Shown: in pieces, positions 1 to 48,369 of the stretch
Layout of the letters: the number at the start of each line of letters is the position of its first letter
Numbering within the stretch: position 1 is the stretch's first letter
NCBI GenBank assembly: GCA_964371375.1
Contig: CAYJMR010000001.1
Coordinates: 1 to 48,369 of the forward strand
DNA length: 48,369 nt
Direction: 5' to 3'
DNA from: an uncultured Treponemataceae bacterium
GTDB taxonomy: Bacteria > Spirochaetota > Spirochaetia > Treponematales > Treponemataceae
The notes under the pieces: generated by a model
The model's database searches: none
What the model saw: the letters and a program-made list of their open reading frames with translations, nothing else
Told to the model about the DNA's origin: nothing
Made by a program: the position numbers and the translations under genes

Positions 1-214
1 CACCGTAACCTCCTAAAATATTGTTGTCAGAAAGTTTATTGCCATAAAAATGTGCAGCTTCATTTGTTTCAGCAAATGAAGGAAGTGAAATTTCAGAGAG
101 GGCTTGTGTTTGGGTGTTTATTGCTTCATCTTCTGCTACTATTGGCTGTGCAAGAAGAATAAAAAATACGAGAAAAATGAAACGTGTTTTTTTGGGAATC
201 GCATAGGTGTTCAT
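1..214 (-). CDS. N-terminal part of an exported protein (partial; gene continues left of the window)
   Basis: Minus-strand ATG at 214..212 opens MNTYAIPKKTRFIFLVFFILLAQPIVAEDEAINTQ..., a basic n-region plus hydrophobic core typical of a signal peptide. The frame stays open to position 1. Not in the ORF track because it is truncated. Confidence 0.45.
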   Translation of the reverse strand, partial: MNTYAIPKKTRFIFLVFFILLAQPIVAEDEAINTQTQALSEISLPSFAETNEAAHFYGNKLSDNNILGGYG

Positions 215-320
215 ATTTTAAGTATATCATAGAATGAAAGTTTTGTGCAAAAAAGTTATAAAAAGCTAACTAAAAACGAGTCTCTTTTATAAAATACAAA
301 AAACTGATATACTCTTATCT

Positions 321-929
321 ATGAAAAACATGCATTTAGGTGATGTAAAAAAAATTGTAAAAAATCTCTTTGATGTTGCTTGGGTTTTTTTCAAAATTGG
401 CTCGGTAACCTTTGGGGGTGGTTATGCCATGCTCCCGCTTTTAGAAGAAGAGCTTTCAGAAAAAAGAAAGTGGACAAATAGAGAAGAGCTTTTAGATTAC
501 TTTGCCATTGGGCAATCTACCCCAGGAATTATTGCCGTCAATGTTGCAACATTCGTTGGTTATAAAAAAGCGGGTGTTATTGGTGGCATTTTTGGAACTC
601 TTGGAATGGTTGCTCCTTCAATAATCATTATTACCATAATAGCAGCTTTTTTATCAAACTATACCGATAATGAGGTAGTAAAAAAGGCCTTGACGGGCAT
701 AAACATAGCTGTAGCAGCACTTTTAACCAAGGCCTCAATTACCTTTGCAAAAAATGCAATTAAAAAGGTTTTTCAAGGCTTTGTAGCAATTGCAGCCTTT
801 TCGCTTGTGTTTATCCTTGATATTCAAACTTTTTGGGTAATTTTGACGGCTTTTGTAATAGGGGCTCTGCTGCATATTTCATCAACCCTTCGAGAGCACA
901 AAAGTATTCACAAAGGAGGTGATGTATGA
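321..929 (+). CDS. chromate transporter (CHR family, short-chain half 1)
   Basis: 202 aa and multi-TM. The N-terminal FKIGSVTFGGGYAMLPLLEEEL... motif is typical of the ChrA/CHR family. ATGA overlap with the next half-size paralog. Confidence 0.8.
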   Translation: MKNMHLGDVKKIVKNLFDVAWVFFKIGSVTFGGGYAMLPLLEEELSEKRKWTNREELLDYFAIGQSTPGIIAVNVATFVGYKKAGVIGGIFGTLGMVAPSIIIITIIAAFLSNYTDNEVVKKALTGINIAVAALLTKASITFAKNAIKKVFQGFVAIAAFSLVFILDIQTFWVILTAFVIGALLHISSTLREHKSIHKGGDV

Positions 930-1483
930 GCCTTTTTGAGCTTTTCGCGCTTTTCTTTTACATTGGACTCTTTACTATAGGTGGAGGGCAGGTGGCCATC
1001 ACCCTCATGTACCAAGAGCTTGTTGGTCGTGACATCATTGGTGCAGACATGTTTTATAATATGCTTGCAGTCTCTGAGTCAACACCAGGACCCATTGGCA
1101 TAAACATGGCAACATATCTTGGTTATGAAATGCATGGAGTTTGGGGTGGAATCCTTACAACTGCAGGTACCGTTGCTCCGTCACTCATTGTTATTATGAT
1201 AATTGCCCGTTTTTTTGGCTCTATTCAAGAAAAACCACTTGTAAAAACCCTTTTTAGTGTATTGCGCCCTGCTGCTACGGGGCTTGTGTGGGTTGCAGCC
1301 TGTAATGTGCTTTTAATTTCGGTAATAATTATACCCCAAGCAAATGACTATTCGTGGGCTTCCGTAATTGACATACCAAGAATTGCTGCATGGCTTGCAA
1401 TGACGATTTTGCTTTTTAAAACAAAGCTTCCAGTAATTGTATATATCATAATGGGTGCTGTTTTTGGAATACTTGTTTTATAA
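926..1483 (+). CDS. chromate transporter (CHR family, short-chain half 2)
   Basis: 185 aa with motif FTIGGGQVAITLMYQELV. Translationally coupled (ATGA at 926..929) to the preceding half, the usual two-gene short-CHR arrangement. Confidence 0.8.
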   Translation: MSLFELFALFFYIGLFTIGGGQVAITLMYQELVGRDIIGADMFYNMLAVSESTPGPIGINMATYLGYEMHGVWGGILTTAGTVAPSLIVIMIIARFFGSIQEKPLVKTLFSVLRPAATGLVWVAACNVLLISVIIIPQANDYSWASVIDIPRIAAWLAMTILLFKTKLPVIVYIIMGAVFGILVL

Positions 1484-1488
1484 AAATC

Positions 1489-1517
1489 TTGACAAAACAC
1501 ATAACATGATTGATAAT
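1489..1517 (+). promoter_or_regulatory. sigma70-like promoter (TTGACA-17-GATAAT) for the lipoprotein gene
   Basis: TTGACA at 1489..1494, a 17-nt spacer, GATAAT at 1512..1517. About 64 nt upstream of the ATG at 1581. Confidence 0.4.
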
Positions 1518-1580
1518 TAAAGGTAGAAACACTAAAACAACTTTCATGGTGTAGTGTAGAGGGGGCATAAGAGAGTAGTT

Positions 1581-2234
1581 ATGATAAAACGATTTGTATT
1601 TATTTCTGTGTCATTTATAATTATCGTTATAACTTCGTGTGAAACAATGAAAGGTGCAGAAGAAGAAATAACCCTTGAAGAATCTTTTTTACTTATTGAA
1701 GAAGAAGTCCCGTATTCACAAGGAGCATGGGAGGGTAGTGAATTTGCAAGTAGGTGGTTCGGTTTTCGGTATCGTCCTACTCAGGGTATTATCTTAACAA
1801 GTGAAGATGCCCTTAAAGATATTAACGCAGTGCAATCAATGAATATAGATGGACCAAATGCAGAGCTTGTGGACTACACGAAAATGCAAATTGCTTATGA
1901 AGTTATGGCAAGGTCTGGGGATGGAACAACAACCCTTGAAGTGCTAAGTGAAAAAATTTTTGCAGATGATTTTACGGTAGAACAATATATTGAAATTTTA
2001 GCTATGGAACTTACCATAACACATGGGCGAGATGTGGTTTTTAATGAACAAACAACACGGTTATTGGGAAATACATATTATTTGGACTTATCGGCAACTA
2101 TTAACATAGAAGGTACAACAGTGTATCAAACAGTACTATTAAGTCGAAAAGGAGACAGATTCGCAACTGTTTTGCTAAACTACAGAACTCCTGAAAAAAT
2201 GGAAGAAGTTTTAAAAGGTTTTGCCCCCTTCTAG
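1581..2234 (+). CDS. hypothetical lipoprotein
   Basis: 217 aa. Signal peptide ends in a lipobox-like IVITSC with Cys at residue 20. SD-like GAGAG upstream. No recognisable catalytic motif. Confidence 0.6.
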   Translation: MIKRFVFISVSFIIIVITSCETMKGAEEEITLEESFLLIEEEVPYSQGAWEGSEFASRWFGFRYRPTQGIILTSEDALKDINAVQSMNIDGPNAELVDYTKMQIAYEVMARSGDGTTTLEVLSEKIFADDFTVEQYIEILAMELTITHGRDVVFNEQTTRLLGNTYYLDLSATINIEGTTVYQTVLLSRKGDRFATVLLNYRTPEKMEEVLKGFAPF

Positions 2235-2290
2235 TCTGTAATCTAATTCTAAAAACTCATAAAATACTCACTAAAAAAACAAAATAAGGC

Positions 2291-2319
2291 TTGCATACCC
2301 GTTAATGCTATGTTAAAAT
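2291..2319 (+). promoter_or_regulatory. extended -10 promoter (TTGCAT-17-TGtTAAAAT) for the NCS2 permease
   Basis: TTGCAT at 2291..2296, a 17-nt spacer, TAAAAT at 2314..2319 preceded by TGT. Confidence 0.4.
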
Positions 2320-2350
2320 TATAGTATAATATTTTTATTCGGAGGAAGTA

Positions 2351-3634
2351 ATGGAAAAACTCTTTAAACTTCAAGAACGAGGCACAACTACTAAGCAAGA
2401 GCTTTTAGCAGGTGCGACCACGTTCCTCGCTATGGCTTACATTTTAGCCGTTAACCCTGGGATGCTATCGGCTACAGGCATGAATGCGGGCGGTGTTTTC
2501 ACTGCAACAGCATTATCTGCAGCAATTGCAACATTAATTATGGCTTTTGCCGCAAACCTTCCTGTTGCTTTGGCCCCTGGAATGGGATTAAATGCTTTCT
2601 TTACCTTTACCGTTGTTTTAGGTATGGGCGAATCGTATCAACTGGCCTTAACAGCAGTATTCTTAGAAGGTCTTGTATTTATTTTGCTTTCTTTCTTAAA
2701 TGTACGAGAAGCAATAATCGATGCAATTCCAGATAGTCTCAAAAAAGCTGTTGCAGTAGGTATTGGATTGTTTATTGCGCTTATAGGCCTTGCAAATGCA
2801 GGTCTTGTTGTAACAGATGCAGGCACAACAGTTGCTTTTTCAGCACTGACTGGGGCACCACTTGTTGCTGTAATCGGACTTATTATCACAGCAATATTAT
2901 ATGTATTAAAAGTACCGGGTGCAATTCTTCTAGGTATTCTTATAACTACAATCGTCGGTATTCCATTTGGAGTAACAAATATTCCTGAAGGATTTTCACC
3001 ATTCTCAGCTCCTGCCGCTCCAATATTTATGGAATTTGAATGGACAAGTGTTGCAACATTAAAGTTCTTCACTATTTTCTTCACATTCTTCTTTGTTGAT
3101 ATTTTCGATACAGTAGGTACTCTTGTTGGTGTTGCAACACGTGCAAATCTTATTGATAGCAAAGGAAAAATCCCTCGTGTAAAACAAGCTCTTTTAGCAG
3201 ATGCTATTGGTACTACTGTGGGTGCTGCCCTTGGTACATCAACTGTTACAAGTTATGTTGAAAGTACAGCAGGTGTTGCAGCAGGTGGACGAACAGGTCT
3301 TTCTTCTGTAGCAACCGCTGTATTGTTCTTACTAGCACTATTTTTAAGCCCTTTATTCTTATTAGTTCCAGGCGCAGCTACTGCTCCAGCTCTAATTATG
3401 GTTGGGTTCTTTATGCTAGGTGTTGTTGTAAAAATTAACTTTGAAGACCCAACAGAAGGAATTCCTGCTTTTATTTGTATCCTTGTTATGCCATTCGCAT
3501 ATTCAATTGCAGAAGGTATTGTATGGGGATTAATTTCCTACGTTATCTTAAAAGTTGTTACAGGAAAAGCAAAATCAATTTCTGTTGTTTCATGGATACT
3601 GTTTGTTATTTTCGTAGCAAGATTTTTTATGTAG
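2351..3634 (+). CDS. NCS2-family purine permease (AzgA/PbuG-like adenine/guanine/hypoxanthine permease)
   Basis: 427 aa. The N-terminus MEKLFKLQERGTTTKQELLAGATTFLAMAYILAVNPGML is the hallmark start of AzgA-type NCS2 permeases. About 12 TM segments. SD GGAGGAAG 5 nt upstream. Confidence 0.85.
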   Translation: MEKLFKLQERGTTTKQELLAGATTFLAMAYILAVNPGMLSATGMNAGGVFTATALSAAIATLIMAFAANLPVALAPGMGLNAFFTFTVVLGMGESYQLALTAVFLEGLVFILLSFLNVREAIIDAIPDSLKKAVAVGIGLFIALIGLANAGLVVTDAGTTVAFSALTGAPLVAVIGLIITAILYVLKVPGAILLGILITTIVGIPFGVTNIPEGFSPFSAPAAPIFMEFEWTSVATLKFFTIFFTFFFVDIFDTVGTLVGVATRANLIDSKGKIPRVKQALLADAIGTTVGAALGTSTVTSYVESTAGVAAGGRTGLSSVATAVLFLLALFLSPLFLLVPGAATAPALIMVGFFMLGVVVKINFEDPTEGIPAFICILVMPFAYSIAEGIVWGLISYVILKVVTGKAKSISVVSWILFVIFVARFFM

Positions 3635-3674
3635 ATAATAGTTATTAATGCATAAGTCACAATGATTAGGGAAA

Positions 3675-3714
3675 AGCAGTAGAGATTTGATTATCAAGCT
3701 CTGCTGCTTTTTTT
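3675..3714 (+). terminator. rho-independent terminator of the permease gene
   Basis: 10-bp stem AGCAGUAGAG (3675..3684) / CUCUGCUGCU (3699..3708, one G-U) followed by T6. Overlaps the 3' end of the convergent NTPase gene. Confidence 0.6.
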
Positions 3715-4266
3715 ATTTGCACAGTAATGATTCAAAAGTATTTTTCCAACCGTATCTAAATTATTTTTATCAACGTGTAATACCGTAACATTTGGATGTA
3801 TCTTTATCTCATCTAACCACGTTCCATAGTCTAAGCTTCGTATAACACCGAGGATAGGAATTGTTTCATCAAGGCATTTAATCACTTCTTTCTTAAATTG
3901 TTCTGCATTTTCTTCAAACCGACCGAGCTCATCCATTACAATAATATCTACATTTTTAGATTGCTGAAGTAATTGACTGCCATAGTCATCAAAACCGGTC
4001 TTAAAAACAGTGATATTGCCCGAAAGCCAATGCATAATGGCCTTTTTTTGAAGTGAAGGGGAGTCTATATTTTCACGATTAAAAGGAGATATATAGAGAA
4101 TTTTTTCTTGGGAAGACTTTTTGTCAAAATAGGTAGAAAATCCACCTATTTTGAGAGTCTCCTCTAAGTGTTGTATACACTCATAAATGAGCTTTGTTTT
4201 TCCTATTTTGCATTCACCCATCAAAAATATGTGCAAAGGCAAAGATTCTTTTGTTGGTTCGGACAC
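3694..4266 (-). CDS. P-loop nucleoside-triphosphatase (THEP1/NTPase_1-like)
   Basis: 190 aa with Walker A GECKIGKT and Walker B IIVMDELG. Size and layout match small THEP1-type NTPases. GTG start overlaps the ridA stop (TAGTG). Confidence 0.65.
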   Translation of the reverse strand: MSEPTKESLPLHIFLMGECKIGKTKLIYECIQHLEETLKIGGFSTYFDKKSSQEKILYISPFNRENIDSPSLQKKAIMHWLSGNITVFKTGFDDYGSQLLQQSKNVDIIVMDELGRFEENAEQFKKEVIKCLDETIPILGVIRSLDYGTWLDEIKIHPNVTVLHVDKNNLDTVGKILLNHYCANKKSSRA

Positions 4267-4646
4267 TATTTTGTTGCAATTACTTCAATTTCAACAAGTG
4301 CATCTTTTGGAAGCCTAGCTACCTCAACACATGAGCGTGCGGGAAATTTTCCTTCTGAAAAGAAACCTGCATATACTTCATTCATGCCTCCAAAATTATT
4401 CATGTCACTTAAGAACACAGTTGATTTGATAACATTATCAAGAGAGCTTCCTGCGGCCTCAAGAACGGCTTGAACATTTTTTAATGACTGCTTTGTTTGT
4501 TCTTGAATGGAGTCACCTGCAAAAGAGCCTGTAACAGGGTCGATAGGAAGTTGGCCCGATGTAAAAACAAGGGAAGATGTTTGAACCCCTTGAGAATAGG
4601 GCCCAATTGCTCCGGGTGCTTTGTCTGTTGCGATTGAATGTTTCAT
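4266..4646 (-). CDS. ridA: RidA/YjgF family reactive-intermediate deaminase
   Basis: 126 aa. Contains APGAIGPYSQGV near the N-terminus and ARSCVEVARLP near the C-terminus, the canonical RidA signature. Confidence 0.9.
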   Translation of the reverse strand: MKHSIATDKAPGAIGPYSQGVQTSSLVFTSGQLPIDPVTGSFAGDSIQEQTKQSLKNVQAVLEAAGSSLDNVIKSTVFLSDMNNFGGMNEVYAGFFSEGKFPARSCVEVARLPKDALVEIEVIATK

Positions 4647-4685
4647 GTAATACCTCCGATATATCTAGTTTTATTTTATATCTCT

Positions 4686-4718
4686 AGTATACCACTGAAA
4701 TGAAATTTGTGGTATACT
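4686..4718. promoter_or_regulatory. 10-bp perfect inverted repeat carrying two back-to-back extended -10 elements (divergent promoters)
   Basis: AGTATACCAC (4686..4695) and GTGGTATACT (4709..4718) are exact reverse complements. Each arm reads TGGTATACT (TGn + TATACT) toward ridA (-) or the membrane-protein pair (+). Confidence 0.4.
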
Positions 4719-4769
4719 AAATTGCTAAAAAAACTTAAATATGTTATACTCTACTTAAGGAGTTTTTGC

Positions 4770-5525
4770 ATGAATTCAGAGAACATGAGTACTCTTGCAA
4801 ATTCAAGTTTTATGTTTTTGCTTGGTGCAGGGGTTGCATTATTTATTACGCTTTTATCTATATACTTTATGGTAAGATCATATAAAAGTGCAATTGCAAT
4901 AGGTATAGACAAAAAAACAATCCATTCGGTAATACGCTCTAGTTGTATTTTCACAGTTGTACCTTCAATTGCAATTTTGTTAGGCCTAGTTACAATGGCT
5001 GGAGGCTTGGGAGTTCCACTTTCTTGGATTCGCCTTTCTGTTGTTGGGGCGGTGCAATATGAGTTAATAGCAGCAGATGCAGCAGCAAGGGCTGCAAATG
5101 TACCGGCTCTCTTGTTAGAATACTTAACACCGGAAGTTTTTGTTTCTATTGTAACTGTTATGACAGTTTGCATCCTCGCCGGTATATTTTTTAATATCTT
5201 TTTTCTAAAAAAATATACGAGTGGTATACGAAACATGCAACAAAAAGATAATAAATGGGGAAAACTTGTTGTTGCCTCCATGTTTATGGGTATGATTTGT
5301 ACTTTTTTAGGAACCCCAATAATTGATTGGCGCCTCGATTTGCAAGAAGGCTGGCTTTCGTTGGTTGTAATGGGTGTTTCAGGTTTAATTATGTTTTGCT
5401 GTGATATTATAGTCAAGCGCTATAATGGAAAAGCCTTAGAAGGCTTTTCACTGCCTCTCAGCATGATTGTTGGTATGCTCTTTGCGATGATTGTATCTAA
5501 CGCACTTGGGTTTGGAGGTCTATAA
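4770..5525 (+). CDS. integral membrane protein of unknown function (DUF5058-like by recollection)
   Basis: Start moved from the TTG at 4707 to the ATG at 4770 because AAGGAG (4757..4762) lies 7 nt upstream. 251 aa with about 6 TM segments and a conserved-looking LSWIRLSVVGAVQYELIAADAAARA segment. Confidence 0.6.
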   Translation: MNSENMSTLANSSFMFLLGAGVALFITLLSIYFMVRSYKSAIAIGIDKKTIHSVIRSSCIFTVVPSIAILLGLVTMAGGLGVPLSWIRLSVVGAVQYELIAADAAARAANVPALLLEYLTPEVFVSIVTVMTVCILAGIFFNIFFLKKYTSGIRNMQQKDNKWGKLVVASMFMGMICTFLGTPIIDWRLDLQEGWLSLVVMGVSGLIMFCCDIIVKRYNGKALEGFSLPLSMIVGMLFAMIVSNALGFGGL

Positions 5526-6187
5526 TGAAAGCACAATCAAATTTAAATATACATGTAATTGGTAGAATCTGGTCAGTACTTTCACTTATGGTAATCTGTT
5601 CTGTACCGGTAATAATTTGTGCATATCTGGGAGTAATGCCTAATGCAAGCTATGTACTGGCAGGAATTTTTAGAGTTGGTATAATTTACATCCCAATTGG
5701 GATTATTGAAGCTTTGACATACACACCAATTTTAGGATCGGGGGCATCGTATTTGGCCTTTATAACAGGCAATCTTACGAATTTAAAAATACCCTGTGTA
5801 ATGAATGCCCTTGAAATTAGTGGTGCAGAGTCGGGGAGTGAACAAGCAGATGTGTTGTCTACACTTTCAGTAGCTTCTTCCACATTAGTTACAACCTTTA
5901 TAATTATCGTTGGTGTTTTAGCGCTTGCACCGCTTACACCGATATTATCATCTCCTACCCTTTCACCTGCCTTTACAAATGTGGTTCCGGCGCTTTTTGG
6001 AGCACTTGGATATATGTTTGTATCGCAAAATCCAAAACTTGCAATACTCCCGGTAGTTTTTATTCTTGTTTTGTTTTTGATTCTTCCTCCAGAAGTTGCC
6101 AGCGGCATTTCGGGTGGCTTAATTCCTATTAGCGTTCTTGTAACTATTGTAGGTGCACGAGTGTTATATAAAAAGGGCTGGGTATAA
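5525..6187 (+). CDS. integral membrane protein of unknown function (partner of the preceding gene)
   Basis: 220 aa with about 6 TM segments. Start ATG shares one nt with the upstream TAA (TAATG), indicating translational coupling. Confidence 0.6.
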   Translation: MKAQSNLNIHVIGRIWSVLSLMVICSVPVIICAYLGVMPNASYVLAGIFRVGIIYIPIGIIEALTYTPILGSGASYLAFITGNLTNLKIPCVMNALEISGAESGSEQADVLSTLSVASSTLVTTFIIIVGVLALAPLTPILSSPTLSPAFTNVVPALFGALGYMFVSQNPKLAILPVVFILVLFLILPPEVASGISGGLIPISVLVTIVGARVLYKKGWV

Positions 6188-6236
6188 TATTTTCGTAAAT
6201 GCTACATATTATGCTACTATATAAGAGGAGTTTTAA

Positions 6237-8207
6237 TTGTTGCAGTATGATTTAAAAGTAGAATTGGCTTCTCTTGTTATTATGTCAATAATAATGTTAA
6301 ACCTTTTTTGGGATAGGGGCGTAGATTCTCGAAGAAATCAGCTTTTTAGGGGGATTGTGTTTGTTGCCTTTTCCTCAATAGTTATTACTCTTATTTCAAC
6401 GTATAGTTCATTGTACTTTAATAATTTTCCTATGTGGATAATAGATTTATTTAAAGTTCTCTACTATATATTGTTACCTAGTTCTTCTGCTATTGTTTTT
6501 TTGTATGCAGTATCCCTTCGGAAAATTAAAACTTCTTCTATAAGTTTTAATACTCTGTATTTTGTTTTATTGCTCCCATATATTCTTTATGTGCTTTTAG
6601 TAATCTCAAACTATTGGTTTTATGGTTTTTTTTCTATTTCACCTGACTTTGGGTATGTAAGAGGACCGTTGTATCAAGTTCCATATCCAGTTTCATTTTT
6701 TTACATTGCAGGTATTTTTGTTGTAGCAATAATTAGTAGGCATGAAACAAATAGAGGTATTTGGTTTATTCTTTGCATAAGTATGGTCGTTATTACACTC
6801 ATTGTTATGTGCCAATTCTTTTTTTCAAACATATTACTAACTGGTTTTGCAAATGCGACAGGAGTTTTGCTCGTATATTTGTATGTTCAAAATGTAACCA
6901 AGTCAACAGATTCATTAACAGGTCTTTATAACAGGGAAAGGTTTACCTACACTCTAACGAAACTTATTAAAATTAGATTTAAGATGTTTCGAAGAGAAAA
7001 AGAAGTTAAAACATTCTCTCTAGTTGCCTTTAGTATTAGGAATATGAAGGCTATTAATGAAAGATTTGGGTTGGTGTATGGCAATGGAATAATTGAAGGA
7101 GTAGGAAAATACTTAAAGCGGGCTTCTCATCCATATGTTGTATATCGTTACAGTGGAGATGAATTTGCAATTCTCATAAATGAGCCGCAAGAGTCCTTAG
7201 ATAATCTGCTTCAAGAAATTGTCAAGAGATTTGAGCTTCCATTTAAGAATGATAGCTTTTCAACGGAAATTAATCTAAGCATTGTCTATGCGCGCGTAGA
7301 CTTTCCTAGTTTTGGGAAAGATGCGAGAACATTATTAACAGCTCTCGATTACTCAATCGCATCATTAAAAAAAGGTTTAGTGAAGTCAAATTTTATGCAT
7401 GACATTTCTGTTTTTAATACTATGAGTAGAAGAAACAAAATTATAGAAAGGTTAAAAGATGCCATAAAAAATGATGGGTTTGAAGTTCATTATCAGGCAA
7501 TATATTCTATAAAAGATGGAAAATTCACAGGAGCAGAAGTCCTTGTGAGAATGAAAGACAATATAATAGATCCTATTTATCCAAATGAGTTTATACCATT
7601 AGCAGAAGAAACGGGGTTAATAATCGAAATTACGTACAAAATAATTGAAAAGGTCTGCAAAGATTTGAGAACTCTGATAGACATACATAGTAGCAATATA
7701 GATGTTATATCCGTATCAATTAACTTTTCTTACACACAGTTTTTAGATTATGAGATGGTTTCAAAAATGATGTCTATTTTACAAACTTACAATATTTCGC
7801 CGGCTTGGATTAAAATAGAAATAACCGAAAGAGCCTTGATACATGAAACAGTGCTAATCCATAGTATTATGACAGATATGAAAGAAGAAGGTTTTATCTT
7901 TGAGCTTGATGATTTTGGAATTGACTATTCAAATATAAGCATGGTACTTGATTTACCAGTAGATATAATAAAAATTGACAGAAGTTTAGTGCTAATTGCA
8001 ACTGCAACCAAAAAACACCAAGATTTTTTTAAACAGTTTATTAAAGCTATAAAACTTACAGGGCGTACGCTCATAGTGGAAGGTGTAGAAAAAAAAGAGC
8101 AAGTTGATTTTTTTGAATCATGTGGCTGCGAATATATACAGGGCTTTTACTATGCTGTGCCTTTAAACTTTAATGACTTTGTTGCATTTTTATTAAAAAA
8201 GCGTTAG
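6237..8207 (+). CDS. 7TM sensor - degenerate GGDEF - EAL protein (predicted c-di-GMP phosphodiesterase)
   Basis: 656 aa. TTG start 6 nt after AGAGGAG. Seven N-terminal TM helices. GGDEF domain has SGDEF instead of GGDEF, and SIRNMK replaces the DxDxFK metal site. EAL domain has EVLVR, EITER, DDFGIDYS, KIDRS, EGVE and QGFYYA. Confidence 0.85.
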   Translation: MLQYDLKVELASLVIMSIIMLNLFWDRGVDSRRNQLFRGIVFVAFSSIVITLISTYSSLYFNNFPMWIIDLFKVLYYILLPSSSAIVFLYAVSLRKIKTSSISFNTLYFVLLLPYILYVLLVISNYWFYGFFSISPDFGYVRGPLYQVPYPVSFFYIAGIFVVAIISRHETNRGIWFILCISMVVITLIVMCQFFFSNILLTGFANATGVLLVYLYVQNVTKSTDSLTGLYNRERFTYTLTKLIKIRFKMFRREKEVKTFSLVAFSIRNMKAINERFGLVYGNGIIEGVGKYLKRASHPYVVYRYSGDEFAILINEPQESLDNLLQEIVKRFELPFKNDSFSTEINLSIVYARVDFPSFGKDARTLLTALDYSIASLKKGLVKSNFMHDISVFNTMSRRNKIIERLKDAIKNDGFEVHYQAIYSIKDGKFTGAEVLVRMKDNIIDPIYPNEFIPLAEETGLIIEITYKIIEKVCKDLRTLIDIHSSNIDVISVSINFSYTQFLDYEMVSKMMSILQTYNISPAWIKIEITERALIHETVLIHSIMTDMKEEGFIFELDDFGIDYSNISMVLDLPVDIIKIDRSLVLIATATKKHQDFFKQFIKAIKLTGRTLIVEGVEKKEQVDFFESCGCEYIQGFYYAVPLNFNDFVAFLLKKR

Positions 8208-8257
8208 AATATATGTAGAGAAAAGAGAGTAGGCCACTTAATTAAAGGAACATACAC

Positions 8258-10228
8258 GTGATACAGTACAATTATGCAGCAGAACTCGCTTCATTTGTAA
8301 TAATATCAATATTACTACTAAATCTTTTTTTAGAAAAAGAACCTGACTCAAGACGAAACCGATTTTTTAAAGGTATCGTTCTGGCGATATTCTTGATTGT
8401 AGTTTTCACGTTAATTTCAACGTATATGACAATGGATATTTTGATGTATCCAATATGGCTGGTAGTGTTTGCTGTCGACATGTATTTTATATCATTGCCC
8501 TTAGCTTTGGTTATGGGATTGTTGTATGTAAAGTCATTAAAAAGAAGCAGAAATACTAAGGCTAAAATTTCACTTCCAACTATTCTATTGATGGCCCCGT
8601 ATGCACTCTATGTTATTTTTGTAATTGCTAATTATTTTTCACATTATTTGTTTTCAATTTCGTATGAATTCGGATACGTGAGAGGAAATTTATACCTTCT
8701 TCCATACCCAGTTGCATTATTTTATATCGTTGCAATATTTATTGAAGCTTTTCGAAGCAGGAATTCAATATACAGGGGGATAGGTTTTGTTATATGTATA
8801 AATGTTGTGGTTATGTCCGCAATATCATTTTCTCAACTAATCTTTCCAGAAGTATTGCTATCGGGGCTTGCAAATGTTGCAGGCGCATTGGTGGTGTTTT
8901 TATATATACAAAATGTTACGAGGTCAACAGATAGTTTAACAGGGTTTCATAATAGAGTAAGGCTTGCATATGATGTAGAAAAAAGAGTGAGTGCGTACGC
9001 TAGAAAAAAAGGCACTTCAAATAATACCCAATTTGAGTTTTCACTTGTTTTGTATAGCCTTAGAAACATAAAAGGAATAAATGAACGCTATGGTCTTTTG
9101 GGTGGTGATGAACTCTTAGAGGGCGTTGCGGTACATCTTCGACAAACTTTTAAAAGATATCATGTATATCGTTATAGTGGTGATGAGTTTGCAGTTTTAA
9201 TGGATAAAAAATATGAAGAGAAAGAAGCTCTCGTCCATAAAGCAGCAGAGCGTTTCGAAAAACCTTTCTTCGGTGAAAGCAGTAAAAAAGAAATGACGGT
9301 TAAGGTAGTATATGCGCAGGTTGATTTTCCTGAATTTGGTACAGACCCTAAGCCTCTAGTTTCAGCTCTTGACTACTCAATCTCATCATTAAAGCATGGA
9401 AAGTATCGTACTAATTTTATGCACGACCTTACAATTTGCGAAAAAATGAGCCGGCGTAATAGTGTTATAGACCGAATAAAATATGCCCTAGAAAATGATG
9501 GCTTTGAAGTGAATTACCAACCAATATATTCTACCCAAGCAAAGACCTTTAAAGGAGCCGAGGCTCTTTTGCGTATGAAAAAAGAATTAGGGTCGATTTA
9601 TCCAGATGAGTTTATCCCCCTCGCAGAAGAAACAGGGCTCATAGTAAATATGACATATATGGTTCTAGAGAAGGTGTGTGCAGATTTACGTTCGCTTTTG
9701 GATCGATATGGTTCAAAACTGGATGGGCATTCAATTTCTATAAACTTTCCCTCTGCACAGTTTTTAGAACAAAACCTTGTCTCAAAAATAATGCAGATAC
9801 TAGGTAAATATGATATTTGCCCAGAGCAAATTAAGATAGAAATTACTGAACGAACTCTGATTGGGGATGCAGGTTTAATAAGTGGTGTTATGCGTGAAAT
9901 GCAAGAGAAAGGGTTTGTGTTTGAAGTTGATGACTTTGGGGTTGATTATTCGAATATTAGTTTAATTTTGCACTTGCCAGTGGAAATAATAAAAATTGAT
10001 AGAAGCTTGGTTTTGTTGGCAACAGAAAAAGAAAGATATGAAGATTTTTTTAGATTTTTCTTAAAGGCTATTCGACATACTGATAGAAAAGTTGTTATCG
10101 AAGGTGTCGAGACAAAGGAGCAGGCAGATTTTTTTATAAGTTGTGGAAGTGAGTATATTCAAGGTTTTTATTATGCACACCCTATGCCGTATGATGATTG
10201 TATAAAATTATTGGATGATATTTTGTAG
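8258..10228 (+). CDS. 7TM sensor - degenerate GGDEF - EAL protein (tandem paralog)
   Basis: 656 aa, the same length as the upstream gene and alignable end to end, by eye roughly half the residues identical. GTG start after AAGGA. Motifs SGDEF, SLRNIK, EALLR, EITER, DDFGVDYS, EGVE, QGFYYA. Confidence 0.85.
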   Translation: MIQYNYAAELASFVIISILLLNLFLEKEPDSRRNRFFKGIVLAIFLIVVFTLISTYMTMDILMYPIWLVVFAVDMYFISLPLALVMGLLYVKSLKRSRNTKAKISLPTILLMAPYALYVIFVIANYFSHYLFSISYEFGYVRGNLYLLPYPVALFYIVAIFIEAFRSRNSIYRGIGFVICINVVVMSAISFSQLIFPEVLLSGLANVAGALVVFLYIQNVTRSTDSLTGFHNRVRLAYDVEKRVSAYARKKGTSNNTQFEFSLVLYSLRNIKGINERYGLLGGDELLEGVAVHLRQTFKRYHVYRYSGDEFAVLMDKKYEEKEALVHKAAERFEKPFFGESSKKEMTVKVVYAQVDFPEFGTDPKPLVSALDYSISSLKHGKYRTNFMHDLTICEKMSRRNSVIDRIKYALENDGFEVNYQPIYSTQAKTFKGAEALLRMKKELGSIYPDEFIPLAEETGLIVNMTYMVLEKVCADLRSLLDRYGSKLDGHSISINFPSAQFLEQNLVSKIMQILGKYDICPEQIKIEITERTLIGDAGLISGVMREMQEKGFVFEVDDFGVDYSNISLILHLPVEIIKIDRSLVLLATEKERYEDFFRFFLKAIRHTDRKVVIEGVETKEQADFFISCGSEYIQGFYYAHPMPYDDCIKLLDDIL

Positions 10229-10240
10229 ACAGAAAAAATG

Positions 10241-10265
10241 ACCCTCCCCCGATATGGAGGAGGGT
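10241..10265 (-). terminator. terminator hairpin downstream of tyrA
   Basis: ACCCTCC (10241..10247) / GGAGGGT (10259..10265). On the minus strand the hairpin is followed by CATTTTTTC. Lies between convergent genes. Confidence 0.5.
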
Positions 10266-10293
10266 ACGTATTATATGAAGAGTGTACTCAGCG

Positions 10294-11169
10294 CTACTTT
10301 GTACTCATTTCGATTCGCTTTTCGCGTACTTTTTGTAAATTTTGTATCATGTTGTTTGCATCAGCATTTTTCACAAAATCTTTTAGCTTCGAAAGAGAGG
10401 ACTCAAATTTTTCAATATGGTTCACAAGCTCTTCTTTGTTTTCTATAAAAAGCTCTGTCCACAGAGGGGCGTTAATCATAGCTATGCGTGTCAAATCTTC
10501 GTAGCTCCCACCTCCAAAGGCTGTTATGTTCGTGTCTTCAGCACTATCCACAAGAGCAGAGGCTATAACATGGCAAAGTTGTGAGGTAAAAGCTATTTTG
10601 TGATCATGGCTTATTGCATCTGTTTCAATAATCTGCTTAAACCCCATCGCATAAGCTAAATTTTTAAGAAAGGTTATGTTTTCACTTTTTGATTTTTCTA
10701 AAGGAAGCAGAATATAGTTTCGTCCTTTGAAAATATCGGCAGAAGAATGAGTATAACCTTCTTTTTCACTTCCTGCCATTGGGTGGGCGGGAATAAAATC
10801 AACGTCAGCACGGGTAAAATCTTTTAAACCCTCTATCAGGGCTAGTTTAGTGCCTGCAATATCTGTAATAATTGATCCTGATTTAAAACTTTGTTGATGT
10901 TCAATTATAAACTCAAGGGTTCGTTTGGGGTACAAGCAAACTATAACAACGTCACAAACTGAGAGCATTTCCCCAACGGCATTGGGTAAAAATCCCTCAT
11001 CTATCACGCCATCATTCTTCGCTAATTGAAGTGTTTTTTCATCTTTGTCGCAGGCTAGAAGGCGAATACCCCCGTTAATAAAAGGGCTTGCTGCAATTGA
11101 ACATTGTTTTATTGCCTTTGCATAAGATCCTCCCATGAGGCCCAGTCCTATAAAGCCAAATGTTTTCAT
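10294..11169 (-). CDS. tyrA: prephenate dehydrogenase
   Basis: 291 aa. N-terminal Rossmann motif GFIGLGLMGGS and the HPMAGSE motif typical of prephenate/arogenate dehydrogenases. ATGA overlap with aroF. Confidence 0.85.
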   Translation of the reverse strand: MKTFGFIGLGLMGGSYAKAIKQCSIAASPFINGGIRLLACDKDEKTLQLAKNDGVIDEGFLPNAVGEMLSVCDVVIVCLYPKRTLEFIIEHQQSFKSGSIITDIAGTKLALIEGLKDFTRADVDFIPAHPMAGSEKEGYTHSSADIFKGRNYILLPLEKSKSENITFLKNLAYAMGFKQIIETDAISHDHKIAFTSQLCHVIASALVDSAEDTNITAFGGGSYEDLTRIAMINAPLWTELFIENKEELVNHIEKFESSLSKLKDFVKNADANNMIQNLQKVREKRIEMSTK

Positions 11170-12194
11170 AGTGTTTTACCTTCGATGTTTGCATAAGCTG
11201 TAACTTTTTTCATAATTTCATCAAACTCGGCAGGTGTAACAGATTGTTCTCCATCACTCAGGGCACATTCTGGATTGTTGTGGACTTCAATCATAAGACC
11301 ATCTGCTCCAACCGCAACAGCCGCCTTTGCCAAGGATTCAACCATCCAAGCCATTCCACATGCGTGGCTCGGGTCAATTATTATAGGAAGATGACTTTCC
11401 TTTTTTAAGAACGGAACAGCACTTAAATCTAAGCAATTTCTGGTATAGTTATCAAATGTTCTAATGCCACGCTCACAAAGAATAATATCGTTATTTCCCG
11501 CTGCCATAAGGTATTCTGCAGACATTAAAAACTCTTTGATGGTTGCGCTAAGCCCCCGTTTTAAAAGGATTGGCTTTTTGCATGAGCCTAGCTCTTTTAA
11601 AAGATCAAAGTTTTGCATGTTTCTTGCCCCGATTTGAATAATATCTACGTTGTCAAACTCTTCAAGTTGTTTGATAGCCATGATTTCTGTAACAATGGGA
11701 AGGCCTGTTTCTTTTTTTACAGCCTCCATTAAGCGCATACCATCTCCACCCATTCCTTGGAAGGCATAGGGAGATGTACGGGGCTTAAAAACACCACCAC
11801 GCAAAAATTGAGCACCACTTGCCTTTATAGCTTTGCCTATTTCCATGAGTTGTTCTTCGCTTTCAACAGAGCAAGGCCCTGCCATGACGGCGAGACGATT
11901 TGACCCAATAATAAAATCTGTTCCCTTTGCTTTATCGCCTACATTAACCAGGGTGTCTTTGGGGTGAAATTTTCTGTTTGCTTTTTTGTAGGGCTCTTGT
12001 ACACGCATAACTTTGCTTACAAGATGGTGAATTTCCAAACTTTTTTCATTTATGGAAACAGTGTCTCCAACCAAGCCCACAATAGTAGTGTTTTCGCCTC
12101 GTGAAAGGTGTGTGTCTAAGCCTCTTCCATGAAGCATCGTTAAGAACTCTTGCAGTTCCTTTTCTTCTACATTTGGTTTTAATACAACAATCAT
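11166..12194 (-). CDS. aroF: 3-deoxy-7-phosphoheptulonate (DAHP) synthase, class I-beta with N-terminal regulatory ferredoxin-like domain
   Basis: 342 aa. Motifs [19 protein letters not shown] and IIDPSHA match KDO8PS-like I-beta DAHP synthases. A 70-aa N-terminal extension resembles the Thermotoga-type enzyme. SD AGGAGAGG upstream. Confidence 0.85.
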
Positions 12195-12223
12195 ATTCCT
12201 CTCCTAAAAATTTATTGAAACAT

Positions 12224-12253
12224 AAAAAAAAGGCCCCTTTTAAAGGAGCCTTT
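12224..12253 (-). terminator. leader (attenuator) terminator immediately upstream of aroF
   Basis: Minus strand reads AAAGGCUCC-UUUAAAA-GGGGCCUUU followed by more U, a run of 8 U in total. This is a 9-bp stem with one G-U. It ends 30 nt before the aroF ATG. Confidence 0.6.
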
Positions 12254-12284
12254 ATCTATCAATAGTATTATACTACTGCTCAAA

Positions 12285-12347
12285 TTACAGATGCGCTCCT
12301 GTATGGGTTTGAGAAAAATAGTAATAATAAAAGTAGTTTTTGTTCAT
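12285..12347 (-). CDS. putative aromatic-rich leader peptide (20 aa, MNKNYFYYYYFSQTHTGAHL)
   Basis: ATG at 12347, TAA at 12287..12285. Codons 5-11 are TAC TTT TAT TAT TAC TAT TTT. Sits between a promoter-like element and the leader terminator of aroF-tyrA. No SD, so it is possibly leaderless. Confidence 0.5.
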   Translation of the reverse strand: MNKNYFYYYYFSQTHTGAHL

Positions 12348-12353
12348 ATAGTT

Positions 12354-12382
12354 AGTATATACTATGAATAGAAACAAGTCAA
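12354..12382 (-). promoter_or_regulatory. sigma70-like promoter (TTGACT-17-TATACT) for the aroF-tyrA leader
   Basis: Minus strand has TTGACT (12382..12377), a 17-nt spacer, TATACT (12359..12354). The predicted TSS coincides roughly with the mini-ORF ATG. Confidence 0.45.
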
Positions 12383-12460
12383 GGTGAGCCCAGGAAAATT
12401 GTAAATTTTTTCGACTTAAATTATGTGAGATAGGTTAGAGAAGACAACCTTGCATATTTT

Positions 12461-12499
12461 AAAATAAAGATGCCCACACATAACAAATGTGTGGGCATC
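12461..12499 (-). terminator. rho-independent terminator of the FlgD-Ig/OmpA gene
   Basis: Perfect 12-bp stem GATGCCCACACA / TGTGTGGGCATC (12469..12480 / 12488..12499) with a 7-nt loop. On the minus strand it is followed by TTTATTTT. Starts 8 nt after the stop codon. Confidence 0.75.
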
Positions 12500-12506
12500 T
12501 TAAATT

Positions 12507-15500
12507 CTACTTATCTAAAATAAATTCTACGCGGCGGTTTTTCCACCAGTTATCTCTATCACTTAAAGCTGCAATTGGTACGCGACCTCCCATACCAACA
12601 GTGCTTAGGCGACTTTCACTTATTCCGTATGAAATAAGTACTTGTTTTACATACTCGGCCCTAGCTTCGCTGAGAGGTACGAGTGGAATATTTCCATTTT
12701 CGGTCGAAGTCTCTTCTTCCTCAGTCCCACTTAGGTTATTTGCATGACCTTCAATTGTTACGTTGTAGTCTCTAAACTTATTCAAGATTTCTGCAATACG
12801 TCGCAATACTCTTTCGTTGTTATCAATAACAGACTGTGATAATCCTCTCGCAGGATCTTCTGAGCGTCCAACAAAGTCTGCATTATCACTTCTGAAGATA
12901 ATTGATGGAACTTGCATTTTTAATACATCACCAATGCGGATAACAAGTACATCAATTGGAATAACGCCTTCTACAGTTGATGTCATTCCTACAGAGTCCG
13001 TTACAGTGAATACATATGGATAATCCATAGCTGATTGAACAAGTTCCCCTGTATTGCTTCTACCGTCCCAAATTATTCGCTCTGTAATTGATGTTTTACC
13101 GGTTGTTGTCCAGAATGGTCTATTATTTTGGGGGTCTTGAATTTCAAAAGACCATGAACTAAACGGAACTATGCTTTGTCCTTGAAGTCTAATAAACATA
13201 TCATCATCTGAACCGTCATTATCTGGGCTAAAGTATTCAGGAGCAGTTTGTACTAAAAGCATAGGAGCTGTTATGGTGCTTATAAAAGGTGAACTGGTAA
13301 CAGATACAGTGTCTCCTTTTGTGTAAGATAGATTCAAGTTTGCAGTAAAGCTTCCTTCTGCAATAATTCCACTGCTTGATATTCCATCCCAAGTAATTGT
13401 AGCTGGTACATCTGGCTGGTCTGTGTTATCCCATTCTTGAACTATTGTTCCTGTTGAAGTATTTACTATTGTAAATGCCCATGAATCAACACCTTCTGTA
13501 ATACTTGTTCTTATAGTAAAGGTTTGATTATCCAAGAAATCATCATTATTTGGGCTAAAGGCTTCATTTGAAATTGTAATATAGGCAGTTGCTTCACGAT
13601 TATCAATTTCTATGTTCCCAAGCTCGGCTGCAACAGTATTTCCAGCTCTATCGGTACTAGTAATGGCAAAAGTGTATGAACCGTCAAGTGCAGTATTTCC
13701 AGCCTCATCTGTTCCGTCCCATGCAAAAGATTGTGCTAGTCCATTCCAGCTCATCGTCTTTACAATTTCATTGTTTTCATCAGCTGTAATTGTAGCGGTC
13801 CATAAATTTTCTTCACTTGATGTAATGTCTAGGGTAAGAGAATCTTTATTATTATCTCCATTCGGACTAAATAAAGTGTATGGAGCGCTTAGTGTAACTG
13901 TAGGGTACTCGGTATCCAGCTCGAAGCTTTGCGTTACAACTCTTGTTTCACTTCCATTATTTGAAAGAGTATACAAAGAAGCAGAATACATTCCATCTAG
14001 AGCTCTTGCTCCTTCATCGGTAAGTCCATTCCAATCTATTGCTCTTGGAAGGCTTCTTTGTTCAGTGAAGGTTCTTACTGTTTTACCTTCTGCATCAAGA
14101 ATTAAGAGCTCATACTCGGAAACTCCTGTGTTTGTGCGGATAATTGGTGAAAAAGTAATTGTATCTTTTGTTCCATCGCTGTTAGGGCTAAAGGCATCGG
14201 GACTCACCGTGAGAATAACTTCTGTAGTTCCAGTATTTAGCTCTATCGCTGTTGTTTGCTCTTCTCTAACATTTCCTGCTAAGTCTGTACTTGCAAGAAC
14301 ATATTTATAAAAGCCATCAACTATTTGGCCGTCATCGGTTACCCCATTCCATTCTACCGATTCAGGTGGCTCTTCACCAAATTCCCACTGTTTAACAACT
14401 TCATTTGCTTCGTTTATGATTGTTCCTGTCCAGGCTTTTTCTCTAGAGCCTTCTTGGAAAATTGTAATGCTATCAAGTCTGCCATCACCATCGGGACTAA
14501 AAATAGTTCGGTCTGTACGTACTCCAGCAACAGGTTTTGTGTTATCTACAGTAATATTTCTATTTATTGTTGACTCTTGGCCGTTACTAAAAAGGGCAGT
14601 AAAAGAGAGCTTGTAATTTCCGTCTGCCAGAACTGCGCCGTTACTGCTTTTTCCGTCAAAAGCAATGCTTTGCGGTGGCTCATCCGTTCCATCAAATGTA
14701 AAAACAGTTCTGTCTCGAGAATCTTTAATATCAATTTCCCAGTTAAGTAGTCCAGAGCTTGTAGACATAGAGGGTAAAATGTTGATTGTATCTTTTACAC
14801 CATCCCCATTTGGAGAAAAAGGACTTCCTTGTACCATCATGTTTACTGCTCTTGGAATTGCATCGTATATGATATTTGTAATTTGTGCACTTTCATTGTT
14901 GTTTCCGGCTCTGTCGGTACTTGTTATTCTATAGGTATATGCGCCTTCGGAAACAGCAACATTGTTATTATCTTTTCCATCCCATTCTATGTTCCGCGGA
15001 ATAGAATTTCTCCAAGAAAAAGTTCTTACAACGGCGCCAGTGCTATCAAGGACTTGTCCTGTCCATAAATCTTCTTGAGAACCTGTTTGGGTAATCGAAA
15101 ATTCTGCTTTATTGCTTCCGCCAAAGATTTTTTCTGCGGCAGAAGGTTGTTCTATTGTTACCGTTGGCTCTGTATTGTCAACAATAACTTCATATGATGA
15201 TGTTCTGCTTTCGTTTCCGTTGTCATCAGAAGCCCTTACGTAGTAGCTATATGTTCCATCGGGTGCAACTTCACCGGAGTCCAAAATTCCATTCCACGTT
15301 ACGCTTTCGGGTATTACAACACCTTGTTTTGGTGAAAAAAGGCGTTGAAAAAAGCTTCTAAAGGTAAGACTTTCTGGAAGTGCAACTTTATTTCCGACTG
15401 TTCTGACTATATTTCCGGTTCCATCTTCTATAACCAAGGCCCATTCACTTATATAGCGAGTGTCTTGAATAGATAGAGGGATTATTAATTCATCTTGCAC

Positions 15501-15632
15501 ACCATCATTGTTTGGTGAGATATATACGGGTCCTGAAGGAGCTCGTTGTGCAAACAGTGCTACACCTGTAACAATGAGTACAAGAAGTATGGATATCGCA
15601 ATAATGCGAGTAGGTTTTTTTTGAGTTATCAT
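12507..15632 (-). CDS. large envelope protein: signal/anchor + 8 tandem FlgD-Ig-like modules + C-terminal OmpA-like peptidoglycan-binding domain
   Basis: Start chosen at the second ATG (15632) because GGGAGG (15641..15636) sits 3-4 nt upstream; the track start at 15644 lies inside that SD. Repeated FSPNGDGxKD ... W(D/N)G ... DG.Y.Y...TD.AGN modules. C-terminus VTIEGHANN...RAEYV...NRRVEFIL is OmpA_C-like. Confidence 0.8.
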   Translation of the reverse strand: MITQKKPTRIIAISILLVLIVTGVALFAQRAPSGPVYISPNNDGVQDELIIPLSIQDTRYISEWALVIEDGTGNIVRTVGNKVALPESLTFRSFFQRLFSPKQGVVIPESVTWNGILDSGEVAPDGTYSYYVRASDDNGNESRTSSYEVIVDNTEPTVTIEQPSAAEKIFGGSNKAEFSITQTGSQEDLWTGQVLDSTGAVVRTFSWRNSIPRNIEWDGKDNNNVAVSEGAYTYRITSTDRAGNNNESAQITNIIYDAIPRAVNMMVQGSPFSPNGDGVKDTINILPSMSTSSGLLNWEIDIKDSRDRTVFTFDGTDEPPQSIAFDGKSSNGAVLADGNYKLSFTALFSNGQESTINRNITVDNTKPVAGVRTDRTIFSPDGDGRLDSITIFQEGSREKAWTGTIINEANEVVKQWEFGEEPPESVEWNGVTDDGQIVDGFYKYVLASTDLAGNVREEQTTAIELNTGTTEVILTVSPDAFSPNSDGTKDTITFSPIIRTNTGVSEYELLILDAEGKTVRTFTEQRSLPRAIDWNGLTDEGARALDGMYSASLYTLSNNGSETRVVTQSFELDTEYPTVTLSAPYTLFSPNGDNNKDSLTLDITSSEENLWTATITADENNEIVKTMSWNGLAQSFAWDGTDEAGNTALDGSYTFAITSTDRAGNTVAAELGNIEIDNREATAYITISNEAFSPNNDDFLDNQTFTIRTSITEGVDSWAFTIVNTSTGTIVQEWDNTDQPDVPATITWDGISSSGIIAEGSFTANLNLSYTKGDTVSVTSSPFISTITAPMLLVQTAPEYFSPDNDGSDDDMFIRLQGQSIVPFSSWSFEIQDPQNNRPFWTTTGKTSITERIIWDGRSNTGELVQSAMDYPYVFTVTDSVGMTSTVEGVIPIDVLVIRIGDVLKMQVPSIIFRSDNADFVGRSEDPARGLSQSVIDNNERVLRRIAEILNKFRDYNVTIEGHANNLSGTEEEETSTENGNIPLVPLSEARAEYVKQVLISYGISESRLSTVGMGGRVPIAALSDRDNWWKNRRVEFILDK
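12944..15524 (-). repeat. eight diverged tandem coding repeats (about 95-115 codons each) encoding FlgD-Ig-like modules
   Basis: Module starts in the protein: YISPNNDGVQDE, a degenerate second module, FSPNGDGVKDT, FSPDGDGRLDS, FSPNSDGTKDT, FSPNGDNNKDS, FSPNNDDFLDN, FSPDNDGSDDD. Boundaries are approximate. The repeats are visible at the protein level, not as identical DNA repeats. Confidence 0.6.
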
Positions 15633-16678
15633 TATTCCTCCCATAATTTTATTTCAGGGGCTTGGGTATCTTCTAAGCCTAGGTATAAGGCAGCACTACC
15701 AGATACAACAGAAACATTGTTGTTAAGTGGTTTAAATGCACCAGATGCAATTATTTCATTCTGAGTAAGACCTTGTCTTCCAAGGAGAGACTCTTCTTTT
15801 GCATTAATATTGAGTTTCATGCTTAAAGCTACACTTGGATAAAAATTTGCTTTTCCTTGTATGGTTTCAACCATGTTTAGTTGCCACCCAGTTGATAGTT
15901 TAAACATGTTAAAGAATAAAAAGCTTAAGTTTGTATCAAAAACAACATTTTGAAAGGTTGGGAATGAGAGATCAAAAGATAAGCCTGATTGAACTTGCTT
16001 TGTTTCAAATAGTGTTCCCGCAAAACCAAGTTTTGGTGTAATCATTCCAGGAAAACCACTTGTATCGCTTGAATCATCTTTTACACCTGCGCTTGAAGGG
16101 TTGTATGTTTTTCCTAGTTGTGTTAAAGAGGCCGCAAGTCTTACATCACTCATAAAGGGGAGCCAGGAAATTGTTTCAATGGCATATAATACACCTAAAT
16201 CACCTGATACGCCCCAGTCAGAACCAAAGGTACCAGAAAGTCCTAACCCTACATAAAGGTCATCAAGTATGTCTTTAGAATATGCTGTCCTTATTGTAAA
16301 ACTATCTTTTAAGTTCATGTCTTCAAAGGGGACAAAAACTCCTTGTACGCCCACTGTAAATACTCCAAAACGAGAAGGGAGAATTGTTCCCGCACTAAAG
16401 GCTTGTCCATAATTTTGGGTTTTATTTTGAGCAATTAAACCCGTGTAAGAAGCATCAATAACGATGCGTTGTTCTCCTGCACTAATAGCAGGGTTTATAC
16501 TTATGTGCCCAGGATATACTTGAAAAAGGGAACCACCTGCTGTCGAAGCTTCCCCAGAAAGCATAGACGGGCTAGTAAAATTAAATAAATTTTCACCTGA
16601 TAATGGGGGATTATATGTATATGCTGAAAAACACAGTACACTAACCACAAGACAAAAAAGAATTTTTTTTGCGTTCAT
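15632..16678 (-). CDS. putative outer-membrane beta-barrel protein (unknown family)
   Basis: Start moved to the ATG at 16678 (MNAKKILFCLVVSVLCFSAYTY...), with GGAGG 10 nt upstream. Signal peptide present. Alternating hydrophobic/Gly-Ser-Thr-rich strands run throughout, with aromatic residues at strand ends. Stop TAA overlaps the downstream ATG (TAATG). Confidence 0.6.
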   Translation of the reverse strand: MNAKKILFCLVVSVLCFSAYTYNPPLSGENLFNFTSPSMLSGEASTAGGSLFQVYPGHISINPAISAGEQRIVIDASYTGLIAQNKTQNYGQAFSAGTILPSRFGVFTVGVQGVFVPFEDMNLKDSFTIRTAYSKDILDDLYVGLGLSGTFGSDWGVSGDLGVLYAIETISWLPFMSDVRLAASLTQLGKTYNPSSAGVKDDSSDTSGFPGMITPKLGFAGTLFETKQVQSGLSFDLSFPTFQNVVFDTNLSFLFFNMFKLSTGWQLNMVETIQGKANFYPSVALSMKLNINAKEESLLGRQGLTQNEIIASGAFKPLNNNVSVVSGSAALYLGLEDTQAPEIKLWEE

Positions 16679-16724
16679 AAAGATTAATACCTCCAAAATT
16701 GTACAGAATTCACTGCGTTTATAG

Positions 16725-16760
16725 TATAACACATATTTAAAATAAAATCTATGTGTTATA
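16725..16760. promoter_or_regulatory. 11-bp perfect inverted repeat overlapping the predicted promoter of the beta-barrel/OmpA operon
   Basis: TATAACACATA (16725..16735) and TATGTGTTATA (16750..16760) are separated by 14 bp. On the minus strand the promoter-proximal arm contains TGtTATACT, an extended -10. Confidence 0.35.
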
Positions 16761-16776
16761 TAGTAAGAAAATAGGC

Positions 16777-16806
16777 AAAAAAAACTGCCATGCTTTGCAT
16801 GGCAGT
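16777..16806 (-). terminator. rho-independent terminator of ptsI
   Basis: Perfect 10-bp stem ACTGCCATGC / GCATGGCAGT (16784..16793 / 16797..16806) with a 3-nt loop. Followed on the minus strand by T8. Confidence 0.75.
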
Positions 16807-16813
16807 CATAACT

Positions 16814-18451
16814 TTATTTTGTCGACATGGACCTAATAAGTTTTTTTATTTTTAGAATTAAAATTGGGCTCATACTAAATTCTTTTAAGCCGCTTTTTAA
16901 TAGAATTTCGGTGAAGTCACTGTTTCCAGCCATTTCTCCGCAAATATCTACTGCTATACCTGCCTTTTCACCCACAGAAATAACATGTTTAATTAAACTT
17001 ATAACAGCAGGATGACCTTCATCATATAAATCAGAAATTGCATCATTACCCCTATCAACAGCCAATGTGTACTGGGTTAAATCATTTGTACCGATGCTAA
17101 AAAAGTCAGAAACCGTGGCTAGTTCCTCTGCATTAACAGCTGCGGCAGGGGTTTCAATCATAATACCAACAGGAACATCTTTGATCGGAATACCTTCTTT
17201 TTTCAAATCTTGTGCTACTTCGTCAATAATTTTTTTTGATTGAATAACCTCTTCTTTAGAAATAATCATTGGAATCATTATCTTTAAATTTCCATAATGA
17301 CTGGCTCTCAAAAGTGCTCGTATTTGTGTTTTAAATACATCAGGTCTTTTTAGACAATAGCGAATTGCTCTCCATCCTAAGAAAGGATTTTCTTCTTTTG
17401 GAATACCAAGTGCTTCAACTTCTTTATCTCCACCTGCATCTAAAGTTCTAAAGATTACTGGCTTATCTTCAAGAGCTGAGACTACTTTTTTATATGCTTT
17501 AAATTGTTCTTCTTCGGTTGGAAGGCGATTGCCTCCATTTTCCATAAACAAAAACTCTGTTCTAAACAAACCAATGCCGTCTGCGTTATTTTCTAAAACA
17601 CCATCAATTTCTTGCGTTGTACCAATGTTTGCAAATAAGGTAATATGTTTGCCATCTGTTGTAACTGCTTCTTCATGGAGAAGTTTTTTCATTTCTTCAC
17701 GTTCTTCTTGTTTTTGCTTTATGTTATTTTCATAGGCTTTGATAAGCGGCTCTGATGGATTGATATATACCGATCCCGTAGCACCATCAATAGCACAGAA
17801 ATCTTGTGCTTTCAAAACATTTTCTATGTCTTTTATACCTGAAATCATAGGTATACCCATTGCACGCGAAATAATTGCAGCATGAGATGTGCGGCTTCCT
17901 GTTTCTAAAACAAAGCCTTGTAAAAGCTTCTTATCAACCTTTGCCATGTCGGCAGGTCCAATTTCTTTCGCGGCTAAAAGGAAAGGTTCTTTAAGAGACG
18001 CAGAACCACCTCCTGTTCCGTGCAGTGCACTAAACATCATACGAAATATTTGTTTAAAATCATCTGCTCTTGCTTGAAAATATGGATCATCAATTTCCAG
18101 CATTTTACCTACATAATCTGCACAAATATATGATAATGCACTTTCAACTGTTACAAGCTCATTTGTCATATATGCTTCGATTTCCTTTATAAGTTCTTCA
18201 TCATATAACATTTCCAAATAGCACTCAAAGACCTCGTTTTGTTCTTCGCTTCCTTCTTGGACTGCACCTGCTATAAGGCCTTTGATTTCTTCAATTGCTC
18301 CATCAAGGGCTTTTTTGAACTTGCCTTTTTCAATATCAAGTTCTTGCGCATCAATTCCTTTTTTATCATAATCTAATGATTCTACTGTCAATATCAGTAT
18401 TTTTCCTAACGCTTGCCCATCTGAAACAGGGACCCCTTTAATTTCATTCAT
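16814..18451 (-). CDS. ptsI: phosphoenolpyruvate-protein phosphotransferase (PTS enzyme I)
   Basis: 545 aa. Phospho-His region GSRTSHAAIISRAMGIP, PEP-binding motifs FRTEFLF and IGTNDLTQY, and C-terminal CGEMAG. Confidence 0.9.
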   Translation of the reverse strand: MNEIKGVPVSDGQALGKILILTVESLDYDKKGIDAQELDIEKGKFKKALDGAIEEIKGLIAGAVQEGSEEQNEVFECYLEMLYDEELIKEIEAYMTNELVTVESALSYICADYVGKMLEIDDPYFQARADDFKQIFRMMFSALHGTGGGSASLKEPFLLAAKEIGPADMAKVDKKLLQGFVLETGSRTSHAAIISRAMGIPMISGIKDIENVLKAQDFCAIDGATGSVYINPSEPLIKAYENNIKQKQEEREEMKKLLHEEAVTTDGKHITLFANIGTTQEIDGVLENNADGIGLFRTEFLFMENGGNRLPTEEEQFKAYKKVVSALEDKPVIFRTLDAGGDKEVEALGIPKEENPFLGWRAIRYCLKRPDVFKTQIRALLRASHYGNLKIMIPMIISKEEVIQSKKIIDEVAQDLKKEGIPIKDVPVGIMIETPAAAVNAEELATVSDFFSIGTNDLTQYTLAVDRGNDAISDLYDEGHPAVISLIKHVISVGEKAGIAVDICGEMAGNSDFTEILLKSGLKEFSMSPILILKIKKLIRSMSTK

Positions 18452-18496
18452 AATTTCTCCTTACAATTCATATTATATACCAAAAAGGTGTTGTTT

Positions 18497-19351
18497 TTAC
18501 TCTTCATTCAAATTGACAAACTGACCTACGGCTTCTGAAAAGCCACCTTCATCATTTGTCTTGCTCGTAATATATTGAGATACTTTTTTAGCCTCTTCAT
18601 CGCCATTTTTCATACAAGCAGAAAATCCGGCTGTCGATAGCATGCTGACATCATTTTTATGATCGCCAATCACAAGTACATTTTCTAGTGGTATGTTTAA
18701 GTATTCTGCAAGCTTTTTTACGGCAATCCCTTTTGATGTTTCGGCATTCATTACATCTATTACGATATCCATCGATGGGACCGCATAGACGCTTGGTAGT
18801 GTTTGCAAAAGGCTGTTGGCACTTTCTAAATCTGAGCCATGCAATTCAGTTATCAATATTTTTGAAATCTTTTTTTTGCCTGTTGTAATATCAGTATAAT
18901 TATCTATGATTTTTTTACATGGAACACTTGGGGAACCACCTTTTGTGGCAAGTGTGTTATATGCATGAAAAATTTCAATTCTTTTACTGAACTCTGTAAA
19001 ATATACGGTATCAATATCGTATAAGAGTATATCCATATTTCGTTCAAGGGAAAAGTCTATAATTGTTTTTAAGCTTTTTAGTTCTAAATGGCTGCTAAAA
19101 ATTGTTTTATTGCTTTTAATGTCCTGTACAAGTCCACCGTTTGAGCTTATTAGTTGAGATGAAATATCCAGTTGGCGAAGATATTCGTGAACCATAAAGT
19201 GGGGTCGACCAGTGCATAGCACAACGGGTATGTTTTTTTTGTGTAGTTTATGTACGGTTTCAATGTTAATGGAGGGTATTACTTTGTCGTTACTCAAAAG
19301 GGTTCCGTCCATATCTGTTACAATTAGTTTTATTTCTTTATTATGACTCAT
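18497..19351 (-). CDS. Cof-type HAD-IIB family hydrolase (sugar-phosphate phosphatase-like)
   Basis: 284 aa. Motif I is VTDMDGTLL. Also TGR and a C-terminal GDHKNDVSM motif. Directly abuts the gntR stop. Confidence 0.8.
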   Translation of the reverse strand: MSHNKEIKLIVTDMDGTLLSNDKVIPSINIETVHKLHKKNIPVVLCTGRPHFMVHEYLRQLDISSQLISSNGGLVQDIKSNKTIFSSHLELKSLKTIIDFSLERNMDILLYDIDTVYFTEFSKRIEIFHAYNTLATKGGSPSVPCKKIIDNYTDITTGKKKISKILITELHGSDLESANSLLQTLPSVYAVPSMDIVIDVMNAETSKGIAVKKLAEYLNIPLENVLVIGDHKNDVSMLSTAGFSACMKNGDEEAKKVSQYITSKTNDEGGFSEAVGQFVNLNEE

Positions 19352-20089
19352 TTATTCTATGCCTCCGTGGTCACTGGTTTTATGTTTGCTTTGAAGGCTT
19401 GTAATTACTTTTTCAATGTCTTCTAAGTGTTTTTTCATCGTTCTTGCTGCTTCTGTTGGGTTTCTGTTGGCGATGGCCTCATATATTTTGTTGTGAAATT
19501 TTGAAGAATGTTCAAACATGTCTATTTTTGTAGATGCTAATTGCTGCTGTCCTAAAAGACTTTCTCGCATTGAGTCAAAGAAGCCTAATAATATAGTGTT
19601 ATGACTGGCTAAAACAATTGACCTATGAAAATCTGTGTCTGCATCGTGAAGGGCATCTACTTCTTCACTGTCCTCTGATAACTGTTTTTGTATTGTGTGT
19701 TCTCTTTTTTCCTTGCAAGCGAGGATATTCTCTAAATCCTGCGCTGTGGCAAATTGAGCAGCAAGTTTTGCGGCTTCAGGTTCAATTGTTATGCGTGCTT
19801 GTAAAATTTCTATGCTAGAAATATCTTTGCCGCCAAGATATGAATGGGCAGGAAAGGGGTCCTCGTTTGAGATGACATATGTTCCCCCACCTCGTTTTGT
19901 TTCAAGGAATCCTGCATTACATAAGGCTCTTAATGATTCTCGCAATGTAAGTCTACTTATGTTTAGCTGCGATGATAAATCACGCTCGCTAGCCAAGCGG
20001 GAGCCCAGAGGAATTTTTCCAGAAGTTATTTCGCTTAAGAGAAATGTGTATGCCTTTTCAGCTTTTGTATTATTATTTCGCCGTAGCAT
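19352..20089 (-). CDS. GntR-family transcriptional regulator, FadR subfamily (wHTH + FCD domain)
   Basis: 245 aa. The N-terminal region ...GSRLASERDLSSQLNISRLTLRESLRAL... is a GntR winged HTH. The helical C-terminal domain has FHRSIV and MKKHL motifs typical of FCD. Confidence 0.85.
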   Translation of the reverse strand: MLRRNNNTKAEKAYTFLLSEITSGKIPLGSRLASERDLSSQLNISRLTLRESLRALCNAGFLETKRGGGTYVISNEDPFPAHSYLGGKDISSIEILQARITIEPEAAKLAAQFATAQDLENILACKEKREHTIQKQLSEDSEEVDALHDADTDFHRSIVLASHNTILLGFFDSMRESLLGQQQLASTKIDMFEHSSKFHNKIYEAIANRNPTEAARTMKKHLEDIEKVITSLQSKHKTSDHGGIE

Positions 20090-20188
20090 AAAACTCCTAA
20101 AATTTATTGTTTGTAAAGGATGTTCTCATGTTGACTTGCATATTATTTGCATTTTAAATATAATATGGTAAGCATACAGGAGGCACAT

Positions 20189-20452
20189 ATGACTTCACAA
20201 AAAGTTGTTGTACAAAATGAAACCGGATTGCATGCGCGTCCCGGTAAAGACTTTGTAAATTGCGTTAAAACATTTAAATCAGACATTCAAGTAGAGAATG
20301 CAGATGGAAAAAAAGCAAGCGCAACATCCTTATTAAAAATTATGACGCTTGGCATAAAAAAAGGAACTGAAATCACTATCTATGCAGACGGTGAAGATGA
20401 AAAAGAAGCCATTGAACAATTAGTCGAATTAGTAAAAAACCTAAAAGACTAA
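20189..20452 (+). CDS. ptsH: phosphocarrier protein HPr
   Basis: Start moved from 20147 to the ATG at 20189, 5 nt after CAGGAGG. 87 aa. Active-site His in ETGLHARPG. The Ser region is GKKASATSLLKIMTLG. Confidence 0.85.
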   Translation: MTSQKVVVQNETGLHARPGKDFVNCVKTFKSDIQVENADGKKASATSLLKIMTLGIKKGTEITIYADGEDEKEAIEQLVELVKNLKD

Positions 20453-20475
20453 ATTTCTTAATTCTTCTCTACAAT

Positions 20476-20499
20476 AAAAACCGAGCAAGCTCGGTTTTT
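20476..20499. terminator. bidirectional terminator between ptsH and ulaB
   Basis: AAAAACCGAGC-AA-GCTCGGTTTTT, flanked by A-runs and T-runs on both sides and located between convergent genes. Confidence 0.7.
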
Positions 20500-20511
20500 A
20501 TTTTTTAAATG

Positions 20512-20814
20512 CTATTTCTTTAATGTATCTAAAAACCCTGAAGCTTCTAATCTTTCTTTAATTTCTGCCTCAGAAATTACATTTTTTACGCCTACAATTG
20601 TTGTGCCTTTTTCGGCGGCATCTTTAAACATATCTACAAAGTTTAAAGGGCAAAAACAAATATTGTAATTCATTGCTGAGCTTTTTCCTTCAGATAAGGC
20701 ACAGTGATGTATATCTGTTTTTATACCAAGGTCGTTGAAAACCTTTTCGACTCTCATTTTCATCATTAAGCTTGTGCCAGCGCCATTAGCGCATGAAACT
20801 ATAACTTTTACCAC
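20512..20814 (-). CDS. ulaB: PTS ascorbate-family EIIB component
   Basis: 100 aa. The N-terminal MVKVIVSCANGAGTSLMMKMRV carries the active-site Cys in the position seen in UlaB/SgaB-type IIB proteins. Confidence 0.8.
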   Translation of the reverse strand: MVKVIVSCANGAGTSLMMKMRVEKVFNDLGIKTDIHHCALSEGKSSAMNYNICFCPLNFVDMFKDAAEKGTTIVGVKNVISEAEIKERLEASGFLDTLKK

Positions 20815-20867
20815 TTTTTGCTCCTATTGGAATTGTGTTAATAAATACGTCTTTAGAGACGCAAAGT

Positions 20868-20899
20868 GTAGTTTTAAGGGCCAAAGCCCTTAAAACTAC
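20868..20899. other. perfect 14-bp intercistronic stem-loop between ulaA and ulaB
   Basis: GTAGTTTTAAGGGC-CAAA-GCCCTTAAAACTAC. No U-tract follows on the transcribed (minus) strand, so this is not a canonical terminator. Confidence 0.5.
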
Positions 20900-20908
20900 A
20901 TGGTATAA

Positions 20909-22363
20909 TTATGAAATACCTTTTTCTTTTTTATATTGTTCGTAATCGTCAGTAACCATAAAGTAAGTTTTTTTGTTTCTGGCGTACATGATTTGAGGAA
21001 TTGCAAGCATTCCAATAACAACGATTGCTACACCGATGTAACCGAGGTACTTCATAAGTACTGTGGCTGCAGGCCAAATAACTGCCCAGTCCCACATTCC
21101 GAGGTATCCACCGAAGGCTGCAAGTCCAACCCAGTGCGCAATGAATGCTGAACCGAATACTTGACAAATACCTGAGATAAATGGAAGGATACAAGCTGCT
21201 CTAACACCACCTTTGTTATTTGCATAAACAGCGATAGTTGCATTATCAAAGAATACAGGTACGAATCCAGCAATAACCAATACAGGGCTGTTAACTAAAA
21301 TAAGAACAAGGATTGATAGGAATTGTCCAAGAGCACCGAATAAGAAACCGATTGTTACTGCGTTTGGTGAACCAAATCCGTAAGCTGCGGCACAGTCGAT
21401 ACCAGGTACAGCACCCGGAAGAATCTTTGTTGAAATACCTTGGAAAGAGTGAGTTAATTCTGTTACGAATGTTCGTACACCTAATTGAAGAATTGCTAGA
21501 TATACAGCAAAGTTCAAACAAGTTTTAAGTACGTAGAAGAAGAAACTTTCTCCTGCTTTCATAAATCCAGATGCCATTAGGTAGTCTTGTCCAAGAATTA
21601 CTAAAATTGTACCAAAGAATGCAAGCATCAAAATTGATGTAGCAACCATGTTTTCGTTAAAAATTGATAAAAATCCAGGGAAACGAAGGTCTTCAAGTTT
21701 TTTCTTGTTTTTGCCACCTATTTTTTCAGCAATCATTGAAAAAATCTTTAATCCAAACATTTGTTGGTGAGCAATACAAAATCCACCGCCATCTGTTAAT
21801 TCTTGTGAAATTTCAACAGTCATGTTAGATCCAACTGCCCAGTAAACACCAAGAACAATACTCATTAAAATAAGGATTGGTGTGTCACCAAGTTGTGGGA
21901 AACAGAACAAAATGAGCCAAAAAGCTGTGGCTGCTTGTTGCATTTGTACGTGACCTGTTGTGAAAATTGAACGAATTTTTGTAACTTTTCTGAATGCTAC
22001 AAGTACAATGTTCAAAATAAAAGCAATAAGAAGAAGAATCATAACTTGTGAAAAAGATTGACCTACTCTTTCCATCGCTGCTTGAACGGCATTTTGACCA
22101 AAGTAAGGGTCAATAACCATGGCGTCTAATTGGAATCGATCTTTTAGCCCAACTAAAATAGGTCTAAAGTTTCCAACAAGTCCACCTGATCCAACGCTCA
22201 AAATTAAGAAACCAACAACTGCTTTTAAGAACCCAGCCAAGCAGTCATACCAAGGTTTACGGAGAAGGGCATACCCTATTAAAACCATAAAACCGATAAA
22301 CATAGCCGGTTGTGTAAGAATGTTTTGAACAATAAAGGTCCAAATTCCAGATAAAATTTGCAT
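20909..22363 (-). CDS. ulaA: PTS ascorbate-family EIIC permease (UlaA/SgaT)
   Basis: 484 aa with more than 10 TM segments. Alignable by eye to E. coli UlaA as I recall it (…GHVQMQQA…, …DGGGFCIAHQQMF…, …PGAVPGIDCAA…). Confidence 0.85.
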   Translation of the reverse strand: MQILSGIWTFIVQNILTQPAMFIGFMVLIGYALLRKPWYDCLAGFLKAVVGFLILSVGSGGLVGNFRPILVGLKDRFQLDAMVIDPYFGQNAVQAAMERVGQSFSQVMILLLIAFILNIVLVAFRKVTKIRSIFTTGHVQMQQAATAFWLILFCFPQLGDTPILILMSIVLGVYWAVGSNMTVEISQELTDGGGFCIAHQQMFGLKIFSMIAEKIGGKNKKKLEDLRFPGFLSIFNENMVATSILMLAFFGTILVILGQDYLMASGFMKAGESFFFYVLKTCLNFAVYLAILQLGVRTFVTELTHSFQGISTKILPGAVPGIDCAAAYGFGSPNAVTIGFLFGALGQFLSILVLILVNSPVLVIAGFVPVFFDNATIAVYANNKGGVRAACILPFISGICQVFGSAFIAHWVGLAAFGGYLGMWDWAVIWPAATVLMKYLGYIGVAIVVIGMLAIPQIMYARNKKTYFMVTDDYEQYKKEKGIS

Positions 22364-22436
22364 AAAGCCTCCTTTGTGTTTTGCTATGCATTTTTTTATT
22401 TTACTGAGATCCTATCTCAGTTGAGCACGATCTACC

Positions 22437-22880
22437 TTAAAAAAGGTTTAATATTTCTTCTGCTGATAAGTCTTCTTTAATTAATTTGTTTAAATTTTCT
22501 TCATTGTCAAGGAAGTCTGCTAACTCCATGATGGCGTCTTGGTGCCCATCTGCATCTTCTGCAGCAAGGGTAAAAGAAAGATACACTGGCTCGTCAGTTT
22601 CATGAAGTGCTACGCCTTGGCGGATTTTCAAAAAGCTCATTCCTTTTTTTAGTGCTCCGTCTTCAGGGCGAGCATGCGGCATCATAACGCCGTCGGTAAG
22701 TAAAACATACGGCCCGAGCTCTTTAATGTTCGAAATAATTTTTTCAACGTATCGTTGTTCAATATTCTTTTTTTCTACTAAAGGTTGAGAACAGATTTTT
22801 ACAGCATCCTCCCAATCTTTTACAGAATCGACAATATTTATATTGTTTTTTAGCCATTCTTTTAACATACCCATTTGCAT
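22437..22880 (-). CDS. ulaC: PTS EIIA component (PTS_EIIA_2, ascorbate type)
   Basis: 147 aa. Phosphorylatable His in VMMPHARPEDG. Overall similarity to UlaC/SgaA. Confidence 0.8.
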   Translation of the reverse strand: MQMGMLKEWLKNNINIVDSVKDWEDAVKICSQPLVEKKNIEQRYVEKIISNIKELGPYVLLTDGVMMPHARPEDGALKKGMSFLKIRQGVALHETDEPVYLSFTLAAEDADGHQDAIMELADFLDNEENLNKLIKEDLSAEEILNLF

Positions 22881-22900
22881 TTCCTTTTAAAATATGATAT

Positions 22901-22917
22901 AATTGGTATTACCAATT
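22901..22917. promoter_or_regulatory. candidate GntR/FadR-type operator (AATTGGTA-T-TACCAATT)
   Basis: Perfect 8+1+8 palindrome whose core TGGTATTACCA fits the FadR-subfamily t.GT.n3.AC.a pattern. Begins 7 nt downstream of the predicted -10 of the ulaCAB promoter. Confidence 0.45.
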
Positions 22918-22924
22918 TAAGCTT

Positions 22925-22953
22925 ATTATCGCATGATTACGAAAAATTTGCAA
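22925..22953 (-). promoter_or_regulatory. extended -10 promoter (TTGCAA-17-TGcGATAAT) for ulaC-ulaA-ulaB
   Basis: Minus strand has TTGCAA (22953..22948), a 17-nt spacer, GATAAT (22930..22925) preceded by TGC. Confidence 0.45.
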
Positions 22954-23119
22954 GGAAAATTCTTAGGTTTTTTATATTTTTTTTAATTTTATGTGATAAA
23001 TATTTAGTTGTACGTAAAAGAAAACAAAGAGAAAGGCGATGTTTTCGCTAGCAGTTTTAGGGCGTTGCTGTTAATCTGCAAATATGTTTTCTTAATTAAT
23101 ATACTTTAAAGGAGTATTT

Positions 23120-24178
23120 ATGAGTAAAATTGATTCTATCACTCGTGAATCTTGGATTTTGGGAGCTTTCCCAGAATGGGGTACTTGGCTCAATGAAGAA
23201 ATTGATGCAGAAGAAGTTAAAAAAGGCACCTTTGCAATGTGGTGGATTGGATGTACCGGTCTTTGGGTAAAATCTGAAGGAAATACAAACATTGCGATTG
23301 ACCTTTGGTTTGGTAACGGAAAAAGAACAAAGAAAAACAAAGAAATGGAAAAATATCACCAAATGCGAAATATGACAGGCGGTGTTATGACTCAGCCGAA
23401 CTTGAGAGCTGCACCAATTGTTTATGATCCATTTGCAGTTACAAAAGTTGATGCTGTACTATCAACTCACTATCACAATGACCATATTGACCCTTTCTTC
23501 GCAGCTGCGGTAATGAAAAACTGTGATGCAAATGTTCCTTTTATTGGACCACAAAAAAGCGTAGAAAAATGGTTGTCTTACGGAGTTCCTGCTGACCGAT
23601 GTAAAGTTGTGAAACCTGGCGATGTTGTAAAAGTTGGGGATACAGAAATTGTTATTTTAGACAGCTTTGACAGAACTTGTTTGGTAACAGATGAAAAAGA
23701 CCTTGCAGGAATTTGTCCTACAGATATGGATGAAAAAGCTGTAAACTATCTAATTAAAACTCCTGCAGGAAGCATTTATCATAGTGGAGATTCTCACTAT
23801 TCAACATACTATGCAAAACATGGTCAGGATCATAAAATTGATGTTGCTCTTGGATCATTTGGAGAAAATCCAGCTGGTAACCAAGATAAGATGACTTCTA
23901 TTGATATCTTACGTATGGCAGAAGCATTGAACTGTAAAGTTGTAATTCCTTTCCATTACGATGTATGGACAAACTTTAAAGCAGATCCAGCAGAAATAAA
24001 CATGTTATATGAATTCAAAAAATATACACTTCAATACAAGTTTGTTCCATTTATATGGGATGTTGGTGGAAAGTTTGTGTATCCGGATGATAAAGATAAG
24101 AGAATGTATCATTATAGAAGAGGCTTTGAAGATGCTTTTACAGAAGAGCCAAATGTTCCATTTAGATCAATTCTTTAG
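23120..24178 (+). CDS. ulaG: L-ascorbate-6-phosphate lactonase (metallo-beta-lactamase fold)
   Basis: 352 aa. Near-colinear with E. coli UlaG as I recall it: [50 protein letters not shown], ending PF.SIL. SD AAAGGAG upstream. Confidence 0.9.
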
Positions 24179-24242
24179 TGCAATAATTTGATTAATACGG
24201 CATCGGATGCTCTTTTTAACGGGTGGCGATGCAAAAAAAGGT

Positions 24243-24274
24243 AAAGGGCTGTTCTTGTTAAGGACAGCCTTTTT
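24243..24274 (+). terminator. terminator-like hairpin after ulaG
   Basis: GGCTGT (24247..24252) / ACAGCC (24264..24269), extendable with flanking A/T pairs, followed by T5. Confidence 0.55.
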
Positions 24275-24367
24275 GCAACCTGGTTTCTAAAAAGCTTTTT
24301 TGAACAACAACTGTTGAAAGCGCCAATATATTGAAAGATATTTTGAATGTCTATAAGCGAGGAAAAA

Positions 24368-25210
24368 ATGGAAAAATTTCAAATAGGATTGTACGAAAAA
24401 GCAATCCCGAATGAATATAGCATAATAGAAAAACTTGAACTTGCAAAAGAAATGGGATATGACAACTTAGAATTAAGCATTGACGAAACAGATGAAAAAC
24501 TATCCCGCCTTGAGATGACTGAAACACAAATAGAAAAAATTAAGTTAGCTACGGGGAAAGCTGTTCCTATTGGCTCAATTTGTTTGAGTGCTCATCGAAA
24601 ATATCCTCTTGGCGCAACAGATGCGAAAGTTCAAGAAAGAAGCCTTGAAATTATGGAAAAGGCAGTTGTTTTAGCTAGTAAGTTAGGGGTAAGAGTTATC
24701 CAACTTGCAGGCTATGATGTATATTACGAAGACTCTAGTGCACAAACCCTCAAGGATTTTGAAACAAACTTAAAAAAATGTGTTTTGATGGCAAGTACCT
24801 ATGGTGTTTTACTTGGATTTGAAACAATGGAAACGCCTTTTATGGATACGGTAGAAAAATCTATGAAATATGTAAACCTTATAGATTCACCTTACTTGCA
24901 TGTATATCCCGACTTAGGGAATTTAACGAATGCAAGTAAAAAATACGGACATAATTTACATACCGATATCAGAACTGGAAAAGGTCGTATCATTGCCATG
25001 CATATTAAAGAAACAGTTCCTGGTGTGTATAGGGATATGTTTTACGGCGACGGAGAAGTAGATTTTAATGGAATATGTCCCTTGTTAAAAGAGCTTAATG
25101 TAACAAGGTTTGTTACAGAGTTTTGGGATGATGGCAAAGGGAATCATGAAAAGAGAATAAAAGATGCAAACATATTTATTAGAAATATGCTTGAAAACGG
25201 AGGAATATAA
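24368..25210 (+). CDS. ulaE: L-ribulose-5-phosphate 3-epimerase (xylose-isomerase-like TIM barrel)
   Basis: Start set at the second ATG (24368) because GAGGA lies 6 nt upstream and MEKFQIGLYEKAIP aligns with the UlaE/SgbU N-terminus. The track start at 24347 is the alternative. Motifs include SVDETDE-like LSIDETDEKLSRL, CLSAHRKYPLG, IQLAGYDVYYE. Confidence 0.85.
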   Translation: MEKFQIGLYEKAIPNEYSIIEKLELAKEMGYDNLELSIDETDEKLSRLEMTETQIEKIKLATGKAVPIGSICLSAHRKYPLGATDAKVQERSLEIMEKAVVLASKLGVRVIQLAGYDVYYEDSSAQTLKDFETNLKKCVLMASTYGVLLGFETMETPFMDTVEKSMKYVNLIDSPYLHVYPDLGNLTNASKKYGHNLHTDIRTGKGRIIAMHIKETVPGVYRDMFYGDGEVDFNGICPLLKELNVTRFVTEFWDDGKGNHEKRIKDANIFIRNMLENGGI

Positions 25211-25212
25211 CT

Positions 25213-26250
25213 ATGATTGAAAAGAAAAAGATAGCAGAATTAGATAAATGTTATTGTGTTGCAAAGCTTCACTATAACAATAAAGACCATATTTTGGTTG
25301 CCGCAGAAAAAGTTGATAAGTGCTTAATGTTTGACTTAGATGGAAATATTGAACAAACTGTTTGGGATGGACCTGGTGGGGTTATGACAATGGAACAAGT
25401 CCCAAATACAAACGGCCAATTTTTATCTACACAAAAGTTTTATTCGCCAAATGATTCACTAGATGCAAAAATAATTGTTGCAACACCAAACGATAAAGGC
25501 ATCTTTGAAATCAATGTTTTAACAAACCTACCTTTTGTGCATCGATTTGGTATTTTTACTCGTGGAGGAGTTAACTATTTATTGGCCTGTGCTTTAAAAT
25601 CAGGACATGAGCATAAAGATGACTGGCGCTTTGATGGAAAGGTTTTTGTAGCAGAGCTCCCAAGTGACCTAACTTCATTTAATGAAAATAATTGTTTAAA
25701 AATGGAAGTTTTATTAGAAGGTCTTCATAAAAATCACGGATTCTCAAAAGTTGAAAACGAAGGGGTTATATCTGCTCTAGTTGGAACAGAGTCAGGTGTG
25801 TATGAAATTACACCTCCTGCAAAAAGTGGTGATGCGTGGACAACTACAAAAATATTAGAAGATGGTGTAAGTGATATGATTGCTATCGACTTTGATGGAG
25901 ATGGTGAAAAAGAACTTATGACATATTCATTGTTTCATGGAGATCAAGTATCGATTTACAAGAAAAAGAATGGCTCATATGAAAAAGTGTATGATTTTAC
26001 AGAAAAATTTGAGTTTTTACATGCACTTGGAACAATAAAATATGAAGGTAAGAATGTCGGAATTGTTGGGCATCGCTCAGGAGAAAGAAATTTGTTTATG
26101 GTATCATATAATAATGGAACATATTCACATGAAGTAATTGATCGTGACTGTGGGCCTGCAAATGTCTTGGCATACAATCATAACAATAAAGAGCATATTG
26201 TAAGTGCAAACAGAGAAACAAACGAAATCGCTCTGTATATTTTTTCATAG
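25213..26250 (+). CDS. hypothetical protein embedded in the ula operon (repeat/beta-propeller-like, one FG-GAP-like DFDGDGEKE motif)
   Basis: 345 aa with no signal peptide. Starts 2 nt after the ulaE stop and ends 9 nt before ulaF. Predominantly beta-strand-like periodic sequence. I recognise no catalytic family. Confidence 0.7.
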   Translation: MIEKKKIAELDKCYCVAKLHYNNKDHILVAAEKVDKCLMFDLDGNIEQTVWDGPGGVMTMEQVPNTNGQFLSTQKFYSPNDSLDAKIIVATPNDKGIFEINVLTNLPFVHRFGIFTRGGVNYLLACALKSGHEHKDDWRFDGKVFVAELPSDLTSFNENNCLKMEVLLEGLHKNHGFSKVENEGVISALVGTESGVYEITPPAKSGDAWTTTKILEDGVSDMIAIDFDGDGEKELMTYSLFHGDQVSIYKKKNGSYEKVYDFTEKFEFLHALGTIKYEGKNVGIVGHRSGERNLFMVSYNNGTYSHEVIDRDCGPANVLAYNHNNKEHIVSANRETNEIALYIFS

Positions 26251-26259
26251 GAGTAAAAA

Positions 26260-26946
26260 ATGTTAGAACAATTAAAAGAGAAAGTATTTAAAGCAAATTT
26301 AGATTTAGTAAAATATGGGCTTGTTATTTTTACATGGGGAAATGTAAGTGCAATTGACAGAGAAAGTGGATTAGTTGTAATCAAACCCTCAGGCGTAGAA
26401 TATGATAACATGAAAGCAAGTGATATGGTTGTTATCGATTTAGAAGGAAACATTGTAGAAGGAAGCTTAAAGCCTTCTTCAGATACGCCAACACATCTTG
26501 AACTCTACAAAAACAACAAAGATATTGGTGGTATTGTGCATACTCATTCTACATTTGCAACAGGTGTTGCTCAAAGTGGGCGAAATATTGTTGCATATGG
26601 TACAACGCATGCAGACTATTTTTATGGAGACATACCATGCACCAGAAGTTTAACAAATGCAGAAGTAGAAAATGATTACGAAGCAAATACTGGAAAAGTA
26701 ATAAATGAAACTTTTGATGGTAAGGATATTATGGCTGTTCCCGGCTGTATAATTAAAAATCACGGGCCTTTTGCATGGGGTAAAGATGCAGATACTGCTG
26801 TTCATAATGCAAAGGTTCTTGAAGAGGTTGCCCACATGTTTATTATTACAGAAACGGCAAACAGAGATGCAGATAGAATCGATCAATATTTGCTCGATAA
26901 GCACTACAATAGAAAGCATGGCAAAAATGCCTATTATGGTCAATAG
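26260..26946 (+). CDS. ulaF: L-ribulose-5-phosphate 4-epimerase (class II aldolase fold)
   Basis: 228 aa. Motifs [41 protein letters not shown] are typical of AraD/UlaF/SgbE. Confidence 0.85.
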
Positions 26947-26955
26947 AGTATCTCA

Positions 26956-26986
26956 AAAGCCTTCCTTTAGGAGGGCTTTTATTTTT
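26956..26986 (+). terminator. rho-independent terminator after ulaF
   Basis: AAAGCCUUCC (26956..26965) / GGAGGGCUUU (26970..26979), one G-U, loop UUUA, followed by a U-rich tail. Confidence 0.6.
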
Positions 26987-27011
26987 GTTATCTCAGTGGT
27001 ATACTTAGCAT

Positions 27012-28022
27012 ATGGTAGTTTACAGTACTGAGTGTGACACTCGTTTTACAGATTATGGCATTCTGATTCCCATCCGCTATAATAAGGCAAAGATGGTCTA
27101 TGAAAAACTTTTAAATACAAGCATAAAAGCCGTTGAAAGATCGCTATGGCTTCACATGGCAAAAAACAGTCCAATAGATAAAAAAACTCTTCTCCTTTGC
27201 CATACAGAGCGATATATACATAGTCTGTTTTCAGAAAATGCTGAAGCTGAAATAATTCGCACATACGAGCTGGTGAACGAGGATGGAACATACAATCGAT
27301 ATGATCCTACAAAAGCAGTTAAGCCCTTGAATAATTTAGTAAATGAAAATTTGATAGGAGTTTCTGCTGCCTGTGAAGCTGCAGAAATTGCTCTCAAAAC
27401 AGGCTTCTCATACTTCTTAGGAGGGGGCTCTCATCATGCCATGGCAGACTGCGGAAGCGGCTTTTGCCTAATAAATGATGTTGTTCTTATGGCTCGCTAT
27501 GTGCAATCAAAGGGCCTTGCAAAAAATGTATGGATAATTGATGTTGATGCACATAAAGGTGATGGTACTGCCTTTTTAACAAAGAATGATGCTTCAATAC
27601 GAACCTTAAGTATACACATGAAGCATGGCTGGCCTCTTGATGGTTCTGAATATGATGAAAACGGTGTATTTAATCCTTCATGGACAAAAAGCGACATTGA
27701 TATAGGAATCGCAAAAGATGAAGAGTCTTTGTATACTTCCAAATTACAAGAGGGACTTTTAACTATGGAAAAAAACTTTGCCCTGCCTGATATTGCAATA
27801 ATTGTTGGCGGTGTAGACCCATATGAAAAAGATGAGCTTGCATCGACAAGAGGTTTGTCTCTCACAAAAGGACTTCTTTTTGAACGCGATATGCTTTTGT
27901 ACAATTTTTTTAAAGACCGAAACATAGCGCAAGTATATGTTATGGCTGGCGGTTATGGAGAAAGCTCTTGGGAAGTATATGTAAACTTTTTAGAGAATGT
28001 TTTGAAAGAAAGGTTTAGCTGA
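27012..28022 (+). CDS. histone deacetylase/acetoin-utilisation family (arginase-deacetylase fold) protein
   Basis: 336 aa. Motifs GGGSHHAMADCGSGFCLINDV and IIDVDAHKGDGT (zinc-ligand Asp/His), plus GGYG near the C-terminus. No SD before the ATG, so the start is uncertain. Confidence 0.75.
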   Translation: MVVYSTECDTRFTDYGILIPIRYNKAKMVYEKLLNTSIKAVERSLWLHMAKNSPIDKKTLLLCHTERYIHSLFSENAEAEIIRTYELVNEDGTYNRYDPTKAVKPLNNLVNENLIGVSAACEAAEIALKTGFSYFLGGGSHHAMADCGSGFCLINDVVLMARYVQSKGLAKNVWIIDVDAHKGDGTAFLTKNDASIRTLSIHMKHGWPLDGSEYDENGVFNPSWTKSDIDIGIAKDEESLYTSKLQEGLLTMEKNFALPDIAIIVGGVDPYEKDELASTRGLSLTKGLLFERDMLLYNFFKDRNIAQVYVMAGGYGESSWEVYVNFLENVLKERFS

Positions 28023-28033
28023 AAAATTTAATA

Positions 28034-28744
28034 TTAATAAATCTTCAAAAACTCGGCAAGCTCTTTAGTTTTTGGTTTTGTTAAACAAGTTTTATCGCCC
28101 GCCTCGCAGACTTCGCCATTTTTTAGAAATATGACATAATCTGCAAATTCTTTTAGAAAGGCAATTTCGTGTGTCACAAAAATAAATTCTCTCCCATCTT
28201 TTTTTAAATCTTTCACTGCTTTTAATACTTCGTCGGTTAAAAGAGGGTCGAGCGCTGCAGTTGGTTCATCAAGAAAAATGAGCTCTGGGTCGGTAGATAG
28301 TGCGCGCGCAATAGACGCCCTTTGCACTTGTCCTCCTGAAACTTCATTTGGCTTTTTGTTTGCTTCTCCATCAATGAATAATTGTTTTAAAAGCTCATTT
28401 GCCTTTTTTTTAGCTTGTTTTTTTGTTTGTTTTTGTATTGTATGCAAAATAAAGGTGATATTTTCTTTTATGCTAAAATGTGGAAATAAATTATGTGTTT
28501 GAAATACTACGCCAATTTTTTTTTGAAAACTTGTTTTTTCAAGGATCGGAGACATTTTATTTATAGTAATGCTTCCACTGTCAGGATTTTCAATACCGGC
28601 TAGCTGCCTAAGTAGCGTAGATTTTCCGCAGCCTGATTCACCAATAATACCTATAGAAGAGGCATTCTCAATGCTTAAAGAGATGTTTTTTAATGCTTCG
28701 CTTTGCCCATATATTTTTGAAATATTTTCTACATGCAGCTTCAT
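28034..28744 (-). CDS. polar amino-acid ABC transporter ATP-binding protein
   Basis: Start moved to the ATG at 28744 (MKLHVENISKIYG), in ATGA overlap with the permease stop. Walker A GESGCGKST, signature VSGGQVQR, Walker B IFLDEPT. Confidence 0.85.
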   Translation of the reverse strand: MKLHVENISKIYGQSEALKNISLSIENASSIGIIGESGCGKSTLLRQLAGIENPDSGSITINKMSPILEKTSFQKKIGVVFQTHNLFPHFSIKENITFILHTIQKQTKKQAKKKANELLKQLFIDGEANKKPNEVSGGQVQRASIARALSTDPELIFLDEPTAALDPLLTDEVLKAVKDLKKDGREFIFVTHEIAFLKEFADYVIFLKNGEVCEAGDKTCLTKPKTKELAEFLKIY

Positions 28745-29478
28745 TTTGCAACCTTCCTTCCAATGTAACGCGCTAAAAGTGAAAGAGGTATAGTCATTAC
28801 CAAATACATAAGCCACATGATGTAATAGCCCTCAATGACAGCATAGTTTCTATTTGAAATGACAGTTGTCATGTAGGTAATTTCTCCTACCGAAATAATA
28901 TTTAAAAGGGCAGAGCCTTTAATAACACTTGAAAGATTGTTTACTAAAGATGGTATAAATGGTTTTACCATTTGGGGAAGTATAATATACATGTATTTTT
29001 GATACCATTTAAATTGGTATAAGTCCATAACTATATATTGTTCGGGTGTTACAACAGCTGCAGTTGTTTCATATGCGTTTGCAACGTAAGGGCTGTTATA
29101 AAATATCATTGCAAGCACGCCTAAAAAAAGTTTGTTGTTTATATTGATAACTTGTCCCAATGGATACACTACTAAAAAAATCATTATTAGAAGCGGTGTT
29201 CCCATTACTATTTCATTGAATACTTCTGCAACTGCTTTTACAATTGTAATTTTTGAGCGGAGCATTACAAAAAGGGCAAACCCTATAATTAAAGCTCCTA
29301 CCAAGGTTACAAGACTAATCCAAATGGTGTTTATAAAGCTAGTTAACAGCAGGTTTTTACTTGCAAAGATAAGGTCATAGCGTGGCTCATCTATGGTAAA
29401 GCGTAATGCAATACCAACCACAAGGGTAAAAAAGAGAACCACTACTATGTATTGTAATGAGTCAAGTTTATTTCTCAT
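28741..29478 (-). CDS. amino-acid ABC transporter permease (HisM/GlnP type)
   Basis: 245 aa with 5-6 TM segments. BPD_transp_1-type layout with an EAA-like loop region (...NSPYVANAYETTAAVV...). Confidence 0.8.
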   Translation of the reverse strand: MRNKLDSLQYIVVVLFFTLVVGIALRFTIDEPRYDLIFASKNLLLTSFINTIWISLVTLVGALIIGFALFVMLRSKITIVKAVAEVFNEIVMGTPLLIMIFLVVYPLGQVININNKLFLGVLAMIFYNSPYVANAYETTAAVVTPEQYIVMDLYQFKWYQKYMYIILPQMVKPFIPSLVNNLSSVIKGSALLNIISVGEITYMTTVISNRNYAVIEGYYIMWLMYLVMTIPLSLLARYIGRKVAK

Positions 29479-29500
29479 GTTTTCCTTATCTTTTATTATA

Positions 29501-30331
29501 TTAGTTGCTTGATGCGTGAATAATATAGTCTAAGCCTAAGTCAGGATTTTGTAAAAAGTCTCCAACAATAGGATCCCATTCAGCTCTAATTGTATCGTAG
29601 AATCCGCCGTCTTCATACATAGAAGCAACAAAGGCATTTGCTTTTTCAAGAAGTTCTGTATTGCCTTTTTTAACTACAAAACAAGAACCTACAACATCTG
29701 TAATCCCTGTGTAAACGATTGTGTTTTCAGGGTCTGCTGCATGAAAGCCAAAAACTTCATCAGAAGCTACTAGGATATCTGAGATACCGTTTGATATTTC
29801 AATTAGGCCTGTTCCAATTTCTGTAACTTCTGTAACATCAACACCTTGACTTTGAGGGTAATATACACCTTTAGTTCCTGAAAGGCCAACAAAGTTTGCT
29901 CCTTCAATTGCAAAAAAGTCTGCTTCACTCATATCGTTTGTTATGTTATGTGCAAGTGCAAATTCTTTGTTTACCAAAGCTGGCGCGTGAGAATATCTAT
30001 ACGGCTCAGAAAAATCTGCTTTTTGTGCTCTTTCATCTGTTCTTGACATGTCTGCAATAAGAATGTCCACATCGCCTGTGTCGAGTGCTGGAATAAGAAC
30101 AGAAAAGTCAGTGTTTACAATTTCGACTTCCATTCCCAAATACTCTGCAAAGGCTTCTGAAATAATAGGCTCAAGTCCTGCTGCTTCTCCGTCATCACCA
30201 ATGTACGAAAATGGGGGGAATTTTAAATCCATCCCAACTCTTAACACATTACTGTCTTCTGTGTTTGAGCAGCCGAGTAGGCTCAGAGTAAATAGGGCTA
30301 AAATAAATGCTAAGCCGATAAGTTTTTTCAT
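29501..30331 (-). CDS. amino-acid ABC transporter substrate-binding lipoprotein (SBP family 3)
   Basis: 276 aa. Lipobox LLGCS. LRVGMDLKFPPFSY and DILIADMSRTDER are typical of SBP_bac_3. Confidence 0.85.
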   Translation of the reverse strand: MKKLIGLAFILALFTLSLLGCSNTEDSNVLRVGMDLKFPPFSYIGDDGEAAGLEPIISEAFAEYLGMEVEIVNTDFSVLIPALDTGDVDILIADMSRTDERAQKADFSEPYRYSHAPALVNKEFALAHNITNDMSEADFFAIEGANFVGLSGTKGVYYPQSQGVDVTEVTEIGTGLIEISNGISDILVASDEVFGFHAADPENTIVYTGITDVVGSCFVVKKGNTELLEKANAFVASMYEDGGFYDTIRAEWDPIVGDFLQNPDLGLDYIIHASSN

Positions 30332-30372
30332 GTTTTTCTCCTAATAAAAATTATGTTTTTATATATAGTTAC

Positions 30373-30401
30373 ATTGTATTGATAAAATGAATGTGTGTCA
30401 A
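30373..30401 (-). promoter_or_regulatory. consensus-like promoter (TTGACA-17-TACAAT) for the amino-acid ABC operon
   Basis: Minus strand has TTGACA (30401..30396), a 17-nt spacer, TACAAT (30378..30373). About 40 nt upstream of the SBP ATG. Confidence 0.5.
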
Positions 30402-30448
30402 CACAGTACGTATTTGTTTTTTAGTTACTAAAAAACACTGTGACAATA

Positions 30449-31810
30449 TCACATAGACTTTCTTTTTTCTAAATCCGATAAAATTTGCTCATAAAAAGTT
30501 TTATCAATTTTAAATTTCTTTGCATAGATTATAAAACTTATTCCTATAAATATTAAAGGTATAATGAGCATTACGGTTTTAACCAAAAGGATACCTTCTT
30601 GTGCCATGTCGGAGGCACTTGTTGCAACGTTCATGCCCGATAATATAACCGTTATACCTAGAAAACCAGACCCCACTGCGCCACCGATTTTATTAATAAA
30701 AGGTTGTACCGCAAAGCTAACCGATTCATTACGTTTTCCTAATTTCCATTCTCCGTATTCAATTGTATCTGCTAGGAATACAAGCATAAGCAATTGGATA
30801 AAAGCTTGTGCAAAGAAAATACAAAGGCCAGCAACAATGATATAGGCAATGCTTTGTGGCGAAAAGAAGAAAATTAGATAGCCCACTATTACTAAAATGG
30901 TTGAATACATATACAATTGCTTTCGTGTAAACCTTTTTGAAAAGAGTGGAAAGACACTTAATGCTGAAAGTTGTGCAACTCCTAAAACGAGGGCAAAAAC
31001 TGAGTACATTGATTCATCCCCAAATATGTACTTAAAATAATGAAGTCCAAAAATAGTTGTAATATTGTAGCCCATCATAAAAAGGGCCATTGCAATGCCA
31101 GTAACAAGAAGTTGGTCATTTTTGAAAAGTGCTATTAGCATTCCTTTTAAATCTGTTTTTTCTAGTTTTTCAGTAATTTTTTCTTCTTTTACTCCTATCA
31201 AAGTAAACAATTGGAATCCCCATAAAAGGGCTACTATGCCAAGAGCAAAAACAGTGTAGGCTGTTTTCATGTTACCAAAGGCTTCGCCGAGTGCATTGGT
31301 AATTGGCGTGATGCCAACTACAACAGTAAACAAACCGATATTCGCACAGATACGAGCAAAAGACCCTATTTTTTCACGTTCTTTTTGGTCTTTTGAAAGT
31401 GTCGGCATCATGGACCAATAGGCAATATCATTTACGGTAAAACTTATTCCCCAAAAGAGGTACATAATGGCAAAGAGAGCTATAATGCCTGTTTCTTGCA
31501 TTCCGAAGTCAGTAAATAAGATAATCGTAATGACACCAGATGTTATTGCCCCAAGTGCAATAAAAGGTTTAAACTTTCCCCACCGGGTTCGCGTATTATC
31601 GACAATGGTTCCCATAATGGGGTCATTCAGTGCATCAAAAACACGAAAAGCAAACATAAATCCTGTTACCCAACCAATTGCGGTATTTGATAAGTTTAAA
31701 ATGTCTGTATAATAAAACATGAGGTATAAACTTACAATAGTATAAGCCATGTCTCGTCCAACAGTTCCGAGCCCAAAAAAGAATCGGTTTTTTGTAATTT
31801 GATTTGCCAT
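30449..31810 (-). CDS. glycoside-pentoside-hexuronide (GPH) family cation symporter (MelB-like)
   Basis: 453 aa with 12 TM segments. The N-terminus ...FGLGTVGRDMAYTIVSLYLMFYYTDILNL... and DALNDPIMGTIVDNTRTRWGKFKP are diagnostic of GPH/MelB-type transporters. Confidence 0.8.
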   Translation of the reverse strand: MANQITKNRFFFGLGTVGRDMAYTIVSLYLMFYYTDILNLSNTAIGWVTGFMFAFRVFDALNDPIMGTIVDNTRTRWGKFKPFIALGAITSGVITIILFTDFGMQETGIIALFAIMYLFWGISFTVNDIAYWSMMPTLSKDQKEREKIGSFARICANIGLFTVVVGITPITNALGEAFGNMKTAYTVFALGIVALLWGFQLFTLIGVKEEKITEKLEKTDLKGMLIALFKNDQLLVTGIAMALFMMGYNITTIFGLHYFKYIFGDESMYSVFALVLGVAQLSALSVFPLFSKRFTRKQLYMYSTILVIVGYLIFFFSPQSIAYIIVAGLCIFFAQAFIQLLMLVFLADTIEYGEWKLGKRNESVSFAVQPFINKIGGAVGSGFLGITVILSGMNVATSASDMAQEGILLVKTVMLIIPLIFIGISFIIYAKKFKIDKTFYEQILSDLEKRKSM

Positions 31811-31978
31811 TTTTCCCCCTATAAAAAGTCAAGTGAAAAAACATTAGTTTTTGAGCCTTGACTTTTTTCATGTCGCAAAACAATGTAAATGCGACATACA
31901 ATACAAGTTTGCAACGCAAACTTCAAAATGAATGAAAGTGGCGATATTTTAGCCACTTCATTCATTAATTATCCTTCC

Positions 31979-34321
31979 TTATGGTAGTTTTTCAATTATA
32001 TATAGTGTTGATCCATAATCACCAAGTAGCCTTGTGCTTTCATTATACCCAGCTCCTGTAAATTGTTGATTTAATCGGATTCCAGAAAAAATTTGTGCAC
32101 CGCTCGCAATATAGTCTTCCTTTGCGTCTTTCATAGAATAAAATTTATTTATTGTGCGTAAAAGAAAACCGTCTGCATGCAGCTTAATTGGAAGGACATG
32201 GTTGATAAGGCCTCCAAATGTTTTTATTGATAATCGCTGAGGCTTCGCCCTGATTTTATATTTTTGTTTTATATCAATGTTTTTTGCATAGAGCACATCA
32301 TTGTTTGGCGCGGCGTGGATTCCTCTTTGGAAGTTCCCAACTATTGTTGTGCTTTCGTCTTGTGCTTGCCACTGTACTTTGCTATCTTTGAATGTACGTG
32401 AAAACTCACCAAATTGAAGTGTTTTTCGATATTTTTTATAAAAAGTTATTTGCTCTTTTATTTCATTTTTTTCTTCTCGCGTAAGCTCTGCAAGGTCAAG
32501 CTCGTAGCCAAGGAGCCCAAAGCTTGATACGTTGAAACGTGTTGAAAGAGGTGTGTTTCGCAGTGTTTGTGCGTGGGGACTCATAGAAACATGAGCTCCA
32601 AAAGTTGATGGCGGATATAAGCAGGAAAGACCACCTTGAATTGAAAGGCGTTCAATGGGGTCGGTATCATCTGATGTCCATACTTGTGGCATAAAACAAA
32701 GCATTCCAAGGTCAAATCTGTTTCCGCCTGATGAACATGATTCAAAAAGAATTTTTTGGTTTGCATTAGTAATCCGTGTAAGAACGTCGTATAGACCAAG
32801 AGTAAATTTATGAAAAAACTCACCTTGGTTTGAAAGTGTTGTTGAATACATATCGCTTATGTGTCTATTCATATCCCACTTTACATATTCAATATTGTTA
32901 GAAGCAAGAATGCTATTTACATTTTCAACAATATAATCACGTACTTGAGCCTTTGTTAAATCTAATACAAGTTGGTTGCGTCCAAAGCTAGGTGTTCTTC
33001 CCGGTTCAGTTACAGCCCAGTCGGGGTGGGCTCTATAAAGGTCACTGTCTTTATTTACCATTTCAGGTTCAAACCAAAGCCCAAATTGTAAGCCCAGTTT
33101 ATTAATTTTTTTAATAAGAGATCCAAGTCCTTTAGGAAGCTTTTTTTTGTTTATCGAATAATCTCCAAGGCCTGCTTTATCATTATCACGTTTTCCAAAC
33201 CAACCGTCATCTAGCACAAAGAGCTCTACACCAAGCTTTTTTGCCTGTTTTGCAAGGCTTACAAGTTTGCGTTCTGTAAAGTCGAACATAAGCGCTTCCC
33301 ACCCGTTGATGAGTACAGGACGCTCCTTGTTTTTATGTTTTCCTCTAACAATATTTTTTTTTACGAATGAATGAAAATTTTTAGAAAGACCGTTCATGCC
33401 ATCAAATGAAAACGTAAAAACACTTTGTGGCGTTTCAAAAGTTTCGCCTTGTTTAAGCTCGAATGAAAAACAATGTGGGTTTATACCGTTTTCGATTCTG
33501 AGAGTTCCGTTAGGACTTTTTTCTATAGCTGTTTGATGGTTTCCTGAGTATAGTAGGTTAAAGCCAAAGCAAAGGCCTAAGTCTTCTGTTGCATCTTTCT
33601 TTTTTAATATAACACCTGCATTATGTCGGTTTGAACTTCCGCCCGTTGTAGAAGAAATAATATGAATGCCTTCTGCTAAACTGCTTTCATGGCGATGAGC
33701 TTCTTTGCTCCAACCTCCGTCAAATGAAACCATGTCAAGGTCTGTTTCATCGAGGTCAATCATCATAGACATAATTTTTCGAATCTCTAAGGCCTTTTTT
33801 TCGTTGTTTTCAAGTATAACTCTGCGTGCAATTACATTGGAAGAAGGGAAAACAACATACTCCAAGGTTAAAAAGACCTCTAGTGCTTCATCTTTTGTAA
33901 GAATGCGCAGTGTTTGTACACCTTCTTTTTCTTGCTCATCTTCATAAGCAAGAGGGTAGTCTTTTGATTCGTGGATTCCCTCTATTATTGTGTGGCTTTG
34001 ATATAAAAAATCTGTGACGAATCCTCCTTTTGGCATTCGTACTTCTATGGGACTATTTCTAAAGTCGCCTTTTCCACTTCCAGAATATTCAAGCATAATG
34101 TCATCAAGGCAATAGCCATTATCTCCTTCTTTATAACAAACACTTGAGCCATAGCCTGCATTGTTTTTCTTTTGGGAAAGTGAAAAGTCTTTGTCTTCTG
34201 TATATAGACCCAAATATAGGTTTTCAATATGTCCGTATTTTGTAGTATGGAATACATATGAGATATTTTGACAATCAAGTTTAAATTGAATTTGTTTTTT
34301 ATTTTTTAGAGTAGTAATCAT
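31979..34321 (-). CDS. alpha-galactosidase, GH36 family
   Basis: 780 aa. Motifs VLDDGWFGKRDND, YVKWDMNR and ESCSSGGNRFD are GH36 catalytic-region signatures. Adjacent to a GPH symporter. Confidence 0.85.
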   Translation of the reverse strand: MITTLKNKKQIQFKLDCQNISYVFHTTKYGHIENLYLGLYTEDKDFSLSQKKNNAGYGSSVCYKEGDNGYCLDDIMLEYSGSGKGDFRNSPIEVRMPKGGFVTDFLYQSHTIIEGIHESKDYPLAYEDEQEKEGVQTLRILTKDEALEVFLTLEYVVFPSSNVIARRVILENNEKKALEIRKIMSMMIDLDETDLDMVSFDGGWSKEAHRHESSLAEGIHIISSTTGGSSNRHNAGVILKKKDATEDLGLCFGFNLLYSGNHQTAIEKSPNGTLRIENGINPHCFSFELKQGETFETPQSVFTFSFDGMNGLSKNFHSFVKKNIVRGKHKNKERPVLINGWEALMFDFTERKLVSLAKQAKKLGVELFVLDDGWFGKRDNDKAGLGDYSINKKKLPKGLGSLIKKINKLGLQFGLWFEPEMVNKDSDLYRAHPDWAVTEPGRTPSFGRNQLVLDLTKAQVRDYIVENVNSILASNNIEYVKWDMNRHISDMYSTTLSNQGEFFHKFTLGLYDVLTRITNANQKILFESCSSGGNRFDLGMLCFMPQVWTSDDTDPIERLSIQGGLSCLYPPSTFGAHVSMSPHAQTLRNTPLSTRFNVSSFGLLGYELDLAELTREEKNEIKEQITFYKKYRKTLQFGEFSRTFKDSKVQWQAQDESTTIVGNFQRGIHAAPNNDVLYAKNIDIKQKYKIRAKPQRLSIKTFGGLINHVLPIKLHADGFLLRTINKFYSMKDAKEDYIASGAQIFSGIRLNQQFTGAGYNESTRLLGDYGSTLYIIEKLP

Positions 34322-34415
34322 AGTTGCCTCAATACATATTATAACATGTTTTTTTTAATTGTGGAAAAAAAAATACGCAGCAAACTTAAATATATAAAAA
34401 AATCTCGAAAGGAAC

Positions 34416-34444
34416 TTGCATTCATAAACAAGATATAGTATACT
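34416..34444 (+). promoter_or_regulatory. promoter (TTGCAT-17-TATACT) for the SBP-EAL gene
   Basis: TTGCAT at 34416..34421, a 17-nt spacer, TATACT at 34439..34444. Confidence 0.45.
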
Positions 34445-34487
34445 TTTTACAGGTAGAGGACTTTTTCCTGTTGGAGGATGTGAGCCC

Positions 34488-37376
34488 GTGCTTTTGTTTA
34501 ATAAAGTAAAGAGCAGCTTCTTGATTTTTCTTATTATATTATTCTCTTTACACCTAAACCTTTTTTCTGAAGAGGCGAATGTTATAAGGGTTGGTTATAA
34601 TGCTAATACAGGCCTTATATATGACTTTGGCAATCGAGGGAAAGAAGGTATTGGTTTTGAATTATTAAAGAAAATTGAAACGGTTTGTGACCTTCGTTTT
34701 GACTTCATTAAAATTGAAGGCGATGCTTTTAAAGCGTTAGAAAACAACGAAGTGGATATCATAGGTTTATACTTACGCACTCCTGAGCGTGAAGAAAAAT
34801 ATTTATATTCCAGCGATTCTTTTAATACTGTTATTTCCTCTTTGGCAACAAAAGGCCCCAAAGGAATATATTATGATGATCCTCAATCCATTGACGGAAA
34901 AACAGTGGCAACGTATGAGGGGAATCCTGCAAATGCGTTTCTTAACAAATATCTAGAGGCAAATAACATATCTGTAACGTATATTTTTGAGTCATTTCAA
35001 AATTATTTATTTATTGACGCAGATTTTTATCTAACATACACAGAAAGTTCAGTTATTAATAATTTTTATACTGTTCTCAATTTTGAAAGTTCCCCCACGT
35101 ACTTGCTTGCAAACTTTACCAATAAAGAAACAATGGATGAAATAGATAATGCTTATTCAAAGATACAAGCAGAAGAAGGATATTTTTTTAATGAGTTAGT
35201 ATCAAAATACAATTCCTCTGCGGTCAACCTTGCTCATAGAGAATTAACTCGAAAAGAAGTAGAAATATTGCGTGCAAAACCGCTTCGCGTCGGATATGTG
35301 GATAATCACAGGCCTTTTACTTATCTAGATGATGAGGGCAAAGCAAATGGAGCACTCATAGAATTGATGGATGTGTTTGCAAAAAAATATTCGTTTGATG
35401 TTGAATATATACCCTATAGCTTAGATACTTCATATGACTCTCATAGTGACTTTGATGTTATTTTATCATTGCTAGGTAATGAAAAATATGAATTAGAACA
35501 CTATGTACCAACAGAATCGTATTATAGCATGGCAATGGTCGCAACGGTCTCAAATAAAATTGCAAAAATAAATTATCTACCATTCGAAATTATTAAAAAT
35601 ACTCCTCGAATAGGTTTTCCTGAATATTTGTATATAAACTATGATTCTTTTCAAAAAATGTTTCCAGATAATGAATTAGTTTTTTTTGGCTCTTTTGAAG
35701 AAATGATAGATGCCTATAAAGATGGTAGTGTTGATATGGCTATTTATACAGCTTCGGGATCAACGTATGCGGACGCATATTTAGATAAGGGCGAAAACTA
35801 TCTTTTTGGAACAGACTTTATGTTAGATTTTTATATGTCTTTTTCAAAAAGTATTGCTTCCGATTATGTTCCAATTTTTAATATAATTCTTGACACGGTG
35901 ACAGTACGTGAATATGAAGCCCTTTTAAATAAACATACTTCAACATATTATCCTAGGATAACAGTAAAGGCGTTTATAGTAGAGTATTGGGTGTATGTCT
36001 TTGCTATTGGTATAGCTATTGCATTAATATTTTTGTCATATAATAACAAAGTTCGTGAAGAGCATAAAGATTTGCAAATTCAGGCATATAGGTCAGACCG
36101 ATTAACTGGGCTGGTGTCTATGTCTTATTACTATGAAAAAGTGCAAGAAGTTCTTTCCATAGCAAAGAACAATGAATATGAACTTATTAGCTTTGATATT
36201 GACTACTTTAGAACAATCAACACCTATTATAGCATGGAGCAGGGAACGGCTGTGATAGTAGAAATAGCAAGAGCGCTTGAAAACGTTTTTAAAGAAACAG
36301 AAGCAATTCATGCTAGGAAAACAGCAGAGCAATTTTACGTTTTACGAAAAATTGGTGAGGGTCCTGCCATTGAAATTTTACATAAAATTTATATACTGCC
36401 GGCTATTAGGACCGTTTTGGGTGATAGATATAATGCAGTTCTTTCTTATGGTTTTGTTACTATTGACAACTGTGAAGAAACTATCTCTGACATTATTGCA
36501 TATGCCGACTATGCTCGCATGAGAGGAAAGTCTAGTCATGTAACAACTTTTATTGGCTTTGATAGAAAAATGAAAAAAGCTTTTACATCTAATCTGCATA
36601 TAACCTTTAAGATGGAGCAGGGGATTAAGGAGAAGGAGTTTAAGGTTTTTTATCAGCCAAAAGTAGATTTTAGAACTCTTAGAATAGTAGGAGCAGAAGC
36701 TTTAGTAAGATGGATTCCTTCACCTGGGGAAATTATTTATCCAAATGACTTTATTGATGTCTTTGAGAGCAATGGTTTTATTTCGACCTTGGATATGTAT
36801 GTTTTTAAAGATGTCTGTAGATATATAAGTGAGCTTTGTGATAAAGTAGATGTTCCCATTATTTCAGTAAATCTTTCCGCTGTTACTGTCCTTGAGGATA
36901 CTTTGATTTCACAATTAATGGCAATTTTGGATGAGTATGATGTAAAACCTTCTCAAATTGATCTTGAAATTACCGAAACGGCAATATTAGGGTCAGAAGA
37001 AATCTTTTTATCTAAAATTCGCCAGTTAAAAAAATTAGGCTTTATTGTTTCTATTGATGACTTTGGTTCTGGTGTATCCTCATTAAACAGGCTTTGCTCA
37101 ATACATGCAGATATTTTAAAGATGGATAAAGCTTTTTTTGAGCAAAAAGATTCAGATGAGCGAACTGCAATTGTAGTCGATGAGGTTATTACTCTTTCGA
37201 AAAGACTGGAAATGAAAATTGTTGCAGAGGGTGTTGAAACGTATGAACAAGCAAAGTGGCTACGAGATTTAGACTGTGATATTGCACAGGGTTATTATTT
37301 TTCAAAGCCAATTTCTGAAGAAATATTTTTTGAGTATATACAAACAGGAAAGTCATATGCGATAAGTAAGGTGTAG
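34488..37376 (+). CDS. periplasmic dual SBP_bac_3 sensor - TM - degenerate GGDEF - EAL protein (predicted c-di-GMP phosphodiesterase)
   Basis: 962 aa. GTG start 9 nt after GGAGGA. Signal peptide and two solute-binding-like domains (IRVGYNANTG..., LRVGYVDNHRPFTYLDDEGKANG...), then one TM. GGDEF domain has TAEQF instead of GGDEF. EAL motifs are intact: EALVRW, EITET, DDFGSG, KMDKAF, EGVET, QGYYFSKP. Confidence 0.8.
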   Translation: MLLFNKVKSSFLIFLIILFSLHLNLFSEEANVIRVGYNANTGLIYDFGNRGKEGIGFELLKKIETVCDLRFDFIKIEGDAFKALENNEVDIIGLYLRTPEREEKYLYSSDSFNTVISSLATKGPKGIYYDDPQSIDGKTVATYEGNPANAFLNKYLEANNISVTYIFESFQNYLFIDADFYLTYTESSVINNFYTVLNFESSPTYLLANFTNKETMDEIDNAYSKIQAEEGYFFNELVSKYNSSAVNLAHRELTRKEVEILRAKPLRVGYVDNHRPFTYLDDEGKANGALIELMDVFAKKYSFDVEYIPYSLDTSYDSHSDFDVILSLLGNEKYELEHYVPTESYYSMAMVATVSNKIAKINYLPFEIIKNTPRIGFPEYLYINYDSFQKMFPDNELVFFGSFEEMIDAYKDGSVDMAIYTASGSTYADAYLDKGENYLFGTDFMLDFYMSFSKSIASDYVPIFNIILDTVTVREYEALLNKHTSTYYPRITVKAFIVEYWVYVFAIGIAIALIFLSYNNKVREEHKDLQIQAYRSDRLTGLVSMSYYYEKVQEVLSIAKNNEYELISFDIDYFRTINTYYSMEQGTAVIVEIARALENVFKETEAIHARKTAEQFYVLRKIGEGPAIEILHKIYILPAIRTVLGDRYNAVLSYGFVTIDNCEETISDIIAYADYARMRGKSSHVTTFIGFDRKMKKAFTSNLHITFKMEQGIKEKEFKVFYQPKVDFRTLRIVGAEALVRWIPSPGEIIYPNDFIDVFESNGFISTLDMYVFKDVCRYISELCDKVDVPIISVNLSAVTVLEDTLISQLMAILDEYDVKPSQIDLEITETAILGSEEIFLSKIRQLKKLGFIVSIDDFGSGVSSLNRLCSIHADILKMDKAFFEQKDSDERTAIVVDEVITLSKRLEMKIVAEGVETYEQAKWLRDLDCDIAQGYYFSKPISEEIFFEYIQTGKSYAISKV

Positions 37377-37418
37377 TATATAATTTTGGTCAGTTTACTA
37401 TGAATATTTGGAGTTTTT

Positions 37419-38726
37419 ATGAAAAAAAACAAAGTTGTTGTGCTTCTCGTTCTTGTTTGTGTTTGTATTACGTACGTTTTTGCTAGATATATGTTTGCAG
37501 AAAGAGAGTATGCAAAAGGGGTAACTTCTTTTATGCAGCTTCATGGAGAAAGAGTACAAAATGCCTTTAACCGAAGTGTTGAAGGTGGGATGATTTTAGA
37601 AAGCCTTGTGCGTTATCTTGACTTTGATTTTGATAAAGATACGTTTGACTATGTAGCAGAAGATTGGTTTAATGAAAATACCATGATTTCTATTTCATAT
37701 ATGCCAGAAGGTGTTGTTCAATGGATATATCCCCCTACAAAAGATAATAATAATGTTTTAGGTTTGAATGTCTTTGAGTTTGAAGGGACAAGGAAAGGCG
37801 CTTTAGAATCAAAAAATAATAAATCTATTATGATCTCCGGACCTATAGAACTTCAAAGTGGTGAACTCGGGCTTACGGTGAGAACGCCTATTTACACAAA
37901 TCAGGGTTCTTTTTGGGGTTTTGTTTCTGTCCTTTACGATTCTAAAATGGTTGCGTATGATGCGATAGAAGCAAATTCTATTGAGGGCATGGGTTACAAG
38001 TTTGCAATTCATTCGAATTATGATGGAAATGTTATTCCCCTATTAGCATCAGATAACTTTGATTATGAAAAGGCCTATTTTACTGAAGTGACAATTGCCG
38101 AAAACGATTGGGAGTTTTATTTGTACAGTGAAGAATACGAACGGCAAATTGTGTGGTTTTTTGTAGAGCGCATTATTGAAGCTATTGGTTTATGTGCAAT
38201 GATTTTTATGGGCGTAATGATATTGCAAAAACGGCAAAAGCTTGTATACGAGCAAATATACCTTGATCAATTAACCCGGTTATATAACAGAAAAAAAATG
38301 GATGCTATTGTTGGGAAAGAAAAGGACTCTAAAAAGGGAGGATTCTCCATTTTTTATATAGATTTAAATAAATTTAAACCTGTTAACGATATGTATGGCC
38401 ATGCAGTAGGGGATAAACTCTTAATCGCTTTTGCCTCTCGTCTAATACACCGTTTTGATGAATCAGCGACGAGGATTAGAATGGGAGGGGATGAGTTTGT
38501 TCTAATCATTGATACTGAGTTAGATGAAGATAGTATTCTAAAAGTAAAAGATAGAATTGTTTTTTTGGCAGAAGAAGAATTTTTTATTGATCACTTGACG
38601 ATAAGAATCTCTGCCTCTATTGGTTTTGCCACCTCTCCGAAAGATGGAACAACAATCGCAGAGGTTTTGGAAAAAGCAGACAATATGATGTATGAAGAGA
38701 AACAAAAAAAGAAAGAATCAAGATAA
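37419..38726 (+). CDS. sensor diguanylate cyclase (periplasmic CHASE-like domain - TM - GGDEF)
   Basis: 435 aa with an N-terminal TM and a periplasmic domain of about 230 aa. Second TM (residues ~245-270). Canonical YIDLNKFKPVNDMYGHAVGD and RMGGDEFVLI. I saw no RxxD I-site 5 residues upstream of GGDEF. Confidence 0.8.
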   Translation: MKKNKVVVLLVLVCVCITYVFARYMFAEREYAKGVTSFMQLHGERVQNAFNRSVEGGMILESLVRYLDFDFDKDTFDYVAEDWFNENTMISISYMPEGVVQWIYPPTKDNNNVLGLNVFEFEGTRKGALESKNNKSIMISGPIELQSGELGLTVRTPIYTNQGSFWGFVSVLYDSKMVAYDAIEANSIEGMGYKFAIHSNYDGNVIPLLASDNFDYEKAYFTEVTIAENDWEFYLYSEEYERQIVWFFVERIIEAIGLCAMIFMGVMILQKRQKLVYEQIYLDQLTRLYNRKKMDAIVGKEKDSKKGGFSIFYIDLNKFKPVNDMYGHAVGDKLLIAFASRLIHRFDESATRIRMGGDEFVLIIDTELDEDSILKVKDRIVFLAEEEFFIDHLTIRISASIGFATSPKDGTTIAEVLEKADNMMYEEKQKKKESR

Positions 38727-38824
38727 GGATACGTTTTAATAGAACGAGTCTTATAGCAGTAAGGTAAAATACAGACACTGCCATCAAAAAAATCTCTATT
38801 TCTCCTAAATGTAAGATTGAACAC

Positions 38825-38852
38825 TTGTTAAAATAGCAAAATGTGCTATAAT
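38825..38852 (+). promoter_or_regulatory. extended -10 promoter (TTGTTA-16-TGcTATAAT) for the ABC importer operon
   Basis: TTGTTA at 38825..38830, a 16-nt spacer, TATAAT at 38847..38852 preceded by TGC. Confidence 0.4.
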
Positions 38853-38906
38853 AATATCACTTATGGCTAATGTTTTAGCTTATATTGAGGAAGAGGAGAA
38901 GAGAGA

Positions 38907-40127
38907 GTGAAAAAGACTATAGTAGGGTTAGTGTGTCTTGTTGCATTTGTTATTGTAGCCTGTACACCAAGCAAAGTAATAAAAGAAGAAGAGTTTTCTT
39001 CGTGGCAAGAAGTTGTAGAAACTGGTACAGGAAAAAATGTTAGTGTATTCATGTGGGGCGGAAATGACGCCGTCAATCTATATTTTGATGAGTTTATTTC
39101 AGAGCATGTAAAAGAACTATATGATATTGACTTAACAAGAGTTCCGATGAATGCCCCTGACTTTGTTGCAAAAGTTCTTAATGAAAAGAAGAATAATGTA
39201 GAAGATGGTACAATTGATATCTTATGGATAAATGCAGAAAATTTTAAAACTCTAAAAGAGATTGACGGGTTGTATGGACCTTTTACACAACTTTTAGATA
39301 ATCAAACAAAATACTATGACCAAGATTTAGGCGACTTGCATTATGATTCAGGTGTTGCTATTGAGGGAACAGAGGCAATCTTTGGTAGCGCGCAACTTGT
39401 TTTTACCTATGACGAAGCAAGGGTGCAAAATCCGCCAAGGACGTATGAAGAAATTCTGGACTATGCAAAAGAAAATCCTGGCACTATAACATACCCAAAT
39501 CCTATACAAGATTTTGTAGGTGCAGCTTTTATGCGAAATGCATACTTTGAACTTACCGATAACGATTTTACACAAGAATATACATATGAAGAGTTTGTCG
39601 GGTTGTCACAACCAGTTATAAATTACTTTAAAGAACTTCACCCATATATGTGGAATGAAGGTGAAGTTTTTCCTGGAAGTATAGCGCAACAAGATGATAT
39701 GTTTAAAAATGGCACTGTTGAATTGCTATATGGTTTTGAAGTGTATAGAACTGCGGGGCTTATTGAAAGAAATGAATACCCTGAAAGTGTAAAAACCTAT
39801 GTGCTTGAAACGGGGACACTTGGTAACTCTCATTATCTTGCTATTCCATACAATGCTCCTCAAAAAGCAGCGGCAATGCTTGTAATTGACTTTTTGCAAA
39901 GTCCTGAAGCACAAATTGAAAAAATGAAGCCTAGCGTTTGGGGTGATATGTCTGCAATCGACACAACAACCTTGTCTGAAGAACAGCTGAACATTATGGA
40001 CGAAATACAAGATAATCCTGCTATTATCCCAACCGAAGTATTGCTTAATAACAGGCACAGCGATATGAAAGCGCAATACATTGATTGGATTAAGCAAATA
40101 TGGGACGAAGAAATTATCAATTCTTAG
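38907..40127 (+). CDS. ABC transporter substrate-binding lipoprotein (YnjB-like by recollection; substrate unknown)
   Basis: 406 aa. GTG start after a purine-rich SD. Lipobox VIVAC. First gene of an SBP + 2 permeases + ATPase operon. Confidence 0.7.
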   Translation: MKKTIVGLVCLVAFVIVACTPSKVIKEEEFSSWQEVVETGTGKNVSVFMWGGNDAVNLYFDEFISEHVKELYDIDLTRVPMNAPDFVAKVLNEKKNNVEDGTIDILWINAENFKTLKEIDGLYGPFTQLLDNQTKYYDQDLGDLHYDSGVAIEGTEAIFGSAQLVFTYDEARVQNPPRTYEEILDYAKENPGTITYPNPIQDFVGAAFMRNAYFELTDNDFTQEYTYEEFVGLSQPVINYFKELHPYMWNEGEVFPGSIAQQDDMFKNGTVELLYGFEVYRTAGLIERNEYPESVKTYVLETGTLGNSHYLAIPYNAPQKAAAMLVIDFLQSPEAQIEKMKPSVWGDMSAIDTTTLSEEQLNIMDEIQDNPAIIPTEVLLNNRHSDMKAQYIDWIKQIWDEEIINS

Positions 40128-40960
40128 CATACGTAATTGTCCCTCTTCTGTTATACATAGTTTTTATAGTAGGGGGATTTGGTGTAGTTTTGCTTGAGAG
40201 TTTTAACAGAGGGGTTTCCTTTGATTGGGCAAGTCTTAACATAGTCGTATACAAAGATCTTTTTACATCAAAATCAACATACTCTGCTATAGGCTTTTCT
40301 CTCTACATTGCTTTTATGTCTGCATCTTTGAGTGCCGTTATAGGTGTCTATGTTGCTCAGTATATAGCCTTTTCAAAAAAAGCTATTGTAGGTAAGGTCT
40401 TGGAAAAATTTAGTTATGTTTTTGTTATTCTTCCTTACCTGTATGTGGTTTTTTTAGTGTTATTTATGGTTTCTGATACAGGTGTGTTGTATAGGCTTTT
40501 TGGCGGCGGAGAGTTTTTGCCATCGCTATTGTATGGTCGGTTTGCATTGGGTGTTATTTTTGCGTTTACCTTAAAAGGAGTTCCTTTTGTGACTCTTTAT
40601 ACATTAAGTATTTTAAGCAAAATACGTGATGAGTATTTTTTAATAGGGCATTTGCTGGGAGCCTCTCGTTCTCTTGTAATACAGACTGTTTATATTCCAA
40701 TTTGTAAAAATGCAATAGTGTGGAGCAGTGCTGTCCTTTTTGCATATAGTTTAGGGTCATATGAAGTACCGTCCCTTTTAACTAATGTTCATCAAAGAAC
40801 CCTTGCCCAGTTAATATATAGAAATTATACGAGCCCCAATATTGATGATTTTCCAACAGCAATGGCCTTAAACATTGTGCTTCTTTTTGTGTGTGCTATA
40901 TTTGGGTTATTATATAGTTTTTTGGTGTCCAGGGTGATTGATAGAAAGGTAGTGCGATGA
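40100..40960 (+). CDS. ABC transporter permease
   Basis: 286 aa with 6 TM segments. 28-nt overlap with the SBP gene, and no alternative in-frame start downstream before TM1. Confidence 0.75.
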   Translation: MGRRNYQFLAYVIVPLLLYIVFIVGGFGVVLLESFNRGVSFDWASLNIVVYKDLFTSKSTYSAIGFSLYIAFMSASLSAVIGVYVAQYIAFSKKAIVGKVLEKFSYVFVILPYLYVVFLVLFMVSDTGVLYRLFGGGEFLPSLLYGRFALGVIFAFTLKGVPFVTLYTLSILSKIRDEYFLIGHLLGASRSLVIQTVYIPICKNAIVWSSAVLFAYSLGSYEVPSLLTNVHQRTLAQLIYRNYTSPNIDDFPTAMALNIVLLFVCAIFGLLYSFLVSRVIDRKVVR

Positions 40961-41715
40961 AAGTAGTAATAATGTTATTTTTAGCTTTTTCTATTTTTCT
41001 CAGTTTTATAATGGGCTTTTTTTCTGAATACTTTTTTCCAGCCCTTTTCCCAAGTGGTTTTACCTTTGATTATGTAAGGAGAGCTTTATCAAACGCCCTA
41101 CTTTATCGCAGTGTTGCATCAAGTCTGTTTGTTGGCTTTTTGGTTGCAATATTTTCAACATTATTTGGCTTTCTTCTTGGGAGGGGAGTGGTAAGGTATT
41201 CTAATCGGTATAAAAATGCATGGCTCAGCTTTTTTACTTTACCCTTGTTCTTTCCTGCTGTTTCTATGTTTATAGGCGTTCACATCATAATGCTTCGTTT
41301 GTCAATTGCAAACACTTTATTTAGTGTAGTTTTGGCACATCTTTTTTTAACCATCCCATATTCAATGAATATAGCTGTTTCGTATTTTAATGGAATAAGT
41401 AAAAATTTTGAAAGTCTATCAGCCCTTCTTGGGGCAAGCTCAATACAAACCTTTAGAAAGGTATTGCTTCCACTTCTGAAAGAAGGTCTTATATTATCAC
41501 TGCAGATAACCTTTTTAATATCAGTTTCTGAATATTTTGCCGTGTTTTTAATTGGGGGTGGGACTATCATTACCTTATCTGGTGTATTATATCCTTACAT
41601 CTCAAATTTTGATGCCCAAAACGTGGCAATATATATGAGTGTATTTTTAATTGCGAATATTTTACTGTTTTCCTTGTTGAGACTTGGAACTAAAAAGACA
41701 AAAAACTTATATTAG
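40957..41715 (+). CDS. ABC transporter permease
   Basis: 252 aa with 6 TM segments. ATGA overlap with the preceding permease. EAA-like loop SALLGASSIQTFRKVLLP. Confidence 0.75.
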   Translation: MKVVIMLFLAFSIFLSFIMGFFSEYFFPALFPSGFTFDYVRRALSNALLYRSVASSLFVGFLVAIFSTLFGFLLGRGVVRYSNRYKNAWLSFFTLPLFFPAVSMFIGVHIIMLRLSIANTLFSVVLAHLFLTIPYSMNIAVSYFNGISKNFESLSALLGASSIQTFRKVLLPLLKEGLILSLQITFLISVSEYFAVFLIGGGTIITLSGVLYPYISNFDAQNVAIYMSVFLIANILLFSLLRLGTKKTKNLY

Positions 41716-41724
41716 AGGGTGTGT

Positions 41725-42705
41725 ATGATTGAATTAATTGGAATCGAAAAACAGTACGGAAAAAAAACAGTTCTCACAAGCATAGATGCCAAAATCGAAA
41801 AGGGAGAGTTTTTTGTTTTTTTGGGAAGCTCAGGAAGTGGAAAGTCAACTCTTTTAAAAATTATTTCGGGAATTGAAACGCTTGATGAGGGAAGAGTTTT
41901 TTTGCATGGTGAAGACATAACCTATAAACCTGTTCAAGAGCGTAATATCGGTTATATTTTTCAGGAGCCTCTGTTGTTTCCTCATATGAATGTACGAGAA
42001 AATATTTGTTATAGTCTATCTATCGCAAAAAAGACAAAAGAAGAAATCCAAAGTCGATATGAAAAATTTGAGGGTCTGCTTCAGCTCGAGGGACTTTCTG
42101 GTTCTATGCCTCATCAGTTATCGGGGGGACAAAAACAAAGAGTATCCTTGGCACGGTCACTAATTAATACTCCCGAAATACTGCTCATGGATGAGCCGTT
42201 TTCCAGTCTTGATTATAACTTGCGAACGGAAATGGGCGTAATGGTAAAAAAGCTTCAAAGCGAACTTGGATTAACAATTATTTTTGTTACTCACGATATA
42301 GAAGAAAGTTTAATGTTGGCCGACAATATTGCCTTTTTAAATGATGGGATTATTCTTGAGCAAGGCTTTCCACAACAAATGTTTTATAATCCACAGTTTG
42401 AAGAAACTGCAAAGTTTATGGGAGAGTACAATAAGATTTTAGGTGAGGTAAAAGACGGTATGTTTCAAAATAAGTATACTCCAATTCCTAGCGTATGTGA
42501 TACTAAAACAGAAATGTATATTCGCCCGAATAAAATTAGACTGTTACCATGTGAAAGAGGTAACTTCATTATTTCTGATATAGTGCAAAATGGAAAGGGG
42601 GATATCATTATTCTTGAAGATGATCCTTTAAAAATTGAGAGTTTTTTCTCAGATGGATTAAAAAAAGGCCAAAGAGTAAATATTGAATTTTCTAATCTTT
42701 TATGA
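41725..42705 (+). CDS. ABC transporter ATP-binding protein (PotA/CysA-like with C-terminal TOBE-like domain)
   Basis: ATG at 41725 preferred over the GTG at 41719 because the SD AGAGGG lies 5 nt upstream. Walker A GSSGSGKST, signature LSGGQKQR, Walker B LLMDEPFS. Confidence 0.85.
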   Translation: MIELIGIEKQYGKKTVLTSIDAKIEKGEFFVFLGSSGSGKSTLLKIISGIETLDEGRVFLHGEDITYKPVQERNIGYIFQEPLLFPHMNVRENICYSLSIAKKTKEEIQSRYEKFEGLLQLEGLSGSMPHQLSGGQKQRVSLARSLINTPEILLMDEPFSSLDYNLRTEMGVMVKKLQSELGLTIIFVTHDIEESLMLADNIAFLNDGIILEQGFPQQMFYNPQFEETAKFMGEYNKILGEVKDGMFQNKYTPIPSVCDTKTEMYIRPNKIRLLPCERGNFIISDIVQNGKGDIIILEDDPLKIESFFSDGLKKGQRVNIEFSNLL

Positions 42706-42714
42706 TGTATAGAC

Positions 42715-42743
42715 TTGACACTTTTTTTGTTATTTGTTATTAT
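42715..42743 (+). promoter_or_regulatory. consensus-like promoter (TTGACA-17-TGtTATTAT) for rpmB
   Basis: TTGACA at 42715..42720, a 17-nt spacer, TATTAT at 42738..42743 preceded by TGT. Confidence 0.5.
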
Positions 42744-42791
42744 GGTGAACTCACACAATAGATAATTTATATATGTATAGGCGGTTTTATT

Positions 42792-42983
42792 ATGTCAAGA
42801 AAATGTGATATTTGCGGAAAGGGTTCATTAAGTGGAAACAAAGTAAGTAAAGCTTACAACCATACAAGACGCACTTGGAAGCCCAATATTATCGGTGTAA
42901 AAACTGAAATTGGTGGAACAACATTTACGGTAAAAATGTGCACACGTTGTTTAAGAAGTGGATATATTACTAAAAAAATATAA
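42792..42983 (+). CDS. rpmB: 50S ribosomal protein L28
   Basis: 63 aa. MSRKCDICGKG...GNKVS.A.N.TRR.W.PN is the L28 signature. Confidence 0.9.
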   Translation: MSRKCDICGKGSLSGNKVSKAYNHTRRTWKPNIIGVKTEIGGTTFTVKMCTRCLRSGYITKKI

Positions 42984-43003
42984 TTTGCTTTTCCGTGGAA
43001 AGA

Positions 43004-43031
43004 AGCCCTGTTGATTGAACAGGGCTTTTTT
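43004..43031 (+). terminator. rho-independent terminator of rpmB
   Basis: AGCCCTGTT (43004..43012) / AACAGGGCT (43018..43026) followed by TTTTTTATTTTT. Confidence 0.75.
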
Positions 43032-43077
43032 ATTTTTGTACCCTTGCAAAGACCCAAATTTTGAGTTATACTTACAT

Positions 43078-44871
43078 ATGTATTTAAGAAAAACCAAAAT
43101 TGTATGTTCAATGGGTCCTACTGTCGATAATGACGAAATAGTTGAAAAACTTATATTAAGTGGGATGAATGTTGCACGATTTAACTTTTCTCATGGAGAC
43201 CATGAAGAGCATCGCGCACGTATGGAAAGGGTAAAAAAATGCGCAACGAAGCTTGGCAAAACTATTGCTCTTTTATTAGATACTAAAGGGCCTGAAATTA
43301 GAACAGGCAGTGTTCTTGATGGCGGAAAGGTTTCTTTTCATGCTGGAGAAACAGTTATTGTTACTGTTGATGATGCTCTCACGACAGGGGCAAATGAAAG
43401 CATGCCAGGAAGAATTGCGTTAAACTGGAAAGACTTTCCCTCTCGTGCAAAAAAAGGGGTCAAGGTTTTAATTGCAGATGGCTTACTGGAATTAGAAGTA
43501 GAGAAAAACGATGGAACAGAAGTTGTTTGTACCGTAAAAAATAATGCAGAAATCGGAAGCAAAAAAAATGTAAATATAATAGGAATTCATGCAGGGCTTC
43601 CCATAATGACAGAAAACGATAAAGCAGATATTGCTTTTGGTGTTAGTATGGATATAGATTTTGTGGCAGCAAGTTTTGTAAGCTTTGCTTCGGAAGTTGT
43701 AGAGATACGAGAATATCTTGCTTCTTTGGGTTCGAAGGCTCGAATTATTTCTAAAATAGAAAATGAGGAAGGTTTAGATAATATAAAAGAAATTATCGAA
43801 GCTTCTGATGGGATTATGGTTGCCCGTGGTGACTTAGGTGTACAGCTTCCAACTGAACGCATCCCTCTTGCGCAAAAGCATATAATTGCAGAGTGTCATA
43901 AAGCAGGAAAACCTGTAATTACTGCAACCCAAATGCTCGATTCGATGATTGTTAATCCAAGACCAACAAGGGCTGAGCTTACCGATGTTGCCAATGCCAT
44001 TTTGGACGGAACGGATGCGGTAATGTTATCGGGAGAAACAGCAAATGGTTCATACCCGATCGAAGCCGTCGAAACATTGAATAGAATTGCGACCTGTGTT
44101 GAACCTTCACTTGAGTTTAAAATGAAAATGCGCGAAAGAAAAACACTTATTCGTCGTGAAAATATGTCACAAATTACTGCTCACAGTGCGTATATGACTG
44201 CACGCGATATTGAAGCCGCAGCTATGATAGCTCCAACATTGAGCGGAAATACTGCACGAACATTAAGTATGTTTAGGCCAGAACAACCAATTTTAGCCAT
44301 GACAACTAAAGAAAAAAGTGCTCGCCAATTACAATTGCATTGGGGTGTTTTTCCTTTTATAACAAACATTGCTAGCGATTCAGAAGAAATGATTCAAAAT
44401 GCTGTAAAACTAGCAATAGATAATAAGGCTGTAGCCATGACGGATCGCGTTGTTGTTTGTGCGGGGATACCTCTTTCGAGTCCCGTAATGACAAATACAG
44501 TTAGAATATTACTTGTTGGGAATATTCTAGGCCGTGGTTCAGTAGGAGGGAGTGCAAACCCTGAAAAAACACGCGTTAGTGGGCGCATTGTAAGAGCAAG
44601 TAGCGGAGAAGAAGCTTTTTTAAGTATTGGAAAAAAAGTAGGAGAAATACTGCTATGTCCTCATATTACTGAAGAATTCCTTCCTCTTTTGAGAGTTGTT
44701 GATTGTGTAATCTCAGAAGGAGAAAATCTTCTTAGCCCTGAAGTTATAAATTTAATTAATCCAAATTTAATTTGGTTATCACAAGTGCGAGATGCCTCAA
44801 AAGTTTTTGAAAGTGGACTAACGGTTACGGTTGATGCAAAAGAGCTTCTTGTGTATGAAGGTATGGTATAA
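43078..44871 (+). CDS. pyk: pyruvate kinase with C-terminal PEP-utilizer (swivel)-like extension
   Basis: Start moved to 43078 (MYLRKTKIVCSMGPT); the track start at 43015 would run through the rpmB terminator. Motifs NFSHG, LLDTKGPEIR, MVARGDLGV, ATQMLDSM, MLSGETA. An extra C-terminal domain of about 110 aa resembles that of Geobacillus-type PK. Confidence 0.9.
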   Translation: MYLRKTKIVCSMGPTVDNDEIVEKLILSGMNVARFNFSHGDHEEHRARMERVKKCATKLGKTIALLLDTKGPEIRTGSVLDGGKVSFHAGETVIVTVDDALTTGANESMPGRIALNWKDFPSRAKKGVKVLIADGLLELEVEKNDGTEVVCTVKNNAEIGSKKNVNIIGIHAGLPIMTENDKADIAFGVSMDIDFVAASFVSFASEVVEIREYLASLGSKARIISKIENEEGLDNIKEIIEASDGIMVARGDLGVQLPTERIPLAQKHIIAECHKAGKPVITATQMLDSMIVNPRPTRAELTDVANAILDGTDAVMLSGETANGSYPIEAVETLNRIATCVEPSLEFKMKMRERKTLIRRENMSQITAHSAYMTARDIEAAAMIAPTLSGNTARTLSMFRPEQPILAMTTKEKSARQLQLHWGVFPFITNIASDSEEMIQNAVKLAIDNKAVAMTDRVVVCAGIPLSSPVMTNTVRILLVGNILGRGSVGGSANPEKTRVSGRIVRASSGEEAFLSIGKKVGEILLCPHITEEFLPLLRVVDCVISEGENLLSPEVINLINPNLIWLSQVRDASKVFESGLTVTVDAKELLVYEGMV

Positions 44872-44879
44872 CAAGTTAG

Positions 44880-46295
44880 ATGAAAAGAAAAAGAAACGAT
44901 GATGAACATGAAGAAGATATTTCTCTTGAAAAACGTGTAAAATATAAAAATTTGCCTCTTCTGGTTATTGTTGGGCGGCCAAATGTTGGAAAGTCAACCT
45001 TATTCAATAGACTATTACATCAGCGGCGTGTAATAACTGATCCAACACCAGGTGTAACGAGAGATCCTGTTGAAGAAGAGGCCTTTATTGCAGACAAACC
45101 TGTTCGGATTATGGATACAGGTGGATTTAAGCTTGACCGCGATATTGGTACAATGGAAGCCGTTTTGGATGAGCTTGTTGTACAAAAAACGCTTGAAGCA
45201 TTAAAAAAGGCAGACCTTATACTTTTACTGTTAGATGCAACTGAAACCACTGGTGAAGACGAAGAGTTTATTTCTCTTTTGAGGCCCTATTGGAAAAAAG
45301 TTGTTGCCGCTGTAAATAAAACTGAAGGTGGACGATTCGAGAGCGAAGCATATAATTTTCATCGTTTTGGCTTCCAGGACTTACTTTGTATTTCTGCAGA
45401 ACATGGCGACCATATACCTGATCTTTGTGAACTCCTCATTTCAAAAATGGATTTTTCAAAAGTAAAAGAAGGTGAAGAAAAAGAACTTATCAAGCTTGCT
45501 GTTATGGGAAAGCCAAATACTGGGAAGTCTACTTTATGTAATCTCCTAACAGGGACGGAAGCCTCGATTGTGAGTGATTATGCAGGAACGACACGAGATG
45601 TTGTGGAAGGTTACTTTATGCACAAGGGGAAAAACTTCCAAGTGCTCGATACAGCAGGTATACGACGTAAAGCAAAAGTTAAAGAAAATGTTGAATACTA
45701 CTCTGTAAATAGAGCTATAAAAACTTTAAATAAAGCTGATGTTGTTTTATATCTCATCGATGCCCAAGAGGGGTTAACAGAACAAGACAAAAAAGTTATA
45801 GGTCTTGCTAATGACAGAGGATGTGGTATAATTTTTGTTTTAAACAAGTGGGACACACAAGACCAAGAGAGAAAAACGGCAAGAAAAGCAGAAGAATATA
45901 TACGCATTATGTTTGGGCATATGGCATATGTACCAATTGTGCAGATTTCGGCTCTTGAGAATAGTGGTATAAAACCACTTTTAAATACTTCCATTGAATT
46001 ATACAATCAGCTTACGAGAAAGGTAGATACGGCCTCACTCAATACTGCATTAACTGACTGGGTGGCGGCAGCGCCGCCTCATTCAACAGGGCCTGGGCGA
46101 GTAAAGGTTCGGTATATTGTGCAAACAGGGGTAAACCCTGTAAGCTTTTTGCTTTTTGCAACAAGGCCGGATTATTTGCCTGCTTCTTATTTATCTTATA
46201 TACGAAATAAAATACGAGAAGATCTTGGCTATTCAAAAATTCCTGTTTTAGTTGAATTGAAAGCAAGTAGAAAAAAATGGGAAGAGCGAGGGTAA
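44880..46295 (+). CDS. der: ribosome-biogenesis GTPase Der (EngA), two G domains + KH-like domain
   Basis: 471 aa. G1 motifs GRPNVGKST and GKPNTGKST, DTGG/DTAG, NKTE/NKWD. The 25-aa acidic N-terminal extension is unusual, but no alternative start exists. Confidence 0.9.
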   Translation: MKRKRNDDEHEEDISLEKRVKYKNLPLLVIVGRPNVGKSTLFNRLLHQRRVITDPTPGVTRDPVEEEAFIADKPVRIMDTGGFKLDRDIGTMEAVLDELVVQKTLEALKKADLILLLLDATETTGEDEEFISLLRPYWKKVVAAVNKTEGGRFESEAYNFHRFGFQDLLCISAEHGDHIPDLCELLISKMDFSKVKEGEEKELIKLAVMGKPNTGKSTLCNLLTGTEASIVSDYAGTTRDVVEGYFMHKGKNFQVLDTAGIRRKAKVKENVEYYSVNRAIKTLNKADVVLYLIDAQEGLTEQDKKVIGLANDRGCGIIFVLNKWDTQDQERKTARKAEEYIRIMFGHMAYVPIVQISALENSGIKPLLNTSIELYNQLTRKVDTASLNTALTDWVAAAPPHSTGPGRVKVRYIVQTGVNPVSFLLFATRPDYLPASYLSYIRNKIREDLGYSKIPVLVELKASRKKWEERG

Positions 46296-46298
46296 AGT

Positions 46299-46634
46299 AT
46301 GGCTGGTTTTTCAATTGGTGAAGTTGAAGACATTACCGGTGTAAAAGCTCATACTTTACGATATTGGGAAGAGGTTATACCCTCTTTTTCGCCATCAAAG
46401 GGCGATGGGGGCCGACGTTCCTATACAAAAACAGATATTCAGCTTATTTTTCGGTTAAATCATTTAATTACGGAAAAAAAATTTACCATTGAGGGCGCAA
46501 GAAACCAGCTCATAAGTGAAAGTGCACTTTCACCCTTGGAGCAAACTACAATCCCGGAAATAAATAGTATGAGATCAGATTTACTTGACCTATACTCTGC
46601 TTTAAAAGAAAAACGAAAAGGCAAATCTTTATGA
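46299..46634 (+). CDS. MerR-family transcriptional regulator (small)
   Basis: 111 aa. FSIGEVEDITGVKAHTLRYWEE is a MerR-type HTH. 4-nt overlap with the next gene. Confidence 0.75.
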   Translation: MAGFSIGEVEDITGVKAHTLRYWEEVIPSFSPSKGDGGRRSYTKTDIQLIFRLNHLITEKKFTIEGARNQLISESALSPLEQTTIPEINSMRSDLLDLYSALKEKRKGKSL

Positions 46635-47794
46635 AAGTTATAACAGAAAAAAAAACGTCTTTGTTTGCATCGCTTGACGAGGATTCTCAAAAGGTTCTTA
46701 ACTCGTTCGATGAAATAGTACAAGGTGTGCAAAGTCTTTCCTCAAAACAGCAAAGAGAACTTCCTCAGAATATTCGCCGTCTTTCGCATGAATTAACTGA
46801 TGAGAGACAGCTGCGAAAGTCAGGGTACATGAATGAGGCCGCAAGGTTATCGGCTTATACGCGATATTTTATGTGGTGGAATTTAGTACGCCTTACTTCT
46901 GTATTTTCTGCTTTGAGTGATGATGCCTTTTCTGCTATAAAAGACGGCGATTATTGCTTAGATTTAGGCTCTGGGCCTCTTACGCTGCCTATTGCACTTT
47001 ATTTAGCGAGGCCTGATTTACGAAATAAAAAACTTACCTGGTATTGTGTTGATATTTCGCAAAATGCCCTTACGCTTGGCGAAAATATTCTTTTATCTGT
47101 TATGGCAAAGCTTCCAGGAGCTGAGTGGAATGTAATGCGTATTAAGGGTGAACTGGGCACTAAGATTAAATATCCTGCGAGTCTAGTAACATGTGCAAAT
47201 ATGTTTAATGAACTTTTTTGGAATACAAATAAGCCCTTGGAAGAACTTTCTAAAAAGTATGGTACATCTTTACTGCAATATGCAAAGAAAGAAAGCCTCT
47301 TTTTTATTGCAGAACCCGGTATCCCTCGTTCTGCTAGATTTGTTTCTCTTTTGAGAGACTTTATGATGAGAAAGAGCTTTTCTATTTTATCTCCATGCAC
47401 GCATGATGAAAAGTGTCCAATGGACGGAAGAAAAGGCCAAAAATGGTGTCACTTTGTATTAGACGGAAGTGTAGCGCCAAAGGGACTGCAAAAAATGTCT
47501 ACAAGCGCAGGGCTTACAAAAGATAGGGCTTCGATTAGTTTTGTGTTTGCATCGAGCATAAAAAAATCTGAAAAAAAATCTAGCACCATTCGAGTTATAT
47601 CAGACTCTATTGTAGTACCTTTAGGGGAAAAAAAGAAAAAAGGGCGTTATGCTTGCGCTCCATGGGGCTTAACCTTGGCAATGGAAGGCAAAGGGCAATA
47701 CGCCTCGGGTGATGAAGTTGAGTGTACTCTTAGAAAAGATGAGATTTCAAAACTTCCAATAGATGGTAAAACAAAGGCAAAGATAATAATGTGA
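46631..47794 (+). CDS. Rsm22-like SAM-dependent methyltransferase
   Basis: 387 aa. SAM motif I is CLDLGSGPLT. Cys cluster CTHDEKCPM...KWCHF resembles the Rsm22-family metal-binding motif. Assignment is from memory of the family. Confidence 0.55.
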   Translation: MKVITEKKTSLFASLDEDSQKVLNSFDEIVQGVQSLSSKQQRELPQNIRRLSHELTDERQLRKSGYMNEAARLSAYTRYFMWWNLVRLTSVFSALSDDAFSAIKDGDYCLDLGSGPLTLPIALYLARPDLRNKKLTWYCVDISQNALTLGENILLSVMAKLPGAEWNVMRIKGELGTKIKYPASLVTCANMFNELFWNTNKPLEELSKKYGTSLLQYAKKESLFFIAEPGIPRSARFVSLLRDFMMRKSFSILSPCTHDEKCPMDGRKGQKWCHFVLDGSVAPKGLQKMSTSAGLTKDRASISFVFASSIKKSEKKSSTIRVISDSIVVPLGEKKKKGRYACAPWGLTLAMEGKGQYASGDEVECTLRKDEISKLPIDGKTKAKIIM

Positions 47795-47834
47795 GTATCT
47801 GTACAAAAAAGGATTATTCTATTATAATTAACTC

Positions 47835-48369
47835 ATGAGTGAATCTTCAAATAAACGAAACAGAGCAGGTGTTGCCGCTGTTTTTTGGATTGTCTTGGCA
47901 CTAATTCTTCTTATTGTATTTCTTGTAAATCAAGATAATATCGTACGAATTTTAAAAGATACAAACTTTTTTGTTCACGTGTTTGGAGAAGAGCCTGAGT
48001 TTATTGCAAATTACAACTTGCCAGAAAAAGAATCATCTGATGAAGATGTAATCATCTTAGGAGAAAGTGAGGCACATCAGGAGACTATTAATTTACAGCC
48101 ATCCATAACTCCTTCTCAAGAAGATACATCGATTAATGATATAGTTATTCAAGAAAGAGAAGAAGATGTTACAGTGAGCGTTACCGAAACTGAAGTTAAG
48201 CCTACTTCGCCTGTAGTGCAAGAGGTGACTTCAAAACAATATTTGTATTTTGTGTTTGTAAATGGCGATGGAACCGTTGAAAGAAAAGAAACTATTAGAA
48301 CCGTTCCGAGAAGTACAACCCCTCTTACTGCTTCACTGAATGCCTTGCTTGAAGGTCCAAATGCAGAAG
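47835..48369 (+). CDS. membrane-anchored protein with C-terminal GerMN-like domain (partial, continues right of window)
   Basis: ATG at 47835, open to the window end. MSESSNKRNRAGVAAVFWIVLALILLIVFLV is an N-terminal TM anchor, followed by an acidic linker. LYFVFVNGDGTVERKETIRTVPRSTTPLTASLNALLEGP resembles the start of GerMN domains. Confidence 0.5.
   Translation, partial: MSESSNKRNRAGVAAVFWIVLALILLIVFLVNQDNIVRILKDTNFFVHVFGEEPEFIANYNLPEKESSDEDVIILGESEAHQETINLQPSITPSQEDTSINDIVIQEREEDVTVSVTETEVKPTSPVVQEVTSKQYLYFVFVNGDGTVERKETIRTVPRSTTPLTASLNALLEGPNAE

Follow-up and report, generated by a model that had tools for sequence, protein, structure and literature searches.

An experimentally studied aromatic leader peptide is that of aroR-aroF in Corynebacterium glutamicum (Neshat et al. 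2014; PMC11802643, PMC4046766). There, the Phe-Tyr-Phe codons of aroR lie ahead of the gene for a DAHP synthase, ribosome stalling under aromatic amino-acid limitation raises read-through, and a response to Phe, but not to Tyr, was reported (PMC11802643). In Acholeplasma, a uORF with -35 and -10 elements, uORFC-13-1, has been predicted exclusively before aroF, with an intrinsic terminator directly following it, and incorporation of aromatic amino acids is the signal it was proposed to respond to (Brewer et al. 2021; PMC8632094). It is described as having an RBS and a U-run coding for at least one Phe, and was reported only from Acholeplasma and environmental sequences (PMC8632094). Leaderless short-ORF attenuators have been described in Actinobacteria, for example the polycysteine leaderless sORFs of mycobacteria (bioRxiv 10.1101/834739), and among spirochaetes B. 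burgdorferi is documented to make leaderless mRNAs (PMC5314773).

We found no literature report of a leader-peptide attenuator in Spirochaetota. Here we analyse a leader upstream of aroF-tyrA in a 48,369-nt stretch of DNA from an uncultured, gut-type Treponemataceae bacterium (hereafter the window), and conclude that it is very probably a ribosome-mediated attenuator of the trpL/pheL type, with a leaderless leader peptide. This is a known type of mechanism in a new bacterial group, and aromatic aroF leaders already have precedents. The preliminary description of the locus, which knew of no Tyr-codon leader peptide for this operon, made too strong a claim of novelty in the light of uORFC-13-1 and of aroR-aroF.

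Organization of the aroF-tyrA leader

All features of the window described below are on the minus strand. The operon aroF-tyrA (10294..12194) was assigned by domain matches: aroF (11166..12194) encodes a DAHP synthase with an N-terminal ferredoxin-like domain (DAHP_synth_1 and DAHP_snth_FXD) and overlaps by 4 nt with tyrA (10294..11169), which encodes a prephenate dehydrogenase (PDH_N/PDH_C). A search of the window for further amino-acid operons or leaders found none, and an element inserted in loci L003 and L005 was searched for in the window and is absent.

Upstream of aroF, sequence inspection and promoter scoring identified a sigma-70-type promoter, TTGACT-17-TATACT (12354..12382), which with 10 of 12 positions is the top sigma-70-like match within 11000..13500. 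Its -10 hexamer ends 6 nt ahead of an ATG at 12347 that opens a 63-nt leader ORF (12285..12347), predicted to be leaderless and consisting of 20 codons, MNKNYFYYYYFSQTHTGAHL, plus TAA (12287..12285). Codons 5-11 (12315..12335) form the putative regulatory run Y F Y Y Y Y F, which comprises five Tyr and two Phe codons as had been read before. The hexamer AGGAGC (12295..12300; leader nt 48-53) begins 14 nt after the last aromatic codon, ends 7 nt ahead of the stop, and is the exact complement of GCUCCU (12249..12244), a segment that the antiterminator shares with the 5' arm of an intrinsic terminator (12224..12253; AAAGGCUCCUU / UAA / AAGGGGCCUUU + U8). The terminator hairpin occupies 12253..12229 and the U8 run extends to 12224; the whole leader is about 124 nt long.

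Promoter, mini-ORF, AGGAGC/GCUCCU complementarity and terminator had all been reported in the preliminary description and are present at the positions given here. Its 9-bp terminator stem, correctly placed and followed by U8, is redrawn as 11 bp with a 3-nt loop, and the terminator, which does precede aroF, ends 29 nt and not 30 nt before the aroF ATG (12194). The corresponding distance is 12-40 nt in many orthologues. The 29 nt leave no room for a separate aroF promoter, and no promoter-like site was found between terminator and aroF in the window; the aroF Shine-Dalgarno sequence, AGGAGAGG (12198..12205), lies downstream of the terminator and is unsequestered.

A run of at least seven aromatic codons occurs only once in all six frames of the 48-kb window (G+C 35-38%) and is reproduced by 3% of whole-window shuffles that preserve dinucleotides, and the same six frames hold six runs of at least five. 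The whole leader folds better than shuffles (z = -3.1). The 6-bp antiterminator core alone is not significant, as 9% of shuffled ORF tails equal it, and what takes the element beyond chance is its recurrence across related loci.

Conservation among spirochaete aroF loci

We compared 18 Treponemataceae/Spirochaetaceae aroF loci with enough upstream DNA, covering AroF identities of 64-96%. In 17 of these 18 loci an intrinsic terminator follows a mini-ORF that contains an aromatic run, with the frame kept in L001, L002, L004-L008, L201 and L203-L211; aromatic run, frame and terminator are thus retained together in 17 of the aroF upstream regions, whose comparison had been suggested in the preliminary description. 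In L202 the terminator remains, but ORF and antiterminator strand have been lost. The runs seen in related loci are YFYYYYF, YFYYYWF, FYFYYYW, YFYFYYW, YFYYYYWFF, YSYYGYFYF, YSYYYLY, FYFYYY and YYYY, and a terminator hairpin with a run of at least six U is found in every related locus. The cultured relatives T. brennaborense and T. ruminis carry the element (AroF of L204 is identical to that of T. brennaborense, and L206 is T. ruminis), and the leaders of L204 and L208, with 45-46% G+C, still carry an in-frame run. No leader was found upstream of aroF in L063, a GC-rich Treponema.

In T. ruminis-type loci the leader precedes aroF alone. The operon genes had been named correctly as aroF and tyrA, but the proposed match between a Tyr-dominated leader and the Tyr branch does not hold in view of these loci, and the element appears to track aroF and not the Tyr branch.

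A sigma-70 match of 9-11 of 12 positions was found in all 18 loci, and its -10 hexamer ends 6 nt before the ATG or GTG in 14 of them and 7 nt before it in the other 4; the spacer sequences are unrelated among the loci. No Shine-Dalgarno sequence was found ahead of the leader ORF start in any of the 18. The absence of such a sequence had been noted for the window, together with the options of a leaderless start or of a leadered transcript from an upstream promoter, TTGTCT-16-CATAAT (12447..12420). The first option is favoured by the 6-7 nt spacing, which is kept in 18 of 18 loci despite the variable spacer and which makes the upstream promoter unneeded. The upstream candidate was rejected because the sequence 5' of the -35 hexamer is unconserved even in a relative of 96% identity, unlike the TTGACT promoter and its distance to the ATG. 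Transcription of the window leader would then start at, or within one base of, the A of ATG 12347, and its peptide would probably be translated from a leaderless mRNA.

Antiterminator covariation and mutually exclusive folds

A segment of the ORF tail complements the loop-proximal part of the terminator 5' arm and covaries with it across lineages. The pair is AGGAGC:GCUCCU in the window, UGGAGC:GCUCCA in L004, UUCGGAG:CUCCGAA in L008, CGGAGUC:GACUCCG in L201, ACGCAGGGU:ACCCUGCGU in L204, GUGGAAGUC:GACUUCCAC in L206 (T. ruminis) and a 12-bp pair in L211, the lineage-specific helices being 5-12 bp long; a simple antiterminator was not found in L208 and L209. When own and swapped terminators were compared, the own-terminator complementarity sum was 80.5 against a permutation mean of 59.6, and was reached in 0 of 20,000 permutations. 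This per-locus helix detection with own-versus-swapped permutation was used in place of alignment-based covariation. RNAalifold predicted no consensus pair from a MAFFT alignment of 16 leaders, since lineage indels shift the terminator and antiterminator columns out of register.

The antiterminator strand begins 10-15 nt past the last aromatic codon in 16 of the 18 loci and lies 45-67 nt ahead of its partner, and its distance to the stop codon ranges from 7 to 24 nt among loci. In several orthologues this distance is 15-24 nt, so that a ribosome parked at the stop would leave the strand uncovered and only a ribosome in transit, through transcription-translation coupling, would cover it.

Folding of the window leader gave three mutually exclusive structures (anti-antiterminator, extended antiterminator and terminator), in line with the earlier proposal to fold it with and without masking of the region under a ribosome. 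In nascent RNAs of 76-98 nt, the MFE structure (-14.9 kcal/mol) pairs leader nt 19-40 (12308..12329; the last part of the Tyr run and UCUCAAA) with nt 64-82 (12284..12266), and the layout of this predicted anti-antiterminator agrees with a sub-threshold alignment to Phe_leader (see below). In nascent transcripts 1-104 to 1-112, the MFE structure is the extended antiterminator, in which AUCUGU (12292..12287) pairs with AUAGAU (12259..12254) in addition to the core; this extension (12254..12292) reaches, with its AUCUGU strand, from the final sense codons into the first stop-codon base, and encloses a hairpin at 12278..12260. The antiterminator had been taken to be merely 6 bp plus weak flanks, but forms a stack of three helices at -18.4 kcal/mol in the nascent RNA. 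RNAs of at least 116 nt fold into the terminator (-29.9 kcal/mol), which is also the sole structure able to form when a ribosome is placed at the stop codon. Whether or not a stalled ribosome is included, the terminator is favoured over the forced antiterminator by 6-7 kcal/mol, so that the proposed switch would have to be kinetic.

Across the loci, when a stalled ribosome is included, the MFE structure of the nascent RNA contains the predicted antiterminator helix in 15 of 18. As for a conserved anti-antiterminator, adding a stalled ribosome had no consistent effect over the 18 loci on the probability that the antiterminator strand is unpaired, and the 1:2 pairing of the Tyr run is put forward as a prediction for the window group only.

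The codon run as probable sensor and alternative explanations

Among close relatives the run has four variable sites, all of them synonymous third-position C/T changes, and within the first 13 codons of the close group third positions account for 7 of 8 variable sites. In deeper lineages the aromatic identity of the run is retained through Y/F/W swaps, and most of the leaders there also have one Trp codon. The N-terminal part preceding the run is 4 to 30 codons long, and the run invariably keeps the frame of the start codon. Conservation in related loci is poor at the N-terminus and in the tail of the peptide, but extends to the codon run and to the complementarity with the terminator.

These substitutions bear on the possibility that the leader RNA is sensed in cis by a factor other than the ribosome, such as a TRAP- or PyrR-like protein on UAY/UUY repeats, a tRNA or a small ligand, which would stabilise antiterminator or terminator while the ORF is incidental. 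The conserved run does double as the nucleotide repeat UAYUUYUAYUAYUAY, the ORF has no Shine-Dalgarno sequence, and alternation of antiterminator and terminator is by itself silent on the identity of the sensor. However, it is the amino-acid class that is kept and not the nucleotides, UAU changing to UGG or UUU across lineages and close relatives differing only synonymously; the run stays in frame with a start 6-7 nt past the -10 hexamer even across 20-30 codons, and the antiterminator strand follows the run at a ribosome-sized distance. A T-box (RF00230) or riboswitch match was not found in 11900..12800 even at E <= 10, and a T-box would not fit into a leader of 124 nt. We consider a sensor of this kind improbable.

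It is more improbable still that the unit of promoter and terminator, about 124 nt long, acts mainly in trans as a small RNA or through a functional peptide, its place before aroF being secondary and read-through constitutive. In favour of this, the unit is bounded by a strong promoter and a terminator of its own, and trans roles of attenuator RNAs and leader peptides are known, for example rnTrpL and peTrpL of Sinorhizobium (PMC7298713, PMC7968998). Nevertheless, it is located directly upstream of aroF in every lineage despite differing flanking genes, aroF lacks a separate promoter downstream of the terminator, and the ends of the peptide vary where the codon run and the terminator complementarity do not; a trans role would supplement the cis role rather than substitute for it. 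Pfam and NCBIfam searches of eight leader peptides returned no family match, and in a metagenome-wide scan with the codon-run pattern TAYTTYTAYTAYTAYTNNNNNTCT all of the matches listed were low-complexity or random, with no new leaders among them.

The least probable explanation, an open frame arisen by chance in AT-rich intergenic DNA beside an ordinary leaky terminator and with no regulatory role, could draw on the base composition, the six runs of at least five aromatic codons and a 6-bp complementarity inside the shuffle range, but is already contradicted by the comparative data, given the rarity of the longer run in shuffles, its in-frame recurrence in 17 of 18 loci down to 64% AroF identity (leaders of 45-46% G+C included) with synonymous-only variation, and covariation equalled in none of the 20,000 permutations.

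Proposed mechanism and significance

Ribosome-mediated attenuation of the trpL/pheL type is well supported by the conserved architecture, the covariation, the synonymous variation and the mutually exclusive folds. The logic first proposed for the window is borne out by the recurrence of ORF, frame, run and terminator in 17 of 18 loci and by an antiterminator that covaries with the terminator arm. Transcription would begin at the A of the leader ATG, or within one base of it, and the peptide would be made from a leaderless mRNA. With Tyr- and Phe-tRNAs (and Trp-tRNAs in sister lineages) well charged, the ribosome would pass the seven aromatic codons and sit on the ORF tail and stop (12300..12285) while the polymerase makes the terminator; with the antiterminator strands covered, the hairpin at 12253..12229 and its U8 would form and transcription would stop about 29 nt before aroF. 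With poor charging, the ribosome would stall on 12335..12315, leaving AGGAGC (12300..12295) and AUCUGU (12292..12287) free just past its leading edge. These strands could then pair with GCUCCU (12249..12244) and AUAGAU (12259..12254) as the latter emerge, the 5' arm of the terminator would be sequestered, and the polymerase would read into aroF-tyrA. The pairing of the Tyr run may serve as an anti-antiterminator.

Such an element would extend classic ribosome-mediated attenuation to Spirochaetota, in a Tyr-dominated, leaderless form placed at the entry of the shikimate pathway, and would offer a simple model of how treponemes of gut and rumen regulate their supply of aromatic amino acids. It also points to a wider set of unannotated aroF leaders in Clostridia, which genome annotation pipelines, Rfam, Pfam and NCBIfam miss. 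In annotation, both the 63-nt ORF and the leader of about 124 nt should be marked, lest the terminator pass for the end of an orphan transcript.

Comparison with known systems

Among Rfam families, Phe_leader (RF01859) aligns over its full length to 12224..12348 with 35.9 bits (E = 4e-4), below its gathering threshold of 55, which makes the window element an analogue of Phe_leader and not a member of the family. A gathering-level Rfam search of four spirochaete and sixteen Clostridia/Fusobacteria loci gave no leader match. T-boxes were seen in that search outside the aroF leader, on the opposite strand in L048 and about 2.5 kb upstream in L045.

The window leader resembles those of pheL-pheA and trpL-trpEDCBA of E. 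coli in that a short ORF carries consecutive codons for a pathway product, an intrinsic terminator precedes the first structural gene, the antiterminator uses the 5' arm of the terminator and, as predicted here, the codon-run region pairs with downstream RNA. It differs from them in that it is Tyr-dominated whereas theirs use Phe or Trp codons, in an ORF without Shine-Dalgarno sequence that is apparently leaderless, in its target, aroF-tyrA, and in its phylum.

With C. glutamicum aroR-aroF it shares an aromatic leader peptide before a DAHP synthase gene, a functional analogy drawn from the published description of that system, in which the aromatic motif has only three residues and the host belongs to Actinobacteria. 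Compared likewise by description, uORFC-13-1 occupies the same position before aroF and a terminator, whereas the window element has no RBS and carries a seven-codon, Tyr-dominated Tyr/Phe run. The leaderless sORF attenuators of Actinobacteria are alike in placing a sensing ORF, without Shine-Dalgarno sequence, at the 5' end of the transcript, with codons for the amino acid of the downstream operon; they differ in amino acid and phylum, and the window element uses a canonical intrinsic terminator and antiterminator.

A counterpart that is rich in aromatic codons and preceded by a Shine-Dalgarno sequence is present in about 50 of 72 Clostridia/Fusobacteria aroF loci, for which we found no publication. 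These leaders precede FXD-type aroF genes of the same family (57-63% AroF identity), and an aromatic mini-ORF is again followed by a terminator whose 5' arm is complementary to the ORF tail, for example UAAUGAGUU:GACUCAUUA. Unlike the spirochaete leaders, they have a Shine-Dalgarno sequence and longer peptides (30-60 aa), in which aromatic residues form two clusters and the pattern ..YFYFS.G.YFSAGYF.C.. recurs. Homology between the two sets is plausible. Tentatively, and with slightly more doubt than confidence, we suggest that the window element is the spirochaete branch of a large, uncurated, cross-phylum family of aromatic (Tyr/Phe/Trp) attenuators tied to FXD-class DAHP synthase genes and spanning Clostridia, Fusobacteria, probably Acholeplasma (uORFC-13-1) and Treponemataceae, which may have moved with aroF between phyla and passed from a Shine-Dalgarno-led to a leaderless form in Treponemataceae with its three-strand logic kept.

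Organization of the aroF leader

The preliminary description proposed that a mini-ORF rich in Tyr/Phe codons attenuates aroF-tyrA by a trpL/pheL-type mechanism. Its elements were found on the minus strand where it had placed them: a sigma-70-type promoter (TTGACT-17-TATACT, 12382..12354), which is the top sigma-70-like match in the surrounding 2.5 kb, the mini-ORF MNKNYFYYYYFSQTHTGAHL (ATG at 12347, TAA at 12287..12285) with seven consecutive aromatic codons (12335..12315), and the complementary antiterminator strands AGGAGC (12300..12295) and GCUCCU (12249..12244). The terminator hairpin (12253..12229), followed by a U8 run ending at 12224, is also in place, with a gap to the aroF ATG (12194) of 29 nt rather than 30. 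Pfam agrees with the assignment of the two downstream minus-strand genes, aroF (11166..12194, DAHP synthase with an N-terminal ferredoxin-like domain) and tyrA (10294..11169, prephenate dehydrogenase), which overlap by 4 nt. Upstream of the leader lies a minus-strand OmpA-family gene (12507..15644) encoding 1045 aa with repeated FlgD-Ig-like and Big domains, a weak CHU_C match and a C-terminal OmpA domain. Since this gene has its own strong terminator with a 15-bp stem (12501..12467), a palindrome that could work on both strands, the hairpin at 12253 is not its terminator. Elsewhere, the window encodes on the plus strand two adjacent 656-aa GGDEF-EAL membrane proteins (6237..8207 and 8258..10228), tandem paralogues with 51% identity, and two more c-di-GMP-turnover proteins (34488..37376 and 37419..38726) within the same 48 kb.

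Across six frames the window holds one run of at least seven aromatic codons, and 3% of its dinucleotide-shuffled versions contain such a run. The earlier caution that the antiterminator is only 6 bp long applies to its core, as this complementarity is equalled by 9% of shuffled ORF tails, but not to the folded structure, which extends to three stacked helices. Taken alone, the window evidence is only suggestive.

Conservation of the leader in spirochaetes

Relatives were gathered via AroF: six loci (L001-L006) at 91-96% identity and further Treponema MAGs at 65-67%. These matches assign the window to an uncultured member of the Treponemataceae. A protein search returned many more spirochaete AroF sequences at 63-89% identity, including those of T. 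brennaborense, T. ruminis, Treponema sp. HNW and CETP13, and eleven loci were taken from this set. The comparison set comprised 18 spirochaete loci, the window included, with 64-96% AroF identity and sufficient upstream DNA; L003, which is cut off by the end of its contig, and L063, a more distant locus, were left out. In L063, a GC-rich Treponema at 58% AroF identity, the leader is absent upstream of aroF.

In 17 of the 18 loci an aromatic run lies within a mini-ORF, after which come a hairpin and at least six U, so that run, frame and terminator are all kept in these loci. The runs read YFYYYYF, YFYYYWF, FYFYYYW, YFYFYYW, YFYYYYWFF, YSYYGYFYF, YSYYYLY, FYFYYY and YYYY, and although the peptide preceding them varies from 4 to 30 residues, start and run are in frame in every case. 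Among close relatives, all four variable sites inside the run are synonymous third-position C/T changes, and in deeper lineages substitutions in the run are confined to Tyr/Phe/Trp; the peptide tail, unlike the run, is free to vary. The sole exception, L202 (73% AroF identity), carries a decayed leader remnant. In this region of about 24% G+C (L202:1950-2169) no start codon follows the -10 hexamer, the run is broken by indels and the antiterminator strand is absent, with the terminator AAAAAGACTCCAGTATGGAGTTTTTTTT intact.

In T. ruminis-type loci the leader stands upstream of aroF only and tyrA is absent, which ties the element to aroF and not to the Tyr branch. In three close relatives, 110-275 nt are inserted between the leader terminator and aroF (L002:2860-3000, L003:1-181, L005:169-443). 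An element that has inverted arms rich in G/C (GGGGTGGGGTTAAGGGGAGGGGGAAA ... TTCCCCCTCCCCTAAAAA) and resembles a miniature mobile element occurs in both the L003 and the L005 insertion; a search for it in the window found none.

Predicted leaderless start of the mini-ORF

All 18 loci match the sigma-70 consensus at 9-11 of 12 positions, and the end of the -10 hexamer is separated from the start codon (ATG; GTG in L205) by 6 nt in 14 loci and 7 nt in four, with spacer sequences unrelated between lineages. Because the standard -10-to-+1 distance puts the expected +1 on the A of the start codon, transcription is predicted to begin there, a geometry characteristic of leaderless mRNAs. The mini-ORF is not preceded by a Shine-Dalgarno (SD) sequence in any of the 18 loci, as had been noted for the window. 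The conserved spacing resolves this chief reservation of the preliminary description, and the weaker upstream promoter then offered as a transcript source is unnecessary. Mapping has identified leaderless mRNAs in B. burgdorferi, also a spirochaete (PMC5314773).

Covariation of antiterminator and terminator

For every locus we took the terminator from an independent fold and determined which helix joining the ORF tail to the terminator 5' arm plus loop was longest. The two strands co-change between lineages: AGGAGC:GCUCCU in the window corresponds to UGGAGC:GCUCCA in L004, UUCGGAG:CUCCGAA in L008, CGGAGUC:GACUCCG in L201, ACGCAGGGU:ACCCUGCGU in L204 (AroF identical to that of T. brennaborense), GUGGAAGUC:GACUUCCAC in T. 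ruminis (L206) and a 12-bp helix in L211. Over 11 representative loci, complementarity to the locus's own terminator sums to 80.5, compared with a mean of 59.6 with swapped terminators, and none of 20,000 permutations reached 80.5. The antiterminator strand precedes its partner by 45-67 nt, and in 16 of 18 loci it starts 10-15 nt past the last aromatic codon; given the size of the ribosome footprint, a ribosome stalled within the run would have its leading edge at about this point.

Two Spirochaetaceae loci (L208:2218-2441, L209:2293-2478) have retained both the terminator and the leaderless mini-ORF with its aromatic run, and the helix search found no simple complementarity between ORF tail and terminator in them. 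Both have extra hairpins between mini-ORF and terminator (e.g. AGCCCCGCGGGGCU in L208), through which a relay of alternative pairings may operate.

Folding and proposed switch logic

Folding the window leader with and without ribosome masking yields mutually exclusive structures, as the preliminary description anticipated. When no ribosome is present, the first pairing in the nascent RNA joins the Tyr-run region (nt 19-40, counted from the A of the ATG at 12347) to nt 64-82 (-14.9 kcal/mol), enclosing a small hairpin (nt 45-49:58-62) that holds the AGGAGC strand, two of whose six bases are in the stem. Once nt 99-104 have emerged, three helices stacked on one another (48-53:99-104, 56-61:89-94 and a hairpin formed by nt 70-88) make up an extended antiterminator, which is then the minimum free energy (MFE) structure (-18.4 kcal/mol). 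When the RNA reaches at least 116 nt, the terminator prevails (-29.9 vs -22.9 kcal/mol for the forced antiterminator). If a ribosome occupies the Tyr codons, the MFE structure of the RNA synthesised up to that point is the antiterminator; if it occupies the stop codon, the terminator is the only possible structure. As modelled, this layout is that of the trp and phe leaders. Since thermodynamics favours the terminator in every state, the decision must be kinetic.

With a stalled ribosome, the antiterminator helix is part of the nascent-RNA MFE structure in 15 of 18 loci. In some orthologues 15-24 nt separate the end of the antiterminator strand from the stop, so a ribosome parked at the stop would not mask this strand; masking would instead need a ribosome moving 40-50 nt behind the polymerase. 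Across the 18 loci, a stalled ribosome had no consistent effect on the computed accessibility of the antiterminator strand, and an anti-antiterminator, with the codon-run region paired to downstream RNA, is predicted for the window group only. Conservation, covariation and geometry together support the trpL/pheL-type interpretation on comparative grounds, and we consider it very probable that aroF is controlled by ribosome-mediated leader-peptide attenuation.

Related leaders in Clostridia and Fusobacteria

We inspected about 450 nt upstream of aroF in 72 Clostridia/Fusobacteria loci (L009-L080; e.g. L024:2580-3000, L058:2580-3000, L013:2580-3000). In about 50 of them, a Tyr/Phe/Trp-rich mini-ORF that has an SD sequence precedes an intrinsic terminator. 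Motifs such as YFYFS.G.YFSAGYF.C recur in the encoded peptides (examples are MKNLIRKGITAEYFYYGNWSYFFSAGYFCYSKTKIPISNEFNDI and MIHSINTRFTGYFYFGYYFSRNNLSCPVCRM), and the ORF tail is complementary to the terminator 5' arm (e.g. UAAUGAGUU:GACUCAUUA, GCCCUGUU:AACGGGGC). No Rfam, Pfam or NCBIfam family covers these mini-ORFs. Because this SD-led counterpart has the same tail-to-terminator complementarity, the spirochaete element may have branched off, as a leaderless form, from a broad aroF leader family that is so far uncurated. Six Eubacteriaceae/Acetobacterium loci (L009, L011, L012, L013, L017, L018) also share a conserved (C/T)(C/A)GTGCAC(A/G)G in the stretch from the leader terminator to the SD of aroF. 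This motif, with a GTGCAC palindrome core, lies 5-150 nt past the terminator and may serve as an additional control site, for instance an operator.

Comparison with known systems

The leader region of the window matches the whole length of the Rfam Phe_leader model at 35.9 bits, below the 55-bit threshold, and the leader is thus not a member; the Rfam search of the leader region gave no T-box membership either, and no Pfam or NCBIfam model covers any of eight leader peptides. Tyr is the main allosteric inhibitor of DAHP synthases with a ferredoxin-like domain, such as the Thermotoga enzyme, which offers a plausible rationale, by analogy, for the Tyr bias of the run.

The preliminary description knew of no Tyr-codon leader peptide for this operon. 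Our literature search found no account of leader-peptide attenuation in spirochaetes. Two precedents share the same target, aroF, and no paper linking aroF to a uORF was found beyond them. The aroR leader peptide (Phe-Tyr-Phe) precedes C. glutamicum aroF and is reported to respond to Phe limitation (PMC11802643, PMC4046766), and in Acholeplasma the uORFC-13-1 motif is predicted upstream of aroF (PMC8632094). For E. coli aroF-tyrA, attenuation was hypothesised in 1980 (cited in PMC2659441), and leaderless sensing ORFs are known in actinobacteria (bioRxiv 10.1101/834739). The predicted mechanism is that of a textbook leader-peptide attenuator and is itself known; what is new here is its phylum, Spirochaetota, its predicted leaderless start and its Tyr-dominated run.
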